IMG/VR virus record: IMGVR_UViG_2548876944_000018 | Reading direction: 5' to 3' (one strand) | DNA from: a virus | Lineage: Duplodnaviria; Heunggongvirae; Uroviricota; Caudoviricetes | DNA: 12,453 nucleotides | Notes under the pieces: model-generated | Told to the model about the DNA's origin: nothing | Database searches by the model: none | Seen by the model: only the letters and a program-made list of their open reading frames with translations | Position numbers and translations under genes: made by a program | Part shown: in pieces, positions 1 through 12,453 of the stretch | Position numbering within the stretch: the first letter of the stretch is position 1 | How the letters are laid out: each line of letters starts with the position of its first letter

Positions 1-411
1 ATGTGGACGGCTGCTACCGATGCATGGAACGATCCGACCAACGTCACCACAGGACAAAAGATCGCTGCTGCTGCATTGGCTGTTTCTCAGAACATGGGGA
101 ACATTGCAAACATCAAGTCTACTAATGTTAGCGGTATGGCTCATGATGGTATCGATAACATCCCGCGTGAGGGTACATGGTTGCTTGATAAGGGTGAACG
201 AGTAGTTGATCAGCGTACTAACGGCGATTTGAAAGACTTCCTTGCTGCTCAAAAATCAGGTGGTGGTAACTCTCAGCCGATTGAAGTTAATGCGCCTTTG
301 AACATTAACGGCAACGTTAATAGCTCAGACAAGATGGTCATGGATGCTATCAAACGTCACGCTAAGTTAGTTGCTCAGGCGGTAGAAGACGCACAGCGTC
401 GTAAGATGTAA
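1..411 (+). CDS. Probable 3' end of a large tail gene, most likely the tape measure protein (partial at the window edge)
   Basis: Open frame from base 1 to TAA at 409-411. It sits directly upstream of the minor-tail/J-like genes, where lambda-like operons place the tape measure gene. Gly/Asn/Ala-rich sequence with no recognisable catalytic motif. The ATG at position 1 may be coincidental; the true start is probably upstream of the window. Confidence 0.45.
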   Translation: MWTAATDAWNDPTNVTTGQKIAAAALAVSQNMGNIANIKSTNVSGMAHDGIDNIPREGTWLLDKGERVVDQRTNGDLKDFLAAQKSGGGNSQPIEVNAPLNINGNVNSSDKMVMDAIKRHAKLVAQAVEDAQRRKM

Positions 412-416
412 TTAAA

Positions 417-460
417 AGCCCCCATAGTCATAAATAATCATAAAACTATGGGGGCTTTTC
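417..460 (+). terminator. Intergenic stem-loop, terminator or attenuator
   Basis: Perfect 12-bp inverted repeat AGCCCCCATAGT (417-428) / ACTATGGGGGCT (445-456) around a 16-nt loop, followed by a short T run (CTTTTC). The 3' arm contains the GGGGG Shine-Dalgarno of the next gene, whose ATG is at 462. Confidence 0.5.
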
Positions 461-461
461 T

Positions 462-1022
462 ATGTTCAAATCCAAGAATATTAAAATCACAGATTTTACT
501 CTTAAATCAAAACAGCCTTTCTTCAAGGCGCAATCTATTTCTGGTAAGTTCCAGCGTCGCTTTACTGGTATTCATTTTTATGAAGCAGAATTTACAGCTA
601 ATTTCATGGCTCAGGATATTAACGAAGTAAAAGAATTTGTAGCACGTCACCTTTTTGGTCGTCCTTTTAGTGTGCCACTGTCTTACTTTTCAAAATATAC
701 AGGTGATGTACGCCAGATGGTAACGGCTGCTGCTGGTACTGCTCGCGGTGGGCGTAAGGTAAGACTCTCCAACTTCACCGGAACACTGAAAGCGGGAACT
801 ATCATCCAGTTTGAGAACCACAAGAAAATCTACACGATCACCGAAGACGTGAAATCAGGTGGTGAAATGAAACTCTTCCCTAACTTGCGTCAGAACGTCC
901 TGGCTGGTGAGGTGATCAAGTATCAGAACGTTGAGGGTGAATTTCTTCTCAAAACTGAAAACATCGATTGGAAGATCGCCCAGATTGGCAAGATGAAATT
1001 CGAATTAGTGGAGAATGTATAA
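462..1022 (+). CDS. Minor tail protein (distal tail / gpM position), 186 aa
   Basis: ATG at 462 with GGGGG 6 nt upstream. The stop TAA (1020-1022) overlaps the next ATG as TAATG, indicating translational coupling. Function is assigned from position between the tape measure and J-like genes only; no motif was recognised. Confidence 0.6.
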   Translation: MFKSKNIKITDFTLKSKQPFFKAQSISGKFQRRFTGIHFYEAEFTANFMAQDINEVKEFVARHLFGRPFSVPLSYFSKYTGDVRQMVTAAAGTARGGRKVRLSNFTGTLKAGTIIQFENHKKIYTITEDVKSGGEMKLFPNLRQNVLAGEVIKYQNVEGEFLLKTENIDWKIAQIGKMKFELVENV

Positions 1023-1675
1023 TGGCAACTATTCAGGAATCATTCAGCAAACTATGCACTAATCTGGACTTCATCGAGGTATACAACGACCAGACAGGTC
1101 AGAATGTGTCTAGATTGACTCTACCGCAGCTTTTTTCTACTGGATCGATGTTTCACATTATCGAAGTGATTACCGCGTCAGGGGACGTTCTACGGCTTAC
1201 AGATGGGTATTTCGATTTGGACTATAACGGATTTACGTATCTCGCAACGGGTGATTTTCTTCAAATCTCATCGAATACCGAAGAGAAGGAGATCAACAAC
1301 AACGGGATTAACGTAACCGTTTCTAACGTTCGCGAAGAATACATTACTCTCATTCGAAACAAGCAATTCGATAAATCCGATGTGAAAATCGAGATGGTTT
1401 TCCTTAACCCCAACACGGGCAAGGTTGAAACCACTTACCCTGTTTTCCGTGGGGTAGTCGATTCCATCGGTATTAACATCGAACATGAAGATGATGAGTG
1501 TAAAAACGAATCAGAATTTCAGCTTAATAGTATCTGGGAAGTTCTAGATAAAAACGCTCGTAGTCATGCCTCCGATGGTATCCACCGATCCTATGCCGGA
1601 AACGAGAATGATCTATTCTTCTCTCGTGCCGGGAAGTGGAATAGCGAAAGCCGCTGGCACTCGTCTAAAAAATAA
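1022..1675 (+). CDS. Minor tail protein (gpL position), 217 aa
   Basis: The track ORF 968-1675 begins with TTG. The ATG at 1022 has GGAGAA 6 nt upstream and overlaps the preceding stop (TAATG). Size and position resemble lambda gpL, but no Fe-S cysteine cluster is visible, so the function is positional. Confidence 0.6.
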   Translation: MATIQESFSKLCTNLDFIEVYNDQTGQNVSRLTLPQLFSTGSMFHIIEVITASGDVLRLTDGYFDLDYNGFTYLATGDFLQISSNTEEKEINNNGINVTVSNVREEYITLIRNKQFDKSDVKIEMVFLNPNTGKVETTYPVFRGVVDSIGINIEHEDDECKNESEFQLNSIWEVLDKNARSHASDGIHRSYAGNENDLFFSRAGKWNSESRWHSSKK

Positions 1676-1697
1676 GACTGAAACTAAATGGCACACT

Positions 1698-1744
1698 AAA
1701 GCCCTCAATAAATATAGGAGAGATTCTTTATTTTTGAGGGCTTT
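1698..1744 (+). terminator. Intergenic stem-loop upstream of the homing endonuclease gene
   Basis: Perfect 11-bp inverted repeat AAAGCCCTCAA (1698-1708) / TTGAGGGCTTT (1734-1744) with an AT-rich ~25-nt loop that contains AGGAGAG. The 3' arm contains the GAGGG nearest the ATG at 1750. Only a weak T tract follows. Confidence 0.5.
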
Positions 1745-1749
1745 CCTAT

Positions 1750-2520
1750 ATGCAAAAATTCCATTACGTTTATCACACCACTATTAAATCTAATCGCTCT
1801 GGTAAAATCTATCATTACGTCGGAAAAAGAACAACCACAAATCTAGACGATGGATATGTGGGATCGGGTAAAGTTATTAAAATGATGAAGCGTAAAAATA
1901 AAGAATCAGAAACCCCGATATATGAATTTGAAGTTGTTCGTTCAAAATTGTTTGATACTGCCGAGGAAGCGTTTGAATGTGAAATCCTGTTAGTGGAGGC
2001 AGCACGCGAAAAATGGGGGCGTGGTGTATGTCTTAATATAGCTCCTGGTGGTGTCGGTGGTTTTGATGGTGGTGAAAATCATCCTTTTTACGGAAGAAAA
2101 CATACACCGGAATCTAGAGCTAAAATGTCGGCATCTCGAATGGGTGAAAAGAACCATCGCTATGGTAAACCTAGTGCAATGAGAGGCAAAAAAGTAACAA
2201 ACCCAGAAATATTAGCTAAATTATCGGCTGCTACTCGTGGAGAGAATAACCCCCGTTATGGTAAACCTGTATCAGAAGAAACACGCGAAAAGATTAGAAA
2301 AGCACATCTAGGGCGCAAGCGACCAGAAAGCTCTACCAAGAAATATACACATTCTATACGTATTGCTAAAGGTCAAGGCTGTTGGCAGCATTACGATGAA
2401 ATCCGGCGCGTGTGGATTGAAAACGGTAAACCCGGCGCGGTTAAATTGAGTCAAATCATGGTTAGCTTAGGCCATCCAAAATACAACCTTCGTAGAATGT
2501 ACGAAGACTTCAAGAAATAA
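1750..2520 (+). CDS. GIY-YIG family homing endonuclease with three NUMOD3 repeats (Seg / I-TevI-like), 256 aa
   Basis: N-terminal HYVY...YHYVGKRT (GIY-YIG-like module), FECEIL (compare FECSIL in I-TevI as recalled) and LNIAPGG (conserved Asn region). Three NUMOD3-type repeats follow: NHPFYGRKHTPESRAKMS, NHRYGKPSAMRGKK and NNPRYGKPVSEETREKIRKAH, then a basic C-terminal tail. The gene is visibly more AT-rich than the flanking tail genes. Confidence 0.85.
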   Translation: MQKFHYVYHTTIKSNRSGKIYHYVGKRTTTNLDDGYVGSGKVIKMMKRKNKESETPIYEFEVVRSKLFDTAEEAFECEILLVEAAREKWGRGVCLNIAPGGVGGFDGGENHPFYGRKHTPESRAKMSASRMGEKNHRYGKPSAMRGKKVTNPEILAKLSAATRGENNPRYGKPVSEETREKIRKAHLGRKRPESSTKKYTHSIRIAKGQGCWQHYDEIRRVWIENGKPGAVKLSQIMVSLGHPKYNLRRMYEDFKK

Positions 2521-2566
2521 TCCCTTCTCCCTAAGCCTAGTAAATAACAGCATGGAGGTATTCAAC

Positions 2567-2986
2567 ATGCTAAAAACTAGGCTTATCACCGATTACATCA
2601 ATTCTTTAATAGGTCAGGAGTTCGTTCAAGGCGAGAATGATTGCAATATAATTGCATGTAAGATCATCGATATTCTCGCTGGTACTGACCTATATAATTC
2701 TCTTTATAAAAAATATTCAACGAAAGAAGAAGGCTTGAAAATCTGCAAAGAATTAAGCGGATACACAAATATCCTTCAACCAATTAAGAAACATTTCAAA
2801 CTAGTCACTGATGATTTACAGGACGGCGACTTACTGGTCACAGCCCACAAATTAGGAAACCGCAAATATTATTCCGTAGTTCCTCATTATTCCGGTTATG
2901 GCCTCGTTGAAGAAGATGGTATCTGGATGACCATTCCTGTTTCAGACATTGACTATGAACAAGTTTATAGATTCGGGGGTGAATAA
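2567..2986 (+). CDS. Tail assembly/tail tip protein (gpK position), possibly NlpC/P60-like, about 139 aa
   Basis: The track ORF starts at 2552, but the ATG at 2567 has GGAGGT 7 nt upstream. Its stop overlaps the J-like ATG (TAATG at 2984-2988). It contains a DC dipeptide (GENDCNII) and downstream His residues, loosely reminiscent of a Cys-His peptidase. The call is mostly positional. Confidence 0.5.
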   Translation: MLKTRLITDYINSLIGQEFVQGENDCNIIACKIIDILAGTDLYNSLYKKYSTKEEGLKICKELSGYTNILQPIKKHFKLVTDDLQDGDLLVTAHKLGNRKYYSVVPHYSGYGLVEEDGIWMTIPVSDIDYEQVYRFGGE

Positions 2987-5900
2987 TGGGATTTGAAATA
3001 TTAGTAGGCGCGGTTATTGCTGGTGCGTCTGCTGGGATGGCTGCTGCTGCAACATTTTCTGTTATGACCGCAGTCGCTATCGGTATGGCTGCTGGTGCAA
3101 TGACCTTGATCGCTTCCACTGTAGGCGCACCAAAAACACCGAAAGTACAAAGCTCAGATAATGCGGTGACACTAGGAACATCAAACGATCCGAAAGCGGT
3201 GATACCAGTCGTTTTCGGTACTACCCGCACTGGCACAAACTGTGTTTACAAAGCAGTTTCTAAGCAAGAAAACAATAAGCTAGTGCAAATCTTCTCTGTA
3301 GCCGAGGGTGAAATCGACCATTACAAAGCACTCTTTATTGATAATAAAAACGTTCTCATTAGCCAGAATATGACAATTCGTGATGGCATTCTCGATAAAG
3401 GAAACATTAAAGACGAATACCGCAAAGTGTTAGAAGTCGAGTTTCGCACTGGTAAAAATCCTAACACTGCATTGGATCTGGCTAAACATCATTTGGGCGC
3501 AGATTGGGATGATCGGTATCAGGGTAACGGCATTGCGACCATGTGTATTGTGTTACGTCGTGACGATAAATCTTTGGCTGCTGGTGTTGATATCCTTCAA
3601 CCAAATAGCCAAGTGGCAGTCGATGTTATGGGCTTAAAAATCCGTAACCTCGAAACCAATGCTATTGAGGCAAGCACTAACGGCGTGGACCAGATTTTCC
3701 ATTATCTGACAAATACAAAGTATGGTCTTAGTGTACCGATTGAAAATATTAACGTTGATTCATTCCTGAAAGTGCGTAAACAAGTACGCCAGATGGACCT
3801 ACATTCCAACGGTGCATGTGATCCGAACGCCAGCTTTAAAGAGAACTTGACCAGTCTTATGCAGACTTTCGGCGGGGTAATGTTCGAATCCTTCGGAAGA
3901 ATTACCCTGAAACTGGATGCTCCTGATATTGTTAAGCATACCTTCAATGAAGACAATATCATGATGGGTAAGGTATCACTGAAAACAGGTGGCACTAACG
4001 GTTATTTCAATACCATTAACGCGATGTATCAAGAACCATCAATCGACTATTCAGAGCAAATGCTACGTTATCCGGCTGATGCTGAAAACGATGCTACTAT
4101 TCGTCAAGATGGTCGAATTATCGCTAAAGATATTGAATATCGTTTTGTTAAGTCTAAAGCCCAGATTGATAAACTAGCGAGTGTAGAACGAAATAAATCT
4201 CGTATCACTCAGGTTATCAGCTTTATGACTACTGACGCATTCACTGCCGAAGTGTGGGATGTTATTAGCGTTACCTATGATGAATTGAAACTGAATAATT
4301 CACTTTGGCGCATTACTGCAATTGATCGTTCTATTGATTCTGGTATTGCTGGGATGATGACTATCACCGCTACAGAATATAATTCTCAGGTTTATACTGA
4401 CCTGAACTATGCGGCGACTCCAGACAATAGACCTACTGGTTTACCGGATTCAATGACAGTACAGAAGCCTACTAATTTCAGAATTAAGGCAACTGGTGAG
4501 ACAATCCACGGTAAAAACGTAACTTTGACATGGGATGCACCGGAAGATTTCAACCGTTATGGTTTCCAGATTGATTATCGTGTGAGTGGATCACCTAACT
4601 GGATTAAGCTGGGACAGACTTCACAGCAAATTTTCAATATCAATGCACTGGCAAAAGATCGCTCCTACGATTACCGCGTTTGTGCTTTCGGTATTATTGC
4701 TCGTTCCGAATGGGTGGAACTGGTTAACCAGAATCCTACTGTTACCTATGAATTGCCTACGCCAGTGATCCGCATCAAAAATCAGGGTAGTTCACCTGGT
4801 ACTTTCGAAGGCAATGATCTGATTATCGAATGGGAAAATCAGCAACAATTAGATGTGATGATCAACGGTGAAGCTAACAAGTTTAGTGACCTGTTTGAAG
4901 CATACATTATCAAGGTAACTAACAAGGCTGGTAAGTCTATTCAGTACCGTACCCGCGATCCTGAATCATGGACTTATACGCTTGATATGAACCAGTTTAA
5001 CGGCCTTTCGCGTCAATTGACGGTAGAAGTATCCGTTAAGGGCTATAACAACTCAGAGAGCGCCCCAGCGCGTTTAGTGGCTATCAACCCACAACATAAG
5101 CCGATGAAAGGTTTTAGTGCGCGTGGTGGCTTTAATACTGCGTTTGTTAGCTGGGCGGATGACGTAGAACATGACTATGCAGGGTCAATCATTCAGTATG
5201 CAACCGATAACACTTTCTCCGATGCAAGGGCAGTGACTACCAATAGCGTTAGTCATACTTCCTTTGATTTGGCTGACGGTGATTATTATATCCGTGGTGC
5301 TCACTATGATATTTTCGGTATGGATGATGCTGTTTGGTCCGAACCGTATTTCATGCAAATGAAATCTACCATTAGCTGGGACGATCAGGACAAAGAAGCA
5401 CTGGAAGACCTGATCGGTTTACAAGATCGATTAGATGAAACTATCGCGGATGCTATTAAGCAAGCTGGCGCTAATGCCGATGCTAAAATTGATGCAATGC
5501 ATAAACAGATTACTACCGAGACAGGGCAGACGGTCCAAGCCTCAGCCGATACTCTCAAGAGTCTGATTGCTACCAGTGAGCAAGCCAGCGCAACTAAGAT
5601 TGATCAGGTTAAAGCTGAACTGAAAGGCGATATCACCAAAGAAGTTAGCGCATCCGCTACTACCCTGAAACAAGCAATTGCTACCAGTGAGGCAGCAAGC
5701 GCAAGTAAGATTGATCAAGTTCGGGTAGAAATGGATGGCAAGATTGCTGGTGTGAATCAGGAAGCAGATGTAAAAATCGATGCTTTGAAGGGAACCATTA
5801 ACAGCAAATATAATCTGGCAGTTAATGCAGATGGTCGCGTGGCTGGTATTCATATGAGCGCAACCAATGATCCGGCAGAACCGACAAGAATCATCTTTAC

Positions 5901-6732
5901 GGCTGATAAAATCGCGGTAGCTCCACAAGACGGATCCGAAGTTTGTCCGTTTGGCATCGAAGATAACAAAGTTTATCTTGATAATGCGATGATTCGTAAT
6001 GCTGCAATTGGCACAGCCCAGATTAGTGATGCGGCTATTACCACGGCTAAGATCGGCACAGCCCAGATTAACGGCGCTCACATCCAACACGCACAGATCG
6101 GAACGGGTCATATCATTGATGGCTCTATCGATAATGCTAAAATTGGTAACTATATCCAGTCTTATAACTGGAATGGTAACGATGGATGGTATATCGGCAA
6201 AGATGGCACTTGTCATTTTAGACACGCTAATATTCGTGGTCATTTGGTGGCTGATTCCGGCGAAATGAACAACGTAACGATTAATTCAAGTTGCCGCATT
6301 TTGGGTATGCTTGATGCTAATCAGGTGCGTGGTGACTTCGTGAAAGTGGTTGGTAGGAGTTTCCCACATCGTCAACCAAACTGGCCTGATGGTGCAATCA
6401 CTGTAAGGGTCGAAGATGATCATCCATTCGATCGCCAAATAGTGATTCCAGCGATTCATCATAACGGGTCTGTTCGTCGTGGCGAAAGTAGCGATCATTG
6501 GGATACTTGCCGACTAATCGTTAAGAAAAATGGTGGTGTTCTATATGATCGCACTGCAACTTCTGGCTGTATGTACAGTGGAGTTATTGACATGCCAGCC
6601 GGACACGGGGCAGTAACAATGACTTTTGAAGTTTACTGTAAGGGCGTTAACAACTATAACCCAAGTGCATATATCAGCGATCTAACGGTAATGGTAACTA
6701 AGAAAGCCGCTACTGGTATTTCTGTTTCTTAA
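2986..6732 (+). CDS. J: Host specificity protein J-like central tail fiber / tail tip protein, 1248 aa
   Basis: A 3.7-kb ORF at the end of the tail operon with a GGGGG Shine-Dalgarno. The middle contains fibronectin-III-like segments (for example NVTLTWDAPEDF...YDYRVCAFG). The C-terminal ~130 aa contain DDHPFDRQIV, VIDMPAG and MVTKKAATGISVS, which closely match the lambda gpJ C-terminal receptor-binding region as I recall it (DDHPFDRQIV, IVDMPAG, MVIKKQALGISVV). Confidence 0.9.
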   Translation: MGFEILVGAVIAGASAGMAAAATFSVMTAVAIGMAAGAMTLIASTVGAPKTPKVQSSDNAVTLGTSNDPKAVIPVVFGTTRTGTNCVYKAVSKQENNKLVQIFSVAEGEIDHYKALFIDNKNVLISQNMTIRDGILDKGNIKDEYRKVLEVEFRTGKNPNTALDLAKHHLGADWDDRYQGNGIATMCIVLRRDDKSLAAGVDILQPNSQVAVDVMGLKIRNLETNAIEASTNGVDQIFHYLTNTKYGLSVPIENINVDSFLKVRKQVRQMDLHSNGACDPNASFKENLTSLMQTFGGVMFESFGRITLKLDAPDIVKHTFNEDNIMMGKVSLKTGGTNGYFNTINAMYQEPSIDYSEQMLRYPADAENDATIRQDGRIIAKDIEYRFVKSKAQIDKLASVERNKSRITQVISFMTTDAFTAEVWDVISVTYDELKLNNSLWRITAIDRSIDSGIAGMMTITATEYNSQVYTDLNYAATPDNRPTGLPDSMTVQKPTNFRIKATGETIHGKNVTLTWDAPEDFNRYGFQIDYRVSGSPNWIKLGQTSQQIFNINALAKDRSYDYRVCAFGIIARSEWVELVNQNPTVTYELPTPVIRIKNQGSSPGTFEGNDLIIEWENQQQLDVMINGEANKFSDLFEAYIIKVTNKAGKSIQYRTRDPESWTYTLDMNQFNGLSRQLTVEVSVKGYNNSESAPARLVAINPQHKPMKGFSARGGFNTAFVSWADDVEHDYAGSIIQYATDNTFSDARAVTTNSVSHTSFDLADGDYYIRGAHYDIFGMDDAVWSEPYFMQMKSTISWDDQDKEALEDLIGLQDRLDETIADAIKQAGANADAKIDAMHKQITTETGQTVQASADTLKSLIATSEQASATKIDQVKAELKGDITKEVSASATTLKQAIATSEAASASKIDQVRVEMDGKIAGVNQEADVKIDALKGTINSKYNLAVNADGRVAGIHMSATNDPAEPTRIIFTADKIAVAPQDGSEVCPFGIEDNKVYLDNAMIRNAAIGTAQISDAAITTAKIGTAQINGAHIQHAQIGTGHIIDGSIDNAKIGNYIQSYNWNGNDGWYIGKDGTCHFRHANIRGHLVADSGEMNNVTINSSCRILGMLDANQVRGDFVKVVGRSFPHRQPNWPDGAITVRVEDDHPFDRQIVIPAIHHNGSVRRGESSDHWDTCRLIVKKNGGVLYDRTATSGCMYSGVIDMPAGHGAVTMTFEVYCKGVNNYNPSAYISDLTVMVTKKAATGISVS
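5539..5760 (+). repeat. Imperfect tandem duplication of about 111 bp (37 codons) inside the J-like gene
   Basis: ATTGCTACCAGTGAG occurs at 5566-5580 and 5677-5691, and AAGATTGATCA(G/A)GTT at 5596-5610 and 5707-5721, both with a 111-nt offset. The peptide units are ASADTLKSLIATSEQASATKIDQVKAELKGDITKE and VSASATTLKQAIATSEAASASKIDQVRVEMDGKIAG. Confidence 0.75.
6001..6150 (+). repeat. Ten consecutive pentapeptide repeats (A-x-I-x-x) inside the J-like gene
   Basis: Translation reads AAIGT AQISD AAITT AKIGT AQING AHIQH AQIGT GHIID GSIDN AKIGN, with Ile at a strict 5-residue period. GGCACAGCCCAGATTA is repeated at 6010-6025 and 6055-6070. Confidence 0.7.
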
Positions 6733-6750
6733 AATTTAATTCTAATAATT

Positions 6751-6792
6751 AATCCCGCTTAATTCTTTTGAGTTAGGCGGGATTATTTTTAT
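6751..6792 (+). terminator. Rho-independent terminator after the J-like gene
   Basis: AATCCCGCTTAA (6751-6762) pairs with TTAGGCGGGATT (6773-6784): an 8-bp GC-rich stem plus 3 bp with one mismatch, around a 10-nt loop, followed by ATTTTTAT. Confidence 0.7.
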
Positions 6793-6837
6793 CTAAATAA
6801 TTCTGCCATTAAATTATATAAAAATATCGGGGGCGTA

Positions 6838-7116
6838 ATGACTGAAATTATATATGGCGGTATCGGTGTTATCGCCTTAATTTGTGGTGGGCTTTGGAGA
6901 CTTCACCGAAATCAATTAGCCACAGAAAATAGATTGTCGAAATTGGAATCCAGCGACGCATTGTTAAACCAGAAGTTTGAGACGATGCAGAATAACCATA
7001 CTCAGATTGCTGAACGTGTTTACCAAATGGAACAAACACTACACGGTATAGAGAAGAAAGTGGTTGCGATGGACGCCAAATTTGACCAAGTTCTCGACAT
7101 ACTCAAACAAAAATAA
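6838..7116 (+). CDS. Membrane-anchored coiled-coil protein, 92 aa (possible lysis or exclusion protein, holin/spanin-like)
   Basis: ATG with GGGGG 6 nt upstream. It has an N-terminal hydrophobic helix (IIYGGIGVIALICGGLW) followed by about 70 aa of charged, heptad-like sequence. No homolog was recognised. Confidence 0.6.
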   Translation: MTEIIYGGIGVIALICGGLWRLHRNQLATENRLSKLESSDALLNQKFETMQNNHTQIAERVYQMEQTLHGIEKKVVAMDAKFDQVLDILKQK

Positions 7117-7134
7117 TAATAAAGGGGTGAATAT

Positions 7135-7305
7135 ATGAAGAATAAACTTAAGAAATATTTTGGTTATCTCTTGATTGTCGCCCTCACTTATAACGTAGCT
7201 ATTAGACCTCTGCTAACGTCCTTTGGGCTTGAACTCCCGGCTATGACCGTGGATGAACAATTGCTAAGGACACTGGCGGGGGGCTTTTCGTTATTAGGGG
7301 GCTAA
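7135..7305 (+). CDS. Small membrane protein, 56 aa (not in the supplied ORF track)
   Basis: My own translation gives MKNKLKKYFGYLLIVALTYNVAIRPLLTSFGLELPAMTVDEQLLRTLAGGFSLLGG. GGGGTG lies 6 nt upstream of the ATG, and the ORF exactly fills the gap between neighbouring genes (TAA at 7303-7305, next ATG at 7307). It has a basic N-terminus followed by one hydrophobic helix. Confidence 0.5.
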   Translation: MKNKLKKYFGYLLIVALTYNVAIRPLLTSFGLELPAMTVDEQLLRTLAGGFSLLGG

Positions 7306-7306
7306 C

Positions 7307-7990
7307 ATGGCAACCAGTACCAATAAACGAAACGCTCTAAGGACAAAGAAAGCGTTACGCCAATGGACTGATAAAGCAACCGATACATTCGAAAGGGCGA
7401 TAGGTGAAGGGGCGATCTTTGCTGCTCGTGCACTCCAGAAGAAGATTAACAAGAATGTTGATAGACCTACTCGATGGACTCAGCAAGCTGTAGGTAATAC
7501 CAACTACAAGAACCGATCAGGGACGAGACACCAAATCTTCATCAAGGGCGCAAGGGATAAGGACAAGAAGATCGGCAGTCAGGATGACTATCTGAAACAC
7601 TATTTCGATGGTGGCAAAATCAATAAGCTAGTGCCAATCGCCAACGGCAAGGTCTTAGACTCCCACGGGAACATTAAGGCCATTAAAGGCGGTAAGATGA
7701 TGCGTAACATCGAAAACGGCAACTTCATCAAGGTAGAGAACAAGGAAGGGACTTTTATCATGAAGAAGTACAAGCCTAAGAAATCCCGAACCAAACGCGC
7801 TAAGAATGGATCGGCGGTGGCAAAACGTCGCTTAGAGAAACGCATCCAGAAACAGAGTAAGCGAATTGTTGCCGTTAAGTCGGATAAAATTTCTACTCGT
7901 TATTCGACGCTAGGATCGTGGGAAAGCAACGAGGAAATGATGCTTAAGAACATTAATAAGCACATTAAATCGCGCATGAGATACGTTTAA
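7307..7990 (+). CDS. Highly basic (Lys/Arg-rich) hypothetical protein, 227 aa
   Basis: ATG with GGGGG upstream, tightly packed with its neighbours. Basic residues are abundant throughout, especially KKYKPKKSRTKRAKNGSAVAKRRLEKRIQKQSKR near the C-terminus. No catalytic motif was recognised. Confidence 0.7.
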   Translation: MATSTNKRNALRTKKALRQWTDKATDTFERAIGEGAIFAARALQKKINKNVDRPTRWTQQAVGNTNYKNRSGTRHQIFIKGARDKDKKIGSQDDYLKHYFDGGKINKLVPIANGKVLDSHGNIKAIKGGKMMRNIENGNFIKVENKEGTFIMKKYKPKKSRTKRAKNGSAVAKRRLEKRIQKQSKRIVAVKSDKISTRYSTLGSWESNEEMMLKNINKHIKSRMRYV

Positions 7991-8028
7991 TCCATAAATA
8001 CCCTCATAGAATCTTATGGGGGTATAAC

Positions 8029-8376
8029 ATGGCTAAAAATATTTTCACTGAATTTCCTACTTATCCGGTCGATCAGCTTTCCGGTATTTTTATTAATGGC
8101 ATTAGCCCAGAATCAATGACCTATGATTTTGAGGCGAAGAGAGTTAAACATAAACAATATAAAGAATGTATCCGCGATCATGAAAAAGGGACCGTGTTTT
8201 GTGTCGCTACATTGGCTAAACGTCCTAAATATCGTTTTCGTGTAGGGCAAGAAGTTGATGTGGTTAATCCTTATAGCTTTAACTGTCTGGGCGATGCACG
8301 CGCGGTGTGTGTAGGTACTGCTCCTTATTACATCAAGGGTATGCGCTTTATTGGTTATATCTTCGAAATGATCTAA
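8029..8376 (+). CDS. Hypothetical protein, 115 aa
   Basis: ATG with TGGGGG upstream; the Shine-Dalgarno lies in the 3' arm of a short hairpin (CCCTCATA / TATGGGGG with one G-U pair). No motif was recognised. Confidence 0.65.
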   Translation: MAKNIFTEFPTYPVDQLSGIFINGISPESMTYDFEAKRVKHKQYKECIRDHEKGTVFCVATLAKRPKYRFRVGQEVDVVNPYSFNCLGDARAVCVGTAPYYIKGMRFIGYIFEMI

Positions 8377-8385
8377 GGGGGTAAT

Positions 8386-8739
8386 ATGTTAAGCAAACAT
8401 TTTTCTCGCAAGGAATTTAAATGTAAATGCGGAAAATGTGATTATGATACAATCGACGCTGAATTACTGGTAATTCTTGAGGATGTACGAGAGCACTTCG
8501 GGAAGCCAGTAATTATTAACAGTGGGAACCGTTGTCCGACTCATAATAAGAATGTTGGCGGCGCAACCAATAGCTATCATGTTCGAGGCCGTGCGGCTGA
8601 CATTGTTATCAAGGGTGTCTCACCTGATATTGTTCATGCTTATCTTGATGGGAAATATCCTACTCAATACGGCTTAGGAAAATATAAAACATTTACGCAT
8701 ATCGATTCCAGATCAAAAAAATCACGGTGGAATGGATAA
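8386..8739 (+). CDS. Peptidase M15 family (DD-/LD-peptidase fold) cell-wall hydrolase, probable endolysin, 117 aa
   Basis: AGGGGG Shine-Dalgarno. FSRKEF...INSGNRCPTHNKNVGGATNSYHVRGRAADI matches the conserved SG(Y/N)R...HN...GG...S.H..G.A.D core of small phage M15-type peptidases. A CKCGKC cysteine cluster lies near the N-terminus. Confidence 0.8.
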   Translation: MLSKHFSRKEFKCKCGKCDYDTIDAELLVILEDVREHFGKPVIINSGNRCPTHNKNVGGATNSYHVRGRAADIVIKGVSPDIVHAYLDGKYPTQYGLGKYKTFTHIDSRSKKSRWNG

Positions 8740-8929
8740 AACAAAAGCGCCTCTGGTGGGCGCTTTTTTGTTAGAATATGCTGGCGACGTTAGCTATATT
8801 TCTGACCATTTTTTCATTATAGACAAATATACCGCAGACGATAAAGTCGTTTTTGACGAAGTAGATCCGTCTCTGGTTGAAGTAATGAAAGAACCGGAAG
8901 ACCTAGAGCTTGATTTAAGCCAATTATAG
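8732..8929 (+). CDS. Doubtful small acidic ORF, 65 aa
   Basis: The ATG overlaps the last 8 nt of the M15 gene and the frame reads straight through the terminator hairpin. No properly spaced Shine-Dalgarno is present (GGTGGA ends 1 nt before the ATG). The C-terminus is strongly acidic (EVMKEPEDLELDLSQL). Confidence 0.2.
   Translation: MDKTKAPLVGAFLLEYAGDVSYISDHFFIIDKYTADDKVVFDEVDPSLVEVMKEPEDLELDLSQL
8743..8770 (+). terminator. Rho-independent terminator at the end of the plus-strand block
   Basis: Perfect 9-bp stem AAAAGCGCC (8743-8751) / GGCGCTTTT (8759-8767) with a 7-nt loop, followed by a T6 run. The upstream A tract makes it potentially bidirectional. Confidence 0.8.
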
Positions 8930-8953
8930 ACTCTCTAACGCAATTAAATTAAA

Positions 8954-8975
8954 AAGGGGTACGGATGTACCCCTT
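8954..8975 (-). terminator. Stem-loop terminating the minus-strand block (perfect 9-bp palindrome)
   Basis: AAGGGGTAC (8954-8962), loop GGAT, GTACCCCTT (8967-8975). On the minus strand it is followed by TTTTTAATTTAATT. It lies 37 bp downstream of the last minus-strand gene. Confidence 0.6.
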
Positions 8976-9011
8976 AAAGCGTTTGGTTCGTTATACGGCG
9001 ATTTAGGCCGC

Positions 9012-9269
9012 CTATGATTTATTTTCTTGTTCTATGAAAATCTTTCTCACCTCATCAGAATAAATGTCTAGTGATTCCTCATAACATTTTCTGTATTCAT
9101 CGTAATTACTGGTGGTCTTTTGACATAGCAATTTCAATGTCTTATGTGCTCCATCAATGAAAGCATCTTTTCTATAGGTTAGCGGTCTACGCATTTCTTG
9201 GTCTACGGTTGCCAATGCCAAGCAAGAATTCATAGATAAAATCAAACCTAAAATCTTAATCATCTTCAT
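9012..9269 (-). CDS. Small secreted protein with a signal peptide, about 85 aa
   Basis: The track start at 9284 is TTG. The first ATG (9269) gives MKMIKILGLILSMNSCLALA followed by TVDQ, a typical signal peptide with an A-x-A site. The mature part has two Cys residues. The ATG lies 4 nt after the recombinase stop. The region is AT-rich. Confidence 0.6.
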   Translation of the reverse strand: MKMIKILGLILSMNSCLALATVDQEMRRPLTYRKDAFIDGAHKTLKLLCQKTTSNYDEYRKCYEESLDIYSDEVRKIFIEQENKS

Positions 9270-9273
9270 TAGC

Positions 9274-10953
9274 TTAAATTCCAAATTCTTGTAATGGACC
9301 TGGTATTTCTTCTTCTGGTTTCCAGTTCTTATCTGTCAGCATGTCTAAACATGGATGCAGAACAAGCCCGTTACTCTCCAGAATCTGCCTATCATTGATA
9401 GTCTTCAAATCAACGAAGATCCGGCCTTTCCTCGGTCCTCTTGAATTTTCTATTACAACTCTCTGGGTCTTGCCATCGATGTATTCCAGTACAAACAAGT
9501 TTTTGTACTTGTCAATCCTGCTACACCCGATCCGTTTTAGAGCTTGCTTAATCTTAAACCGGACCTTAATGCGATCCTCGTTGTAAACATCTTCTAAATC
9601 AAATTCTGCGAGCTTCTCCCAGCCTTGAGAGTCAACAGAATACATTTCCTCTTCTGCCATCTTAAGTTGATTGTAGAGTGTTTCACGCTCGCTATTGAGG
9701 GTAGTAATCTGATCGGCTAGCTCCTTCGTTGCTCCTGTCATAGCAGAAAGGGTAATCAGGTTATCAATCTTGCGTGATATTTCATCAATCTGTACTTTCA
9801 AAGCCGGAACCGGATTAGCCTTATCTTCAGCAATCCAGATTTTATCAGCCAGCAATTGCAATACAGCTTTCTCTAATTGGTCGCCGCGAAAACTCCAGTT
9901 TGTATGCACACATTCAATACGACTAGAGCGCATTGCATCGCATGAATAACGATATTGGTTAGGCCGTCTGTTTGTTCCTTTCACCTTAACCATAGCGGAA
10001 CCGCAATGTTCACATTTCAATAGACCAACACCACTAAGCAAGGGAATAGGTTTAGCTTCTTCTTTGTCTCCAAAGTTACATGCTCTAACACCAATGCTTT
10101 TCTTAAGGTGATAAAACTCAGCGTCATCTAGCACACGAGGATAATAATCCTTTAACTCATACTTAACGCCATCTACAGAGATTTCCTTGATACCAATCAA
10201 AGCGCGGGTATGGAACAACCTTTCAATCATTGCCCGTGACCAGTTTGAATGCCTCTTGTGACTTGCGGCTGGTGGTGGTGTGTATGTCGCGTTAAGGTGA
10301 TCCAGTATCTCGGCGGTTGACCGTCCATTCCTGCGTAATTCCACAACTTCCTGAACAATAGGGAAGAAGACCGGATGAGGAAGCACATAACCAGATGTGG
10401 TATCAGTCCACCACATATTCTTTCCAATTTCCTCGATTGCAACAGCCGGATTTTGTGGATTTTCTTGATGAGCTTTAATCTTAATCAGTGCGCTTGAGTT
10501 AGTACGATTGCGCTTAGTCTGGCTTTCCTCATTACCACGGATGAATAAAAGGATGGAGAACATCAGGTCCATCGGGTTAGCGGTAACAGTATCAAGCGAG
10601 TAGATCTTGTTATCCATGCCAGTAACAATGGTTATCCCCCTACGGATGATTGAAAGGAATAACTCCTGCGCACTGACAATATCGGCACGGGATAAACGGT
10701 CCAAGTTTTCGATGAATAGCCAGCTACCAACAGGAACGGATCTACCTATTGCATCAAGGAAACGAGATAGCGCCCCTGTTTTGGAGTTAGCACCCTTAAA
10801 CGCAGATACACCCAGATCCTGATAATCATTTACCAGTTCAAGGTCATACTTTACCGCAATCTCTCTAGCCATCCTGATTTGTCGTTCATAACTCGAACCA
10901 TCATTCTGACGCATAGACGAGAAGCGAATATACGAATACAGTTTAGTTTTCAT
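9274..10953 (-). CDS. Large serine recombinase (serine integrase family), about 559 aa
   Basis: N-terminal resolvase-type catalytic motif YSYIRFSSMRQ...SYERQ with the nucleophile Ser near residue 10. A Cys-rich zinc-ribbon segment (CEHCGSAM...YRYSCDAMRSSRIECVH) and a coiled-coil region (ALKVQIDEISRKIDNLITL...) follow. The track start is TTG at 10968; the ATG at 10953 is preferred. Confidence 0.9.
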   Translation of the reverse strand: MKTKLYSYIRFSSMRQNDGSSYERQIRMAREIAVKYDLELVNDYQDLGVSAFKGANSKTGALSRFLDAIGRSVPVGSWLFIENLDRLSRADIVSAQELFLSIIRRGITIVTGMDNKIYSLDTVTANPMDLMFSILLFIRGNEESQTKRNRTNSSALIKIKAHQENPQNPAVAIEEIGKNMWWTDTTSGYVLPHPVFFPIVQEVVELRRNGRSTAEILDHLNATYTPPPAASHKRHSNWSRAMIERLFHTRALIGIKEISVDGVKYELKDYYPRVLDDAEFYHLKKSIGVRACNFGDKEEAKPIPLLSGVGLLKCEHCGSAMVKVKGTNRRPNQYRYSCDAMRSSRIECVHTNWSFRGDQLEKAVLQLLADKIWIAEDKANPVPALKVQIDEISRKIDNLITLSAMTGATKELADQITTLNSERETLYNQLKMAEEEMYSVDSQGWEKLAEFDLEDVYNEDRIKVRFKIKQALKRIGCSRIDKYKNLFVLEYIDGKTQRVVIENSRGPRKGRIFVDLKTINDRQILESNGLVLHPCLDMLTDKNWKPEEEIPGPLQEFGI

Positions 10954-10960
10954 ACCATTT

Positions 10961-11002
10961 CCAAACAAAAACGCCCCTACCGCGTATTATAACGATAGGG
11001 GC
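10961..11002 (-). terminator. Rho-independent terminator immediately upstream of the recombinase gene, with TATAAT in its loop
   Basis: On the minus strand: GCCCCTA(T)CG, loop TTATAATACG, CG(G)TAGGGGC, then GTTTTTGTTTGG. The T tract ends about 8 nt before the recombinase ATG. Confidence 0.6.
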
Positions 11003-11016
11003 TAGGTGATTAAAGA

Positions 11017-11436
11017 TTAAAGAATTTCACGGCAGCTAATCAGGGAATAAGACGTATCACCTTTTTTAACATCAAATATAGGCGCGCCATCTACAGAATG
11101 CAGATATTTGATGTAGGATTTACCATCTTCGGAACCATAATATTCTTCTTTCTCGTTCTTATCTCCTTTCAGTTTTGGGCTTTTGATTGTTTTATCAAAT
11201 ACCGGATCGTTGAAAGCAAATTGACTATTATCATCATTCACTCGAACCTTTACACCGATAAAACCACGGTATTTGCCAGACGGCGCATGATAATAACGGT
11301 CGCCATCACTCAGGTAGCGTGTATCATCTCCTTTATATTCGAAGTAGGAATTGCACACATAATAGGTATAGGTATTAGCATTCGCAGCACCAACCAAACC
11401 CAGAGCAAGAACAACACCAGCGATAATCTTTTTCAT
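11017..11436 (-). CDS. Secreted (periplasmic) Tyr-rich protein with a signal peptide, 139 aa
   Basis: Strong Shine-Dalgarno (AAGAGGAAA) upstream. The N-terminus MKKIIAGVVLALGLVGAANA followed by NTY is a canonical Sec signal peptide. The mature protein has one Cys near each end. No homolog was recognised. Confidence 0.7.
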   Translation of the reverse strand: MKKIIAGVVLALGLVGAANANTYTYYVCNSYFEYKGDDTRYLSDGDRYYHAPSGKYRGFIGVKVRVNDDNSQFAFNDPVFDKTIKSPKLKGDKNEKEEYYGSEDGKSYIKYLHSVDGAPIFDVKKGDTSYSLISCREIL

Positions 11437-11481
11437 AGTAGAATTTCCTCTTGTTGTTTGAATTACGATATATTTATATCA

Positions 11482-11604
11482 TTAAAAGTTAATGCTAATA
11501 ATCAGACCAAACACAACCGCACCAATCAAATCAATCCAGTTAATACACAGCGAATATTCTTTCTTGAATGTCTTAGATGAAATGCCATCATGAAATTGTT
11601 TCAT
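11482..11604 (-). CDS. Micro-ORF, 40-aa peptide with a C-terminal transmembrane segment (not in the ORF track)
   Basis: My own translation gives MKQFHDGISSKTFKKEYSLCINWIDLIGAVVFGLIISINF. GGGGTGAG lies 5 nt upstream of the ATG, which begins 3 nt after the stop of the preceding micro-ORF. Confidence 0.4.
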   Translation of the reverse strand: MKQFHDGISSKTFKKEYSLCINWIDLIGAVVFGLIISINF

Positions 11605-11607
11605 TGC

Positions 11608-11688
11608 TCACCCCATACTAACGACAATATAAGAAAGACTAATCATGGTTGTGAGACTACCTCCCACGAATGAGATAAAAGCTAACAT
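11608..11688 (-). CDS. Micro-ORF, 26-aa hydrophobic peptide (not in the ORF track)
   Basis: My own translation gives MLAFISFVGGSLTTMISLSYIVVSMG. GGAGA lies about 8 nt upstream. It sits directly after the repeated intergenic stem-loop and directly before the 40-aa ORF. Confidence 0.3.
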   Translation of the reverse strand: MLAFISFVGGSLTTMISLSYIVVSMG

Positions 11689-11704
11689 GTTTGATTCTCC
11701 ATTT

Positions 11705-11740
11705 AAAAAGCGGTGGGAATTACACCCACCAAATTAGAAA
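11705..11740 (-). repeat. Intergenic stem-loop element, copy 1 (terminator-like on the minus strand)
   Basis: Plus-strand CGGTGGG-AATTACA-CCCACC-AAATTAGA. On the minus strand this reads TCTAATTTGGTGGG...CCCACCG followed by CTTTTTAAA. It lies directly after the stop of gene 11745-12131. Confidence 0.55.
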
Positions 11741-11744
11741 TTAA

Positions 11745-12131
11745 TTAAGCGCGAACGATGGTCAGAGTATCCAGCAAACCTTTTTCGTATAATTCGAAAC
11801 ACGTTTTATATTGCTCAATCTTCCAACCGTAGCGGGTGATCTTATTCAGTAGAATAATCACGGTATTCTCATCTAGGTATTGTCCTTGCTTACCAATTAC
11901 ATATGACTCGCGGGATAGTCTCAGCTTACGGAAACCTTTAACACCTAATTCCTTAGCCACCGCTTTAACCTCGTTAATCTCACCTTCTGCGGCTACATAT
12001 TCAGCGTCGATAATCTCAGTTGATGATCTCAGTGCTACCAGAACTAAGGCCATTGCTTCTTCTTCGGTACGAGCAACACCAGCTTTCTCGAAAGTCATCT
12101 CACCAAATTTACGAGTCATAATATTGAACAT
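11745..12131 (-). CDS. Hypothetical protein, 128 aa
   Basis: Clean ORF on the minus strand between the two copies of the stem-loop element. Only a weak Shine-Dalgarno (GGAA) precedes the ATG at 12131. No motif was recognised. Confidence 0.65.
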   Translation of the reverse strand: MFNIMTRKFGEMTFEKAGVARTEEEAMALVLVALRSSTEIIDAEYVAAEGEINEVKAVAKELGVKGFRKLRLSRESYVIGKQGQYLDENTVIILLNKITRYGWKIEQYKTCFELYEKGLLDTLTIVRA

Positions 12132-12150
12132 TGTCGTATTCCGTTTAAAT

Positions 12151-12180
12151 CGGCGGGAATAGTACCCGCCAAATTAGACA
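12151..12180 (-). repeat. Intergenic stem-loop element, copy 2
   Basis: Plus-strand CGGCGGG-AATAGTA-CCCGCC-AAATTAGA. It has the same 6-bp stem and 7-nt loop geometry and the same AAATTAGA flank as copy 1, with a compensatory T:A to C:G change in the stem. It lies directly after the stop of gene 12181-12453. Confidence 0.55.
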
Positions 12181-12453
12181 TTACTTCTTGCTGATAAACT
12201 CTTTAGCGATAAAGTTGATTACTTCTTTCAGCTTCTTGTCTGTATCGATGCACGCTGGTAATTCTTCTTTAATATCCTGCGGCAGATACACATTGCCTTT
12301 AAAGTGGAGGAAACCATCATTACCAATCATGTAGGAGAACATCCATTCACAATCGTTATCCGCTTCCCAGAACGCCACGGTCTCATCCCCAATCAAGGTA
12401 ATGTCCATGTTGCGACGCGCTGCGTAGTTGATGATTGCTTTACCGATGTTCAT
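12181..12453 (-). CDS. Hypothetical protein, 5' end at the window edge (possibly partial)
   Basis: The frame is open to the last base of the window. An ATG sits exactly at 12451-12453, but the true start may lie beyond the window. No motif was recognised. Confidence 0.55.
   Translation of the reverse strand: MNIGKAIINYAARRNMDITLIGDETVAFWEADNDCEWMFSYMIGNDGFLHFKGNVYLPQDIKEELPACIDTDKKLKEVINFIAKEFISKK

Follow-up and report, generated by a model that had tools for sequence, protein, structure and literature searches.

The stretch analysed here (the window, 12,453 nt) comes from an E. coli prophage, and an identical record is annotated in RefSeq. The tail-tip block was read from the Dit-like to the J-like gene (462-6732). 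The upstream tail gene at the gpL position (1022..1675, +) contains the hub N-terminal domain DUF2163/PF09931 (Pfam E = 8.7e-6) and was also identified by PHROG 2048 ('tail protein') and the RefSeq annotation. The downstream tail gene at the gpK position (2567..2986, +) encodes a DUF6950 protein (Pfam PF22262, E = 5.7e-12). Its true start is the ATG at 2567, the equivalent of which is the annotated start in RefSeq. The gene for the J-like tip protein (2986-6732) follows. Between the two tail genes, where the initial annotation had located it, lies an endonuclease ORF of 256 aa (1750-2520, +), which falls within the segment 1698-2566 first assigned to it. The ORF is separated from the upstream gene by 74 nt and from the downstream gene by 46 nt, and it overlaps neither. 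This agrees with the proposed difference from the neighbouring tail gene pairs, which overlap at 1019-1022 and at 2986. Neither flanking ORF is disrupted, and the endonuclease ORF is located between genes rather than in an intron or intein.

The flanking tail genes had been expected to be contiguous in the uninvaded state. This turned out not to be the case for the relatives found here: their empty sites already contain a conserved 46-nt spacer (2521..2566, +), which forms the right flank of the insertion point. Within the tail-tip block, the insertion point is the sole sizeable intergenic gap. A host-operon hairpin (2532..2585, +; -20.1 kcal/mol, z = -3.6) surrounds the Shine-Dalgarno sequence and the ATG at 2567 of the DUF6950 gene, and compensatory changes were detected in L009 and in the Salmonella loci. 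This hairpin lies outside the inserted cassette and is left intact by the insertion. Since both flanking frames and the DUF6950 RBS hairpin are preserved, the cassette is expected to be near-neutral for the phage. The higher AT content noted earlier for the insert proved to be marginal. It holds relative to the upstream gene (40.0 vs 42.8% GC) but not relative to the DUF6950 gene (36.7%), and the tail module without the insert has 42.9% GC. The sole clear composition signal was the third-codon-position GC of the insert (0.30), which was clearly the lowest.

To define the insertion point, we aligned the region with insert-free relatives. A megablast search of window positions 1-4000 against sequenced phages gave no match, and therefore these relatives were drawn from E. 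coli chromosomes. A tblastn search of sequenced phages with the hub protein returned one distant phage (DCP80), and a scan of the GTDB species genomes with the same protein found nothing. The alignments to empty-site loci yielded an exact indel of 845-848 bp directly after the TAA stop of the hub-like gene (1673-1675), which marks the left boundary of the insert. In the window, the cassette spans 845 bp (1676..2520, +) and consists of a 74-nt leader and the endonuclease ORF; in L002 and L006, its length is 848 bp. A direct repeat (AARAAATAA) bounds the cassette and leaves the exact boundary uncertain by up to 9 nt. The left copy is AAAAAATAA (1667..1675, +), and the right copy is AAGAAATAA (2512..2520, +), which doubles as the two final Lys codons plus stop of the endonuclease gene. 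The hub ORF and the endonuclease ORF both end in KK-stop, coinciding with the repeat copies. The repeat is perfect in the Salmonella loci L022 and L025, with AAGAAATAA at both ends, and most empty sites carry this right-hand variant. The repeat probably records an original microhomology-mediated insertion, and it offers a route to precise loss of the cassette.

The slot was compared in 56 complete E. coli genomes that contain the tail module, with flanks ~95-98% identical. It was occupied in 6 and empty in 51, one strain (E. coli BS74R-D) having both an occupied and an empty copy. Occupancy is thus ~11%, that is, about one in ten otherwise near-identical prophages. Precise loss through the 9-bp repeat fits this low occupancy, as well as the cycle of gain and loss typical of such elements. 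Among 5,426 complete E. coli genomes, the cassette was found in 6, always in the same slot and as one copy per genome. It resides on at least four different left-flank haplotypes. The slot is also filled in five further enterobacterial loci, several of them from Salmonella assemblies, by homologues with 54-79% identity, and the protein family is present in many E. coli, Shigella, and Salmonella assemblies. A more distant relative (35% identity) adjoins a topoisomerase gene on a contig that also encodes a dCMP deaminase, a context that we take to be T4-like. In E. coli BS74R-D, the coexistence of the two copies implies either that the enzyme is silent in lysogens or that the empty site is resistant.

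The 9-bp repeat at the ends of the insert, imperfect in some loci and perfect in others, could also be read as the target-site duplication of a transposon-like or other non-homing insertion. We regard this as extremely unlikely. The cassette has neither terminal inverted repeats nor a transposase, the endonuclease being its only ORF, and it occurs as a single copy at a constant site. No Rfam family, group I introns included, matched within 1300-3000. The coincidence of the repeat with the KK-stop of both ORFs fits microhomology at the original recombination junction.

The endonuclease protein comprises three parts. Residues 1-105 (1750..2064, +) form a divergent, SegE-like GIY-YIG nuclease domain according to our assignment. 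Residues ~108-200 (2071..2349, +) correspond to NUMOD3 repeats, and residues 201-256 (2350..2520, +) to a helical C-terminal domain, presumed to bind DNA. The proposed GIY-YIG/NUMOD3 architecture was readily recovered for NUMOD3: three stretches of the protein matched PF07460 (E = 1.4e-20; score 73.4 bits, cut-off 20.4). The GIY-YIG part was not recognized by the standard HMMs, as no GIY-YIG model of Pfam (PF01541, PF19835) or NCBIfam gave a match even at E ≤ 10 with the full protein or with residues 1-105. NCBIfam TIGR01453 matched only the NUMOD3 region, below its cut-off (35.1 vs 56 bits). Profile-profile comparison did connect the domain to the family. With hhalign, the N-terminal domains of the endonuclease clade and Seg-like intermediates aligned to PF01541-positive proteins with a probability of 99.1% (E = 1.8e-18). 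The clade alone aligned to the Seg-like intermediates at 99.2% (E = 7e-20) and to the PF01541 group at 91% (E = 1e-6). The intermediate homologues themselves reach the Pfam SegE_GIY-YIG threshold (25.0-25.2 bits vs a cut-off of 25). The structure predicted for the endonuclease displays the GIY-YIG alpha/beta fold. The predicted class membership of the domain is thus based on profile-profile comparison and a modelled fold. PHROG 314 and 655 ('homing endonuclease') matched the protein at E = 3.9e-32, and PADLOC 'HEase' models matched its N- and C-terminal parts (PDLC03675 on residues 211-255). A PDB sequence search with the protein gave only chance antibody matches. The model of the C-terminal domain has a pLDDT of only 51-67. 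This domain contains a motif, W..YDE...W...G.P......G(Y/F/H)P...M...F.K, which is common to T-even Seg-like proteins; its YDE part is FEK in one of the three T-even proteins.

Conservation of Y8, Y23, G25, E78, and N96 reaches at least 90% in an alignment of 34 homologues. No residue could be aligned with the catalytic Arg of I-TevI (R27), the stretch opposite it being NLDDGY, and nuclease activity should not be taken for granted for this reason. The subfamily has His or Arg two residues past the YIG Gly, following a YVG motif: it is R27 in the present protein and His in the relatives. Judged from the alignment, this residue might substitute for the catalytic Arg. The nuclease domain shows a dN/dS of 0.02-0.06 with synonymous sites near saturation, which points to strong purifying selection, and none of the 14 occupied loci read has a disrupted ORF. 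Intact frames and dN/dS together suggest a functional gene. The NUMOD3 block behaves differently. It contains a direct DNA repeat (2118-2172 with 2214-2268), and between the window and L002 its pS is 0.77 vs 0.17 and 0.14 in the blocks on either side. The block is a recombining module within the gene.

These results bear on the possibility that the protein is a former homing endonuclease, now decaying or domesticated as a NUMOD3 DNA-binding protein, and that the distribution goes back to an old insertion that was then lost repeatedly through precise deletion between the 9-bp repeats. The missing GIY-YIG HMM match and the non-alignable Arg are compatible with such a history, and so are the flanking direct repeats, the AAGAAATAA variant at most empty sites, the low occupancy, and the two forms in one strain. 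We nevertheless consider it unlikely. A dN/dS of this order at near-saturated synonymous divergence does not suit a decaying nuclease domain, the Tyr, Tyr, Glu, and Asn residues are retained, and the frame is uniformly intact. That the cassette is found with several flank haplotypes and in loci from hosts of at least two genera is more easily explained by horizontal spread than by inheritance alone.

The 74-nt leader contains a hairpin (1698..1744, +), with an outer stem at 1698-1708/1734-1744, an inner stem at 1710-1714/1729-1733, and further apical pairs. The perfect 11-bp inverted repeat reported upstream of the gene is real and extends to ~19 pairs, but it does not bracket the insert: it is located inside the cassette and is part of it. 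The predicted folding energy is -23.5 kcal/mol (z = -4.0 to -4.8), a stability not reached by any of 200 shuffled sequences. Across 11 distinct leaders, RNAalifold retained 19 pairs, one of them with a compensatory change from G-C to A-U, and the diverged cassettes gave values of -24.2 to -24.8 kcal/mol. The leader holds an invariant 20-nt block, while the synonymous sites of the ORF have diverged to a pS of 0.6-0.75. The Shine-Dalgarno sequence of the endonuclease gene, GAGGG (1736..1740, +), lies 9 nt upstream of the ATG at 1750 and within the 3' arm of the hairpin, which most likely sequesters this RBS. By analogy with T4 I-TevI, segB, and mobE, it would lower the translation of the endonuclease.

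No sigma-70-like promoter was detected on the + strand within 1400-2800. A T4 late promoter in the hairpin loop was considered as well. The candidate AATAAATA (1707-1714) matches TATAAATA at 7 of 8 positions, but this is at chance level, as one-mismatch matches to TATAAATA numbered 16 in the window vs 23.8 expected. We also observed that the 3' side of the hairpin (1722-1735) is a perfect 14-nt complement of codons 49-53 (1894-1907). This long-range pairing is confined to E. coli-type cassettes and is not conserved in the Salmonella types. A short upstream ORF starting in the hairpin loop was similarly discarded as a general feature, being present only in Salmonella-type leaders.

The expression context is informative about a further explanation, in which the nuclease serves mainly as a weapon of the phage or lysogen, through marker exclusion of related superinfecting or co-resident phages or through anti-phage defence. 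T4 Seg enzymes do cause marker exclusion of T2 (PMC2988022). Such exclusion is a by-product of homing and requires no separate mechanism. A gene placed in a late tail operon, behind an RBS-sequestering hairpin and lacking its own promoter, would not be expressed in an uninduced lysogen, and PADLOC matched only models named 'HEase', with no other at E ≤ 1. A primary role as a weapon is highly unlikely on these grounds.

The 3' end of the hub gene showed an unusual pattern of variation. The last 19 codons and the stop (1616..1675, +) form a hypervariable, mosaic, and largely synonymous patch. Its nucleotide diversity is 0.25, as compared with ~0.03 in the rest of the hub gene, and the corresponding values are 0.61 vs 0.13 for pS and 0.14 vs 0.002 for pN. 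The flanking 60 nt yielded 21 haplotypes in 24 loci, with at least eight recombination events. In the strain having both forms, the flanks of the occupied and empty copies differ at 16 positions within 36 nt. Synonymous variants private to occupied loci were found at -16, -13, -7, and -4. The A at -7 was evaluated as a diagnostic of the occupied site; it was present in 7/7 occupied vs 3/17 empty E. coli-type loci, but it failed in the Salmonella loci L022 and L025. Occupied alleles carry different left flanks, and the hot spot occurs in empty alleles too. Because the occupied alleles have no common left-flank haplotype, there is no clear sign of simple, long co-conversion tracts.

This hot spot, the last ~57 nt of the hub gene, is a candidate zone of recognition, cleavage, or co-conversion. 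It lends indirect support to the suggestion of the initial annotation that the enzyme may cut within the tail genes of relatives lacking the endonuclease, which is plausible. The target may nonetheless lie outside the hot spot, since T4 free-standing endonucleases often cut hundreds of bp from their own gene (PMC2988022). A more far-reaching proposal is that an ongoing arms race in temperate enterobacterial phages has left the hot spot as its footprint. Cleavage, short-patch conversion, and selection for uncuttable synonymous variants would diversify the site, the endonuclease would swap its NUMOD3 and C-terminal modules to follow, and BS74R-D would hold a resistant allele. We put this forward tentatively, as a possible but doubtful scenario.

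Taken together, we interpret 1676-2520 as a free-standing, 'intronless' homing endonuclease cassette of the T-even Seg type in a temperate siphovirus-like E. coli prophage, with a probability of roughly 0.8. The view that a mobile free-standing endonuclease gene has invaded a structural operon was borne out by the domain architecture, by the diverged homologues in the same slot, and most strongly by the exact presence/absence polymorphism. The gene, for which no promoter of its own was found, would be transcribed passively with the late tail operon, and its translation would be kept low by the leader hairpin that buries the Shine-Dalgarno sequence. When cassette-carrying and cassette-free phages meet in one cell, the enzyme may cut the cassette-free allele in or near the hub gene end or the spacer. 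Recombinational repair from the cassette-carrying genome would then copy the cassette together with some flanking sequence.

Large lytic phages such as T4 are the textbook hosts of free-standing homing endonucleases. To our knowledge, these enzymes are much less documented in the temperate prophages of E. coli and Salmonella. The element itself is of an ordinary type, but its host is less usual. Its Seg-like GIY-YIG identity corrects the annotation of a family labelled 'NUMOD3 DNA-binding protein', which is also the RefSeq name of the present protein. The cassette accounts for a sharp local indel in a tail operon that is otherwise conserved and may also explain the diversity hot spot there, and the enzyme is a candidate GIY-YIG nuclease of new specificity. 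The near-isogenic occupied and empty prophages, both available in one strain, provide a test system for homing, resistance alleles, and hairpin-controlled translation.

The Seg enzymes of T-even phages (SegA-G, SegH) are GIY-YIG homing endonucleases whose free-standing genes spread by 'intronless homing'. As with these genes, the ORF of the cassette stands alone in a gap between two conserved genes, its product combines an N-terminal GIY-YIG domain with a presumed DNA-binding region at the C-terminus, and close relatives are polymorphic for its presence. Among sequenced phages, the nearest relatives are the T-even 'site-specific intron-like DNA endonucleases', with ~30% identity over the full length and the common C-terminal motif. 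The cassette differs from the Seg genes in its insertion in a tail-tip operon, a nuclease domain too divergent for PF01541 or PF19835, a linker with clear NUMOD3 repeats, and the lack of an evident embedded late promoter. At the T-even homologues inspected (three genes), we found no comparable RBS-sequestering leader hairpin, and two of the three overlap their upstream neighbour. The hosts differ too: T-even Seg hosts are lytic T4-like myoviruses, whereas the cassette resides in a temperate siphovirus-like enterobacterial prophage with a serine recombinase.

I-TevI of the T4 td intron (PDB 1LN0, 1MK0) has a similar layout, with a nuclease domain, an extended linker, and a small C-terminal DNA-binding domain; a structural alignment gave 17% identity. 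The I-TevI linker is built of a zinc finger and a minor-groove helix, in contrast to the NUMOD3 repeats found here, and I-TevI is intron-encoded, whereas the present gene is not. Both genes are preceded by an RBS-sequestering hairpin, a feature documented for T4 I-TevI, I-TevII, I-TevIII, and segB and for Aeh1 mobE (PMC2988022). In T4, a late promoter within the hairpin gives a shorter transcript that frees the RBS (PMC2988022), whereas no promoter was detectable in the hairpin of the cassette. The other elements of the T4 and Aeh1 arrangement recur at the present locus: a stable stem-loop that includes, on its 3' side, a Shine-Dalgarno sequence ~8-9 nt upstream of the AUG, and a gene carried on a long polycistronic late transcript.

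Positions 1–6732 (+ strand) form a siphovirus-type tail-tip operon, comprising the 3′ end of the tape-measure gene (1–411), a distal-tail-protein-like gene (462–1022), the hub N-terminal-domain gene (PF09931/DUF2163; 1022–1675) at the gpL position, the endonuclease ORF (1750–2520), a DUF6950 gene (2567–2986) at the gpK position and the gene of a 1,248-aa J-like tip protein (2986–6732). The ORF occupies the place assigned to it by the initial annotation. As also described there, it does not overlap its flanks (74 nt separate it from the upstream gene and 46 nt from the downstream one), unlike the neighboring gene pairs. Its reported AT-richness turned out to be weak: the insert has 40.0% GC, against 42.8% for the upstream and 36.7% for the downstream gene, and only its third-codon-position GC (0.30) was the lowest among five genes. 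The window matched an E. coli PK8568 prophage at 100% identity. Upstream, that prophage has its terminase, portal and capsid genes; it also has a serine recombinase adjoining a truncated hicB. This large serine recombinase lies at the prophage end (9274–10968, – strand), and the prophage abuts the truncated hicB antitoxin gene next to ydcR (locus L004, 32094–32210), which suggests integration into hicB.

The tail module was found in 56 of 5,426 complete E. coli genomes. The slot between the hub and DUF6950 genes was contiguous and empty in 51 of them, and six carried the cassette, in a single copy each and always in this slot (strain BS74R-D is counted in both classes). Alignments to the empty sites placed the start of the insert directly after the hub-gene TAA and its end at the endonuclease TAA (1676–2520, 845 bp; a second variant has 848 bp). 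This exact polymorphism argues firmly for filling of the slot by insertion, and supports the proposal of a mobile gene that invaded a structural operon. The sequence AARAAATAA is present at both insert ends, perfect in two Salmonella loci and matched at 8/9 positions in the window, and makes both ORFs end in KK-stop. In our reading, this direct repeat is a scar left by microhomology when the cassette first inserted, and precise deletion through it would also be possible. The same slot holds homologues of 54–79% identity in five further loci, among them several Salmonella assemblies. A 35%-identical relative adjoins a topoisomerase gene on a contig also encoding dCMP deaminase, a context that we take to be T4-like. 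In E. coli BS74R-D, two related prophages coexist, one occupied (L002, NZ_CP063332.1 32344–38346) and one empty (L039, same record, 439974–443373); the pair lends itself to testing, in a natural setting, whether the target is resistant or the enzyme silent in lysogens. In strain 14EC017 (NZ_CP024134.1; L007 3497–4194), the J-like tail-tip gene is split by an IS1A element a short distance downstream of the occupied slot, and the prophage is therefore probably defective.

The two tail genes had been expected to be contiguous and coupled without the insert. Empty sites retain a 46-nt spacer between them, therefore they do not overlap translationally even in this state. The spacer and the first DUF6950 codons harbor a conserved two-tier hairpin (2532–2585; outer stem 2532–2541 with 2576–2585, inner stem ~2549–2554 with 2565–2570), which encloses the DUF6950 start codon (2567) together with its Shine–Dalgarno sequence, GGAGG. 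Its folding energy was –20.1 kcal/mol (z = –3.6), and compensatory changes were observed in the outer stem of one locus (L009, C-G to U-A) and in the inner stem of the Salmonella loci (G-C to U-A). The hairpin probably controls translation within the host operon, and it explains why the spacer exists and is conserved. The cassette lies exactly between the upstream stop codon and this hairpin.

Profile searches confirmed the annotated NUMOD3 domain in three stretches (E = 1.4e-20), but the curated HMMs gave no GIY-YIG match to the endonuclease, and a PDB sequence search returned only noise. Across 34 aligned database homologues, Y8, Y23, G25, E78 and N96 were nearly invariant; they correspond to Tyr of GIY, to Tyr and Gly of YIG, and to the catalytic residues Glu and Asn. 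The catalytic Arg has no alignable counterpart in the N-terminal domain. Profile–profile comparison of residues 1–101 in the enzyme's own clade with ‘NLDDGYxGSG’ Seg-like proteins yielded a probability of 99.2%, and the two sets combined matched PF01541-positive proteins at 99.1% (E = 1.8e-18). Of the Seg-like intermediates, two just attain the Pfam SegE_GIY-YIG threshold. Alignment and profile–profile comparison agree in identifying the N-terminal domain as GIY-YIG. The nearest relatives in sequenced phages are the T-even ‘site-specific intron-like DNA endonucleases’ (~30% identity over the full length), with a common C-terminal motif.

The ORF was intact in every occupied locus read, and its nuclease domain is under purifying selection (dN/dS of 0.02–0.06 against copies with near-saturated synonymous sites). 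Between the window and L002, pS reached 0.77 in the NUMOD3 block, as opposed to 0.17 in the N-terminal and 0.14 in the C-terminal domain. In another locus, L024, an E. coli-type nuclease domain is combined with a C-terminal domain of Salmonella type. Comparison of positions 2071–2520 with L002, L006, L024 and L014 revealed a three-block mosaic, in which the nuclease domain, NUMOD3 block and C-terminal domain have different histories.

The perfect 11-bp hairpin of the initial annotation (1698–1708 with 1734–1744) is real and extends to ~19 pairs, but it lies inside the cassette rather than bracketing it. It folds with –23.5 kcal/mol (z = –4.0 to –4.8; 0/200 shuffles fold as well) and buries the Shine–Dalgarno sequence GAGGG in its 3′ arm, the AUG following 9 nt on. 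All 11 distinct leaders keep the hairpin (–23.5 to –24.8 kcal/mol); one compensatory change, G-C to A-U, probably arose just once, and a 20-nt leader block is invariant despite diverged synonymous sites in the ORF. The hairpin corresponds to those documented to sequester the ribosome-binding site of T4 I-TevI, I-TevII, I-TevIII and segB, and of Aeh1 mobE (PMC2988022). No promoter was detected for the endonuclease gene; a T4-late-promoter-like octamer in the hairpin loop was rejected, its match frequency being at chance level. Two further leader features were observed. Positions 1722–1735, on the hairpin 3′ side, form a 14-nt perfect complement to 1894–1907 (endonuclease codons 49–53), a match confined to E. 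coli-type cassettes and lacking from those of Salmonella type; by our own estimate, the chance expectation in 1.2 kb is ~0.003–0.01. The Salmonella-type leaders (L014, L016, L020, L022, L025) contain a short upstream ORF ~35–20 nt before the endonuclease ATG (AGGAG, 5 nt, ATG; 19 codons in most, 39 in L020). It begins in the hairpin loop and crosses the 3′ arm out of frame with the endonuclease. E. coli-type leaders, that of the window among them, lack it.

Diversity peaks locally at the 3′ end of the hub gene. Among nine E. coli alleles, otherwise ~97% identical, nucleotide diversity was 0.25 in the last 57 nt and ~0.03 in the rest of the gene, with pS values of 0.61 and 0.13, and pN values of 0.14 and 0.002, respectively. 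The last 60 nt, containing this patch, showed at least 8 recombination events and 21 haplotypes in 24 loci. Synonymous variants at –16, –13, –7 and –4 were found only or almost only in occupied alleles, and the two BS74R-D copies differed at 16 positions within the last 36 nt, their flanks being ~98.5% identical elsewhere. The pattern fits a candidate recognition, cleavage or co-conversion zone. It falls short of proof, because it is also present in empty alleles, occupied alleles have no common flank, and T4 free-standing enzymes can cleave far from their own genes (PMC2988022). The right flank of the slot is nearly invariant, but the spacer hairpin places a constraint of its own on it. A second zone of raised divergence was seen in the 5′ part of the J-like gene (3170–3400, ~+650 to +900 nt from the junction), where most alleles that are close elsewhere show 6–15 differences per 50 nt. 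This zone may reflect either a module boundary or exchange driven by the endonuclease.

The simplest reading of expression is low, leaky translation off the late operon transcript: the gene would be transcribed by read-through, and the hairpin would limit its translation. Where a related phage replicates alongside, cassette-free alleles would then be cleaved, and recombinational repair would copy the cassette in; occasional loss could proceed via the 9-bp repeats. Full-text literature searches that paired homing endonucleases, prophages and tails with NUMOD3, or with GIY-YIG and temperate phages, turned up no account of this element. The cassette is distantly related to the T-even Seg enzymes and probably works like them, and it has the modular plan of I-TevI. 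In contrast to the Seg systems, its host is a temperate prophage, it sits in the tail-tip operon, it has no recognizable embedded promoter, and its nuclease domain is divergent enough for standard models to miss it.

Follow-up and report, generated by a model that had tools for sequence, protein, structure and literature searches.

The central tail fibre of phage lambda, gpJ, has been solved in a closed and an open state (PDB 8XCK and 8XCJ, respectively) and ends with a C-terminal Ig-like receptor-binding domain (RBD), in which the receptor specificity of lambda is located (PMC11101478). The gpJ of phage A8 has been solved both closed (PDB 9WCA) and open, with OmpC of E. coli EDL933 (PDB 9WCB). 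F-type pyocin fibres have no gpJ-type RBD and carry side fibres on the shaft; in the F7 fibre it was shown in 2026 that, on cell contact, the coiled coil turns into a triangular β-prism, whose strand motif, SxSxxMxxLxS, was defined on this fibre, and the metastable coiled coil has been proposed as an energy store for envelope breach (PMC12874032). The solved coiled coil of the F2-pyocin fibre comprises residues 907–1084 (bioRxiv 10.64898/2026.02.24.707460). In the J proteins of T1-like and other siphophages (PDB 9L9P chain S, Shigella phage pSf-2, mEp237, Cyrano) tandem helical units are found upstream of the PF09327 core. As for five-residue repeats, those of the pentapeptide-repeat proteins (PF00805, PF13599 clan) form a four-sided right-handed β-helix, while VgrG and T4 gp5C spikes and phage HylP contain triple-stranded β-helices, which are trimeric intertwined rods of proteins that puncture cells or build fibres.

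The window analysed here, namely the whole stretch of 12,453 nucleotides, contains an ORF (2986–6732) whose product is the lambda-gpJ-like central tail fibre protein of a prophage of E. coli. The two repeat systems described below are genuine parts of this fibre, which belongs to a known kind and is ordinary among its members (Table 1). The J-like identity put forward in an earlier note on this DNA was borne out by Pfam, with PF12421 and PF09327 (Phage_Tail_Tip) above their cutoffs of 26.2 and 22 bits, and by the RBD and C-terminal ~180 aa, which in phmmer searches against the PDB matched A8 gpJ (3.6e-44, 44% identity) and lambda gpJ (2.6e-34, aa 1068–1247). The hub domain PF13550 and fn3 both scored 19.7 bits, slightly under the respective cutoffs of 23 and 25; aa 20–785 are covered by PHROG tail families, and tail-fibre families match as well. 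In the E. coli PK8568 prophage, which is 99.9% identical, the protein is named 'phage tail tip protein' in RefSeq, and the fibre gene adjoins tail genes in a ~35-kb prophage. Judging from homology, the protein would assemble as a trimer at the tip of a siphovirus tail.

Table 1. Features of the fibre gene, in positions of the window.
Feature	Position	Strand	Residues	Remarks
Gene for 1248-aa lambda-gpJ-like tail tip and central fibre protein	2986..6732	+		From the ORF list
Alpha-helical shaft	5383..5745	+	800-920	Counterpart of lambda AHS and of F-pyocin coiled-coil shaft
Degenerate unit U0	5428..5538	+	815-851	K-I-D spacing to U1 = 37
Unit U1	5539..5649	+	852-888	Two motif strands, ASADTLKSLIA and ASATKIDQVKA
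Unit U2	5650..5760	+	889-925	Two motif strands, ASATTLKQAIA and ASASKIDQVRV
Partial unit U3, EADVKIDALKGTINSKYNLAVN	5761..5826	+	926-947	K-I-D spacing from U2 = 22
Pfam PF09327 match	5776..6066	+	931-1027	Upper beta fibre, reaching into first pentapeptides; 68.1 bits
Eleven in-register [A/G]-x-I-x-x pentapeptides	5986..6150	+	1001-1055	Twelve if VYLDN (5971-5985) is counted
Exchangeable distal-fibre cassette, types A and B	6046..6369	+		5' junction in pentapeptide array, 3' junction at RBD start
Conserved cap 3' of array, YIQSYNWNGNDGWYIGKDG	6151..6207	+		Pattern IGN-x-IQS-x-N-[YFW]...GW-x-I-x-K-x-G
RBD, PF12421	6379..6729	+	1132-1248	119.4 bits

The order of the parts is the same as in lambda gpJ, to which the distal fibre and RBD are homologous also by Foldseek on the fibre model (E 1e-16), but the shaft, of ~120–135 aa against ~53 aa in lambda (809–861), does not align in sequence to that of lambda, and the pentapeptides with their cap take up 62 aa against 14 aa. 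Among solved structures, A8 gpJ has the RBD and distal fibre nearest to those of this protein (Foldseek 9wcb, TMt 0.56); however, a good alignment is limited to the last ~180 aa, and the repeat regions are not shared.

U1 and U2, 111 nt each and in frame with the ORF, are identical at 69/111 nt and 22/37 aa, and at an offset of 37 the best 30-aa window contained 21 identities, compared to a maximum of 11 in 100 shuffles; the 111-bp tandem duplication (5539–5760) described in the earlier note is, therefore, real. That note had counted two units, which are indeed present, but it overlooked the degenerate U0 upstream and the partial U3 downstream. A DNA repeat search revealed a 68-nt core with 78% identity and a spacing of 111 nt, and the 111-nt repeat was not reported by Tandem Repeats Finder because the DNA copies have diverged; in fact, the longest exact DNA match between U1 and U2 is 15 nt and synonymous codons are scrambled.

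The units are located in the α-helical shaft, between the FN3 domains and the β-prism. In the AF2 monomer model aa 800–920 form a single continuous helix (pLDDT 65–79), and the hydrophobicity of the shaft has a period of 3.7 residues; thus, at the monomer level, the segment is predicted to have a high helical or coiled-coil propensity, in agreement with the coiled-coil-like character that had been suggested for these Ala/Ser/Thr-rich units. Residues 847–1017 align to residues 995–1165 of the F2-pyocin fibre (25vf_A, E 5.2e-6), with aa 847–935 corresponding to 995–1085, within the solved coiled coil; aa 842–1017 also match 9l9p_S (E 2e-11), 23gd_D and 7z4b_EA. Many homologues carry tandem units of 28–43 aa ahead of the PF09327 core, their number ranging from 1 to at least 10; in the T1-like and other siphophage proteins the unit is ~33 aa long, compared to 37 here, and the copies range from 2–3 (pSf-2) to at least 10 (Cyrano).

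The SxSxxMxxLxS motif is common to the pyocin fibre and to the protein studied here, in which it occurs twice in each 37-aa unit, with four strands starting at aa 852, 867, 889 and 904; for this reason, one unit most likely corresponds to one strand pair. All 12 S positions of U1 and U2 are small (Ala or Val): in U1 the six are all Ala, with L and I at the M positions and L and V at the L positions, and in U2 they are A, A, A, A, A and V, one of the two strands of this unit being an imperfect fit with Ala at the L position. In the 27 IMG/VR relatives the alleles at these positions are limited to A/V/T/S. A loose motif regex gave 6 hits compared to a shuffle mean of 2.4 (P = 0.025), a weak enrichment. 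The Ala/Ser/Thr richness of the units is not generic, but shows where the fold-switch strand motif has its small residues (PMC12874032). U0 kept the hydrophobic positions, but has R, D, K, N, D and K at its six S positions, none of them small, and it is likely a non-switching part of the kind called 'spine' in the fold-switching fibre (PMC12874032). U3 sits at the transition from helix to β-prism, and AF2 confidence is low over aa 918–939, in the U2/U3 region.

The pentapeptides follow the PF09327-type core, as they do in the F-type pyocin fibre, which has three A-x-I-x-x units (ALIQD GAIDN AKIGN) compared to 11–12 here, and in the T1-like and other siphophage J proteins, where 4 were found by a loose count and the IGN-x-IQS cap is present as well; this cap is common to distant homologues. 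Ten units from nt 6001 had been noted previously: the register was right, but the array starts at nt 5986 and has 11 units. In 2000 shuffles no strict run was longer than 3 units when the whole protein was used, or than 4 when the shuffling was limited to the local A/I-rich segment. Ile is at the centre of 11/11 units, whereas position 2 is M, A, Q, A, K, Q, H, Q, H, S and K. Since the array alone matches positions 81–120 of the PF09327 profile, it is an internal expansion of the final part of this domain. AF2 predicts an open spiral (pLDDT 88–96, and 74–96 across two models), neither model having any intrachain strand or bridge there, and the top-ranked Foldseek neighbours of the array chain, with scores below significance, are triple-stranded β-helices (VgrG, HylP, endoNF, SU10 fibre, lambda gpJ), in line with the β-helical fold proposed in the earlier note. 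VgrG, T4 gp5C and HylP have ~8 residues per face compared to 5 here, and show no sequence similarity to the array. In the F7 fibre a 'short intertwined β-helix' is found at the equivalent place (PMC12874032), although the mapping of F7 residues 1119–1167 to the pentapeptides is approximate. The array in the window has a 3-unit super-period, with lags of 3 and 6 units scoring best. Other proteins contain long arrays of this pentapeptide, which pass Pfam Pentapeptide_4; the period of these arrays is of 2 units, with a small additional component of 4 units, and is compatible with a four-sided helix too.

Putting together the repeats, the domain positions, the homology with fibres of solved structure, the fit to the strand motif, the helix and open-spiral predictions and the copy-number distribution, we consider it somewhat better than an even chance that each of the two repeats is a module setting the length of a trimeric fibre of lambda-gpJ type; in this model the assembly as a trimer, the change of fold, the packing into a triple helix and the lengths given below are inferred. 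The fibre would be ordered as hub, FN3 domains, α-helical shaft, β fibre and RBD. In the free virion, U1 and U2 would form a trimeric coiled coil of ~5.5 nm per unit and, by analogy with the pyocin, binding of the RBD to a porin would make them refold onto the β-prism below, one antiparallel strand pair per unit, shortening the fibre and helping the tail tip to open. A tandem duplication would add one whole strand pair and, because one unit is a whole pair, the topology would be preserved. In the array, Ala and Ile would face inward and three chains, wound together, would give a narrow triple β-helix, a rigid spacer of ~5 nm between the upper prism and the distal prism with the RBD.

It is possible, though we doubt it, that the 37-aa units are instead a static coiled-coil spacer, an Ala-rich low-complexity helix which sets only the distance between tip and RBD and does not refold. 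AF2 does give a plain helix and the regex enrichment is weak; moreover, He et al. report that an extensive switch is absent from lambda and T5 (PMC12874032), and only residues 841–861 of lambda turn into strands (PMC11101478). Yet this is precisely the C-terminal part of the lambda shaft, so that even there some of the helix is converted (PMC11101478). Two further observations speak against a static helix: in U1 and U2 the small residues coincide with the S positions (12/12, against 0/6 in U0) and are kept small across alleles, and the segment aligns to a pyocin shaft with a close homologue, that of F7, for which the switch has been demonstrated. The switch is predicted for the protein studied here on the basis of this likeness, and its segment would be of ~75–95 aa, compared to 163 aa in the pyocin; since the RBD is lambda-like, and lambda lacks an extensive switch, it may be small or absent. 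That the extended shaft serves, rather, to dock side fibres, like the coiled-coil shaft of the F2 pyocin with its three side-fibre trimers, seems very improbable. The homologous pyocin shaft binds side fibres (PMC13455828; bioRxiv 10.64898/2026.02.24.707460), but neither U1 nor U2 has a Gly kink like pyocin G955, and no large side-fibre gene is present 3′ of J in the window or in locus L001, where hypothetical ORFs of 92, 56, 227 and 115 aa are followed by an endolysin-like metallopeptidase.

Regarding the array, each chain could form its own right-handed four-sided β-helix, giving three short parallel helices and not one rod, which we judge improbable. The five-residue period, with a small residue (Ala) at i−2 and a hydrophobic one at i, is that of the pentapeptide-repeat family core; PF13599 accepts long arrays of this phage repeat (P0146 69.6 bits, P0156 38.7), in which lags 4, 8 and 12 score slightly above 2, 6 and 10, weak phmmer matches to designed and natural pentapeptide-repeat proteins were obtained (E 4e-4 to 0.04), and 12 and 4 units both make whole four-sided coils. 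By contrast, the array in the window has Ile and not Leu/Phe at the centre and departs from the consensus A-[D/N]-[L/F]-x-x, with no D or N at position 2 (i−1) in any of the 11 units; Pentapeptide Pfam models gave no match to the whole protein at E≤0.1 or to aa 985–1075 even at E≤10, and no pentapeptide-repeat protein was among the Foldseek structural neighbours of the array model. Both AF2 models are confident, but the intrachain bridges expected of a self-stacking helix are missing, and the array is placed between two trimeric prisms. On modelling grounds, the open spiral devoid of intrachain bonds thus appears to fit an intertwined triple β-helix spacer better than the classical pentapeptide-repeat fold. 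Finally, the earlier note regarded such repeats as hotspots of slippage and homologous exchange, through which fibre length and host range may vary among relatives. Taken to mean that slippage and unequal exchange are active, with copy number and host range changing often in close relatives, we find this quite improbable. At the DNA level the copies differ too much for slippage to be active: exact repeats do not exceed 15 nt in the units and 16 nt in the array, synonymous codons are scrambled and Tandem Repeats Finder reports nothing. The number of 37-aa units is kept in 77/78 close relatives (51 E. coli and 27 IMG/VR), and the single allele with one unit fewer is not a recent slip, because its flanks have diverged too; the repeat region shows no net length change in 50/51 intact E. 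coli alleles, and the pentapeptide count is the same in all the alleles counted (10 E. coli alleles and 27 IMG/VR relatives). The expected variability holds, instead, for distant phages, with 1 to at least 10 helical units and 3–76 pentapeptides. As for host range, the differences among E. coli alleles track the distal cassette and the RBD, where the receptor specificity of lambda also maps (PMC11101478), and not the repeat number.

Going back to the two repeats as length-setting modules, the general question behind the shaft is which energy source non-contractile tails use for envelope breach. A joint reading, which we offer only tentatively, is that the shaft evolves by strand-pair quanta (28–43 aa) tuning the stroke and that the A-x-I-x-x array is an undescribed class of narrow triple β-helix. 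If so, natural alleles, with 1, 2, 3 and up to at least 10 units, would differ in how long a stroke and how much stored energy they give to the coiled-coil to β-prism switch that opens non-contractile tails. The E. coli prophage lineage, genetically tractable and with a lambda-type porin-binding domain, would supply near-isogenic natural alleles of one and two units as a test, and is suited to asking whether shaft length sets the stroke, timing or efficiency of ejection. The array class, each face of which has five residues, would occur widely among phage fibres, in arrays reaching 76 units without interruption, and would be mislabelled by Pfam as classical pentapeptide repeat; as a modular control of fibre length, it could be used to engineer the reach of phages and tailocins through capsules or O-antigen.

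The homologous exchange at the repeats that had been suggested previously did occur: within the pentapeptide array, at about nt 6046–6060, there is a recombination (mosaic) junction. Such junctions show where fibre cassettes can be exchanged with the fold left intact. Over the cassette, nucleotide identity to alleles L004, L005 and L007–L010 falls from >90% to ~60%, and the ends of the Megablast matches cluster at positions 6058, 6176–6195 and 6346–6372 of the window.

The gene that contains both repeat systems encodes a protein (J) that the earlier note had called a J-like fibre, and this was right, since Pfam matches (see the table), PHROG tail-fibre families spanning its whole length and the likeness of its last 180 residues to the solved A8 gpJ (E = 3.6e-44) and lambda gpJ (E = 2.6e-34) all agree; PF13550 and fn3 scored slightly under the Pfam threshold. 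The window is an E. coli prophage, 99.9% identical over nt 5300-6732 to that of strain PK8568 (locus L001), located next to hicB/ydcR and with a serine-type recombinase downstream. In L001 the prophage lies against ydcR and a truncated hicB, pointing to hicAB as its integration site. Its relatives are E. coli prophages; megablast of the whole window against phage genomes gave nothing close, the sole match being 42 nt (97.6%, 12328-12369) in a hypothetical gene of Escherichia phage vB-Eco-KMB41. In the RefSeq annotation of the 99.9% identical L001, a gene for a homing-endonuclease-like DNA-binding protein with a NUMOD3 domain, inserted among the tail genes, lies directly upstream of a DUF6950 gene and J. 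An antisense ORF within J gave no Pfam match and is most likely no gene.

Coordinates of the repeat units, domains and neighbouring features
Feature	Nucleotides	Residues of J	Strand	Remarks
J gene	2986-6732		+	1248 aa
U0, degenerate unit		815-851		flanks U1
U1, 37-aa unit	5539-5649	852-888	+	in frame with J
U2, 37-aa unit	5650-5760	889-925	+	in frame with J
U3, partial unit		926-947		flanks U2
PF09327 Phage_Tail_Tip		931-1027		68 bits (Pfam search)
Pentapeptide array	5986-6150	1001-1055		11 strict units
C-terminal region with the receptor-binding domain (RBD)	6187-6729	1068-1248		
PF12421, gpJ C-terminal receptor-binding domain		1132-1248		119 bits (Pfam search)
NUMOD3-domain gene	1750-2520		+	
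Antisense ORF	5542-6243		-	233 aa, wholly within J
Large recombinase gene	9274-10968		-	near prophage end

The 111-bp tandem duplication proposed at 5539-5760 was borne out: the in-frame units U1 and U2 share 69 of 111 nucleotides and 22 of 37 residues, and the best 30-residue window has 21 identical positions, compared with at most 11 after shuffling. The array described as ten pentapeptides at 6001-6150 is also real, but one unit longer, with 11 strict [A/G]-x-I-x-x units (12 by a loose rule that adds VYLDN), whereas runs in shuffled sequences never exceeded 4 units. Both systems are protein-level repeats. Tandem Repeats Finder at a minimum score of 30 found neither of them. Exact DNA matches reach no more than 15 nt between the 37-residue units and 16 nt within the array, and the coding draws on all four Ala codons and on both of the common Ile codons. 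Thus the observation made in the earlier note was confirmed, and its interpretation was right in part. We rate as slightly better than even the reading that the shaft was extended by duplication of strand-pair units within a probably fold-switching coiled coil, followed by a probable triple beta-helix spacer derived from the PF09327 tail; we are more confident than this in the structural assignments, and less so in the fold switch.

Residues 842-1017 match four solved fibres, namely 9l9p_S (E = 2e-11), 23gd_D, 25vf_A, which is the F2-pyocin fibre (E = 5e-6, residues 995-1165), and 7z4b_EA, the SU10 short fibre; the aligned pyocin residues fall within its solved coiled-coil shaft (907-1084). 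As residues 800-920 form a single helix in the AF2 model, and the hydrophobic period across this region is 3.7 residues, or 37/10, the 37-residue units lengthen the helical shaft. In lambda gpJ the hub domains and two FN3 domains precede a three-helix shaft (AHS, residues 809-861); below this come the beta-prism called 'central straight fibre' and then the RBD. When LamB is bound, some of the shaft converts to strands (PMC11101478). The lambda shaft measures ~53 residues, compared with ~120-135 in the window protein.

[quoted passage not shown] The same authors predicted this switch in 21 of 24 siphophage fibres, reported its extensive form as absent from lambda, and made no mention of repeats or duplication (PMC12874032). 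Both units here carry two such strands, ASADTLKSLIA and ASATKIDQVKA in U1, ASATTLKQAIA and ASASKIDQVRV in U2. By position-specific count, every one of the 12 S positions holds Ala or Val, and Ala also occupies one of the L positions; these counts were relied on instead of a loose strand-motif regex, which was poorly specific, also matching the Ala-rich N-terminus and being only 2.5-fold enriched. Among 27 IMG/VR relatives, the S positions show no residues other than A, V, T and S. In U0 the hydrophobic positions are retained, but small residues stand at 0 of 6 S positions. The shaft of the window protein may switch fold as the pyocin's does; one 37-residue unit would then supply one antiparallel strand pair (motif spacing 15 + 22), and U0 would be a non-switching 'spine'. 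By a rough geometric estimate, refolding of U1-U3 would make the fibre some 10 nm shorter. A role of the shaft as a docking platform for side fibres was rejected as unlikely, because no large side-fibre gene follows J in the window or in L001.

Below the shaft, the array alone matches positions 81-120 of the PF09327 profile and none of the Pentapeptide families in the Pfam search; a cap that distant homologues conserve, IGN-x-IQS-x-N-[YFW]...GW, closes it, and lambda gpJ has 14 residues where the window protein has 62. Two AF2 models place the array at pLDDT 74-96 with no intrachain strands or bridges, as would be expected of a single chain taken out of an intertwined trimer, and a 'short intertwined beta-helix' occupies the equivalent place in the F7 fibre (PMC12874032). 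The array is probably a triple beta-helix spacer that arose by expansion of the PF09327 tail. Foldseek ranked VgrG, HylP, endoNF, SU10 fibre and lambda gpJ chains at the top for the array model, none significantly, and a literature search for pentapeptide repeats in tail fibres turned up passing annotations only. The rival reading, a four-sided helix formed by each chain on its own, keeps a measure of plausibility: long arrays built of this repeat pass Pfam PF13599, and their period is two units, with a slight component at four. These A-x-I-x-x arrays (proteins P0141-P0289, from an exhaustive representative search; a word-indexed homologue search gave only 21 proteins) have mostly even copy numbers, and some pass Pfam Pentapeptide_4. 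At their variable positions, even lags give an identity of 0.33-0.37 and odd lags one of 0.07; this ten-residue super-period does not tell a three-sided helix from a four-sided one. In metagenomic fibres the pentapeptides run to 76 without interruption and to 153 in total.

All 27 IMG/VR relatives, found with search patterns that favoured the two-unit form, have two 37-residue units and 11 pentapeptides. In one E. coli allele a single unit resembles a fusion of the first part of U1 with the last part of U2, but its flanks are diverged, and a 71% identical protein (P0140) also has the one-unit form. With its natural one-unit and two-unit alleles, the prophage lineage is of value as an E. coli system that is easy to handle and in which the energy-storage model could be tested. 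Distant relatives carry helical units of 28-43 residues in 1 to at least 10 copies: 2-3 in the T1-like pSf-2, and at least 10 tandem ~33-residue units (DISAAI..EQEAR..D.AL..QI..L..KV) before the PF09327 core in J of Escherichia phage Cyrano, whose helical shaft is far longer than the window's. By loose count, mEp237, pSf-2, a Klebsiella phage, Cyrano and a Vequintavirus have 4 pentapeptides. In E. coli PSJ-07 (L011) IS903B truncates J (L011 2176-4172), and the residual match starts at nt 5761, the first base past U2, which may be a coincidence.

In six alleles (L004, L005, L007-L010) nucleotide identity drops from >90% to ~60% within the array, from the 60-nt bin at nt 6046 onwards, and stays low to ~6345; exchange therefore uses the array as a junction. 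Two others (L003, L006) switch at ~6346, the RBD start, and two distal-fibre cassettes and two RBD types, the latter differing by one 7-aa and one 2-3-aa insertion, occur in all four combinations. The proposal that the repeats are sites of homologous exchange holds for the junction, but it is the cassette and the RBD that change, not the repeat count. In the fibre gene of Escherichia phage DCP80 (L012), a large lytic myovirus of 141 kb with a 12-unit array by loose count, the distal half of the array, AKIQDGAITNAKIVNGAIDNAKIG, exactly matches the 'B-type' cassette of E. coli prophage alleles (window 6046-6150), which suggests that fibre modules are exchanged between very different phages. The RBD resembles that of A8 gpJ, whose structure was determined together with OmpC from E. 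coli EDL933, more than that of lambda gpJ, so that the receptor may be an OmpC-type porin rather than LamB.

Follow-up and report, generated by a model that had tools for sequence, protein, structure and literature searches.

A lambda gpJ-family receptor-binding domain, probably carried on an exchangeable cassette, at the tip of a non-lambdoid Escherichia coli prophage tail protein

The J protein of phage lambda ends in the domain that contacts the receptor, and the C-terminus encoded by a tail gene in the window (the whole 12,453-nucleotide stretch of Caudoviricetes DNA analysed here) resembles it. This raises the question of whether that C-terminus is a receptor-binding domain (RBD) of the lambda family, what kind of tail carries it, which receptor it might recognize, and how it reached its present position. 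The initial annotation, made from the sequence alone, had proposed a mosaic fibre with a lambda-type module acquired by recombination, and had predicted a maltoporin-like receptor. The gene and its domains are as follows.

2986..6732, + strand: gene for a J-like tail-tip or central tail fibre protein, 1248 aa (open reading frame and translation)
5776..6066, + strand: Phage_Tail_Tip domain (PF09327/DUF1983), residues 931-1027 (Pfam, E 8.8e-19)
6379..6729, + strand: Ig_GpJ_C domain (PF12421), an Ig-like beta-sandwich receptor-binding domain, residues 1132-1248 (Pfam)

The product of 2986-6732 matches PF12421 and PF09327, with PF13550 (Phage-tail_3) and fn3 below threshold. It falls into tail fiber families in PHROGs, and the same gene, or one nearly identical, is found in E. 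coli genomes under the label 'phage tail tip protein'; in E. coli PK8568 the locus is 99.9% identical. Residues 931-1027 form the end of an alpha-helical shaft and the start of a beta-prism, and residues 842-1017 find PDB sequence matches that include the F2-pyocin fibre, J-like gp24 and other tail tip fibres. Tandem Repeats Finder detected no repeats in the gene, so the 37-aa length polymorphism of the shaft is not a simple DNA tandem array. PF09327 is followed by PF12421, which runs up to the stop codon and thus occupies the extreme C-terminus. The translation of 6337-6732 (FVKVVGRSFPHRQPNWPDGAITVRVEDDHPFDRQIVIPAIHH...SGVIDMPAGHG...LTVMVTKKAATGISVS, then the stop codon) supplies the 131 C-terminal residues of the open reading frame. 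The motifs that had first drawn attention to the region are all in place: DDHPFDRQIV at residues 1144-1153 (nt 6415-6444), VIDMPAG at 1200-1206 (nt 6583-6603) and MVTKKAATGISVS at 1236-1248 (nt 6691-6729).

Residues 1118-1248 are a genuine member of the lambda gpJ receptor-binding domain family by sequence, Pfam family and predicted fold. The PF12421 match reaches 119.4 bits where 26.2 is the cut-off (E 1.5e-34), and it covers positions 17-135 of the 135 in the profile. Besides a score over the gathering threshold, the protein has the predicted fold, the C-terminal position and the framework with four variable blocks that mark the family. An AF2 model, a monomer built from a 30-sequence alignment, has a pLDDT of 82.2 and is all-beta from residue 1118 onward. 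In Foldseek its top four matches are 9wca, 8xck, 9wcb and 8xcj (E 7e-17 to 8e-16, TM 0.64-0.70), which are the lambda and A8 gpJ fibre tips in their closed and receptor-bound states; the next match is at 2e-4. Superposed on the solved fibres, the model has a TM-score of 0.65 and an rmsd of about 6 A, the latter owing to poor placement of the extended N-terminal stretch of the modelled fragment. A PDB sequence search returns 9wca (E 3.6e-44), 8xcj (E 2.6e-34) and 8iyk (E 3.7e-33). With the lambda RBD (PDB 8XCK, closed; 8XCJ, with LamB) the domain has the Pfam family and a predicted Ig-like beta-sandwich in common, and in both proteins it stands at the extreme C-terminus, behind a Phage_Tail_Tip region and a beta-prism. 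The A8 gpJ chimera (9WCA, closed; 9WCB, with OmpC) is the best solved structure by both sequence (3.6e-44) and fold (7.1e-17). Unlike the prophage protein, A8 consists of an engineered lambda backbone to which a C-terminus of prophage origin has been joined at lambda residue 964.

How close is the likeness to lambda itself? Against lambda gpJ (NC_001416, 15505-18903), BLASTP aligns residues 1118-1247 with lambda 997-1131 at 55 identities in 135 positions (41%, E 1e-27), above the 30% line that the initial annotation had drawn beneath the proposed likeness. The similarity is significant from residue 1073 (lambda 952), 45 residues before 1118, with 19 of the 45 residues in 1073-1117 identical. 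No significant segment against lambda J was found by BLASTP outside residues 1073-1247, every other segment having an E value above 4, which bears out the earlier remark that the rest of the protein is far more divergent. Upstream of 1073 a lambda-type likeness is seen at the profile level only (PF09327 at 931-1027; Phage-tail_3 and fn3, both sub-threshold). The claim that the C-terminus closely resembles that of lambda does not hold, since in a ranking by identity of 243 phage records with the domain the lambda RBD comes near the bottom, and the best phage-database RBDs, from O157 Stx/PPompW prophages, reach 55.6%. Among these, the J protein of VT1-Sakai is 55.6% identical over 131 residues and 55% identical over residues 1073-1248 (176 residues, E 9e-57). 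The phi21 RBD is 46.3% identical and that of A8 gpJ 43-46%. The VT1-Sakai/O157 Stx-prophage J C-terminus belongs to the same family and has the junction motif GDLVK. By contrast, the J protein that bears it is truly lambdoid, its gene being preceded by L, K and I and followed by lom, and the loop blocks differ from those of the 1248-aa protein.

The backbone that carries the domain, about 1070 residues, is not lambdoid. Residues 29-1119 are 38% identical to a hypothetical protein of phage DCP80 (XNX25186, in PQ671644), the only phage-database protein to cover the backbone, in which the domain order is the same. The alignment with XNX25186 ends at residue 1119 (...GDFV/GDIV), and the last ~130 residues of the DCP80 protein are unrelated and belong to no Pfam family. 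Upstream of the gene lie the end of a tape-measure gene and genes for a pb9-like distal tail protein, a phiJL001-gp84-like hub protein, a homing endonuclease and DUF6950; on the downstream side, small ORFs precede an M15 endolysin gene. Neither full-length similarity to lambda J nor the lambdoid gene order M-L-K-I-J-lom/stf was found, M, L, K and I being absent upstream of the gene and lom and stf downstream. Thus the protein differs from lambda gpJ in its modest RBD identity, in ~1070 upstream residues without BLASTP likeness and in a neighbourhood that is not of the lambda type. The host element is a non-lambdoid, serine-recombinase-integrating siphovirus-type E. coli prophage, present in about 1% of complete E. 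coli genomes. When the whole window was compared with 50,697 phage genomes by megablast, the only match was 42 bp long; the relatives discussed below were drawn from bacterial genomes and Logan/ENA contigs.

Within the domain, conserved and variable parts are distinct. The framework in common with lambda comprises GDxVK, DDHPFDRQI, CxLxVxxNG, (V/I)DMPAGxG and KKxxxGIS(V/I). Variable blocks were set by column entropy over 89 unique RBDs and compared with the lambda specificity hotspots 1012, 1048-49, 1077-78 and 1107 (PMC6646904); the four high-entropy blocks coincide with all four hotspots.

6367..6390, + strand: variable block 1, residues 1128-1135 (HRQPNWPD), corresponding to lambda hotspot 1012
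6454..6507, + strand: variable block 2, residues 1157-1174 (IHHNGSVRRGESSDHWDT), corresponding to lambda hotspot 1048-1049
6553..6582, + strand: variable block 3, residues 1190-1199 (TATSGCMYSG), corresponding to lambda hotspot 1077-1078, with an indel relative to lambda
6634..6672, + strand: variable block 4, residues 1217-1229 (YCKGVNNYNPSAY), corresponding to lambda hotspot 1107

In block 1, lambda S1012 aligns with a gap; in block 2, V1048/S1049 align with G1166/E1167 at the entropy maximum; and in block 4, D1107 aligns with N1223 next to an indel. Indels relative to lambda are present at three of the four hotspots. DDHPFDRQIV, VIDMPAG and the C-terminal motif are parts of the low-variability framework and not receptor-contact loops. 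The proposed match to lambda 'almost motif for motif' is accurate for this framework and fails for the domain overall, given its 41% identity. A split of identity (lambda, Sakai, A8) between predicted strand and non-strand residues was tried as a framework/loop divide and rejected, as it gave 38-58% in both classes; DSSP strands include variable edge strands.

The receptor has to be considered in the light of what related domains bind. Lambda gpJ binds LamB (8xcj) and A8 gpJ binds OmpC (9wcb) (PMC11101478, PMC11338833), the A8 receptor in 9WCB being OmpC G17 of E. coli EDL933. The 1A2 gpJ chimera binds EDL933-type OmpC and works without LamB (Brodel et al., 2024, Nature 632:877). The 1A2 RBD is of the VT1-Sakai type (143 of 150 positions identical in a frameshift-tolerant alignment with 1A2 DNA machine-read from the Brodel supplement), which makes 1A2, at ~55% identity, the closest characterized relative of the domain studied here. 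Phage phi21 natively uses LamB. Specificity among LamB, OmpC and OmpF is switched by one to four substitutions (PMC11336670, PMC6646904), and the three-fold geometry of the RBD fits a trimeric receptor (PMC11101478). Searching the literature for the receptors of ECOR-derived lambdoid phages (PhiR series) yielded nothing usable. A trimeric porin can reasonably be proposed as the receptor on the strength of these analogies; it would most likely be a porin of the OmpC/LamB/OmpF class, with OmpC at least as likely as LamB.

The maltoporin prediction of the initial annotation amounts to saying that a LamB-binding module was recently taken from a lambdoid phage. The domain does belong to the family of lambda's LamB-binding domain, and the LamB user phi21 is on a par in identity with the OmpC binder A8. 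However, similarity to known LamB binders is low (41% to lambda and 46.3% to phi21), with hotspots 1012 and 1107 different, S1012 being replaced by a gap and D1107 by N1223, and with indels at three of the four hotspots. The closest characterized RBD, that of 1A2, binds OmpC and functions without LamB, and the lambda RBD is among the more distant of the 243 phage homologues. With an RBD merely 41% identical to that of lambda, the receptor cannot be called LamB. Moreover, comparison of any RBD of the E. coli prophage family with any lambdoid RBD sampled gives at most 57% identity, so no trace of a recent uptake from a lambda-type phage is visible. We consider this reading unlikely. The idea of a mosaic fibre survives in part: an exchanged module is indicated by the comparisons described below, but a recent lambda-type donor is not.

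It is likewise improbable, in our judgement, that the domain recognizes an outer-membrane protein not belonging to the OmpC/OmpF/LamB group, or requires a co-receptor, so that the porin prediction would fail. Such a specificity would suit an RBD that forms a cluster of its own, at most 58% identical to any other, with loop blocks unlike those of every characterized member, and the Gifsy-1 J protein has been reported to bind OmpC, OmpX and BtuB (PMC12312913). However, the C-terminal region of Gifsy-1 J is reported to be just 18% identical to lambda (PMC12312913), all characterized Ig_GpJ_C domains use trimeric porins, and the three-fold arrangement of the RBD suits a receptor of that kind.

A porin-binding J tip also has to be weighed against the arrangement in Drexlerviridae, in which gpJ is followed by proteins specific for FhuA, BtuB, LptD or YncD (bioRxiv 10.64898/2026.04.02.716166). 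On that precedent, the J C-terminus would be only an adaptor and the true receptor-binding protein would be encoded downstream, where four ORFs without assigned function (92, 56, 227 and 115 aa) separate J from the M15 endolysin gene. These ORFs are 95-100% identical in relatives with different J cassettes and therefore do not co-vary with the variable element. Two of them encode a single N-terminal hydrophobic segment and adjoin the endolysin gene, which suggests lysis functions, and the 227-aa product is highly basic. In lambda and A8, furthermore, it is the Ig_GpJ_C domain that touches the porin directly. A downstream receptor-binding protein is accordingly very unlikely, and the Ig_GpJ_C domain itself is preferred as the receptor-binding element.

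The module and its junctions could be delimited by comparison with a sister prophage in E. coli PEC41, recombination being read from pairwise identity profiles.

6202..6345, + strand: conserved junction segment, residues 1073-1120, ending GDFVK (nt 6331-6345) (alignments)
6346..6696, + strand: putative receptor-binding cassette, codons 1121-1237 (identity steps relative to PEC41)
6697..6732, + strand: conserved C-terminal tail TKKAATGISVS and stop codon (PEC41 alignment)

Nucleotide identity to PEC41 is 99.2% up to 6330, 59.1% in 6331-6700 and 97% downstream (96.9% in 6701-6732 and 97.2% beyond). Just before the junction identity is 100%, to nt 6346; mismatches begin at 6347 and cease to be dense after 6696. 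In a sliding-window plot a single 30-nt step takes identity from 100% down to about 40-60%, and the recovery is equally sharp. Third-codon identity is 44.5% inside the cassette and 97.5% just upstream. These identity steps, together with the third-codon drop, give good support to codons 1121-1237 as a module exchanged by recombination. The start at residue 1118 (nt 6337) chosen in the initial annotation lies within three codons of the mapped junction. The segment 1073-1120, common to lambdoid J proteins and phage DCP80 (24 of 45 residues in 1073-1117 are identical to VT1-Sakai), probably acts as the 5' homology arm in the exchange. The KKAATGISVS terminus, whose K-K-x-x-x-G-I motif is nearly invariant among 30 homologues, and the downstream intergenic DNA would be the 3' arm.

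Other relatives point in the same direction. Allele P0090 is 97-100% identical in residues 1-1117 and 57% identical in 1118-1248, while allele P0151 is 86-87% identical in residues 1-800 and 98% in the RBD; in the allele tables, RBD type is uncoupled from backbone type. The E. coli prophage family holds at least five Ig_GpJ_C clusters (at 75% identity), and the RBD of the 1248-aa protein forms a cluster of its own. In Salmonella relatives, as in DCP80, unrelated C-termini begin at the same junction, and Pfam assigns no family to the alternative C-termini of either. In a neighbour-joining tree of 33 representative RBDs, drawn without support values, the prophage-family RBDs mostly form one group, among which a few lambdoid RBDs on long branches are interspersed. 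In lambdoid phages, the C-terminal ~170 residues of J evolve and recombine independently and contain indel-rich hotspots (Maddamsetti et al., 2018, Evolution 72:2234). The prophage family behaves like this 'specificity region', with the breakpoints mapped; unlike it, the module here is mounted on the backbone of another tail-tip lineage and alternates at the same junction with unrelated C-termini that are not Ig_GpJ_C. That the block instead diverged in place, by point mutation under diversifying selection and with no import of a foreign allele, would fit the fast evolution of lambda J specificity regions under selection and the concentration of variation in four loop blocks, but is hardly credible when identity falls and recovers within a single 30-nt step, when the third-codon contrast means that synonymous sites are saturated inside the block only, and when one RBD type is found on backbones 86% and 100% identical to that of the 1248-aa protein.

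We therefore favor exchange by homologous recombination: the C-terminus is probably the Ig_GpJ_C RBD of a trimeric fibre on a non-lambdoid prophage, carried on a cassette exchanged in this way, with a porin as the most likely receptor. Judged from the homologous lambda and A8 gpJ fibres, whose structures are solved, the fibre tip would carry three copies of the Ig-like beta-sandwich, and four variable loops of each copy would enter a trimeric outer-membrane porin at its extracellular mouth. On binding, the bases of the RBDs would spread and the beta-prism above them would twist, opening the tail tip for DNA ejection; this mechanism is carried over from homologues of 41-55% identity. Cassette 1121-1237 is probably swapped between related prophages by homologous recombination, the upstream segment ending GDFVK serving as one exchange arm and the KKAATGISVS terminus with the downstream DNA as the other.

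Earlier work on lambdoid phages has established this domain family, what it does and how it evolves as a module, and the protein itself is in public databases as a 'phage tail tip protein' with PF12421. What is added here is a natural cassette exchange that is cleanly mapped, its probable breakpoints being nt ~6346 and ~6696, and an instance of a lambda-family receptor-binding tip mounted on a tail-tip backbone that is not lambdoid. The case also calls for caution in that family-level motif matches to lambda gpJ reveal the fold and not the receptor. The stretch equivalent to residues 1073-1120 (lambda aa 964) has served as an engineering splice point (Brodel et al., 2024), and the natural junction lies near this point, at which lambda particles were re-targeted from LamB to OmpC; the cassettes could therefore plausibly serve host-range engineering as ready-made parts. 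It is possible, and we put this forward tentatively, that Ig_GpJ_C is a portable tip that can be mounted on an unrelated chassis, with interchangeable cartridges at a fixed GDxVK joint, and that the cartridge of the present protein may have a specificity not yet described. If so, the engineering of lambda-like delivery particles could draw on the family as a natural library of compatible receptor-binding cartridges.

The resemblance of the C-terminus of the J-like protein to lambda gpJ is genuine and exceeds a chance match. The gene and the Pfam domains of its product are as follows.

2986-6732, + strand: longest open reading frame of the window, tail-tip / central tail fibre protein, 1248 aa
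residues 931-1027: PF09327 (Phage_Tail_Tip)
residues 1132-1248: PF12421, 'Tip attachment protein J, C-terminal receptor binding domain' (119.4 bits, cut-off 26.2)

Phage-tail_3 and fn3 give sub-threshold Pfam signals only. By translation, nt 6337-6732 encode the last 131 residues and the stop codon, and the motifs quoted in the initial annotation are all found (DDHPFDRQIV at 1144-1153, VIDMPAG at 1200-1206, and the terminus MVTKKAATGISVS at 1236-1248). BLASTP against lambda J (NC_001416, 15505-18903) aligns residues 1118-1247 with lambda 997-1131 at 55/135 identities (41%, E 1e-27). With the full-length query, the sole significant segment pairs 1073-1247 with lambda 952-1131 (41%, E 2e-34), and the homology therefore begins 45 residues ahead of the start first proposed. 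Elsewhere in the 1248 residues BLASTP finds no lambda J match, in agreement with the earlier impression that the rest of the protein is divergent. In a PDB sequence search, residues 1068-1248 match gpJ of A8, an engineered lambda gpJ chimera (9wca, E 3.6e-44), and lambda gpJ (8xcj, 2.6e-34; 8iyk, 3.7e-33). Modelled with AlphaFold2 (mean pLDDT 82.2), residues 1060-1248 have as their best four Foldseek matches in PDB 9wca (A8 fibre, closed), 8xck (lambda fibre, closed), 9wcb (A8 with OmpC) and 8xcj (lambda gpJ713 with LamB), at E 7e-17 to 8e-16; the fifth-ranked match reaches only E 2e-4.

Lambda is not the closest relative of this domain. By tblastn against 50,697 phage genomes, the 131-residue block matches 243 records, and among the matches listed the names are almost all those of lambdoid phages or prophages. 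The top matches, at 55.6%, are J proteins from O157 Stx-converting and PPompW prophages, VT1-Sakai included; phage 21 is at 46.3%, and lambda, at 41.0%, is close to the bottom. When 95 unique C-termini are aligned, the lambda domain is ~41% identical to the window, VT1-Sakai and A8 domains alike; the window domain shares 55% identity with VT1-Sakai and 43% with A8. Thus membership in the lambda gpJ receptor-binding family is clear and the kinship to lambda distant: the close resemblance initially claimed holds for the family but not for the degree.

The proposal of a mosaic fibre made by recombination is borne out by steps in identity to a sister prophage, by synonymous divergence, and by comparison of allele segments. 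Against the window DNA, the E. coli PEC41 prophage has an identity of 99.2% over 5500-6330, 59.1% over 6331-6700, 96.9% over 6701-6732, and 97.2% over the next 1.6 kb. Mismatches begin at nt 6347, in the codon that follows GDFVK, and the last of the dense ones is at 6696; the start first proposed, 6337, lies at most three codons from this 5' junction. Third-codon identity is 44.5% within the block and 97.5% immediately upstream. Saturated synonymous divergence limited to a sharp-edged 350-nt block means that a diverged allele was imported and did not arise by local mutation.

A large protein database holds ~300 homologues of the full protein. Among the E. coli alleles, identity is 77-98% and length 1211-1260 aa. 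PF12421 is absent from one Providencia allele and from a block of Salmonella alleles, whose matches span only 91% of the length. Segment by segment, allele P0090 is 97-100% identical over residues 1-1117 and 57% over 1118-1248, while P0151 is only 86-87% identical over 1-800, 100% over 1021-1117 and 98% over 1118-1248. Further alleles change type at the shaft (801-940), the distal prism (1021-1117) and the receptor-binding domain (1118-1248) independently of one another, and in the Salmonella allele P0187 identity is down to 13% in the last segment. Compared in this way, the alleles are mosaic. In Logan contig L004, which is 95-100% identical past the J-like gene and 62-75% over 5920-6580, the replacement takes in the distal prism segment as well as the receptor-binding domain. 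Within the sample compared, no receptor-binding domain of this prophage family exceeds 57% identity to any lambdoid-borne one, which makes the sharing with lambdoid phages either old or routed via unsampled intermediates, whereas the shuffling within the family is recent. The neighbor-joining tree of the domains is rough, and its topology leaves single versus multiple acquisitions undecided.

Shaft length also varies, at window ~5560-5680 (J residues ~860-898): the 1211-aa allele P0089 is 37 residues short, the missing stretch lying between the imperfect repeats LIATSEQASATKIDQV... and AIATSEAASASKIDQV.... A different shaft type (56-58% identical in 801-940) occurs in further alleles, and TRF finds no DNA tandem repeat. 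Residues 1-45 (window 2986-3120) form an Ala/Gly-rich hydrophobic stretch of ~45 residues (MGFEILVGAVIAGASAGMAAAATFSVMTAVAIGMAAGAMTLIAST...), unlike anything in lambda J. It is kept in E. coli, Providencia and Salmonella alleles, is recognisable in phage DCP80, and may act on membranes or lie in the tube lumen.

Across 89 aligned, unique Ig_GpJ_C C-termini, variability clusters in four blocks (window 1128-1135, 1157-1174, 1190-1199 and 1217-1229), which align with lambda 1012, 1048-49, 1077-78 and 1107, respectively. These lambda positions are indel-rich hotspots, and 1012 and 1107 are experimentally critical in the shift of lambda to OmpF (Maddamsetti et al., PMC6646904). In the lambda-LamB structure, four bottom loops of the domain enter the receptor (PMC11101478); we infer that these loops would be the four variable blocks, the text of the structure paper carrying no residue numbers. 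In the window protein, lambda S1012 falls opposite a gap and D1107 opposite N1223, and three of the four hotspots carry indels. The three motifs lie in the low-entropy framework between the variable blocks, and their match therefore shows fold, not specificity.

The receptor of lambda gpJ is LamB (8xcj). Phage 21 uses LamB natively, and gained OmpC by a single J mutation and then OmpF (PMC11336670); four mutations give lambda the use of OmpF (PMC6646904). In the chimeras A8 and 1A2, prophage-derived gpJ C-termini are joined at lambda residue 964; both use OmpC, LamB being dispensable (PMC11338833; A8-OmpC structure, 9wcb). The 1A2 sequence, machine-read from DNA in the supplement of PMC11338833 and aligned frameshift-tolerantly, is identical to the VT1-Sakai J C-terminus at 143/150 positions, with every discrepancy at a reading-error site. 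Since 1A2 is of the VT1-Sakai type, the nearest characterised relative of the block (~55%) binds OmpC. The maltoporin (LamB) receptor predicted initially finds no support. A trimeric porin would be a reasonable expectation, and at identities of 41-55%, with divergent loops, the sequence does not single out any one porin. In our judgement an OmpC-type porin is the leading candidate, if a tentative one; OmpF or another porin is rather less probable, and LamB is unlikely, as is, to the same degree, a non-porin outer-membrane protein or the need for a co-receptor.

A separate receptor-binding protein could instead be encoded downstream of J, in the fashion of Drexlerviridae. In the window, four open reading frames lie between J and the endolysin gene.

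6838-7116, + strand: 92 aa, N-terminal TM segment, coiled coil
7135-7305, + strand: 56 aa, one TM segment
7307-7990, + strand: 227 aa, very basic, without family match
8029-8376, + strand: 115 aa, no match

This is unlikely, as all four are almost invariant (95-100% identical) in relatives with different cassettes, and no tail family in Pfam or PHROGs matches any of them. A single hydrophobic segment is present at the N-terminus of two, and the 227-aa product is strongly basic. Holin or spanin-like lysis functions are possible for some of the four.

The C-terminal domain of J, the preferred receptor-binding module, sits on a backbone of other kinship. Residues 29-1119 align with a hypothetical protein of Escherichia phage DCP80 (38% identity, E 0) as far as ...GDFV/GDIV; past this junction the DCP80 C-terminus is unrelated (~130 residues, no Pfam match). 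Remoter N-terminal relatives are tail proteins from Vibrio, Pelagibacter and Providencia phages. DCP80 (PQ671644) is classified as Straboviridae/Tevenvirinae/Gaprivervirus, yet encodes this 1252-aa J-like, siphovirus-type tail-tip protein among mostly 'hypothetical' genes; its taxonomy label or assembly deserves a check. The gene order of the window is also unlike lambda M-L-K-I-J-lom-stf.

upstream of the J-like gene: tape-measure protein end, pb9-like distal tail protein, phiJL001-gp84-like hub protein, NUMOD3 homing endonuclease, DUF6950 protein
downstream: the four small/unknown reading frames, M15 peptidase endolysin, large serine recombinase
9274-10968, - strand: large serine recombinase (Resolvase + Recombinase + Zn_ribbon_recom), marks the prophage end (in contig L015, prophage end at 26794-26910)

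No nucleotide relative of the whole window was found among sequenced phages. A queried 1.2 kb (nt 5700-6900) matches the chromosome of E. coli PK8568 at 99.9% identity. There the element abuts a truncated hicB by ydcR, so the hicB antitoxin gene appears to be its integration site. In contig L010 the genes that follow the same prophage end are other chromosomal ones (csgG/F/E side), pointing to either a second insertion site or a rearrangement. This prophage type is present in 55/5426 complete E. coli genomes, and many Logan/ENA/NCBI contigs carry identical downstream genes. L004 (2688-6171, versus window 8376-10968) has the J-tip-to-endolysin module in common with the window at 94-100% identity, with an additional 345-aa reading frame (faint DUF723) ahead of the endolysin gene and a UvsW-like helicase where the window has the serine recombinase; a differently organised phage therefore also has the tail-tip/lysis module. 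The homing endonuclease gene (NUMOD3 / PHROG, 256 aa, 1750-2520, + strand), between the hub-like and DUF6950 genes, is found in most related loci (L005, L008-L010, L012-L014) and is missing in L006, L007 and L011, whose flanking genes lie side by side. It looks like a mobile presence/absence polymorphism within the tail-tip operon. In L015, the same prophage beyond the window, 6509-10039 encodes a 1176-aa 'tail fiber domain-containing protein' between head and tail-tube genes; the virion may therefore recognise hosts by a second fibre in addition to the J-like tip.

The domain itself belongs to a curated family with solved structures, and modular evolution of the J specificity region has been published before. 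The splice point at lambda residue 964, already exploited for engineering, precedes the natural junction (lambda GDIVK, 995-999) by ~30 residues. What is new is the presence of this receptor-binding domain on the non-lambdoid tail tip of a fairly common, though unstudied, prophage of E. coli, the precise mapping of a natural cassette, and the alternation of unrelated C-terminal modules with that cassette at the same joint.

Follow-up and report, generated by a model that had tools for sequence, protein, structure and literature searches.

Four small genes (A–D) between the tail-tip gene J and the M15 peptidase gene (E) of an E. coli prophage form a block that is part of the conserved core, and not cargo, in a rare family of enterobacterial prophages; together with the endolysin gene they are one unit bracketed by two conserved terminators. 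The block is tentatively explained as an ordinary lysis and tail-completion module composed of unrecognised families (probability roughly 0.45), a reading in which we infer every functional role of A–E. The window, i.e. the whole stretch of 12,453 nucleotides analysed (IMG/VR record IMGVR_UViG_2548876944_000018), represents the right arm of an approximately 36-kb E. coli prophage with hicB as insertion site. The unit comprises the following features:

6750–6785, plus strand: intrinsic terminator behind J, a hairpin with a 16-bp stem and a 3' U-run; upstream limit of the five-gene unit
6838–7116, plus strand: gene A, 92 aa; Gly-rich N-terminal membrane helix and coiled coil
7135–7305, plus strand: gene B, 56 aa; small hydrophobic membrane protein
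7307–7990, plus strand: gene C, 227 aa, pI 10.7; assigned by profile to PHROG 1924
8029–8376, plus strand: gene D, 115 aa; orphan, predicted small beta-barrel
8386–8739, plus strand: gene E, 117 aa; Peptidase_M15_3 endolysin, predicted cytoplasmic
8743–8767, plus strand: intrinsic terminator with a GCGCC stem and a U6 run, directly 3' of the endolysin stop codon; downstream limit of the unit

All four ORFs between J and the M15 peptidase gene are located on the plus strand at the positions where the first-pass annotation had placed them. Shine–Dalgarno sequences (GGGG or GGGGG) precede the ATG of A, B, C, D, and the M15 peptidase gene, and pN was far below pS in all five genes (A–E) in comparison with four diverged relatives, confirming that the four are real. 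The calls of the flanking genes were also correct, with E-values of 1.5e-34 (Ig_GpJ_C) and 8.8e-19 (Phage_Tail_Tip) for J, and of 1.1e-27 (PF08291, Peptidase_M15_3; 96.7 bits versus a cut-off of 23.2) for E. A hydrophobic ORF embedded in the M15 peptidase gene (8522–8677) was set aside because it starts with GTG and lacks a Shine–Dalgarno sequence. Scanning the window for Rfam families and tRNAs gave no hits.

The hairpin after J folds at −24.2 kcal/mol (z −6.9) and is kept in five lineages, in which 98.7% of the alignment cells were paired and three pairs carried compensatory changes; slid controls gave 35–61% paired cells. The terminator after the endolysin gene (−14.7 kcal/mol, z −3.4) is kept in five of five aligned lineages. 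Close gene spacing, the GGGGG ribosome-binding sites, and these bracketing conserved terminators thus define A–D and the endolysin gene as a single unit.

The order J-A-B-C-D-endolysin was also found in Salmonella, Providencia, Buttiauxella, L012 and L013, and in the phage DCP80 record. Where synonymous sites were unsaturated, dN/dS values of 0.10–0.23 were obtained, the 56-aa gene B included, indicating purifying selection. Two E. coli strains with insertions were examined, and in both the strain-variable DNA is located downstream of the endolysin terminator. The same order across genera, the dN/dS values, and the position of the insertions downstream of E identify A–D as core rather than cargo. 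The endolysin type differs by lineage (M15_3, M15_4, and GH24, which are unrelated), and its gene always follows directly after D; in L012, a terminator separates the two. The separation of the membrane protein genes from the endolysin gene, initially regarded as atypical for a lysis cassette, is the conserved state across this prophage family.

None of the Pfam and NCBIfam models matched A–D at cut-off, and nothing exceeded the threshold when PHROGs and PADLOC were included, save for a borderline match of C to phrog_1924. Searching 50,697 phage genomes by tblastn gave no match for C, D, or a diverged A homologue, and a diverged B homologue matched only itself. A literature search by RefSeq protein accessions retrieved no paper. 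The initial view that none of the four belongs to a recognised family thus holds for A, B, and D, which the profile searches left without an established family, but not for C, which joins PHROG 1924. The arrangement is conserved, and homology to ordinary structural or lysis proteins was found for C only, at moderate strength.

The endolysin matched phrog_894 (endolysin) at 1.9e-45 and is 60–64% identical to endolysins of SP6-like podophages. Its maximum hydropathy of 0.72 is in accordance with the lack of a signal, SAR, or other hydrophobic segment, and the endolysins of all three types are devoid of a hydrophobic N-terminus. Of the annotated genes in the approximately 36-kb prophage, only A and B encode small membrane proteins. 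Since E has no signal sequence and no other small membrane protein is annotated, these two are, by their context only, the strongest candidates for a holin-level role. The first-pass annotation had suggested them as holin or antiholin components; they remain reasonable candidates next to a signal-less endolysin, but membership in a holin family is absent from their sequences. The setting resembles that of lambda S/R and of class III single-helix holins in that a signal-less cytoplasmic endolysin and small membrane proteins share one late unit. It differs from a canonical cassette in that holin-family homology, a dual-start motif, and a spanin are missing, and two non-membrane genes intervene. 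In four lineages, none of the plus-strand frames of the cassette contained a lipobox ORF, and the whole prophage contained no credible lipoprotein spanin candidate. The account of lysis is therefore incomplete, as a component for outer-membrane disruption was not found. Approximately 15% of phages have no spanins, and a cationic peptide can substitute for them (bioRxiv 10.1101/515445).

The best holin candidate is B. Its N-terminus is basic, and a (Y/W)N motif lies in the middle of its single long hydrophobic stretch; it also has a Pro break and a short amphipathic helix at the C-terminus, and lacks Cys. RefSeq annotates the gene in most strains and leaves it out in strain EC24; with dN/dS values of 0.12–0.23, the original proposal of a real gene for a single-segment membrane protein is borne out. 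Its stop codon lies 1 nt ahead of the start of C, and this coupling to C is conserved. Homologues of B, or analogues with the same architecture, were found upstream of C in every lineage with a C–D pair, and also in the metagenome contig L021, in which D is not demonstrable. B weakly matched phrog_2024, a family with unknown function (0.006 for the window copy and 4e-4 for the DCP80 copy). A YNF..P motif had suggested B to be a truncated GTA_holin_3TM protein; this was rejected, as the Pfam model was not detected in six B-type proteins.

C contains 57 Lys and Arg among its 227 residues and has no signal or membrane segment. Only 12 representatives were found among 1.84 billion proteins. Ten of 14 members of the C family matched phrog_1924 ("minor tail protein"), the best at 2.4e-33, and the window copy matched at 0.0016 (residues 28–181); C is accordingly assigned to PHROG 1924 at the sequence level. 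The same profile matched the Cronusvirus proteins RcCronus gp44 (2.8e-57) and vB_DshS-R4C gp49 (2e-48), which are homologues of C, and hhalign aligned the C family with R4C gp49 at 96.6% probability (E-value 5e-10). R4C gp49 in turn matched phrog_27, a tail completion/Neck1 family, with 3.6e-5, and the Pfam model Minor_tail_Z with 0.013 (15.8 bits versus a cut-off of 23.9); for P0033, the corresponding values were 0.0055 and 0.11. The window copy of C matched neither Minor_tail_Z nor phrog_27, and hhalign of C against lambda Z and HK97 gp10 was negative. A scan of viral contigs with the Providencia C homologue yielded nothing, and the AF2 model of C, built from a seven-sequence alignment, failed with a pLDDT of 43. 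These profile matches suggest that C is probably a gpZ-like or Neck1-like tail-completion protein, with the qualification that the matches to the lambda gpZ/HK97 gp10 Neck1 proteins (PF06763, PHROG 27) are transitive and below curated thresholds.

In the Cronusviruses, the portal, capsid, and tail-tip module of which is distantly related to that of this prophage, and in contig L021, C heads a structural operon just before the terminase genes, which speaks for a virion protein; the Cronusvirus homologue is a solitary last gene ahead of cos and terminase, with B and D missing beside it. In the window, C follows the tail-tip gene, whereas genes of the gpZ/gp10 type are located between the head-closure and tail-tube genes. 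In R4C, the structure of which has been solved, the tail terminator gene follows the J-like and fibre genes (PMC10276861), so that displaced neck genes have a precedent. The 12 structural proteins of the R4C virion model (PMC10276861) do not include gp49, which is also absent from the PDB.

D comes immediately after C in all enterobacterial lineages examined as well as in the DCP80 record, and has no signal or membrane segment. Structure prediction suggested, with moderate confidence, a small beta-barrel that would be PilZ-like or tail-tube-like, and D is possibly a neck or tail-end protein of the virion. Sequence identity with PilZ domains (YcgR, MrkH) was 4–11%, for a D model of only moderate confidence; the c-di-GMP-binding motifs RxxxR and (D/N)xSxxG were absent from the D sequence and from the family alignment, and residues 1–37 contain no Arg. 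No relationship to gpU-like tail terminators was seen in fold or sequence; comparison of D by hhalign with lambda U, R4C terminator gp18, RcCronus gp20, and the 132-aa protein of L021 was negative. A PDZ domain was considered on account of a GIFINGISPES motif and rejected, since the modelled barrel does not bear out a PDZ fold and the hit was insignificant. PDB profile searches with the C and D families gave chance-level matches only (adenovirus pVI 0.15, InaD PDZ 0.38, SLAM6 0.14).

The lack of a spanin raises the question of whether all four genes serve lysis, with B (with or without A) as holin and C and/or D replacing the spanin; the polycationic C might, for example, attack the outer membrane after wall degradation like the cationic disruptin of phage phiKT. 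We regard this as unlikely. It would account for the missing o-spanin or u-spanin lipoprotein in both the cassette (four lineages) and the prophage, for the placement of C and D, which separate the membrane proteins from the endolysin in all enterobacterial lineages, for the conserved B–C translational coupling, for the 57 basic residues of C, and for an endolysin gene within a few genes of C in most contexts, including L021 and RcCronus, the exception being R4C, in which no endolysin is annotated; the spanin-less phages and the cationic peptide substitute cited above are also in line with it. However, members of the C family matched the virion families phrog_1924, phrog_27, and Minor_tail_Z, and the most cationic part of C is its least conserved one and is mostly absent from the 188-aa Providencia homologue. 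Moreover, neither C nor D has a signal or membrane segment, C is far larger with its 227 aa than the known disruptin, and the C homologue retained in R4C has no annotated endolysin beside it. A more specific variant, in which the B–C–D trio (with A) would form a new envelope-disruption system for spanin-less Gram-negative lysis, appears still less probable; in such a system, a small membrane protein would deliver or activate the polycationic, gpZ-like C and the beta-barrel D against the outer membrane.

Gene A encodes a protein with a single hydrophobic segment (residues 4–20), followed by an unbroken heptad repeat of approximately 70 residues in one register, with Leu, Ile, Val, Met, or Phe at 75% of the a/d positions; none of 2000 shuffled sequences equalled it. 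The membrane-anchored coiled coil described by the first-pass annotation was hence confirmed. The dN/dS value was 0.20. Homologues are confined to this prophage family, and analogues with the same architecture occupy the equivalent position in L012, L018, and DCP80. The membrane helix carries small-xxx-small motifs. An acidic N-terminal flank and a basic WR[LI]H[RT] C-terminal flank were present in four of five diverged homologues compared, the C-terminal flank of the DCP80 protein being basic through Lys instead. From the acidic N-terminal flank without basic residues and the basic C-terminal flank in all diverged homologues, together with the positive-inside rule, an N-out/C-in topology with a cytoplasmic coiled coil is predicted. 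A is a candidate holin partner or regulator. Lcc6 of the Shewanella prophage LambdaSo, a protein of 65 aa encoded near int, is indispensable for the holin step (bioRxiv 10.1101/2024.01.23.576932). It resembles A in its N-terminal membrane helix, its cytoplasmic tail, and its int-end position in the prophage, but differs in its length, in that no coiled coil is reported, and in acting together with a pinholin and a SAR-endolysin.

The combination of N-terminal membrane helix and coiled coil is also the architecture of an i-spanin, and A could be of the Rz type, with a periplasmic coil, a non-lipoprotein partner such as B, and the true holin elsewhere. B directly follows A, where an o-spanin gene is expected, and phrog_739 ("Rz-like spanin") matched A at 0.036 and its 153-aa DCP80 analogue at 0.001 (profile positions 14–115 of 122). 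The best PHROG match of A was phrog_12015 (4e-5, likewise weak), and the sole match to a PHROG annotated as "holin" was that of the L012 A-type analogue (0.042). However, A also hit many unrelated coiled-coil families in Pfam, so that such profiles cross-match non-specifically. B contains no Cys and hence no lipobox, the cassette has no lipobox ORF, the charge pattern of the diverged A homologues predicts a topology opposite to that of Rz, and the prophage offers no other holin candidate. An assignment to Rz/Rz1 is therefore improbable.

Accessory cargo with its own promoter (superinfection exclusion, host-range, or another moron function), as initially envisaged for this locus, is very improbable: although the block directly follows the tail-tip gene behind a strong terminator and its two small membrane proteins are of a sort that many exclusion genes encode, it occurs in every relative found with its order kept across genera and under purifying selection, none of the four proteins matched a PADLOC model at E ≤ 0.1, a scan revealed no convincing sigma-70 promoter between the post-J terminator and A, the GC content of the block (0.38–0.47) resembles that of the remainder of the window, and the truly variable region is located downstream of the endolysin.

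In the preferred reading as a lysis and tail-completion module, A–D and the M15 peptidase gene would constitute the terminal late transcription unit of a temperate siphophage with two jobs. E would build up in the cytoplasm, unable to cross the inner membrane alone, until B makes a lethal membrane lesion that frees it, probably aided or timed by A, the cytoplasmic coiled coil and Gly-rich helix of which could drive oligomerisation. C, as a distant relative of the lambda gpZ/HK97 gp10-type Neck1 proteins, would complete the virion, and D may act as its beta-barrel partner in finishing the tail at its head-proximal end. The weak PHROG matches of A-type proteins (Rz-like spanin 0.001–0.036, holin 0.042) also point towards lysis. 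Phage P2 also has lysis genes that adjoin its tail-completion genes R and S. Against this reading stand the translational coupling of B to C and not to the endolysin, the L012 terminator between D and the endolysin gene, the transitive and sub-threshold link of C to tail completion, and the lack of an established family for A, B, and D.

If these roles hold, the block bears on the annotation of approximately 1% of complete E. coli genomes and of related Salmonella prophages, A and B would represent new sequence families of holin-level proteins, and lysis genes would be interleaved with tail-completion genes in a siphophage. For the gp49 family, absent from the R4C virion model, the prophage offers a tractable homologue from enterobacteria. 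With no spanin, the prophage may also serve as a convenient E. coli system for studying how spanin-less phages breach the outer membrane.

The five genes A to E that follow the tail-tip gene J, the last of them encoding an M15 peptidase endolysin, are tentatively read as a terminal late unit joining lysis with virion completion. The probability assigned to this reading is about 0.45, because we infer every role within A–E. Such mixing would not be unprecedented, since in phage P2 the lysis genes adjoin the tail-completion genes R and S.

Features of the prophage right arm (positions in the window)
2986–6732, plus strand: J, J-type tip protein, last of the plus-strand tail genes (Ig_GpJ_C, 1.5e-34)
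6750–6785, plus strand: 16-bp hairpin with U-run, 3′ of J (−24.2 kcal/mol, z −6.9)
6838–7116, plus strand: A, 92 aa; hydrophobic helix at residues 4–20, then coiled coil
7135–7305, plus strand: B, 56 aa; basic N-terminus, one hydrophobic stretch, no Cys
7307–7990, plus strand: C, 227 aa; pI 10.7, 57 K+R
8029–8376, plus strand: D, 115 aa; no family match
8386–8739, plus strand: E, 117 aa; Peptidase_M15_3 (1.1e-27)
8743–8767, plus strand: GC-rich hairpin with U6, 3′ of the E stop codon (−14.7 kcal/mol, z −3.4)
9274–10968, minus strand: large serine recombinase (integrase), terminal gene of the hicB-splitting element

Genes A–E are closely spaced 3′ of J with a GGGG/GGGGG Shine–Dalgarno sequence at each, and the C start codon lies 1 nt after the B stop codon. 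In comparison with four diverged relatives, pN was far below pS in all five genes, and dN/dS was 0.10–0.23 where measurable, the 56-aa gene B included. The heptad repeat of A is unbroken, with 75% LIVMF at the a/d positions in one register, a value reached by 0 of 2000 shuffles. The Shine–Dalgarno sequences, this repeat, and the low dN/dS thus bear out the first-pass annotation in its description of four genes between J and the peptidase, coordinates included. The RefSeq annotation of E. coli EC24 omits gene B, which is present in the sequence (L019 613–805), in keeping with its remark on how readily this 56-aa gene escapes annotation. Both bracketing hairpins are kept in E. coli, Salmonella, and Providencia relatives; for the post-J hairpin, pairing holds in 98.7% of cells over five lineages, with compensatory changes at three pairs (slid controls, 35–61%). 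No convincing sigma-70 promoter was found between the post-J terminator and A.

Direct searches with C gave a sole match, to phrog_1924 “minor tail protein” (0.0016), a phage protein family matched by 10 of the 14 aligned C-family members (best 2.4e-33). Strong members of phrog_1924 are gp49 of the structurally solved Cronusvirus vB_DshS-R4C (2e-48) and RcCronus gp44 (2.8e-57). Alignment of the C family with R4C gp49 gave an hhalign probability of 96.6% (E 5e-10) and the common motifs DRPTxFT, QxxYL..GG, and YGNI. R4C gp49 in turn matched phrog_27 “tail completion or Neck1 protein” at 3.6e-5, collinear over ~145 residues, and Pfam Minor_tail_Z (lambda gpZ) at 0.013, under the curated cut-off; for protein P0033, tested beside it, the values were 0.0055 and 0.11, respectively. 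These profile matches point to C as a probable tail-completion-type virion protein, although hhalign of C with lambda Z and HK97 gp10 was negative, and its AF2 model failed (pLDDT 43). R4C gp49 has no PDB entry and is missing from the R4C virion model, which comprises 12 structural proteins. The Cronusviruses are only distantly related to the window prophage (portal and capsid 25–26% identical), and in these and in metagenome contig L021 the C homologue lies just 5′ of the terminase genes.

Protein D has 16 homologues, all within the window's prophage family, and diverged copies lie 3′ of C in the enterobacterial locus L012, in Buttiauxella (L018), and in the phage DCP80 record. Its AF2 model is a small beta-barrel of moderate confidence (pLDDT 66, pTM 0.64) that gave no significant Foldseek match in PDB or BFVD, and D lacks PilZ c-di-GMP-binding motifs. 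Comparisons with lambda U, the R4C terminator gp18, and RcCronus gp20 showed no sequence relationship to any of them. According to the R4C structure paper (PMC10276861), the tail terminator gene of this phage lineage comes 3′ of the genes for the J-like and fibre proteins, so that by analogy a gene placed like D could plausibly serve in the neck or at the tail end. In R4C (L016 17974–18617), terminator gene 018 follows the megatron and fibre genes and is itself followed by a gene whose 69-aa product has one membrane helix and ends in a charged tail. In the proposed unit, virion completion would fall to C as a gpZ/Neck1-like protein and to D as its beta-barrel partner.

A and B are the only small membrane proteins among all annotated prophage genes, the remaining hydrophobic segments being in the tape measure, the J N-terminus, and two signal peptides. 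Homologues of A are limited to the window's prophage family; its diverged analogues have an acidic N-flank without basic residues, a Gly/Ala-rich helix (small-xxx-small), a basic flank, and a coiled coil. The basic flank reads WR[LI]H[RT], except for a Lys-rich version in DCP80, and under the positive-inside rule these flanks predict a cytoplasmic coiled coil. The B-type design comprises a basic N-terminus and a 24–30-residue hydrophobic stretch with (Y/W)N in its middle; after a Pro break, the protein ends in a short amphipathic helix. Such a protein is encoded 5′ of C in every lineage with a C–D pair and in contig L021, from which A is missing. None of the endolysins in the slot (M15_3, M15_4, GH24) has a hydrophobic N-terminus; E, without an export signal, therefore needs a holin-type function, for which the prophage offers no visible candidates besides A and B. 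This favours the earlier suggestion that they could be holin or antiholin components. The PHROG matches are weak: A-type proteins to phrog_12015 (unknown function, E 4e-5), phrog_739 (Rz-like spanin, E 0.001–0.036), and phrog_1296 (holin, E 0.042), and B-type proteins to phrog_2024 (unknown function, E 4e-4 to 0.006). A published protein, LambdaSo Lcc6, resembles A in architecture and in genome position: its 65 residues comprise an N-terminal membrane helix plus a cytoplasmic tail, its gene lies near int, and the holin step requires it (bioRxiv 10.1101/2024.01.23.576932). In the terminal late unit, B, with or without A, would act at the holin step for cytoplasmic endolysin E.

No lipobox ORF was found in the cassette (four lineages) and no credible one anywhere in the prophage; the prophage thus lacks a canonical spanin. 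The one unexplained point is the lack of any visible gene for disrupting the outer membrane. An all-lysis cassette, with C and/or D substituting for the missing spanin, is an unlikely explanation, and spanin replacement in a novel form is quite improbable. A reading of A as an i-spanin of the Rz type, paired with an unconventional partner, is similarly improbable. B was excluded as o-spanin by its lack of Cys.

The window, the right arm of a prophage, is 99.9% identical to E. coli PK8568, whose ~36-kb element was integrated within hicB by the large serine recombinase, leaving split hicB pseudogene halves at both ends (L002, L003). The prophage family carrying A–E is rare. The 2.25-kb region was found in 55 of 5426 complete E. 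coli genomes, mostly at 95–99% identity; hits for D were confined to two loci in a set of 185,579 species representatives, one of them on a Rikenellaceae MAG contig (79% identity); and a profile search for C retrieved 12 representatives of a small diverged family among 1.84 billion proteins. The J-A-B-C-D-endolysin order recurs in Salmonella (L001, L023), a second E. coli type (L005), L014, Providencia (L004), Buttiauxella, another enterobacterial lineage (L012/L013), and a siphovirus-like block of the DCP80 GenBank record, which leaves its A and B analogues unannotated. The endolysin type after D varies by lineage (M15_3 in the window, M15_4 in L012 and L018, GH24 lysozyme in DCP80). In both insertion-bearing E. 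coli strains examined, A–E is uninterrupted and the inserted DNA (GIY-YIG nuclease, extra ORFs) is found past the terminator that follows the endolysin gene; IS1 is listed under the match in other rows of the E. coli genome search. That A–D are accessory or exclusion cargo, as the first-pass annotation had suggested, is thus very improbable, as the block is conserved, PADLOC defence models gave no matches, and the real cargo slot is located beyond it.

The J N-terminus (2986–3120, residues 5–45) has two strongly hydrophobic helices, and a faint phrog_32 (tail assembly protein) match (0.28) would fit the fusion of a gpI-like segment to J. A NUMOD3-type homing endonuclease at 1750–2520, between a hub-like tail gene and a DUF6950 gene (Pfam 1.4e-20; phrog_314 3.9e-32), is absent at the corresponding position in Salmonella, Providencia, and other relatives. 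Two prophage genes are unusually placed at L002 4604–9039, between the head genes and the gene for the tail tube: the first encodes a 277-aa protein, its N-terminus matching a major tail protein PHROG (phrog_158, 1.9e-10), and the second a 1176-aa tail-fibre-domain protein. The 141-kb DCP80 record (PQ671644, L008) is classified as T-even-type Gaprivervirus yet contains the siphovirus-like block, and may be chimeric. Its A and B analogues (8835–9296 and 9774–9947) flank a recombination endonuclease VII gene, and in contig L021 (872–1611) endonuclease VII lies directly 5′ of the B–C genes; it may therefore be a recurrent companion of the module.

Past the endolysin, a 70-nt stretch (8829–8899) is ~90% identical to inh (prohead protease inhibitor) of RB49-like T-even phages, within a 65-aa acidic ORF (8732–8929) whose 5′ end overlaps the E stop codon and terminator hairpin. 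With the UvsY- and UvsW-like genes occupying this slot in relatives, it suggests DNA exchange between the cargo region and T4-like phages. A 90-aa ORF with a signal-peptide-like N-terminus (9012–9284, minus strand), between cassette and integrase and unannotated in RefSeq, and a 139-aa secreted protein beyond the integrase (11017–11436, minus strand) are probable lysogen-expressed cargo.

The observation behind the first-pass annotation was confirmed and its interpretation partly supported: A, B, and D do belong to unrecognised families, but C falls in a very divergent known one (phrog_1924). The A–E block is core to the phage family, with the cargo slot beyond it, and is most likely ordinary in function, built from three unrecognised families and one very divergent one.

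Follow-up and report, generated by a model that had tools for sequence, protein, structure and literature searches.

The 12,453-nt stretch of DNA analysed here (the window) carries, on its minus strand, a gene for a large serine recombinase of 559 aa; the protein has resolvase, recombinase and zinc-ribbon domains, and a coiled coil is predicted in it. On the evidence of sequence comparison and a structural model, this gene is very probably the integrase of a temperate, siphovirus-like prophage of E. coli and Shigella, about 36-38 kb long, which inserts in hicB.

The recombinase, its neighbours and its relatives

The genes of the region and the hairpins on the late-gene side of the recombinase were as follows.

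2986-6732, plus strand: GpJ-like tail tip gene, convergent to the recombinase
8386-8739, plus strand: M15 endolysin gene, convergent to the recombinase
8743..8775, plus strand: terminator-like hairpin with a T-run (GCGCC-TCTGGTG-GGCGC, then TTTTTTGTT), seen in the sequence, as inverted repeat I15 and as an opposite-strand scan entry
8954..8975, either strand: GC-rich hairpin between the convergent recombinase unit and late genes (scan; z = -4.3 on the minus and -4.5 on the plus strand)
9012..9269, minus strand: 85-aa ORF (from translation), beginning 4 nt past the recombinase stop
9274..10953, minus strand: large serine recombinase (very probably integrase) gene, from ORF and translation; ATG start, 559 aa and stop
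11017..11436, minus strand: 139-aa gene on the prophage-end side of the recombinase; moron-like unit, promoter-like site at 11655..11626 (minus)
11745..12131, minus strand: 128-aa gene (phrog_14908), followed by a terminator-like hairpin at 11731..11711 (minus)
12181..12453, minus strand: 90-aa gene (phrog_6147), the last gene before the prophage end

A preliminary description made from the sequence alone had called the product a serine recombinase of about 559 aa with a zinc ribbon and a coiled coil, and Pfam, an AlphaFold model and Foldseek agreed with this. The longest possible ORF starts from a TTG at 10968 and would encode 564 aa. The domain search that had been proposed as a check found PF00239 (Resolvase, residues 6-153, 2e-14), PF07508 (Recombinase, residues 198-286, 1.5e-7) and PF13408 (Zn_ribbon_recom, residues 310-368, 7e-10), all three above the curated cut-offs, and the best match in PHROGs was phrog_95 'integrase' (7e-58). 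The catalytic motif reads Y8-x-R10-x-S12-x3-Q16. In an alignment of 56 homologues R10, Q16, D85, R86 and R89 were invariant and S12 nearly so, and the zinc-ribbon cysteines C314, C317, C338 and C348 were invariant in alignments of 13 and 56 homologues.

Searching the PDB by sequence, whether with the protein alone or with a profile, matched the catalytic domain only, and therefore a predicted structure was required. The AlphaFold model (mean pLDDT 84) contained predicted coiled-coil helices at residues 381-406 and 410-438, between zinc-ribbon elements, and a predicted extra beta-rich part near the C-terminus (about 472-533). When this model was compared with the PDB by Foldseek, ranks 1-16 were all serine integrases (E = 6e-17 to 3e-6), including 9dxf, 9dxd, 9dxh, 9y66, phiC31, 4kis and Bxb1, with up to 585-614 aligned columns. 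The TM-scores were low, as expected because these are flexible multi-domain chains. The solved phage integrases (Listeria A118-type LI integrase 4KIS, phiC31, Bxb1) were the best full-length matches and have the identical domain order, that is catalytic, recombinase, then zinc ribbon with inserted coiled coil, yet identity in the structural alignments was 12-16%. Unlike them, the 559-aa enzyme has an enterobacterial host and the extra beta-rich segment.

Among proteins of sequenced phage genomes, the closest were those of the Burkholderia phages Bcep176 (gp53), JC1 and Bcep22 (27-30% identity over 85% of the length), some of which are annotated as serine recombinase or integrase; they are distant in sequence and belong to other phage types and other hosts. 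YbcK-like serine recombinases of lambdoid E. coli phages (4A7, Perceval and others) are members of the same three-domain family, with ~30% identity over 80% of the length. Phages of the 4A7/Perceval type use tyrosine integrases for integration, and we know of no role for YbcK. Unlike the YbcK-like proteins, the 559-aa enzyme is the sole annotated recombinase of its prophage, adjoins the prophage end and tracks the integration site.

The preliminary description had also placed the gene convergent to the tail and lysis block, in the position of the lambdoid integration module, with a serine rather than a tyrosine enzyme. The tail tip and endolysin genes on the plus strand bore out the convergence, and Pfam matched no tyrosine-recombinase domain in the protein, whereas lambda Int belongs to the tyrosine family. 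The likeness to lambda held in topology only: in the int region, too, the integrase adjoins att, past the late genes, and is encoded on the opposite strand, its expression separated from neighbouring transcription. The orientation of the gene toward att is reversed. In lambda the 3' side of int is toward attP, whereas the gene of the hicB prophage has its 5' side toward attP, with three small genes between. In contrast to the int-xis-attP arrangement of lambda, no xis was recognised adjoining the integrase, and no DNA similarity was found between lambdoid phages and the window.

On the late-gene side, the hairpin at 8743..8775, directly 3' of the endolysin stop, probably ends the late operon, and that at 8954..8975 is probably a bidirectional terminator. 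The slot between the recombinase and the lysis genes holds variable cargo, as relatives carry genes other than the 85-aa ORF there. This ORF had no Pfam, PHROG or PADLOC match and no RefSeq annotation, and its homologues were near-identical copies only. Its N-terminus resembles a signal peptide (MKMIKILGLILSMNSCLALA/T), which argues against a role as directionality factor. Toward attP, the 139-aa gene gave no family match in Pfam, PHROGs or PADLOC except a marginal PADLOC one, and was swapped for other genes in other lineages. PADLOC matched neither the recombinase nor, with one marginal exception, its small neighbours, and Rfam and tRNA searches of the window returned nothing relevant.

Prophage copies, attachment sites and site choice

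The exact recombinase protein was listed in 671 blocks of an assembly collection. The 24 blocks with the longest contigs were read; ten loci were shown, nine of them NCBI assemblies, and the prophage end adjoined ydcR in all ten. E. coli and Shigella sequences dominated the closest homologues of the recombinase. Among 5426 complete E. coli genomes, the region was found in 60 (about 1%), from unrelated sources, and the junction in hicB in 31 (about 0.6%). The prophage measured 36-38 kb and was bounded by two hicB halves; the recombinase was located roughly 1.5 kb in from one end, and its distance to the junction was 1.0-1.7 kb in all copies. In the copies examined, the insertion truncates the HicB antitoxin within its DNA-binding motif, at Gly101. 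In NZ_CP024134.1 a 37,970-bp element splits hicB, and the 559-aa enzyme is its only annotated recombinase, IS1 and IS4 transposases aside. Strain UTME-9 is a double lysogen, with a hicB-type and a ycdX-type prophage each at its own site; DEC5A and 14EC017 are other examples of lysogens. No other integrase or tyrosine recombinase was annotated in these two complete prophage copies. The search for prophage junctions proposed in the preliminary description thus recovered copies, and the temperate or integrative lifestyle that it suggested is upheld by a whole prophage between two hicB halves. Since the element is a whole prophage, the alternative of a recombinase-mobilised cassette became superfluous.

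Alignment with the empty site of K-12 gave a TTGCCAA repeat at both prophage ends. The second prophage lineage (UTME-9) shares TTTAGGTTT with attB instead, and the overlap of the shared stretches of the two lineages is TT, which defines the crossover dinucleotide and lies 43-44 nt beyond window position 12453. The attB in hicB reads ...CTCCTGTTTAGGT-TT-GCCAATTCGCCTGG..., and the reconstructed attP of ~50 bp reads TATTTTGGGTTGACTACATTCGGG-TT-GCCAAATATTATGTACCCACAATA (as a whole, TATTTTGGGTTGACTACATTCGGGTTGCCAAATATTATGTACCCACAATA). In the reconstructed attP, TT was the best dyad centre, with 16 of 24 positions matching, a value reached by 4 of 2000 shuffles; the symmetry of attB, and of the attP of the second lineage, was not significant taken alone. 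Comparative genomics showed in this way that crossover is confined to TT in the hicB attB. A contiguous attP, as in a circular or tandem form, was found in none of the complete E. coli genomes, where the two halves were always apart, at hicB or ycdX. Like those of the solved integrases, the sites of the hicB prophage are short, with a 2-nt crossover and an imperfectly symmetric attP, and integration within a protein-coding gene is likewise common to many integrases of the solved type.

Relatives of the recombinase at 86-92% identity reside in ycdX; NZ_CP024131.1 and UTME-9 both carry a ycdX-type enzyme. Twenty-eight positions fully separate the hicB-type from the ycdX-type enzymes; 23 of them fall in residues 176-351 and none in residues 1-160, and all lie outside the catalytic domain. 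Two hicB-type enzymes differ from each other at 31 positions in residues 1-160. As shown by comparative genomics, the choice between hicB and ycdX tracks which alleles the recombinase and zinc-ribbon domains carry and does not follow the catalytic domain; some of the 28 residues may differ neutrally, having been inherited along with one allele group or the other. Relatives in Salmonella, Edwardsiella, E. fergusonii and others had different target genes with a common TT[G/C]CC motif.

By the mechanism of the large serine integrase family (PMC3783163), integrase dimers would bind the ~50-bp attP and the site inside hicB, and the bound sites would synapse through the coiled coil. Both sites would then be cut at the central TT with Ser12 as the nucleophile, followed by rotation and religation. 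Excision should require a phage directionality factor.

The element might instead be a defective, fixed remnant, with the recombinase a relic unused for movement. In line with this, the NZ_CP024134.1 copy is interrupted by IS1 and IS4, and one genome has IS elements in its recombinase region; because some copies carry such insertions, a fraction of the population may be defective. Replication or repressor genes were not recognised in the non-structural part of the prophage, and no phage isolate is known: a DNA search of the whole window against 50,697 phage records gave only a 42-nt match, therefore no named phage could be assigned. The literature searched on prophages in hicB or ycdX and on serine-integrase promoters contained nothing on this prophage. 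However, the recombinase ORF is intact and near-identical across hundreds of assemblies, only about 1% of the complete E. coli genomes, of unrelated origin, have the prophage, different sites are occupied with matching enzyme types (the double lysogen included), and the UTME-9 prophage has complete structural and lysis modules. Together these point to recent mobility of the prophage, and we regard a fixed remnant as improbable.

Even less credible, to the point of being very improbable, is an accessory serine recombinase (a tail-fibre invertase, a resolvase or a YbcK-like protein) in a prophage integrated by some other factor: this would suit the weaker PHROGs match to 'DNA invertase' (6e-11), the nearest E. 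coli phage proteins, which are YbcK-like at 30% identity and not known integrases, and the closeness of the gene to tail genes, but not a chain of 559 aa with recombinase, zinc-ribbon and coiled-coil parts in place of the ~190-aa invertase layout, nor the two complete prophage copies without another annotated integrase, the position near the junction in every copy, or an integration site that co-varies with the DNA-binding domains. Small invertases and resolvases (Hin, Gin, Pin; Tn3, gamma-delta) have about 180-200 aa, a C-terminal helix-turn-helix and nearby inverted or direct repeat sites. That class was ruled out by the length, the recombinase domain and the zinc ribbon of the protein and by a PHROGs integrase match far stronger than the invertase one. 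No invertase-style repeats were found; inverted repeats in 6700-12453 were only weak and at chance level (14-30 nt, 70-89% complementarity), and the invertase reading was rejected.

The upstream hairpin and a candidate promoter

Two further features lie between the recombinase and the 139-aa gene.

10963..11002, minus strand: intrinsic-terminator-like hairpin (stem-loop 11002..10973, 11 pairs, then GTTTTTGTTT at 10972..10963), from scan and RNA fold
10986..10991, minus strand: perfect TATAAT in the hairpin loop, candidate -10, from sequence search

The hairpin stands 14 nt past the stop of the 139-aa gene, and its T-run ends 9 nt before the recombinase ATG, not 8 nt as first reported. The span of 9012-11002 originally given for the recombinase does contain the gene, but takes in this hairpin and the separate 85-aa ORF as well. 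The RNA fold reached -21.9 kcal/mol (z = -3.3), and none of 200 shuffles folded as well. With the downstream hairpin (z = -4.3 to -4.5), the recombinase unit is thus flanked by terminator-like hairpins, in agreement with the preliminary description. In the scan, terminator-like sites numbered 7 in 8600-12453, where 2.9 +/- 2.1 were expected.

The upstream hairpin was present, with compensatory stem changes, in every lineage of recombinase relatives at >=59% identity. At least five stem versions (GCCCCTATCG, GCCCTGCT, GCCTCGC, CCCCTTGC and GCCCTGAC) all pair and all have a T-run, and the sequence 5' of the hairpin differs between lineages while the hairpin persists. A hairpin with TATAAT was absent from 53 more distant relatives (<=40% identity), so that it is confined to the close clade. 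Acting as an intrinsic terminator, the upstream hairpin would insulate the integrase gene from the small cargo genes that lie toward attP.

The perfect TATAAT that had been noticed in the loop is present and is kept in most relatives: in both upstream-gene contexts of E. coli and E. fergusonii, in two Salmonella lineages (L013, L102) and in Edwardsiella (L017). The L104/L105 lineages have a perfect TATAAT 2 nt 5' of the stem of a different hairpin. L106 and L100/L108 lack a perfect TATAAT and have weaker -10-like hexamers 5' of the stem. L100/L108 is one E. coli lineage at two loci, with an enzyme 86-87% identical; it keeps the hairpin and the T-run, and its loop is CTAGC, containing the stop codon of the upstream gene.

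The loop TATAAT may be the -10 of the integrase's own promoter, which we put at a little under an even chance. Transcripts from this promoter would start within the hairpin and therefore not be terminated: initiation about 7 nt 3' of TATAAT (near 10979) would lie inside the 3' arm, so that the transcript could not form the terminator. With about equal probability either way, the hairpin serves only to terminate the cargo gene before it and the loop TATAAT is no promoter element, in which case transcription of the integrase would come from an upstream phage promoter, through read-through or antitermination, or else from a promoter at another location. Termination only would account for the CTAGC loop of L100/L108 beside a retained hairpin and T-run and for L106; the -35 candidates at 17 bp (TTTAAT, TTACTA, TTCACC, TTTTCT) match just 3-4 of 6 positions, and the promoter scan of the window made no call at the loop TATAAT. 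Lineages with the loop TATAAT may also share ancestry, and because conserved sequences do so, conservation alone is weak proof of a promoter. Against termination only, TATAAT is constant across differing loop lengths and stems (window, L013, L102, L017) with unalignable flanks, and recurs just outside the different hairpin of L104/L105. The window contains 12 TATAAT on both strands, not above chance; at about one per 2 kb per strand, the hexamer would be expected in a particular 8-nt loop only rarely, with odds of the order of 1 in 700. Most lineages, though not all, thus have TATAAT within the loop or immediately 5' of the stem; this conservation gives some support to a promoter embedded in the upstream terminator, which is therefore plausible but unproven.

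Implications

Three further readings would go beyond an ordinary integrase; taken together, we consider them doubtful. First, the hairpin would be terminator and promoter in one: it would halt transcription from the cargo genes, and RNAs initiated from its own -10, sited within the loop or at the stem's 5' edge, would read past the T-run for want of the 5' arm. Second, the hicB-type and ycdX-type enzymes would form a natural retargeting series, in which <=28 substitutions in the recombinase and zinc-ribbon domains change the target of an integrase that is otherwise 92% identical from ycdX to hicB, with attP almost unchanged. Third, insertion in the HicB helix-turn-helix would leave a truncated HicB, so that lysogeny reversibly switches hicAB regulation, by analogy with the active lysogeny of Firmicutes serine-integrase phages.

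The enzyme itself is of an ordinary kind, and, by sequence comparison, its near relatives, whose DNA-binding domains are altered, target another gene. Serine integrases are prized for genome engineering because just two short sites are needed, and a specific pair of putative attP and attB with a TT crossover is now given for an enterobacterial serine integrase. The prophage family spans E. coli, Shigella, Salmonella, E. fergusonii and Edwardsiella, with no sequenced isolate among the phage records searched. Near-identical natural variants use a second site, ycdX, which reduces the candidate specificity residues to 28 in the DNA-binding domains, and the conserved hairpin with a -10 hexamer represents a compact candidate regulatory layout.

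Features of the recombinase protein

ORF scan and translation gave an ATG-started ORF of 559 aa at 9274-10953 on the minus strand. The wider span drawn in the preliminary description (9012-11002) includes this gene, but it also takes in a neighbouring 85-aa ORF and the hairpin and T-run upstream. Three Pfam domains were found above the curated thresholds:

Residues 6-153: Resolvase catalytic domain
Residues 198-286: Recombinase domain
Residues 310-368: Recombinase zinc ribbon

At the N-terminus is the serine-recombinase nucleophile motif, Y8-I-R10-F-S12-S-M-R-Q16, and in an alignment of 56 homologues R10, Q16, D85, R86, R89 and the cysteines C314, C317, C338 and C348 were invariant. In PHROGs, the protein matched phrog_95 'integrase' at 7e-58, and the DNA-invertase family only at 6e-11. 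An AlphaFold model made from the homologue alignment (mean pLDDT 84) predicted two long helices, 381-406 and 410-438, that interrupt the zinc-ribbon region as the coiled coil is expected to, plus an additional beta-rich C-terminal part. The top Foldseek matches in the PDB were the full-length serine integrases 9dxf, 9dxd, 9dxh, phiC31, Listeria LSR 4kis and Bxb1, with E-values of 6e-17 to 3e-6. The serine recombinase with zinc ribbon and coiled coil named in the preliminary description was thus borne out by domains, model and structural matches.

All the defining features of large serine integrases that are open to sequence or model checks were found in this enzyme, which RefSeq labels merely 'recombinase family protein'. 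Judged from these features, it is a large serine integrase by mechanism and membership, with catalysis and dependence on a directionality factor predicted. It differs from characterised serine integrases in its very low sequence identity, its enterobacterial host and its longer C-terminus. The resemblance of the arrangement to that of lambda is positional only.

The prophage in hicB and its attachment sites

A DNA-level search of sequenced phages found no similar phage. The nearest phage proteins, 27-30% identical, were those of Burkholderia phages Bcep176, JC1 and Bcep22 and the YbcK-like proteins of lambdoid phages; the closest homologues were mostly E. coli and Shigella sequences. The assembly collection lists the exact protein in 671 blocks; ten of these loci were inspected, and all had the same prophage end next to ydcR-ydcSTUV-patD. 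The preliminary description had proposed a search for prophage copies in bacterial genomes; the region was present in 60 of 5426 complete E. coli genomes, and the junctions could be located at hicB. Predicted prophages of 35-36 kb in IMG/VR have been trimmed back to gene boundaries, and the final 12.4 kb of one such record correspond to the window.

The antitoxin gene hicB of NZ_CP024134.1 is broken into two fragments. The C-terminal one adjoins the recombinase end; the N-terminal one, 38 kb away, adjoins hicA. Between the fragments were genes for terminase, portal, capsid, tail and lysis, a Rha-like regulator and two IS elements, with no second integrase among them. Alignment with the K-12 empty site showed TTGCCAA common to both junctions and an element of 37,970 bp. 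In the second lineage, found in E. coli UTME-9, the junctions read ...TTTAGGT-TT-CCCTAATATAATG... and ...ACATTTAGGT-TT-GCCAATTCGCC..., and the stretch common to attP and attB is TTTAGGTTT instead of TTGCCAA. Since the two stretches overlap only in TT, this is the crossover dinucleotide. It lies 43-44 nt past the last base of the window.

The reconstructed attP is TATTTTGGGTTGACTACATTCGGG-TT-GCCAAATATTATGTACCCACAATA. Independently, its best dyad symmetry is centred on the crossover TT, with matches at 16 of 24 positions, and 4 of 2000 shuffles scored as high; the best centre in the second lineage is also this TT, but there the score alone is not significant. The structural model of the family (PMC3783163) likewise has a short site, a crossover of 2 nt and an attP of about 50 bp with imperfect symmetry. 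No contiguous attP was found in complete E. coli genomes, in which its halves are always apart, at hicB or ycdX.

Integration cuts hicB inside the helix-turn-helix, after ...ELARRIG101 (40627-40956, minus strand, of locus L011, outside the window). The truncated HicB is 109 aa, its last 8 residues phage-encoded, without a replacement C-terminus, and hicA is intact beside it in L011. The regulation of hicAB may be changed in lysogens.

Neither a repressor nor a replication gene was recognised in the prophage's non-structural part. This part holds 1.2-1.5 kb without an annotated gene (L011 35176-36421, and 32061-33553 of L111, a UTME-9 prophage); the L011 stretch is also without an ORF of at least 55 aa, save one 56-aa GTG ORF.

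Site choice and recombinase type

Related prophages sit in genes other than hicB. Each insertion is at a TT[G/C]CC motif, and the AT-rich phage arm that comes after it is similar throughout:

ycdX, at its HPGNPKY codons: E. coli, Salmonella, Edwardsiella
Cytosine-permease-like gene: E. fergusonii
FAD-oxidase gene: one metagenomic contig

Distant serine recombinases from other Enterobacteriaceae (L034, L036, L039; 31-33% identity) are apparently at the same HPGNP codons of ycdX.

The recombinases within E. coli are mosaics. Compared with another enzyme from a hicB prophage (94% identical), the window's enzyme has 36 differences, and the catalytic domain (residues 1-160) accounts for 31; compared with the enzymes of ycdX prophages (92% identical) it has 45, with only 2 in that domain. 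All four hicB-type sequences are separated from all three ycdX-type sequences at 28 positions. Residues 176-351, covering the recombinase domain and zinc ribbon, contain 23 of these; the others are 401, 460, 482, 483 and 507, and none is in 1-160. In UTME-9 (NZ_CP157110.1), hicB and ycdX are each occupied by one of two related prophages (L110 and L111), and the recombinase type of each matches its site. This co-variation of enzyme type with site is strong indirect evidence for the window's protein as the integrase, and it leaves fewer candidate determinants of specificity. Neutral differences, inherited with the allele groups, may be among the 28 positions.

Individual copies with IS insertions may be dead remnants, but the patchy distribution, the multiple insertion sites and the double lysogen UTME-9 argue against this for the prophage in general. 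Gene content and the co-variation with site speak against an accessory YbcK-like role in which a different integrase inserts the prophage. Size, domains and the lack of convincing inverted repeats speak against an invertase or resolvase.

Neighbouring genes, hairpins and a candidate promoter

The plus strand carries baseplate-hub-like, NUMOD3, DUF6950, GpJ-like tail tip and M15 endolysin genes. Features around the integrase gene and among these genes are as follows.

1750-2520, plus: NUMOD3-domain gene of homing-endonuclease type, 256 aa, between two tail genes
8732-8929, plus: annotated 65-aa ORF overlapping the endolysin stop
8743-8775, plus: hairpin with T-run after the endolysin gene
8954-8975: GC-rich hairpin, z near -4.4, on both strands, dividing the recombinase unit from the convergent late genes
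9012-9269, minus: 85-aa ORF starting 4 nt past the recombinase stop, with a signal-peptide-like start
10963-11002, minus: upstream hairpin from the terminator scan (stem-loop 11002..10973, 11 pairs) with its T-run
11655..11626: promoter-like site before the 139-aa gene
11731..11711: terminator-like hairpin after the 128-aa gene

L001, L003 and L111 lack the NUMOD3 gene at the position where the window, L002 and L011 have it, so that prophages which are otherwise collinear differ in this gene. The cargo carried between recombinase and lysis genes is variable, and the same slot is seen in L013, L019, L102, L108, L110 and L111. Relatives have CapR-domain proteins there, or a UvsW-like helicase (weak PADLOC matches to restriction helicases and PbeA), a GIY-YIG nuclease or a UvsY-like gene. 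The window's slot is occupied only by the orphan 85-aa ORF, for which no homologues were found except near-identical copies. The three small genes from the recombinase to the prophage end (11017-12453, minus strand) look like separate moron-type units, and this gene set varies by lineage. The strong hairpin and T-run at 8743-8775 fall within the first 45 nt of the 65-aa ORF, and it is therefore doubtful whether this ORF is a gene transcribed together with the late operon.

The upstream hairpin, followed by GTTTTTGTTT, lies 14 nt past the stop of the 139-aa gene and 9 nt ahead of the recombinase ATG, and folds at -21.9 kcal/mol (z = -3.3). With hairpins on both sides of the gene, 'insulated by terminators', as it had been put, is fair as a sequence description. 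Elsewhere, directly 3' of the tail-tip gene, a hairpin at 6747-6788 (plus strand; AATTAATCCCGC...GCGGGATTATTT) overlaps two weak sub-threshold Rfam matches (VrrA, SQ2397), probably chance matches to a terminator.

A GC-rich hairpin and T-run stand directly 5' of the start codon in every relative with at least 59% protein identity. Upstream genes and sequence diverge right to the 5' edge of the stem, so it is the integrase gene, rather than the cargo, that the hairpin accompanies. The stem occurs as GCCCCTATCG, GCCCTGCT, GCCTCGC, CCCCTTGC and GCCCTGAC, all pairing, which argues for a structure that really forms. An intrinsic terminator is the simplest reading and its likely, predicted function.

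The perfect TATAAT noticed earlier in the loop is present at 10991-10986. Relatives carry these -10-like hexamers:

TATAAT within the loop: the window lineage, Salmonella L013, Salmonella L102, and an E. coli/E. fergusonii lineage whose upstream gene is a different one
TATAAT making up the whole loop: Edwardsiella L017
Perfect TATAAT 2 nt before a different stem, on its 5' side: L104/L105
Weaker hexamer only, on the 5' side of the stem: L106, and L100/L108 (one E. coli lineage, with the upstream gene's stop codon in the loop)

In each TATAAT lineage, a start about 7 nt 3' of the hexamer would fall within the hairpin, and such a transcript could not form the terminator. Candidates for a -35 have just 3-4 of 6 matches, and a promoter scan called no site at the hairpin. 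We consider a promoter embedded in the terminator, with TATAAT as its candidate -10, a tentative reading with somewhat below an even chance. The arrangement is absent from relatives at 40% identity or less, in most of which the integrase directly adjoins the junction. One plausible history has cargo genes arriving by insertion between attP and the integrase, which the hairpin would then shield from their transcription.

In the beta-proteobacterial loci L049-L073 (26-31% identity), many recombinase start codons come right after a small inverted repeat with a -10-like hexamer in its loop (e.g. ACCCGCAAAATGCGGGCATG and CCTGCATAATCGGGTGTATG), a few tens of nt from the apparent host junction. This suggests leaderless integrase mRNAs, with promoters that would overlap the phage arm of the attachment site.

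Among the papers searched, none dealt with prophages in hicB or ycdX. Points of some interest are the attP/attB pair defined here with its TT crossover, the natural retargeting between hicB and ycdX, which is limited to the DNA-binding domains, the loss of part of HicB from within its helix-turn-helix, and the conserved hairpin carrying a -10 hexamer.

Follow-up and report, generated by a model that had tools for sequence, protein, structure and literature searches.

Introduction

Accessory genes located beside prophage integrases are a major source of phage-resistance and host-fitness traits. Those acting in the periplasm are few and poorly understood, and the main examples are Sim of phage P1 and Spackle of phage T4. 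Sim, a protein of about 25 kDa, is prophage-encoded, processed by signal peptidase, and blocks a post-adsorption step. Other small phage envelope proteins that exclude superinfecting phages, such as Cor (φ80, T1 and N15) and Llp (T5), carry a lipobox with its Cys at +1. Spackle (gp61.3) has a Sec signal peptide and an all-helical mature part of 75 aa with one disulfide, and acts in superinfection exclusion in the periplasm (PMC7677548).

Here we analysed a Caudoviricetes sequence of 12,453 nucleotides (IMG/VR record IMGVR_UViG_2548876944_000018), taken as a whole and hereafter named the window, in which two small genes, orf139 and orf85, flank a large serine recombinase gene. We propose, with moderate confidence, that both encode Sec-exported, disulfide-bonded periplasmic proteins, carried as accessory cargo of the integration module, rather than as core phage functions, by an E. 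coli prophage integrated in hicB.

Results

Two small genes flank the integrase of a prophage inserted in hicB

The first-pass annotation had described two small secreted-type genes on either side of the recombinase gene, and both ORFs were confirmed on the minus strand (Table 1). The recombinase contains the Pfam domains Resolvase, Recombinase and Zn-ribbon, matches PHROG 95, integrase (E 3e-58), and is only about 30% identical to its closest counterparts in cultured phages. The prophage sits in hicB, and a truncated hicB adjoins it about 40 bp past the end of the window; orf139 and orf85 are located at the att-proximal prophage end, oriented opposite to the late genes. A lysis cassette (M15 peptidase, 8386-8739) adjoins the region. 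In relatives, other envelope-targeted small genes are found in the att-proximal region, namely a lipoprotein gene in locus L019 and a gene of the LprI family in locus L022.

The ATG of orf139, at 11436, is preceded by the SD sequence AGAGGA (11451-11446). A consensus scan for -35/-10 promoters upstream of orf139 made no call; read by eye, an extended -10 promoter, TGaTATAAA (11481-11473), is plausible. This 5' region is nearly identical in Salmonella loci L018 and L019, despite protein identities of 44-61%. At the other end, the terminator at 10973-11002 is kept in E. coli and Salmonella loci, and its loop contains a TATAAT, upstream of the recombinase. The tiny 26-aa and 40-aa ORFs have protein sequences that are conserved in Salmonella relatives, and they may be part of this unit. 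With candidate promoter, SD, gene and terminator, orf139 would be a stand-alone, moron-like unit, and, being self-contained, would allow its product to be made in the lysogen without relying on the late operon.

The organization of orf85 is different. Its ATG lies 5 nt past the recombinase stop (an alternative TTG at 9284 would give 90 aa), its SD is weak, and it has no promoter of its own. It appears to be co-transcribed with the recombinase, and its translation is possibly coupled to that of the recombinase.

Table 1. Positions of the genes, signals and exchanged segments around the integrase gene.
Feature	Position	Strand	Description
Terminator hairpin	8954-8975	-	Between the convergent late-gene and integrase units; ends the recombinase-orf85 transcript
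orf85	9012-9269	-	85-aa precursor; predicted signal peptide, residues 1-20; mature part 65 aa
orf85-bearing segment	9015-9276	-	About 262 bp; missing from most relatives
Large serine recombinase (prophage integrase)	9274-10953	-	559 aa from ATG
Intrinsic terminator	10973-11002	-	11 bp stem and T-run; closes the orf139 unit (terminator scan)
Exchangeable segment	about 11003-11376/11377	-	Codes for the mature domain; includes the stop codon and a few further bases
orf139	11017-11436	-	139-aa precursor; predicted signal peptide, residues 1-20; mature part about 119 aa
Signal-peptide coding module	11377-11436	-	MKKIIAGVVLALGLVGAANA; common to otherwise unrelated cassettes
orf139 5' control region	11446-11481	-	TG (11481-11480) and TATAAA (11478-11473), candidate extended -10; SD
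Tiny hydrophobic ORF (40 aa)	11482-11604	-	Upstream of orf139
Tiny hydrophobic ORF (26 aa)	11608-11688	-	Upstream of orf139
Terminator upstream of the orf139 unit	11711-11731		Terminator scan

Both products carry predicted export signals

Signal peptides were searched for with a set of Sec/signal peptidase I rules: a positive n-region, at least 12 consecutive uncharged residues that include a hydrophobic core, a hydrophilic mature part, and a cleavage site where -1 is small and -3 is small or aliphatic. Among the 41 ATG-initiated ORFs of at least 40 aa present in the six frames of the window, the scan flagged exactly two, orf139 and orf85, and cleavage was predicted after A20 in both. The chance rate of the rule, estimated in 200 shuffles, was 0.6% per ORF, i.e. 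0.175 per window. The N-terminus of orf139 reads MKK, IIAGVVLALGLVG, AANA/N, and that of orf85 MKMIK, ILGLILSMNSC, LALA/T (the slash marks the predicted cleavage). Both conform to the layout of Sec/signal peptidase I substrates, with a positively charged n-region, an h-region of 7-15 residues and an AxA-type site. Both mature parts contain two Cys, at positions 49 and 62 in orf85, which has a third one, Cys16, within its signal peptide. The Sec-type signal peptide and Cys pair previously attributed to each protein were therefore recovered, and the signal-peptide prediction that had been called for is, by these rules, positive for both; judging from these features, the two products are very probably exported to the periplasm. 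Neither can be taken for a lipoprotein, a lipobox being [LVI][ASTVI][GAS]C with Cys at +1: orf139 has no Cys in or beside its signal peptide, and in orf85 the SMNSC16 motif has N at -2 and is followed by the hydrophobic LALA and an AxA site.

Both genes had also been described as AT-rich relative to the tail genes. This stands for orf85, whose GC content (33.3%) is the lowest among the 17 genes tabulated, and only in part for orf139: its 38.8% is below the tail J gene (43.5%) and the window (41.7%), but level with the lysis genes (39%) and above the gene at 2552-2986 (36.8%).

The orf139 product is predicted to be a disulfide-stapled β-barrel

Homologues of orf139 keep the Cys pair across 41-99% identity, Cys28 and Cys135 being invariant in 8/8 aligned sequences. 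Given this invariant pair and dN/dS values of 0.08-0.34, which indicate purifying selection, orf139 is certainly a gene. The AlphaFold model is a confident small closed β-barrel, with 12 strands predicted, where the register of strands 23-35 and 128-137 would allow Cys28 to face Cys135. On this model, mature orf139 is predicted to be a small soluble barrel stapled by a Cys28-Cys135 disulfide. A barrel of this size raises the question of a small outer-membrane protein of the Lom/Ail/OmpX kind, rather than a soluble periplasmic one. We find this hardly credible: the mature part is only about 119 aa long, highly charged and disulfide-held, the C-termini of the family (…CREIL, …CSKIQ, …CTKQ, …CN) end without the terminal aromatic β-signal, and zero Pfam matches to outer-membrane proteins were obtained for orf139.

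Searching with the model as a query returned generic small barrels, and uncharacterised phage (lipo)proteins were matched weakly. The top-scoring structural neighbours were barrels of unrelated function, which ranked above MliC-type inhibitors. In another explanation, the proteins would be conversion or host-fitness factors directed at the animal host or the environment rather than at phages, e.g. periplasmic inhibitors of host lysozyme, with a PliC/MliC-like barrel, or barrels binding small ligands. No Pfam match to MliC/PliC (PF09864) was found for orf139 at E up to 0.1, and hhalign of its family with E. coli MliC gave a probability of 1%, only the signal peptide being aligned. The MliC loops SxSGAxY and YxxxTKG (SASGARY and FWSKGD in E. 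coli MliC) are not conserved in the orf139 family, where the look-alikes PSGKY and KKGD vary among members. Moreover, the fast cassette replacement described below is what phage-phage or toxin-immunity conflicts more typically produce, and a host-fitness role is in our opinion unlikely.

orf85 encodes a predicted helical hairpin

The AF2 model of orf85 has a pLDDT of 64 overall, and of 70-85 in the helices. It predicts a mature protein folded as a helical hairpin, with Cys49 and Cys62 flanking the turn; a fold search with this model gave 14,171 helical matches and was uninformative.

We considered whether orf139 alone is real, the AT-rich 262-bp insertion 3' of the recombinase containing the orf85 reading frame only by chance. 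Annotation is divided in this respect: RefSeq PGAP omits orf85 in the six relatives examined, and other pipelines annotate it. The gene makes up a single cluster at 90% identity among 5.8 billion proteins, and its few variable sites, 3 synonymous and 4 nonsynonymous, give a ratio that cannot prove coding; these points, as well as the weak SD, would suit a chance ORF. Such an ORF would have acquired a signal-peptide-like N-terminus at the rate given above, and a predicted hairpin with two Cys near its turn. It would also have stayed intact in 8/8 loci read, where the sole indel is an in-frame insertion of 3 nt. Finally, orf85 is distantly similar to an annotated secreted protein, that of the type-C cassette, with a score reached in 0/5000 shuffles (p<2e-4). 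We consider a chance origin improbable.

Mature domains are exchanged behind a constant signal peptide

This serine recombinase always follows the homologues of orf139 directly, in E. coli prophages and in Salmonella prophages integrated at ycdX. Absence from all relatives, which the first-pass annotation had named as counting against its reading, is contradicted, orf139 homologues being syntenic from E. coli to Salmonella. Among related E. coli prophages, as judged by coverage classes, about 25/58 have the orf139 type, and the others, about half of the 58, carry replacements: a type of 81 aa, one of 75 aa, or the 81-aa type accompanied by a 113-aa gene. The 81-aa and 75-aa cassettes have the signal peptide of orf139 and two Cys each, with unrelated mature domains. 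The 113-aa protein is an N-anchored coiled coil with a weak match to an Rz-like spanin PHROG (E 9e-5).

The edges of the exchanges are sharp. BLAST comparison with relatives shows that homology ends at 11002, so that the terminator constitutes the 3' edge of the exchangeable segment, and returns at 11378. With type-B and type-C loci, it returns at 11378/11375, which corresponds to the signal-peptide cleavage codon. The candidate promoter, the signal peptide and the terminator are retained where the mature domain is swapped. The segment containing orf85 behaves as a clean indel, present in 18/56 relatives; in those devoid of it, the recombinase stop directly adjoins sequence homologous to 8931-9014. 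A heavily deleted prophage remnant retains both orf139 and orf85. Cassette type was also compared with the C-terminus of the tail-tip J protein in four loci, a number too sparse for interpretation.

Both genes had been regarded as accessory cargo, and their presence/absence or swapping among close relatives bears this out. As to other moron traits, orf139 has its own terminator and orf85 uses that of the integrase transcript (8954-8975), and base composition sets orf85 (33% GC) clearly below its neighbours, with orf139 within the range of the lysis genes. Altogether, the accessory-cassette reading of orf139 and orf85 is supported.

This distribution also informs a further explanation, in which the proteins serve the phage's own cycle, either as periplasmic lysis modulators (anti-endolysin or spanin accessory) or in DNA injection, orf85 being perhaps functionally tied to integrase expression. 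The neighbouring M15 peptidase lysis cassette, the spanin-like match of the 113-aa slot protein, and the association of orf85 with the recombinase, in its transcription and even in the deleted remnant, are in line with it. We give it little credit, as many otherwise comparable prophages dispense with these genes, and both are transcribed against the late-gene direction. A cleaved signal peptide also does not fit the directionality factors known for serine integrases, whose action is cytoplasmic.

Both families are small and labelled hypothetical

Searches of Pfam, PHROGs, NCBIfam and PADLOC gave nothing credible for orf139, orf85 or the alternative cassettes. A PADLOC match of orf139 to PDC-M63A (E 0.005) was discarded, being limited to 2/8 family members, namely the protein of the window and a twin 99% identical to it. 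In a word-indexed collection of 5.8 billion proteins, orf139 belongs to a tiny family, and when its profile was run with full HMMER over 1.84 billion representatives, this tiny family alone was returned. The one outlier of the homologue searches, P0015, a Bacteroidetes SprB-like repeat protein (E 5e-5), was taken as uninformative β-repeat similarity. No match to orf139 or orf85 was found by tblastn in 50,697 phage genomes. Hundreds of E. coli, Shigella and Salmonella assemblies encode these proteins, which every source labels 'hypothetical'. A literature search on the hicB/ycdX serine-recombinase prophage family found nothing relevant.

Searching PDB sequences gave nothing significant for either protein. 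The best match was local, between residues 58-85 of orf139 and residues 62-88 of E. coli ExbD (E 0.3). The matched segment overlaps a hairpin whose residues V66, D69, N70, F73, P78 and D81 are invariant in the family, and by this resemblance the hairpin might interfere with the Ton system. This is a more remote prospect, because the known TonB D-box interface of ExbD, residues 130-134 (PMC10907165), lies outside the matched segment.

Discussion

We infer export, disulfides, promoter activity, expression in the lysogen and any target. Signal peptidase I would cut both precursors after residue 20, and oxidation in the periplasm would form one disulfide in each. The orf85 gene, a 262-bp insertion, would be read through from the integrase gene and yield a disulfide-linked helical hairpin. 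The orf139 position would be an exchange slot, in which promoter, 5'UTR, signal peptide and terminator are fixed and unrelated two-Cys domains are swapped. A bolder proposal, which we regard as doubtful, is that the launch pad (promoter, 5'UTR and signal peptide) and terminator form a dedicated slot, with a second slot after the integrase, and that this arrangement shuffles periplasmic effectors.

What these proteins do can be proposed only tentatively. The job that we find most likely is a protective periplasmic binding of an incomer, such as the machinery by which a superinfecting phage degrades the wall or delivers its DNA. Superinfection exclusion by the orf139 and orf85 products is plausible, and would be of the kind mediated by T4 Spackle or P1 Sim, rather than lipoprotein receptor masking. 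The layout of orf85, devoid of its own promoter and read with the recombinase, is unusual for a lysogenic-conversion gene, and co-expression with the integrase fits poorly with a function required throughout lysogeny.

If the bolder proposal of a dedicated slot is true, the periplasmic factors of superinfection exclusion or immunity engaged in an arms race would include at least four new families of disulfide-bonded mini-proteins: a PliC-like mini-barrel, two helical kinds (the orf85 model being a hairpin), and an anchored coiled coil. Should they have no phenotype, orf139 and orf85 would be ordinary morons of unknown function. The clean cassette edges provide a compact set for testing, in which several mature domains share one signal peptide, and which could be used for discovering new periplasmic exclusion or immunity mechanisms.

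Comparison with known systems

Spackle has the architecture in common: orf85 and the 81-aa and 75-aa cassettes are likewise predicted to associate a signal peptide, a small helical mature part and a disulfide. The predicted two-helix hairpin of orf85 nevertheless differs from the Spackle bundle, and Spackle comes from an early gene in a lytic phage, whereas orf85 is prophage cargo. The gp5 lysozyme, which Spackle targets, is without a known counterpart here. With phmmer, mature orf85 retrieved no Spackle chain from the whole set of PDB chains at E up to 10, and orf85 had no PHROG match. P1 Sim is much larger than either orf139 or orf85.

Among the muramidase inhibitors MliC, PliC, PhiA and ACP, those of the MliC/PliC family have an 8-stranded barrel, with fewer strands than predicted for orf139. 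As for Cor and Llp, i.e. the outer-membrane lipoproteins behind the receptor-masking example first put forward for this locus, the N-termini of orf139 (…GAANA/N) and orf85 (…SMNSC, then LALA/T) do not fit their lipobox, and this type of factor must be abandoned for both proteins.

Lastly, orf139 and orf85 resemble the lambdoid morons (bor and lom of λ, and those of HK97) in being extra, variable, often envelope-targeted genes beside core modules. These morons have their own promoter and terminator, whereas orf85 is devoid of transcription signals of its own. Unlike in lambdoid morons, unrelated mature domains here draw on one constant module of promoter and signal peptide.

Predicted export signals of two small proteins

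Two small genes with Sec-type signal peptides, on either side of the recombinase gene, had been proposed in the first-pass annotation, along with a cysteine pair in each product, and both proposals held. The N-terminus of the orf139 product (139-aa precursor) reads MKKIIAGVVLALGLVGAANA, followed after the cleavage site by NTYTYYVC, and that of the orf85 product (85-aa precursor) reads MKMIKILGLILSMNSCLALA, followed by TVDQ. Both have a positive n-region, an uncharged hydrophobic core, an AxA motif with cleavage after residue 20, and a hydrophilic mature part. Our own rule-based test, applied to the 41 ATG-initiated ORFs (40 aa or longer, all six frames), was positive for exactly these two (0.6% per ORF on shuffled sequence). 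Export of both proteins is predicted from sequence. Each mature part has two cysteines, Cys28 and Cys135 in orf139, Cys49 and Cys62 in orf85, a third orf85 cysteine (Cys16) lying within the signal peptide. Inspection of both sequences revealed no lipobox. The AT-richness also ascribed to the two genes holds in part: orf85, at 33% GC, is the lowest among genes tabulated, and the 38.8% GC of orf139 is not below that of the lysis genes.

Features of the window and of related prophage loci (L numbers)
Feature	Position (strand)	Remarks
Homing-endonuclease-like genes	1750-2520 (+); L003 3072-3653; L004 1829-3004; L009 461-1507	
NUMOD3 homing-endonuclease gene		among tail genes
J-like tip protein, 1248 aa	2986-6732	among tail genes
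M15 peptidase	8386-8739	lysis region
65-aa ORF	8732-8929 (+)	
Terminator	8954-8975	common to orf85 and recombinase transcript
orf85	9012-9269 (-)	
Large serine recombinase	9274-10953 (-)	strand opposite to tail and lysis genes; Resolvase, Recombinase and Zn-ribbon domains
Terminator-like hairpin	10973-11002 (-)	just downstream of orf139
orf139	11017-11436 (-)	
160-aa ORF	11098-11580 (+)	antisense to orf139
ExbD-like segment	11182-11265	orf139 residues 58-85
Candidate extended -10 promoter	11481-11473	TG-n-TATAAA
26-aa and 40-aa ORFs	11482-11688 (-); L018 ~5757-5960; L019 5572-5956	overlapping, directly upstream of orf139
Terminator-like hairpin	11711-11731	just upstream of orf139 unit, after preceding gene
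Alternative cassette, 81 aa		EQYVQGDS…, two Cys
Alternative cassette, 75 aa		KPIGNEAA…, two Cys
Additional cassette, 113 aa, some loci		N-anchored coiled coil, inserted by reuse of the 5' module of the orf139 slot

Prophage context

The prophage, whose right-hand end makes up the window, has a siphovirus-like tail and an E. coli host, and its recombinase matches the PHROG 95 integrase (E 3e-58). Several complete E. coli genomes contain a chromosomal stretch with 99.9% identity to the terminal 3.75 kb of the window (8700-12453). In strain 14EC017, a truncated hicB follows the prophage end, which lies about 40 bp past the window. Among 5,426 complete genomes of E. coli, 60 have a related integration module, located in hicB in some and in ycdX in others; no close cultured phage was present among a collection of 50,697 genomes. 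Prophages whose serine recombinases are 92-93% identical sit in these two genes, and the host-side junctions are alike, ATATT-TGGCAAACCTAAACAGGAG versus ATATT-AGGGAATCCCAAATATGAA (window end 12453 and beyond; L001 23740-23850, L005 7643-7753, L022 6900-7230). Such hicB and ycdX prophages could serve as a natural pair for studying the target specificity of serine integrases.

The otherwise near-identical 14EC017 prophage carries IS421 and IS1A insertions (L001 5075-6187 and 13889-14586); as IS1A splits the J-like tail-tip gene, this copy is probably defective. Homing-endonuclease-like genes (NUMOD3/GIY-YIG; T5orf172-like, 332-348 aa) occupy varying positions across the prophage family, interrupting the tail gene block in the window and replacing the secreted cassette in L009. 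The 65-aa ORF resembles a deletion fusion: its N-terminus is the start of a 123-148-aa gene of the relatives, its C-terminus (…DLELDLSQL) the end of a 332-aa gene, and the variant in the window lacks about 1.2 kb of sequence with a probable homing-endonuclease-like gene. This arrangement is common to the variants carrying orf85 (six full-length loci read).

A small, conserved orf139 family

orf139 is a real gene, conserved within a very small family. Eight clusters (41-99% identity) came up among 5.8 billion proteins in a word-indexed search, every one with a stated source being from E. coli or Salmonella. A full HMMER search with the profile, against 1.84 billion representatives, brought in just two further relatives of full length. 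The signal peptide, both cysteines and a DKxIxSPKLK motif are invariant, and dN/dS against relatives is 0.08-0.34. Since selection and annotation both track the minus-strand frame, the antisense 160-aa ORF was judged spurious.

The AlphaFold2 model, built on an eight-sequence alignment, is confident and has twelve beta-strands (mean pLDDT 85, above 90 over most of the mature part; pTM 0.76). The first (23-35) and last (128-137) strands have extents compatible with an antiparallel register, which would place Cys28 opposite Cys135. Structural neighbours listed for the model were the NHBA C-domain, TbpB handle domains and YceI-like proteins. An outer-membrane barrel is unlikely, given a short and strongly charged mature part with a predicted disulfide and, in the family, C-termini without an aromatic beta-signal. 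Membership in the MliC/PliC family was rejected: no Pfam profile matched, a profile-sequence comparison with E. coli MliC gave a probability of 1%, and the family motifs failed.

The family profile also gave a sub-threshold, local match (E 0.3) to residues 62-88 of E. coli ExbD; counted by hand on the alignment, 12 of 27 positions are identical. It corresponds to the beta1-beta2 hairpin of the ExbD periplasmic domain and includes six family-invariant residues (V66, D69, N70, F73, P78, D81). The overall folds differ, the known TonB-binding edge of ExbD is formed by residues 130-134 (PMC10907165), and the similarity is probably due to chance.

Exchange of mature domains behind a common signal peptide

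About half of 58 related E. coli prophages lose homology to the window at 11002 (top of the terminator stem) and regain it at 11378/11375, where the codon of the signal-peptide cleavage site lies. Between these points they code for unrelated mature domains, preceded by a common signal peptide, MKKIIAG(V/I)VLALGLVGAANA. No family match was found for the 81-, 75- and 113-aa cassettes in Pfam, PHROGs, NCBIfam or PADLOC, except a weak Rz-like match of the 113-aa protein. Salmonella homologues of orf139 occupy the same position, immediately upstream of the serine recombinase, in ycdX prophages. The gene evolves by allele replacement: in two Salmonella loci the recombinases are 95% identical, versus 44% for the orf139 homologues. 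The cassette exchange anchored at the signal peptide is neat and lends itself to testing.

orf139 appears to form a self-contained unit in this exchange slot. The sequence between the upstream 40-aa ORF and its start, TTTTAATGATATAAATATATCGTAATTCAAACAACAAGAGGA, contains a candidate extended -10 promoter and then a strong SD, almost unchanged in Salmonella loci with proteins just 44-61% identical. As a consensus promoter scan made no call at this position, we only infer promoter activity. The loop of the downstream hairpin holds a perfect TATAAT, about 30 nt upstream of the recombinase start, and may combine overlapping terminator and integrase promoter. The 26-aa ORF (MLAFISFVGGSLTTMISLSYIVVSMG) is hydrophobic over its whole length and the 40-aa ORF (MKQFHDGISSKTFKK…) has a hydrophobic stretch at its C-terminus. 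Salmonella relatives share both, with conservation at the protein level, and in L019 they are separated by an extra gene. Both are candidate small membrane peptides, perhaps co-expressed with the secreted cassette.

orf85, a less certain gene

Of 56 related E. coli prophages, 18 have a segment of about 262 bp (about 9015-9276) that carries orf85; where it is missing, the recombinase stop is directly followed by sequence homologous to 8931-9014. Because orf85 starts 5 nt past the recombinase stop with only a weak SD, has no promoter of its own, and ends at the common terminator, it would have to be expressed with the integrase.

That orf85 is no gene and yields no protein appears improbable to us. 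RefSeq leaves it unannotated in the six relatives examined, other pipelines annotate it, just one 90%-identity cluster exists for it, and its polymorphisms (3 synonymous, 4 nonsynonymous) are uninformative. It is favoured as a real gene by an ORF intact in 8 of 8 loci, with a sole, in-frame indel, by its signal-peptide-like N-terminus, by a helical-hairpin model (helices 30-52 and 56-84, pLDDT 70-85) with the two cysteines near the turn, and by significant similarity of the mature part to the 75-aa cassette protein found in the orf139 slot of strain STEC1575 (BLASTP E 4e-5 in a single comparison; Smith-Waterman score reached by 0 of 5000 shuffles). orf85 is probably real, with less certainty than orf139.

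Possible functions

Both products would be exported, disulfide-bonded mini-proteins. Their genes, dispensable and often replaced among relatives, lie in the att-proximal accessory region adjoining the integrase. The initial interpretation is partly supported, as far as a reading as accessory secreted cargo goes. Relatives have other small envelope-directed genes nearby: L019 has one for a lipoprotein, and L022 has one of the LprI family, at the opposite prophage end. L022, from E. coli EC7072022BGR, is a remnant of about 5.5 kb between two hicB halves (L022 6653-12595) that keeps both genes. Besides the LprI-family 'lysozyme inhibitor' gene and a 184-aa gene, it retains orf85, the recombinase, orf139 and two small genes, and it reveals the content of the prophage's far end.

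The best-supported reading is that orf139 and orf85 encode envelope factors beneficial to the lysogen. Within it, receptor masking, the example offered by the first-pass annotation, is of the Cor/Llp lipoprotein type and is contradicted by the lack of a lipobox in both proteins. Rapid replacement of domains behind a fixed export signal is the pattern expected at a conflict interface, and for this reason a role in periplasmic superinfection exclusion or immunity is tentatively favoured. Rivals to this role are host-directed conversion, for example by a lysozyme inhibitor, and a part in the phage's own lysis or injection.

The closest working analogues of the two proteins are T4 Spackle and, in structural terms, barrels of the PliC/MliC/PhiA type. 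Spackle, a helical protein of 75 aa that carries one disulfide and resides in the periplasm, blocks the tail lysozyme (PMC7677548). These are resemblances, not memberships, all sequence tests for belonging to either family being negative. orf139 and orf85 are new protein families of a known kind, prophage morons for envelope proteins.

Follow-up and report, generated by a model that had tools for sequence, protein, structure and literature searches.

Two conserved microprotein genes beside the serine integrase of enterobacterial prophages, orfA and orfB, and a proposed role for their products at the inner membrane

The window analyzed here, a 12,453-nt stretch of DNA from IMG/VR record IMGVR_UViG_2548876944_000018, belongs to an uncharacterized siphovirus-type prophage of E. 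coli and carries, adjoining the integrase, two very small genes, orfA and orfB, which almost certainly are genuine protein-coding genes and very probably encode membrane peptides. Both genes are under purifying selection in prophages of E. coli/Shigella and of at least two other enterobacterial host lineages; the pair is regarded as more than a chance occurrence because of this conservation in relatives, which the window alone would not show. Judged by sequence comparison, OrfA and OrfB are a new family of small proteins. Genes of this length routinely escape annotation, yet the protein encoded by orfA is conserved among enterobacterial prophages. The whole explanation advanced below, i.e., a real pair of small inner-membrane proteins together with a proposed mechanism of action, is given a probability of roughly 40%.

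Genomic context and expression signals

The pair occupies a 308-bp gap between a 128-aa gene (11745-12131) and a 139-aa gene (11017-11436). On the minus strand, and as entered in the ORF list, orfA runs from an ATG at 11688 to a TGA at 11608-11610 (11608..11688; 26 aa) and orfB from an ATG at 11604 to a TAA at 11482-11484 (11482..11604; 40 aa), in agreement with two micro-ORFs that an earlier, sequence-only reading of the window had placed at these positions. That reading had also described both frames as absent from its ORF track, which is true of that track but only because of a length cut-off; orfB is called, as a hypothetical protein, in the NCBI/RefSeq annotation of some genomes. The GC content over 11437-11744 is 33% versus 42% for the whole window, a comparison in which hydrophobic codons and intergenic DNA lower the value anyway.

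As had been proposed, the pair lies upstream of a gene for a protein with features of secretion: the product of this variable 139-aa cargo gene (11017..11436, minus strand, from the ORF list) has a signal-peptide-like start (MKKIIAGVVLALGLVGAANA) and no match in Pfam or NCBIfam. In relatives, other signal-peptide proteins, or nothing, are found in its place. An antisense ORF on the plus strand (11098-11580, 160 aa) was judged spurious because the gene under it is replaced in relatives. The large serine recombinase (9274..10953, minus strand), i.e., the prophage integrase, was recognized by the Pfam families Resolvase, Recombinase and Zn_ribbon_recom and by its PHROG assignment as integrase; it represents the constant downstream neighbor, being next to orfB in every context examined. 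On the upstream side, two genes of 128 aa and 90 aa (11745..12453, from the ORF list) are transcribed in the same direction as the pair. Their products match phrog_14908 and phrog_6147, both of which are function-unassigned PHROGs, and these upstream genes differ from lineage to lineage. The prophage ends 39 bp past the window on this side, with the prophage/host junction located in hicB.

A G+C-rich, intrinsic-terminator-like hairpin (GGTGGG-TGTAATT-CCCACC followed by a U-run; 11711..11731, minus strand), detected by terminator scan and RNA folding, is found after the 128-aa gene and ~20 nt before the orfA start. This hairpin accompanies orfA even where the upstream gene is a different one (L004 and L005), and its stem shows a change from T-A to C-G via a T.G intermediate (L009, L010 and L055), as expected of an RNA structure on the minus strand; in loci with orfA allele C, the U-run is missing. 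A strong terminator, consisting of a hairpin and a U-run (10973..11002, minus strand, terminator scan), closes the orfA-orfB unit before the recombinase start, and a terminator between orfB (or cargo) and the recombinase is conserved across lineages.

No convincing sigma-70 promoter was found upstream of orfA in the window, where promoter scans remained at the level of shuffled controls. In one locus (L044), TTGCAA-17-TATTAT is located directly upstream of an orfA that starts with GTG, a 9/12 match that is within chance expectation. The only promoter-like site on the plus strand (11473-11502) also matches at 9 of 12 positions, no better than shuffled controls; distant lineages do not retain its -10 element, and no plus-strand terminator was found. 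In the circular phage genome, a gene from the far prophage end would read across the attachment site into the operon, so that expression of the unit may follow infection instead of coming from the prophage.

Conservation and predicted properties of OrfA and OrfB

The loci compared were 59 non-redundant loci carrying orfB, which are not independent samples and represent about a dozen distinct lineages. An intact orfB was found in 59/59 of these loci and an intact orfA in 58/59, the exception (L041) carrying one 1-nt frameshift; interruption or loss of the frames in close relatives, which would have spoken against the sequence-only reading, was thus not what was observed. Among recombinase relatives in IMG/VR that include upstream sequence, orfB was present in 26 of 26. 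Natural E. coli lysogens include O55:H7 DEC5A, 14EC017 and FDAARGOS_946. The gene order is fixed, with the unit always situated between the attachment site and the large serine recombinase and with a terminator preceding the latter. In one respect the earlier description, which had spoken of peptides in phage accessory regions, needs correction, as the two genes are not variable accessories; orfA and orfB were present in every relative examined and are the constant part, whereas the neighboring secreted-protein genes, between or after them, come and go.

OrfA (MLAFISFVGGSLTTMISLSYIVVSMG) has zero charged residues and, with a GRAVY of 1.64, is the most hydrophobic product among the window's 61 ORFs of 20-45 aa that start with ATG; its C-terminal end (...VVSMG) is without a charged tail. 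Homologs of 25-27 aa with the motif SF..S.VY.VV were found in every lineage with orfB, with GRAVY values of 1.6-2.5 overall (2.0-2.5 in the relatives) and at most two charged residues. Their alignment shows M1, Y20 and V22 to be invariant and S6, F7, S17 and V23 to be conserved at ≥90%, and even at only 53-56% nucleotide identity the length, the hydrophobicity and the motif are still kept. The dN/dS ratio is 0.14-0.6 where unsaturated, and seven of the nine polymorphic sites in allele A are third codon positions. Three orfA alleles with ~48% nucleotide identity were found in E. coli, inside flanks that are 87-100% identical. Small and polar residues cluster on one helical face (permutation p = 0.0013), and OrfA is predicted to form a single transmembrane helix with a conserved Ser/Tyr/Asn face on one side. 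This gene is essentially never annotated; it was uncalled in 11 out of 11 RefSeq annotations inspected and is represented by one unnamed entry among ~15 billion predicted proteins.

OrfB (MKQFHDGISSKTFKKEYSLCINWIDLIGAVVFGLIISINF) combines a basic N-terminus (MKQFHDGISSKTFKK, codons 11560-11604) with a C-terminal hydrophobic helix (~11485-11540), which ends in ...SINF and has no charged tail. In the window, residues 1-19 have a net charge of +2 and residues 20-40 a GRAVY of 1.9; in relatives, the N-terminus has a net charge of +2 to +3 and the C-terminus a GRAVY of 1.65-2.07. The uncharged, hydrophobic OrfA, and OrfB with its polar N-terminus and hydrophobic C-terminus, are in line with the earlier description of both as small membrane peptides. 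From its sequence, we infer that OrfB is tail-anchored, with the positively charged 15-residue N-terminus in the cytoplasm and the C-terminal helix in the membrane. Proteins of the OrfB type, all 39-41 aa long and starting with the invariant M[KR]QFHxGISSKT, form a family of their own, which comprises 11 clusters and, in a set of 1.84 billion proteins, 9 representatives at 50% identity. The dN/dS ratio of orfB is 0.06-0.3, and one in-frame 3-nt indel was found among relatives. Codons 1-15 show zero amino-acid changes versus 5-6 synonymous differences in ~7.7 synonymous sites, i.e., saturation, and these synonymous changes include a TCT/AGC serine switch. The same invariant 15-residue N-terminus is common to hosts in which the flanking ycdY is only 64-86% identical.

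Plausible Shine-Dalgarno sequences had been attributed to both genes, and these were located by reading the minus strand: a GGAG for orfA (11697..11700), 8 nt before the ATG and kept in all allele-A and allele-B loci, and an SD-like GGGGTGAG for orfB (11607..11614), which overlaps the orfA stop and forms the coupling junction. In the window, the orfA stop and the orfB ATG are separated by 3 nt (GCA). The translational linkage proposed from this arrangement proved to be the rule across relatives, but neither the 3-nt spacing nor the shared reading frame is constant: orfA and orfB can also lie 4, 5, 9 or 10 nt apart, overlap in an ATGA or have other genes inserted between them. Junctions in relatives consist of spacers containing AGGAG or of ATGA overlaps, the latter at most junctions in relatives from other Enterobacteriaceae. 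In three loci (L014, L015 and L045), orfA overlaps the stop of the preceding gene and shares an ATGA overlap with the following start, in multi-gene units. With short spacers (3-10 nt) or ATGA overlaps at these junctions, orfA and orfB, together with any inserts, would therefore be translated as one unit. The RNA structure across the orfA/orfB junction was predicted to be moderately stable (z = -2.3); for covariation at this junction, the allele-A sequences are too alike and the other alleles unalignable.

The two genes are either adjacent or have one or two small cargo genes between them. Cargo insertion points are exact, i.e., between orfA and orfB or after orfB, and the inserted genes mostly encode signal-peptide proteins; the surrounding genes likewise encode envelope proteins, including signal-peptide proteins, a lipoprotein and an Ail/Lom-type beta-barrel. 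Two motifs recur at the cargo junctions, the ribosome-binding site GGAGAATCAAA and a palindrome after orfB. In the window, this palindrome (GATATA-AA-TATATC; 11467..11480, minus strand) is located directly after the orfB stop and borders the downstream cargo slot. It was found wherever cargo follows orfB, except in the IS-truncated remnant of L010, and is missing where the terminator and the recombinase directly follow orfB; in L015 it occurs in a compensated form (CGTTATAAATATAACG).

Two independent natural in-frame orfA-orfB fusions were identified, one through a change of the orfA stop from TGA to TGG (P0002) and the other from TGA to GGA (P0028). One natural fusion protein has the accession WP_096837455.1. 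The OrfA C-terminus and the OrfB N-terminus would therefore face the same side of the membrane, with OrfA predicted to have its N-terminus out and its C-terminus in and OrfB the reverse, and the occurrence of two such fusions suggests that the two helices work side by side; both fusion alleles could also be loss-of-function mutants. A model of the natural fusion computed by AlphaFold from a single sequence, which is informative for secondary structure only, has helices at residues 2-35 and 39-67 (pLDDT 76). A read-through fusion as the normal product was rejected because the shared frame is not conserved, given the spacers of 4, 5, 9 or 10 nt, the ATGA overlaps and the inserts. On balance, OrfA and OrfB would be expected to act together.

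Neither the window peptides nor divergent variants had a usable match in Pfam, NCBIfam or PADLOC (E up to 1-10), and PHROGs yielded nothing usable, the best match being that of OrfB to the function-unassigned family phrog_36089 (E = 0.089). PDB profile searches with OrfA and OrfB returned only chance matches to transmembrane segments, and a permissive Rfam search (E up to 10) of 10900-12453 returned only chance-level matches. With tblastn, OrfB had no match in 50,697 phage records or in plasmids, and OrfA had only a chance match (E = 5) in the phage records. A nucleotide search of the phage collection found one unrelated 42-bp match and no isolated phage of this type; the nearest recombinases in this collection are ~30% identical. 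No relative was found in representative genomes of 185,579 species, and nothing specific was found in the literature on the motif, the accession numbers or the prophage.

Possible functions of the pair

We propose, speculatively, that OrfA and OrfB form a hetero-oligomeric inner-membrane complex encoded by a unit resembling a moron, i.e., a unit that is carried by a prophage and has its own transcription. In this complex, the Ser-lined OrfA helix, with its swappable alleles, would contact a membrane target, such as an inner-membrane protein of the host or the channel through which an incoming phage enters, and the invariant N-terminus of OrfB would bind a conserved partner in the cytoplasm, with the outcome that other phages would be excluded or defended against. 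Taken by itself, a function in exclusion or defense is conceivable and rather doubtful. No homology of OrfA or OrfB to an exclusion, defense or toxin family was found in PHROGs, Pfam, NCBIfam or PADLOC; neither peptide matched the PHROGs for Cor and other exclusion families, and none of the characterized exclusion proteins (HK97 gp15/YebO, P22 SieA/SieB, T4 Imm/Sp, Cor and Llp) emerged as a homolog from PHROGs or from tblastn of the phage records. Of the traits of a moron, a terminator closing the unit is present (10973-11002); sporadic presence among close relatives was not seen, as the pair is constant. A broader version of this model is unlikely. In it, a minimal two-peptide membrane system (66 residues) would be a core component of a serine-integrase prophage family, with OrfA providing swappable specificity through its three alleles and OrfB serving as an invariant tail-anchored adaptor whose cytoplasmic tip of 15 residues would contact a conserved partner. 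Such a system would exclude or abort incoming phages, or would link the state of the membrane to the neighboring lysogeny machinery, and it would define the envelope-cargo slots.

The swapping of orfA alleles, the envelope-gene surroundings and the precedent of HK97 gp15 are hints of phage-phage conflict.

The invariance of the 15-residue OrfB N-terminus across hosts would also fit a conserved host partner, and the position of the pair as a constant core beside the integrase, not as sporadic cargo, is consistent with a regulatory role in which the OrfB tip and the OrfA helix would bind an inner-membrane protein or a protease of the host, alter its activity or stability and so tune the lysis-lysogeny decision or envelope physiology. 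Regulation of larger membrane proteins is a common role of small single-pass peptides in E. coli; examples are MgrB acting on PhoQ, AcrZ on AcrB, MgtR/MgtS and the lambda CIII protein on FtsH. OrfA and OrfB show no sequence similarity to MgrB, AcrZ, MgtR/MgtS or CIII, however, and the allelic replacement of orfA is harder to explain with a conserved host target, making this type of regulation an unlikely function as well. A different use of the same helix would be as a membrane toxin, with a pore-forming or depolarizing OrfA that OrfB restrains or triggers in prophage addiction or abortive infection; this we consider decidedly unlikely. Toxin-antitoxin genes often sit at prophage ends, OrfA is much like toxins of the Ibs and ShoB type in length and in its extreme hydrophobicity, the hydroxyl groups on its one face could form the lining of a pore, and orfA and orfB are tightly coupled and always co-occur. 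The orfA gene has its own ribosome-binding site or ATGA in polycistronic units, however, rather than being carried on a silenced monocistronic mRNA. On the antisense side, neither a promoter nor a terminator was found to be conserved, Rfam yielded no match, none of the toxin families in Pfam, NCBIfam or PADLOC matched, and natural isolates retain the fusion alleles. A type I toxin-antitoxin system was rejected because antisense signals are lacking and the coupling is polycistronic.

That cargo is inserted so exactly, either in the orfA-orfB interval or behind orfB, and that the junction motifs recur, could also indicate that the pair is a scaffold for envelope-cargo slots, contributing to coupling or cassette exchange or to the insertion or function of the co-encoded secreted proteins. 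This is improbable, as the pair is also kept whole where cargo is missing from the orfA-orfB interval (the window and L015) or from the position after orfB (L011-L014 and L041-L045), selection acts on the amino-acid sequences and not on nucleotides alone, and the cargo proteins have ordinary Sec-type signal peptides. The same signs of selection bear on whether the peptides have a function at all. The hairpin directly upstream and the predicted structure at the junction (z = -2.3) could mean that the frames serve as upstream ORFs with a regulatory role or belong to an RNA element, their peptides being of no consequence, but conservation at the amino-acid level, synonymous saturation, motifs kept at ~50% nucleotide identity and the lack of an Rfam match render this very improbable. 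Finally, the peptides could be holins, antiholins or modulators of lysis timing, given that they are small phage membrane peptides and that the fused form (~68 aa, two helices) would be pinholin-sized. The endolysin gene (8386-8739) is on the plus strand, however, ~2.7 kb from the pair and on the other side of the recombinase, and the late region contains better candidates for lysis membrane proteins (6838-7116 and 7135-7305). The peptides also lack a charged C-terminal tail, a dual-start motif and any holin match in PHROGs or Pfam, and the predicted topology is wrong for a pinholin. A role in lysis is thus extremely improbable, and that of a holin modulator is, because of this distance, strand and position beyond the recombinase, the least likely of the options listed in the sequence-only reading.

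Independently of these alternatives, the pair represents conserved phage microproteins that are testable, with a fixed address given by the serine integrase, natural alleles and natural fusions, and the whole system is small enough for synthesis and exhaustive mutation. If either exclusion/defense, as in the proposed inner-membrane complex, or control of a host membrane protein proves true, the pair would be among the smallest such systems known and would mark a hotspot for envelope-gene cargo in E. coli/Shigella prophages. If no phenotype is found, it would be one more small hypothetical family.

Comparison with known small membrane proteins

Class IIb two-peptide bacteriocins resemble the pair in consisting of two co-transcribed peptides of ~25-40 aa with small-residue motifs and a joint membrane action, as would be expected of OrfA and OrfB; in contrast to these, OrfA and OrfB come from a Gram-negative organism and have no double-glycine leader, ABC exporter, immunity gene or export signal. 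The natural OrfA-OrfB fusion (68-69 aa) would be a two-helix membrane protein of a size similar to pinholins and class II holins (S21 68), but it is predicted to have its N-terminus out, loop in and C-terminus out, which is the opposite topology, and the pair is located outside the lysis cassette, with no SAR endolysin and no match to a holin family. With the type I toxins Ibs, ShoB, TisB, Hok, Ldr and Zor, which are ≤50 aa and contain one hydrophobic helix, the likeness is one of size and hydrophobicity, OrfA being the equal of Ibs and ShoB in both. Unlike these toxins, the pair has no antisense RNA signals or long structured leader, is translated in polycistronic units from ribosome-binding sites or ATGA, and matches none of the corresponding families (Hok/Gef, Ldr, Ibs, TisB, ShoB and Zor).

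HK97 gp15, a YebO-like small inner-membrane protein that mediates superinfection exclusion, is the first described moron (PMC3594210). Like gp15, OrfA and OrfB are small, prophage-encoded and, by prediction, located in the inner membrane, and they are encoded in a terminator-bounded unit among structural or accessory genes. While gp15 is a single larger protein that has chromosomal homologs and occurs sporadically among relatives, orfA and orfB encode two peptides (26 and 40 aa) with no sequence similarity to gp15, are found only in this serine-recombinase prophage family and are constant within it. Expression from the prophage and exclusion have been shown for gp15 and are proposed for the pair.

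In size class and in their predicted single-pass topology, OrfA and OrfB are also comparable to MgrB, AcrZ, MgtS, KdpF, CydX, Blr and the lambda CIII protein. These proteins are chromosomal, or encoded in an early operon in the case of CIII, rather than forming a coupled pair beside an integrase, and they share no sequence similarity with the pair; eight OrfA/OrfB variants gave no Pfam or NCBIfam match to KdpF, CydX, AcrZ, MgrB, MgtS, PmrR and the like. If OrfA and OrfB act by binding a larger membrane protein or a protease, their mode of action would be comparable to that of the MgrB/AcrZ-type proteins and CIII.

Conservation of the paired reading frames

The 308-bp gap between the 128-aa gene and the 139-aa gene is occupied by two minus-strand ORFs, orfA (11688..11608; 26 aa, MLAFISFVGGSLTTMISLSYIVVSMG; TGA stop) and orfB (11604..11482; 40 aa, MKQFHDGISSKTFKKEYSLCINWIDLIGAVVFGLIISINF), with three bases, GCA, between the orfA TGA and the orfB start. 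GGAG lies 8 nt 5' of the orfA start in the window and GGGGTGAG lies directly 5' of the orfB start, overlapping the orfA stop. None of the other 61 ATG-initiated ORFs of 20-45 aa in the window (orfA counted in this total) is as hydrophobic as orfA, and orfA peptides in all lineages examined are 25-27 aa long with zero to two charged residues; the first half of orfB is basic and polar, and its second half is hydrophobic. The sequence-only reading, which had described paired micro-ORFs here, was accurate, and the gene it had placed downstream as encoding a secreted protein does specify a 139-aa product that starts with a signal peptide.

Both ORFs are genes that are coupled, syntenic and under selection. 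Judged by its relatives, orfB is a member of a small, self-contained family, for which a word-based search returned 11 clusters and a full profile scan of 1.84 billion representative proteins returned 9 representatives, all 39-41 aa long except one mis-called 90-aa ORF; deposited entries read only "hypothetical protein". In the alignment, the N-terminus, M[KR]QFH[DEQN]GISSKT[FY], is invariant and the hydrophobic tail is variable. Codons 1-15 show no amino-acid changes between the window and distant lineages, with 5-6 of ~7.7 synonymous sites differing, including a TCT/AGC serine switch. orfA was found 5' of orfB in all lineages examined and had one match, unnamed, in ~15 billion predicted proteins; its length and conserved residues (Y20 and V22 invariant; S6, F7, S17 and V23 nearly so) persist at 53-56% nucleotide identity. 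Among ten distinct sequences of allele A, one of the E. coli orfA versions, seven of nine polymorphic sites fall in the third codon position (binomial p ~0.008). The earlier proposal that both frames encode peptides held up across relatives: orfB is intact in 59/59 non-redundant orfB loci and orfA in 58/59 (the exception, L041, has a 1-nt deletion), these loci being non-independent and representing about a dozen lineages, and dN/dS is 0.06-0.3 for orfB (pairwise) and 0.14-0.6 for orfA where measurable. The in-gene orfB indel is 3 nt long and keeps the frame.

Gene order, junctions and hairpins

The order is fixed as orfA, slot 1, orfB, slot 2, terminator and large serine recombinase, the slots holding variable cargo genes. 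No cargo occupies slot 1 in the window or in L015, a relative in which orfA and orfB are joined by an ATGA overlap; elsewhere it contains the gene for a 62-aa cytosolic protein, that for a secreted two-cysteine protein of 75-80 aa, or both, with an ATGA overlap at each junction. Other orfA/orfB spacers among relatives are 4, 5, 9 and 10 nt. The recurrence of ATGA overlaps and short junctions across lineages indicates that the previously suggested translational linkage is conserved, although the window's own 3-nt, same-frame arrangement is not retained. Several lineages have no cargo in slot 2, and there the orfB-recombinase gap of 55-59 nt is taken up by the terminator; in others, including the window, the slot encodes a secreted protein of about 134-139 aa. 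The window's cargo protein (11017-11436, minus) matched the PADLOC defence-candidate model PDC-M63A too weakly to interpret (E = 0.005, 15 bits). Neighbouring genes are rich in envelope proteins, namely signal-peptide proteins, a lipoprotein and an Ail/Lom-type beta-barrel. Small secreted two-cysteine proteins with the motif ...Y..Y.EC[YF]..Y... are encoded downstream of the recombinase in the window (9012-9284, minus) and between orfA and orfB in other lineages (L014 5777-6004; L042 2145-2378; L044 4777-5004; L045 4762-5004; L047 4774-5004); the two members scanned, from the window and L014, had no Pfam or PHROG match. The ribosome-binding stretch GGAGAATCA(AA/CC) recurs before orfA (window 11689-11700, minus), before orfB in some alleles (L004, L009) and before a lipoprotein gene (L012 5404-5417), which suggests short shared linkers at cassette junctions.

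A terminator-like hairpin (11731..11711, minus) lies ~20 nt upstream of orfA, and its stem was kept although a T-A pair became C-G by way of a T.G intermediate (L009, L010, L041 and L055 compared). Loci with orfA allele C have this hairpin without a U-run, and their orfA ATG lies 9-13 nt past the stem without a Shine-Dalgarno. A strong terminator (11002..10973, minus) follows the 139-aa gene immediately before the recombinase; its loop carries TATAAT or a near match in most lineages (L011-L014, L042, L045 and L046 besides the window), and it is overlapped in L046 by a promoter-like site matching at 10/12 positions. This hairpin may both end transcription and serve as the integrase promoter. 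The palindrome (C/T)GATATAAATATATCG (11467-11480, minus) stands 3' of the orfB stop wherever cargo follows, except in the IS-truncated L010 remnant; in L015 it is doubly changed yet still palindromic (CGTTATAAATATAACG). It may serve as an operator, mark the edge of a cassette or belong to a promoter.

The window forms the end of a ~35-38 kb E. coli prophage. In strain 14EC017 this prophage interrupts hicB, the prophage/host junction lying 39 bp past the window; related prophages use at least two sites, hicB and ycdX. The 321-bp region around both ORFs was found in 58 of 5,426 complete E. coli genomes at 82-100% identity, and orfB is carried by 26/26 IMG/VR recombinase relatives that include upstream sequence. 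Beside distant loci, the host gene ycdY shares 86% and 64% identity with its E. coli counterpart, so the orfA-orfB family extends to other Enterobacteriaceae. No DNA-level relative was found among isolated phages of the phage collection, where the nearest recombinases are ~30% identical. Tape measure, tail tip and endolysin, the late genes, lie on the plus strand and read towards the opposing recombinase unit. The tail module contains a NUMOD3 homing-endonuclease gene (window 1750-2520, plus; L001 3689-4386; L087 4294-5406). In 14EC017, IS1 splits the tail-tip gene and an IS4-like element another structural region, so that prophage copy is probably defective. In L011-L013 and L042-L048 the recombinase-endolysin stretch holds variable genes (UvsW-like helicase, UvsY, T5orf172/MUG113 nuclease-like proteins, a CapR-like protein) and has the appearance of a second hotspot for accessory or defence genes.

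Possible action of the pair

In orfA, one helical face gathers the small and polar residues (S2, S6, S/G9-10, S17, Y20, N/S24; permutation p = 0.0013), and such a one-sided face is typical of helix-packing or pore-lining surfaces. For orfB, the positive-inside rule would place the N-terminus in the cytoplasm and the end of the C-terminal helix at the periplasmic face. Two independent natural in-frame orfA-orfB fusions occur, P0002 (TGA to TGG) and P0028 (RefSeq WP_096837455.1; TGA to GGA), which requires the C-terminus of orfA and the N-terminus of orfB to face the same side of the membrane. The fusions hint that the two helices sit together, but these alleles could also be defective; a structure model of the fusion predicted from the single sequence, with two helices and a break at ISS, was given no weight. 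The three E. coli orfA alleles (A, B and C) share ~48% nucleotide identity, and the flanking hairpin, ribosome-binding site and orfB are 87-100% identical. Such cassette replacement is often seen at phage-conflict loci.

As the most likely mechanism, orfA and orfB are proposed to form a small inner-membrane complex, which, more speculatively, would target incoming phages or a host membrane protein. Such a pair would be transcribed independently of the late genes, with the conserved terminator insulating it from the integrase. Against this proposal, the pre-orfA hairpin resembles a terminator in allele-A loci, and no convincing promoter for the unit was found within the window. In L001/L087 (NZ_CP024134.1, 2556.7-2594.65 kb), an LprI-family (lysozyme-inhibitor-like) gene at the far prophage end points outward across the attachment site, and in a circularised phage it would be directly upstream of the 90aa-128aa-orfA-orfB unit in the same direction. 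Because this gene would read into the operon in the circular genome, expression of the pair could be tied to infection and not to lysogeny, a further point against the proposal.

A rival reading, in which the pair regulates a host membrane protein or protease, accords with the cytoplasmic tip of orfB, which stays invariant although the hosts have diverged. A toxin-plus-modulator pair would fit the extreme hydrophobicity of orfA; however, peptide size is the sole type I hallmark present: no antisense signal was found, Rfam gave no match, Pfam, NCBIfam and PADLOC gave no family match, and orfA is coupled within polycistronic units. The holin modulator suggested by the sequence-only reading is unlikely given gene position and features. 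Two small late-region plus-strand ORFs with N-terminal hydrophobic segments, 6838-7116 (92 aa, coiled-coil tail) and 7135-7305 (56 aa), are better holin or spanin candidates; the ORFs adjoining the endolysin in the window have no transmembrane segment. A purely structural aid to cargo exchange is contradicted by selection at the amino-acid level and by lineages with empty slots, and a non-coding explanation by peptide motifs preserved despite saturated synonymous change.

Comparison with known systems

The closest functional precedent for the proposed membrane complex is gp15 of HK97, a small moron protein of the inner membrane that prevents genome entry (PMC3594210). The pair differs from classical morons in being constant among relatives, which counts against the proposal. 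Neither orfA nor orfB matched Pfam, PHROGs, NCBIfam, PADLOC or PDB, and the literature search found no paper mentioning the motif or accession numbers; together with the solely "hypothetical" orfB entries and the single unnamed orfA match, this makes the pair a new family of phage-encoded small membrane proteins and not a new kind of system. What sets this family apart is its constant pairing, its fixed address beside a serine integrase, orfA allele swapping, the invariant 15-residue orfB tip and cargo slots delimited by orfA and orfB.

Follow-up and report, generated by a model that had tools for sequence, protein, structure and literature searches.

Promoter-early stem-loops (PeSLs) are mobile regulatory cassettes that were previously described in the T4-like phages RB49, phi1, JSE, PST and nt-1 (Arbiol et al. 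2010, PMC2839356; Comeau et al. 2014, PMC4122927). In RB49, ORF191–194 are PeSL-bounded ORFans whose excision as mini-circles has been demonstrated experimentally, and ORF190c adjoins one crossover PeSL (PMC2839356). In a reporter context, a PeSL stem-loop and the rrnB T1 terminator lowered lacZ expression to a similar extent (PMC2839356). Our reading of the RB49 sequence shows that, of the 11 longer spacers read in this region, eight share one layout: a stop codon, an AT-rich stretch, TTGACA, a −10 box and GGAGAATCAAA..ATG. Spacers of that layout usually carry a G-run/C-run hairpin inside or overlapping the promoter.

The window analysed here is a stretch of phage DNA of 12,453 nucleotides (IMG/VR record IMGVR_UViG_2548876944_000018), to which all positions refer. 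The roughly 38-kb prophage, a siphovirus inserted in E. coli hicB, encodes a serine integrase (PF00239 Resolvase and PF07508 Recombinase domains); the att core of this large serine integrase in hicB is TTGCCAA. Two related intergenic elements, E1 and E2, lie on the minus strand at the att end of this temperate phage, next to the integrase gene. Both reside in one operon, between small accessory genes, and their surroundings form the most variable part of the prophage. The elements are about 40–50 nt long, 80% identical and 440 nt apart, and they constitute the top-ranked direct repeat of the region (40 nt, 80% identity, spacing 440).

Table 1 Coordinates of E1, E2 and the genes of the array in the 12,453-nucleotide window
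Feature	Coordinates	Strand	Details
90-aa gene, first cassette of the array	12181..12453	−	RB49 ORF194c homologue (45% identity, E 1e-26); phrog_6147; stop at 12183–12181, followed by E1
E1, whole 49-nt spacer from 90-aa gene stop to 128-aa gene ATG	12132..12180	−	AT-rich flank TGTCTAATTT, hairpin, GATTTAAAC, weak Shine–Dalgarno (SD) sequence; begins, from the upstream stop codon, with TAATGTCTAATTT
E1 core	12178–12152	−	TCTAATTTGGCGGGTACTATTCCCGCC
E1 hairpin	12151..12171	−	5′ arm GGCGGG 12170–12165, loop TACTATT 12164–12158, 3′ arm CCCGCC 12157–12152; closing pair U.G, 12171 with 12151
E1 weak SD	12142–12140	−	GGA, 8 nt before the ATG of the 128-aa gene
128-aa gene, cassette between E1 and E2	11745..12131	−	C-terminal 76 aa homologous to RB49 ORF190c (46% identity, E 5e-24); ATG 12131–12129, stop 11747–11745
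E2, whole 56-nt spacer from 128-aa gene stop to 26-codon ORF ATG	11689..11744	−	AT-rich flank TTAATTTCTAATTT, hairpin, CTTTTTAAAT, tail GGAGAATCAAAC; begins, from the upstream stop codon, with TAATTAATTTCTAATTT
E2 core	11738–11712	−	TCTAATTTGGTGGGTGTAATTCCCACC
E2 hairpin	11711..11731	−	5′ arm GGTGGG 11730–11725, loop TGTAATT 11724–11718, 3′ arm CCCACC 11717–11712; closing pair U.G, 11731 with 11711
C and T-run 3′ of E2 hairpin	11710–11705	−	C followed by TTTTT
E2 tail	11700–11689	−	GGAGAATCAAAC
26-codon hydrophobic ORF	11608..11688	−	MLAFISFVGGSLTTMISLSYIVVSMG; directly 3′ of E2; ATG 11688–11686; no RefSeq annotation; stop 3 nt ahead of the next ORF
40-aa ORF	11482..11604	−	MKQFHDGISSKTFKK...; found in all relatives whose array was read

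Both elements occur at the places where a first-pass annotation of the window had noted them. The pattern TCTAATTTGGYGGG-N5-9-CCCRCC matches twice, versus 0.00 matches expected from 200 shuffles. Each element is predicted to fold into a hairpin with a stem of 6–7 bp and a loop of 7 nt, forming a palindrome of 19–21 nt. The predicted RNA energies are −17.0 kcal/mol for E1 (flanks included) and −11.4 kcal/mol for E2; relative to shuffled sequences, the z-scores lie near −3.5. Although E1 and E2 differ at about 20% of positions overall, one compensated pair is the only change among their 12 stem bases. This is the T:A to C:G double change that the annotation had reported to preserve pairing (GGTGGG/CCCACC versus GGCGGG/CCCGCC, with 7-nt loops), and it is real.

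The extent of the repeat requires revision. The annotation had described a unit of about 30 bp with a conserved single-stranded flank, and the repeat is indeed present, but the likeness extends further 3′ through G-M-TTT(TT)AAAYGGA up to the ribosome-binding site. Thus, the unit is nearly the whole intergenic spacer, or about 50 nt. The flank is shared as well, although its last two bases (GG) belong to the stem. More copies, which the annotation had suggested looking for in the genome, did not emerge: the prophage and its flanks contain no third element as judged by a pattern search allowing up to 3 mismatches and by a covariance model run with filters off. Likewise, no Rfam 15 family is matched at its gathering threshold. 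The best matches, with 22.4 and 16.5 bits versus thresholds of 65 and 34, are unrelated viral elements on the wrong strand.

Relatives provide seven distinct hairpin variants, all of which retain pairing. Among these variants, 91.8% of cells form standard pairs, and sliding the partner by 1–3 columns reduces pairing to 43–69%. Double changes are found at two of the six core pairs (C-G/U-A/U.G and G-C/A-U/G.U). Both wobble variants (one in L017 and L085, the other in L080) are G.U on the gene-sense strand only, which argues that the structure most likely forms in mRNA, presumably within a polycistronic sense message. The first-pass annotation had regarded covariation as a sign of selection, and the second covarying pair in relatives favours this view. 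However, the sequences are few and related, some variants are recombinants rather than mutational intermediates, and the covariation score is matched by 16 of 500 shuffles (P about 0.03–0.05 overall), such that the support is modest. By our own count, all five distinct arm combinations in relatives can pair, and three of the nine possible combinations would not (roughly P = 0.05).

Other parts of the element vary to different extents. The stem, 5′ flank and T-run of E2 are invariant in 21 haplotypes, while about 15% of sites vary in the neighbouring gene for 128 aa. The loop has the consensus T-N-N-W-A-T-T, in which four of seven positions are invariant (T1, A5 and T6 among them), and the closing GGG/CCC is invariant in all variants. 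In contrast to E2, the L042, L080 and L017 variants lack the T-run and also lack the SD sequence. A metagenome scan added 10 further loci with one new variant (L080), and the element is present in about 1% of complete E. coli genomes. Among sequenced phages there are no close relatives at the DNA level, and a profile of the 40-aa ORF finds no match in a one-genome-per-species collection. Compensated changes in a short palindrome could also come from templated (quasi-palindrome) DNA mutation, which does not involve selection on RNA.

The distribution of the hairpin is consistent with a linker between exchangeable genes. It is located 3′ of four genes (the 90-aa gene, a diverged 89-aa homologue, the 128-aa gene and, in L042, an unrelated 89-aa gene) and 5′ of three different genes or leaders, and the next start codon follows after 8–23 nt in every context. 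The gene order of the window, 90-aa gene–E1–128-aa gene–E2, is replaced in L012 and L040 by 89-aa gene–E–small ORF, with a single element each and no 128-aa gene. An E-type hairpin precedes the pair formed by the tiny ORF and the 40-aa ORF in every relative examined. Furthermore, L017, L085 and L080 carry chimeric hairpins that combine the left half of one type with the right half of another, and megablast comparison with 60 E. coli genomes places homology breakpoints at both elements. Conservation in relatives, on which the first-pass annotation had made its proposal depend, is thus seen in the hairpin variants but not at every junction: in L041 and L043 the same two genes are joined by spacers of 10–12 nt with no hairpin, and therefore E1 is dispensable. 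Because the same roughly 40–50 nt are repeated between unrelated genes, they could provide a homology patch for the gain, loss and exchange of cassettes.

The main context left out of the first-pass annotation is, judging by sequence, that E1 and E2 are linkers of a shuffled cassette array whose genes and tail match the PeSL-bounded ORFans of RB49. The E2 tail GGAGAATCAAACATG is identical to the tail of an RB49 PeSL (L070, 5108–5122). The sequence GGAGAATCAAA occurs once in 50 kb of prophage and flanks, exactly at the E2 tail, versus six times in 6.2 kb of RB49. No function is assigned by Pfam or PHROGs to the 90-aa, 128-aa, 139-aa, 40-aa or 26-aa products. The ribosome-binding tails of E2 and RB49 could, however, owe their identity to convergence on a good SD sequence followed by an A-rich spacer.

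The two elements differ in their resemblance to terminators. E2 is recovered by a scan for terminator-like sites (18 found versus 9.4 expected by chance), with 7 pairs, 5 of them G-C, followed by CTTTTTAAAT, and has the appearance of a modest intrinsic terminator. The same is not true of E1, which fails the scan and has only TTT after the stem. The attenuator role put forward in the first-pass annotation is therefore plausible for E2, with its hairpin and CTTTTT, but termination is not a function shared by all copies, because E1 and the L042, L080 and L017 variants have no T-run. Much stronger, bona fide-looking terminators with stems of 9–16 bp are present in the same phage. Several other candidates were discarded. 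An antisense terminator would need a T-run after the hairpin on the plus strand, where none is present, and the stems are too short for an RNase III site. Intergenic hairpins of V5-like phages (GGCGGGAATAGTTCCCGCC), found with E1 (24 and 22 bits by model), are oriented opposite to the genes and were picked by similarity; they were rejected as homologues and are treated here as generic early-region hairpins.

We consider the chances to be about even that these elements are PeSL-like linkers lacking a promoter, with hairpins that attenuate transcription and with a second role as recombination patches. According to this model, they would be two diverged copies of one short intergenic linker between accessory-gene cassettes. 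Such a linker starts with the AT-rich stretch that holds the stop codon of the preceding gene; a G-run/C-run hairpin, in some copies a T-run, and an SD sequence with the next ATG follow. Most likely, the hairpin would stop transcription incompletely, in the manner of a leaky intrinsic terminator or attenuator, and would also shield the 3′ end, clearly so for E2 and weakly for E1. Expression would be graded along the array as a result, and fewer transcripts would continue into the integrase gene and the tiny hydrophobic ORFs. The proposed patch role resembles that of the PeSL ‘mobile regulatory cassettes’, minus the promoter.

Another origin is conceivable, in which the repeat is a passive footprint: unequal or short-homology recombination duplicated one spacer as the 128-aa gene entered or was shuffled, the hairpin is merely an inherited feature, and E1 has no present function. 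The compensated change would then have come from templated quasi-palindrome correction or from recombination inside the loop. The hairpin-free junctions of L041 and L043, the presence of only two copies in the genome, the marginal covariation support and the missing T-run of E1 all agree with such an origin, and the chimeric hairpins can be viewed as recombination shuffling the arms. Nevertheless, we judge this account to be rather unlikely, given a stem that has changed only as one compensated pair despite the overall divergence, pairing in all five arm combinations, an E2 stem and T-run that remain invariant while flanking coding sequence varies, and the hairpin that consistently precedes the tiny-ORF pair. 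A function in RNA processing or stability would draw on what all variants do have in common, which is an AT-rich single-stranded flank and a stable GC hairpin rather than the T-run. RNase E would cut the AU-rich single strand UAAUUUCUAAUUU 5′ of the hairpin, which would cap the downstream 5′ end or the upstream 3′ end. The constant placement of the hairpin shortly upstream of the next start and the wobble pairs that point to sense-strand RNA structure are consistent with this scheme. The evidence is purely positional, however, and neither L042 nor L080 retains the exact flank TCTAATTTGG. We hold such processing, and the different mRNA half-lives among cassettes that would follow from it, to be quite improbable; it also overlaps, and is compatible with, the linker–attenuator model.

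If E1 and E2 were true PeSLs, a sigma-70 promoter with an embedded stem-loop would re-initiate transcription at each cassette, using TTGGCG-17 nt-TTTAAA in E1 or a −10 box in the loop (TACTAT or TGTAAT). The layout is that of RB49 PeSLs, with the hairpin where the spacer between −35 and −10 would sit; T1, A5 and T6 of the loop are invariant, and the terminator upstream of the integrase gene in the same array has a perfect TATAAT in its loop. Yet the promoter scan finds no sigma-70 promoter at E1 or E2. The best manual fits (TTGGCG-17-TTTAAA for E1 and TTGGTG-17-TTTTTA for E2) both have −10 sequences with neither A at position 2 nor T at position 6, and TGTAAT and TGCAAT likewise fall short at one or both of these critical positions. 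For the loop hexamers TGTAAT, TGCAAT and TACTAT, a −35 partner is missing at a distance of 16–18 nt upstream, and promoter-like flanks are absent from the L042 and L080 variants. With hexamers that fail both the scan and manual inspection, the sigma-70 promoter reading was rejected, and we find it scarcely credible that these elements are true PeSLs. An operator for a phage or host protein, be it an RNA-binding protein (translational repressor or antiterminator) or a recombination protein that binds DNA or is structure-specific, could explain why the loop consensus and the closing GGG/CCC are so constant, and the PeSL authors speculated that some protein targets GGGG...CCCC stem-loops (PMC2839356). 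We regard this as very unlikely. There is no candidate protein and no Rfam family match, the elements are not nut-like (no boxA and no 5-nt GNRA-type loop) and are much shorter than attC, and the only nearby recombinase is the serine integrase, which has its own att site. Moreover, stem bases differ between copies in one genome, which is unexpected for a DNA half-site. Nothing points to the binding site of a dedicated phage regulator that the first-pass annotation had offered as one possible role.

More tentatively, and with less confidence than we attach to the linker–attenuator model, E1 and E2 may be promoter-less descendants or counterparts of PeSLs, with linker shuffling extending beyond T4-like myoviruses and with the PeSL promoters replaced by one attP-spanning promoter that exists in unintegrated DNA only. 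A candidate promoter, TTGACT-17/18 nt-TATNAT, would be assembled across attP, and the hairpins would be left to grade an ‘infection-only’ operon. A literature search on promoters split by attP returned nothing specific.

By itself, this short terminator-like hairpin with its two copies per genome is a modest element. If the proposals above are correct, early ORFan linker shuffling would also operate in temperate siphoviruses, and cargo arrays would be tied to hyperplastic regions in virulent coliphages of the T4-like and T1-like groups, linking the accessory-gene pools of virulent and temperate coliphages. The mechanism put forward to account for genome plasticity in T4-like phages, in which short conserved regulatory linkers insulate small accessory genes and also provide their crossover points, would then hold for a temperate phage too. 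The hairpin with its tail could also be used as a simple marker for cassette boundaries and for unannotated tiny genes at prophage ends.

Several known systems share some of these features. In a lambdoid nut site, which lies downstream of an early promoter, boxA (CGCTCTT(T)A) precedes a stem of 5 bp that closes a GNRA-like loop of 5 nt. E1 and E2 were rejected as nut sites because they have 7-nt loops and no boxA, and both copies reside in one operon far from any early promoter. The attC sites of integrons are imperfect palindromes of 57–141 bp with R′′, L′′, L′ and R′ boxes and extrahelical bases, recombined by the tyrosine integrase IntI. The array described here is similar to an integron array in that small, mostly promoterless cassettes of the same orientation are separated by imperfect palindromes and adjoin a recombinase gene and a single upstream promoter, an analogy that the PeSL authors also drew. 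An attC identity was rejected on the basis of a palindrome of only 19–21 nt, a serine integrase with its own att core, and some junctions that have no palindrome.

Intercistronic stabilizer hairpins and REP elements, such as the malE–malF REP, can block 3′ exonucleases and produce differential expression within an operon. E1 and E2 resemble them as repeated extragenic palindromes between cistrons. Unlike REP or BIME sequences, to which they have no sequence relation, they have no Rfam match, are phage-borne and number only two. Intrinsic terminators and intercistronic attenuators, including those that bound lambdoid morons, have in common with E1 and E2 a GC-rich hairpin just 3′ of a stop codon, followed in E2 by C and TTTTT, a location between genes of one transcription unit, and a stem maintained by compensatory change. 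The stem of E1 and E2 is short (6–7 bp) for an intrinsic terminator and the loop is large (7 nt), and the U-tract is absent from E1 and from three variant types.

The closest counterparts are the PeSLs. The two families differ in that E1 and E2 lack the sigma-70 −35/−10 pair, the feature that names the PeSL family, and occur as two copies per genome rather than the dozens found in T4-like phages. They reside in a temperate siphovirus prophage with a serine integrase and not in a T4-like myovirus, the E2 stem is followed by a T-run, as in a classical terminator, where RB49 PeSL stems are usually followed by a −10 box, and the PeSL stem-loop itself has no sequence identity to E1 or E2. In common with PeSLs, both elements begin within AT-rich sequence, at the stop codon of the preceding gene, contain a stable G-tract/C-tract stem-loop (GGYGGG-N7-CCCRCC) and end in an SD sequence and the next ATG, with the RB49-identical tail in E2 and the weaker GGA in E1. 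They also flank small ORFans that differ among close relatives, and deletion leaves one, sometimes chimeric, element. Finally, both genes that flank E1 are homologous to members of the RB49 mini-circle PeSL cluster, namely ORF194c and ORF190c.

The two intergenic stem-loops proposed by the first-pass annotation, here called E1 and E2, are indeed present, and the sequence pattern given for them has exactly two matches, where none is expected from 200 shuffles. E1 lies 3′ of a 90-aa gene in the spacer TAA-TGTCTAATTTGGCGGGTACTATTCCCGCCGATTTAAACGGAATACGACA-ATG and E2 lies 3′ of a 128-aa gene in the spacer TAA-TTAATTTCTAATTTGGTGGGTGTAATTCCCACCGCTTTTTAAATGGAGAATCAAAC-ATG, and together they form the top-ranked direct repeat of the region (80% identity over 40 nt, spacing 440 nt). 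Each folds into a 6-bp G-C-rich stem with a U.G closing pair and a 7-nt loop, with fold energies of -17.0 kcal/mol for E1 and -11.4 kcal/mol for E2 and z-scores of roughly -3.5. The compensated base-pair change also holds, as a single fully compensated stem pair that is C-G in E1 and U-A in E2. Across the whole prophage and the flanking chromosome, the suggested search for further copies returned none besides E1 and E2 when three mismatches were allowed, and an unfiltered covariance model of all variants, run on the prophage and flanks, likewise found these two alone (37.9 bits for E1 and 37.6 bits for E2, with the next best prophage match at 11.5 bits). No Rfam family matches E1 or E2.

Features of the small-gene array and other parts of the window
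Feature	Position	Strand
90-aa gene	12453-12181	minus
E1 hairpin	12171-12151	minus
128-aa gene	12131-11745	minus
E2 hairpin	11731-11711	minus
26-codon hydrophobic ORF, unannotated	11688-11608	minus
40-aa ORF	11604-11482	minus
139-aa gene with signal peptide	11436-11017	minus
Strong terminator, between the 139-aa gene and the integrase gene	11002-10973	minus
Large serine recombinase (integrase) gene	10968-9274	minus
Gene for 256-aa protein with NUMOD3 repeats	1750-2520	plus

The claim that covariation reveals a selected structure gains a second covarying pair but is borne out only modestly. Seven distinct hairpin sequences share a 7-pair structure in which 91.8% of cells pair, and double-sided changes that keep the pairing occur at two pairs (C-G/U-A with a U.G form, and G-C/A-U with a G.U form); the outermost pair is broken in one variant (L068). 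RNAalifold recovers the same hairpin, and sliding the 3′ partners by 1-3 columns lowers pairing to 43-69%, with almost no covariation left. The observed covariation score is nevertheless reached in 16 of 500 column shuffles. Support for selected pairing in these alignments is real but modest, because the sequences are few and related, because some variants stem from loop recombination rather than stepwise mutation, and because templated quasi-palindrome mutation could mimic compensatory change.

The array of small genes carrying E1 and E2 was read in E. coli genomes, 26 IMG/VR contigs and 10 metagenome contigs. The pair of tiny ORFs downstream of E2 is present in every relative whose array was read, and an E-type hairpin precedes it in every relative examined. 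E1 is optional: two relatives (L041 and L043) link the 89/90-aa gene to the 128-aa gene through unrelated 10-12 nt spacers, and another (L011) has neither the 90-aa gene nor E1. In two more (L012 and L040) the 128-aa gene is missing, and one element alone separates the 89-aa gene from the tiny ORFs. The same hairpin links four different upstream genes with three different downstream leaders. Some hairpins are chimeric, with a left half from E2 and a right half CCCGCC leading to a different tiny ORF (L017 and L085), or with a GGCGGG left arm, the loop of E2 and a right side of the type found in L042 (L080). E1 and E2 are also start or stop points of megablast homology between genomes.

The stop and start codons of the tiny ORFs overlap or lie close together. 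The first product is hydrophobic with a ..YIVV.. motif, and the second begins MKQFHDGISSKTFKK... and has a hydrophobic stretch at its C-terminus. Neither has a PHROG or Pfam match, both are mostly unannotated in RefSeq, and relatives carry alternative hydrophobic ORFs in place of the first (MKLLELL.., MNLLISF..). A second conserved linker type, ..GATATAAATATATCGTAATTCAAA.AACAAGAGGAAATTCTACT-ATGAAAAAGATTATC (window 11481-11437 and L043 3440-3855), recurs ahead of several different signal-peptide genes with the common N-terminus MKKIIAG..., which suggests that cassettes are exchanged there as well. Between the tail genes lies the gene for the 256-aa NUMOD3 protein, whose N-terminus reads as GIY-YIG-like and which we take to be homing-endonuclease-like. 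Relatives hold other genes (189 or 217 aa) in this interval, and in some a GIY-YIG nuclease gene adjoins the integrase gene instead.

We give about even odds to a combined reading, wherein a hairpin formed in the sense mRNA between cassettes serves as a leaky terminator and as homology for cassette exchange. The E2 hairpin is followed by C and UUUUU, 13 nt past a stop codon, and it passes the criteria of a terminator scan, although other terminators of this phage, with stems of 9-16 bp, are much stronger. It is predicted to act as a leaky intrinsic terminator ahead of the hydrophobic tiny ORFs. In E1 the stem is followed by just UUU, and this hairpin would be a weak pause or 3′-end barrier at best; the proposed attenuator role is plausible for E2. 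By analogy, a stem-loop of the promoter-early stem-loop (PeSL) class, lacking a classical U-tract, lowered the expression of downstream lacZ to about the same extent as rrnB T1 did (PMC2839356). The unit recurs between unrelated genes and would for that reason supply 40-50 nt of homology. We infer that exchange occurs at these linkers, which fits both the chimeric hairpins and the presence of the 128-aa gene in some relatives but not others.

The pair could instead be a functionless duplication scar, which we consider unlikely. Among 21 haplotypes with the same neighbours, only 3 of roughly 60 columns of the E2 spacer vary: a single loop position and, between the T-run and the Shine-Dalgarno (SD) sequence, two indel columns. 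No variation occurs in the stem, the 5′ flank or the T-run, against about 15% variable columns in the 128-aa gene. The structure of E1 and E2 probably matters. Both wobble forms are G.U on the gene-sense strand only and become C-A or A-C mismatches on the opposite strand, which favours pairing in the sense mRNA. That the elements serve in RNase E processing or RNA stability is doubtful, and a protein operator is improbable. That E1 or E2 is a real promoter is the least credible reading, and a promoter scan found none at either element. Manual fits (TTGGCG-17-TTTAAA and TTGGTG-17-TTTTTA) lack critical -10 bases, and the loop hexamers, taken as -10 boxes, have no -35 partner.

A candidate promoter for the array lies at the attachment site. 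The window covers the end of a roughly 38-kb prophage, which carries lambda-like tail genes, genes for capsid, portal and terminase, and a serine integrase. Its insertion site is the antitoxin gene hicB, beside ydcR; some related prophages sit in ycdX. Insertion cuts off roughly the last 40 codons of hicB and leaves hicA intact (L013 571-687, 38649-38957). Among 5,426 complete E. coli genomes, about 60 contain related sequence; hundreds of E. coli assemblies encode the 128-aa protein, and no sequenced phage is close to the prophage at the DNA level. The hicB-type attP, reconstructed by joining both prophage ends (L013 38584-38650 with L013 680-727 / L001 9630-9681, just past window base 12453), reads TTGACT-acattcgggTTGCCAAa-TATTAT with a 17-nt spacer. 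A terminator lies just upstream of this promoter-like site and the 90-aa gene about 35 nt downstream, its start being equally far from the attachment junction. The ycdX-type attP (L084 5175-5260 with L012 2690-2740) has a different core sequence and reads TTGACT-18 nt-TATCAT; in other relatives the -10 box is TATAAT or TATGAT. Integration thus appears to split a sigma-70 promoter: the crossover core is inside the spacer, so that a near-consensus promoter would face the array, and possibly also serve the integrase gene, on unintegrated or excised DNA only. If it is functional, the operon holding E1 and E2 would be turned on upon infection or after excision and off by integration, a setting in which attenuating hairpins would be of use. 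Analogues of a split promoter are the IS-circle junction promoters and Pcirc of ICEclc.

The terminator before the integrase gene (11016-10960, minus strand) reads GCCCCTATCG-TTATAATA-CGCGGTAGGGGC, then GTTTTTGTTT; its loop holds a perfect TATAAT, with TTTAAT 17 nt upstream. By sequence it is a PeSL-style terminator-plus-promoter composite with a putative promoter, wherein upstream transcripts would end and internally initiated transcripts would lack the full hairpin.

The cassettes themselves have kin in virulent coliphages, among them RB49, where PeSLs are known. Homologues of the 90-aa protein occur in V5-like, T1-like and RB49-like (Krischvirus) virulent coliphages, and those of the 128-aa protein in RB49-like phages, such that both families seem, from these matches, to be spread over unrelated virulent coliphages. 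The 90-aa protein is 45% identical to RB49 ORF194c (E 1e-26), and the 128-aa protein is 46% identical to ORF190c over 76 aa (E 5e-24); the genes of these two homologues lie at L070 1509-1778 and 2998-3249. In phages KMB41, Sortsne and ESP2949-1, 42 nt of the 90-aa gene (window 12328-12369, DCEWMFSY motif) are 97.6% identical, despite about 50% overall protein identity. The ORF194c/ORF190c region is the hyperplastic region where Arbiol et al. defined PeSLs and demonstrated that ORF191-194 are excised as mini-circles via recombination between PeSLs (PMC2839356).

In 8 of the 11 longer RB49 spacers read in this region, TAA is followed by an AT-rich stretch, TTGACA, a -10 box, a leader and GGAGAATCAAA..ATG, with a G-run/C-run hairpin usually inside or overlapping the promoter; the spacer 3′ of the 90-aa homologue in T1-like phage PHB17 has the same layout. 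Intergenic hairpins GGCGGG-AATAGTT-CCCGCC also lie between small early genes of the V5-like phages UPEC06 (L072 2504-2528) and 4MG (L073 2499-2523), nearly a mirror image of E1 in gene-sense reading and probably a generic early-region hairpin. E1 and E2 resemble RB49 PeSLs in the stop codon within an AT-rich stretch, the G-run/C-run hairpin and the SD-ATG 3′ end. One RB49 PeSL tail matches the E2 tail GGAGAATCAAACATG exactly, and this 11-mer has a single copy in 50 kb of prophage and flanks (at E2) versus six in 6.2 kb of RB49. PeSLs have been described in T4-like myoviruses only (PMC4122927), and E1 and E2, which lack the defining promoter, fall for that reason outside the family as defined. 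By analogy they correspond to its stem-loop and linker part, and are best described as promoter-less, PeSL-like linker hairpins with leaky-terminator character.
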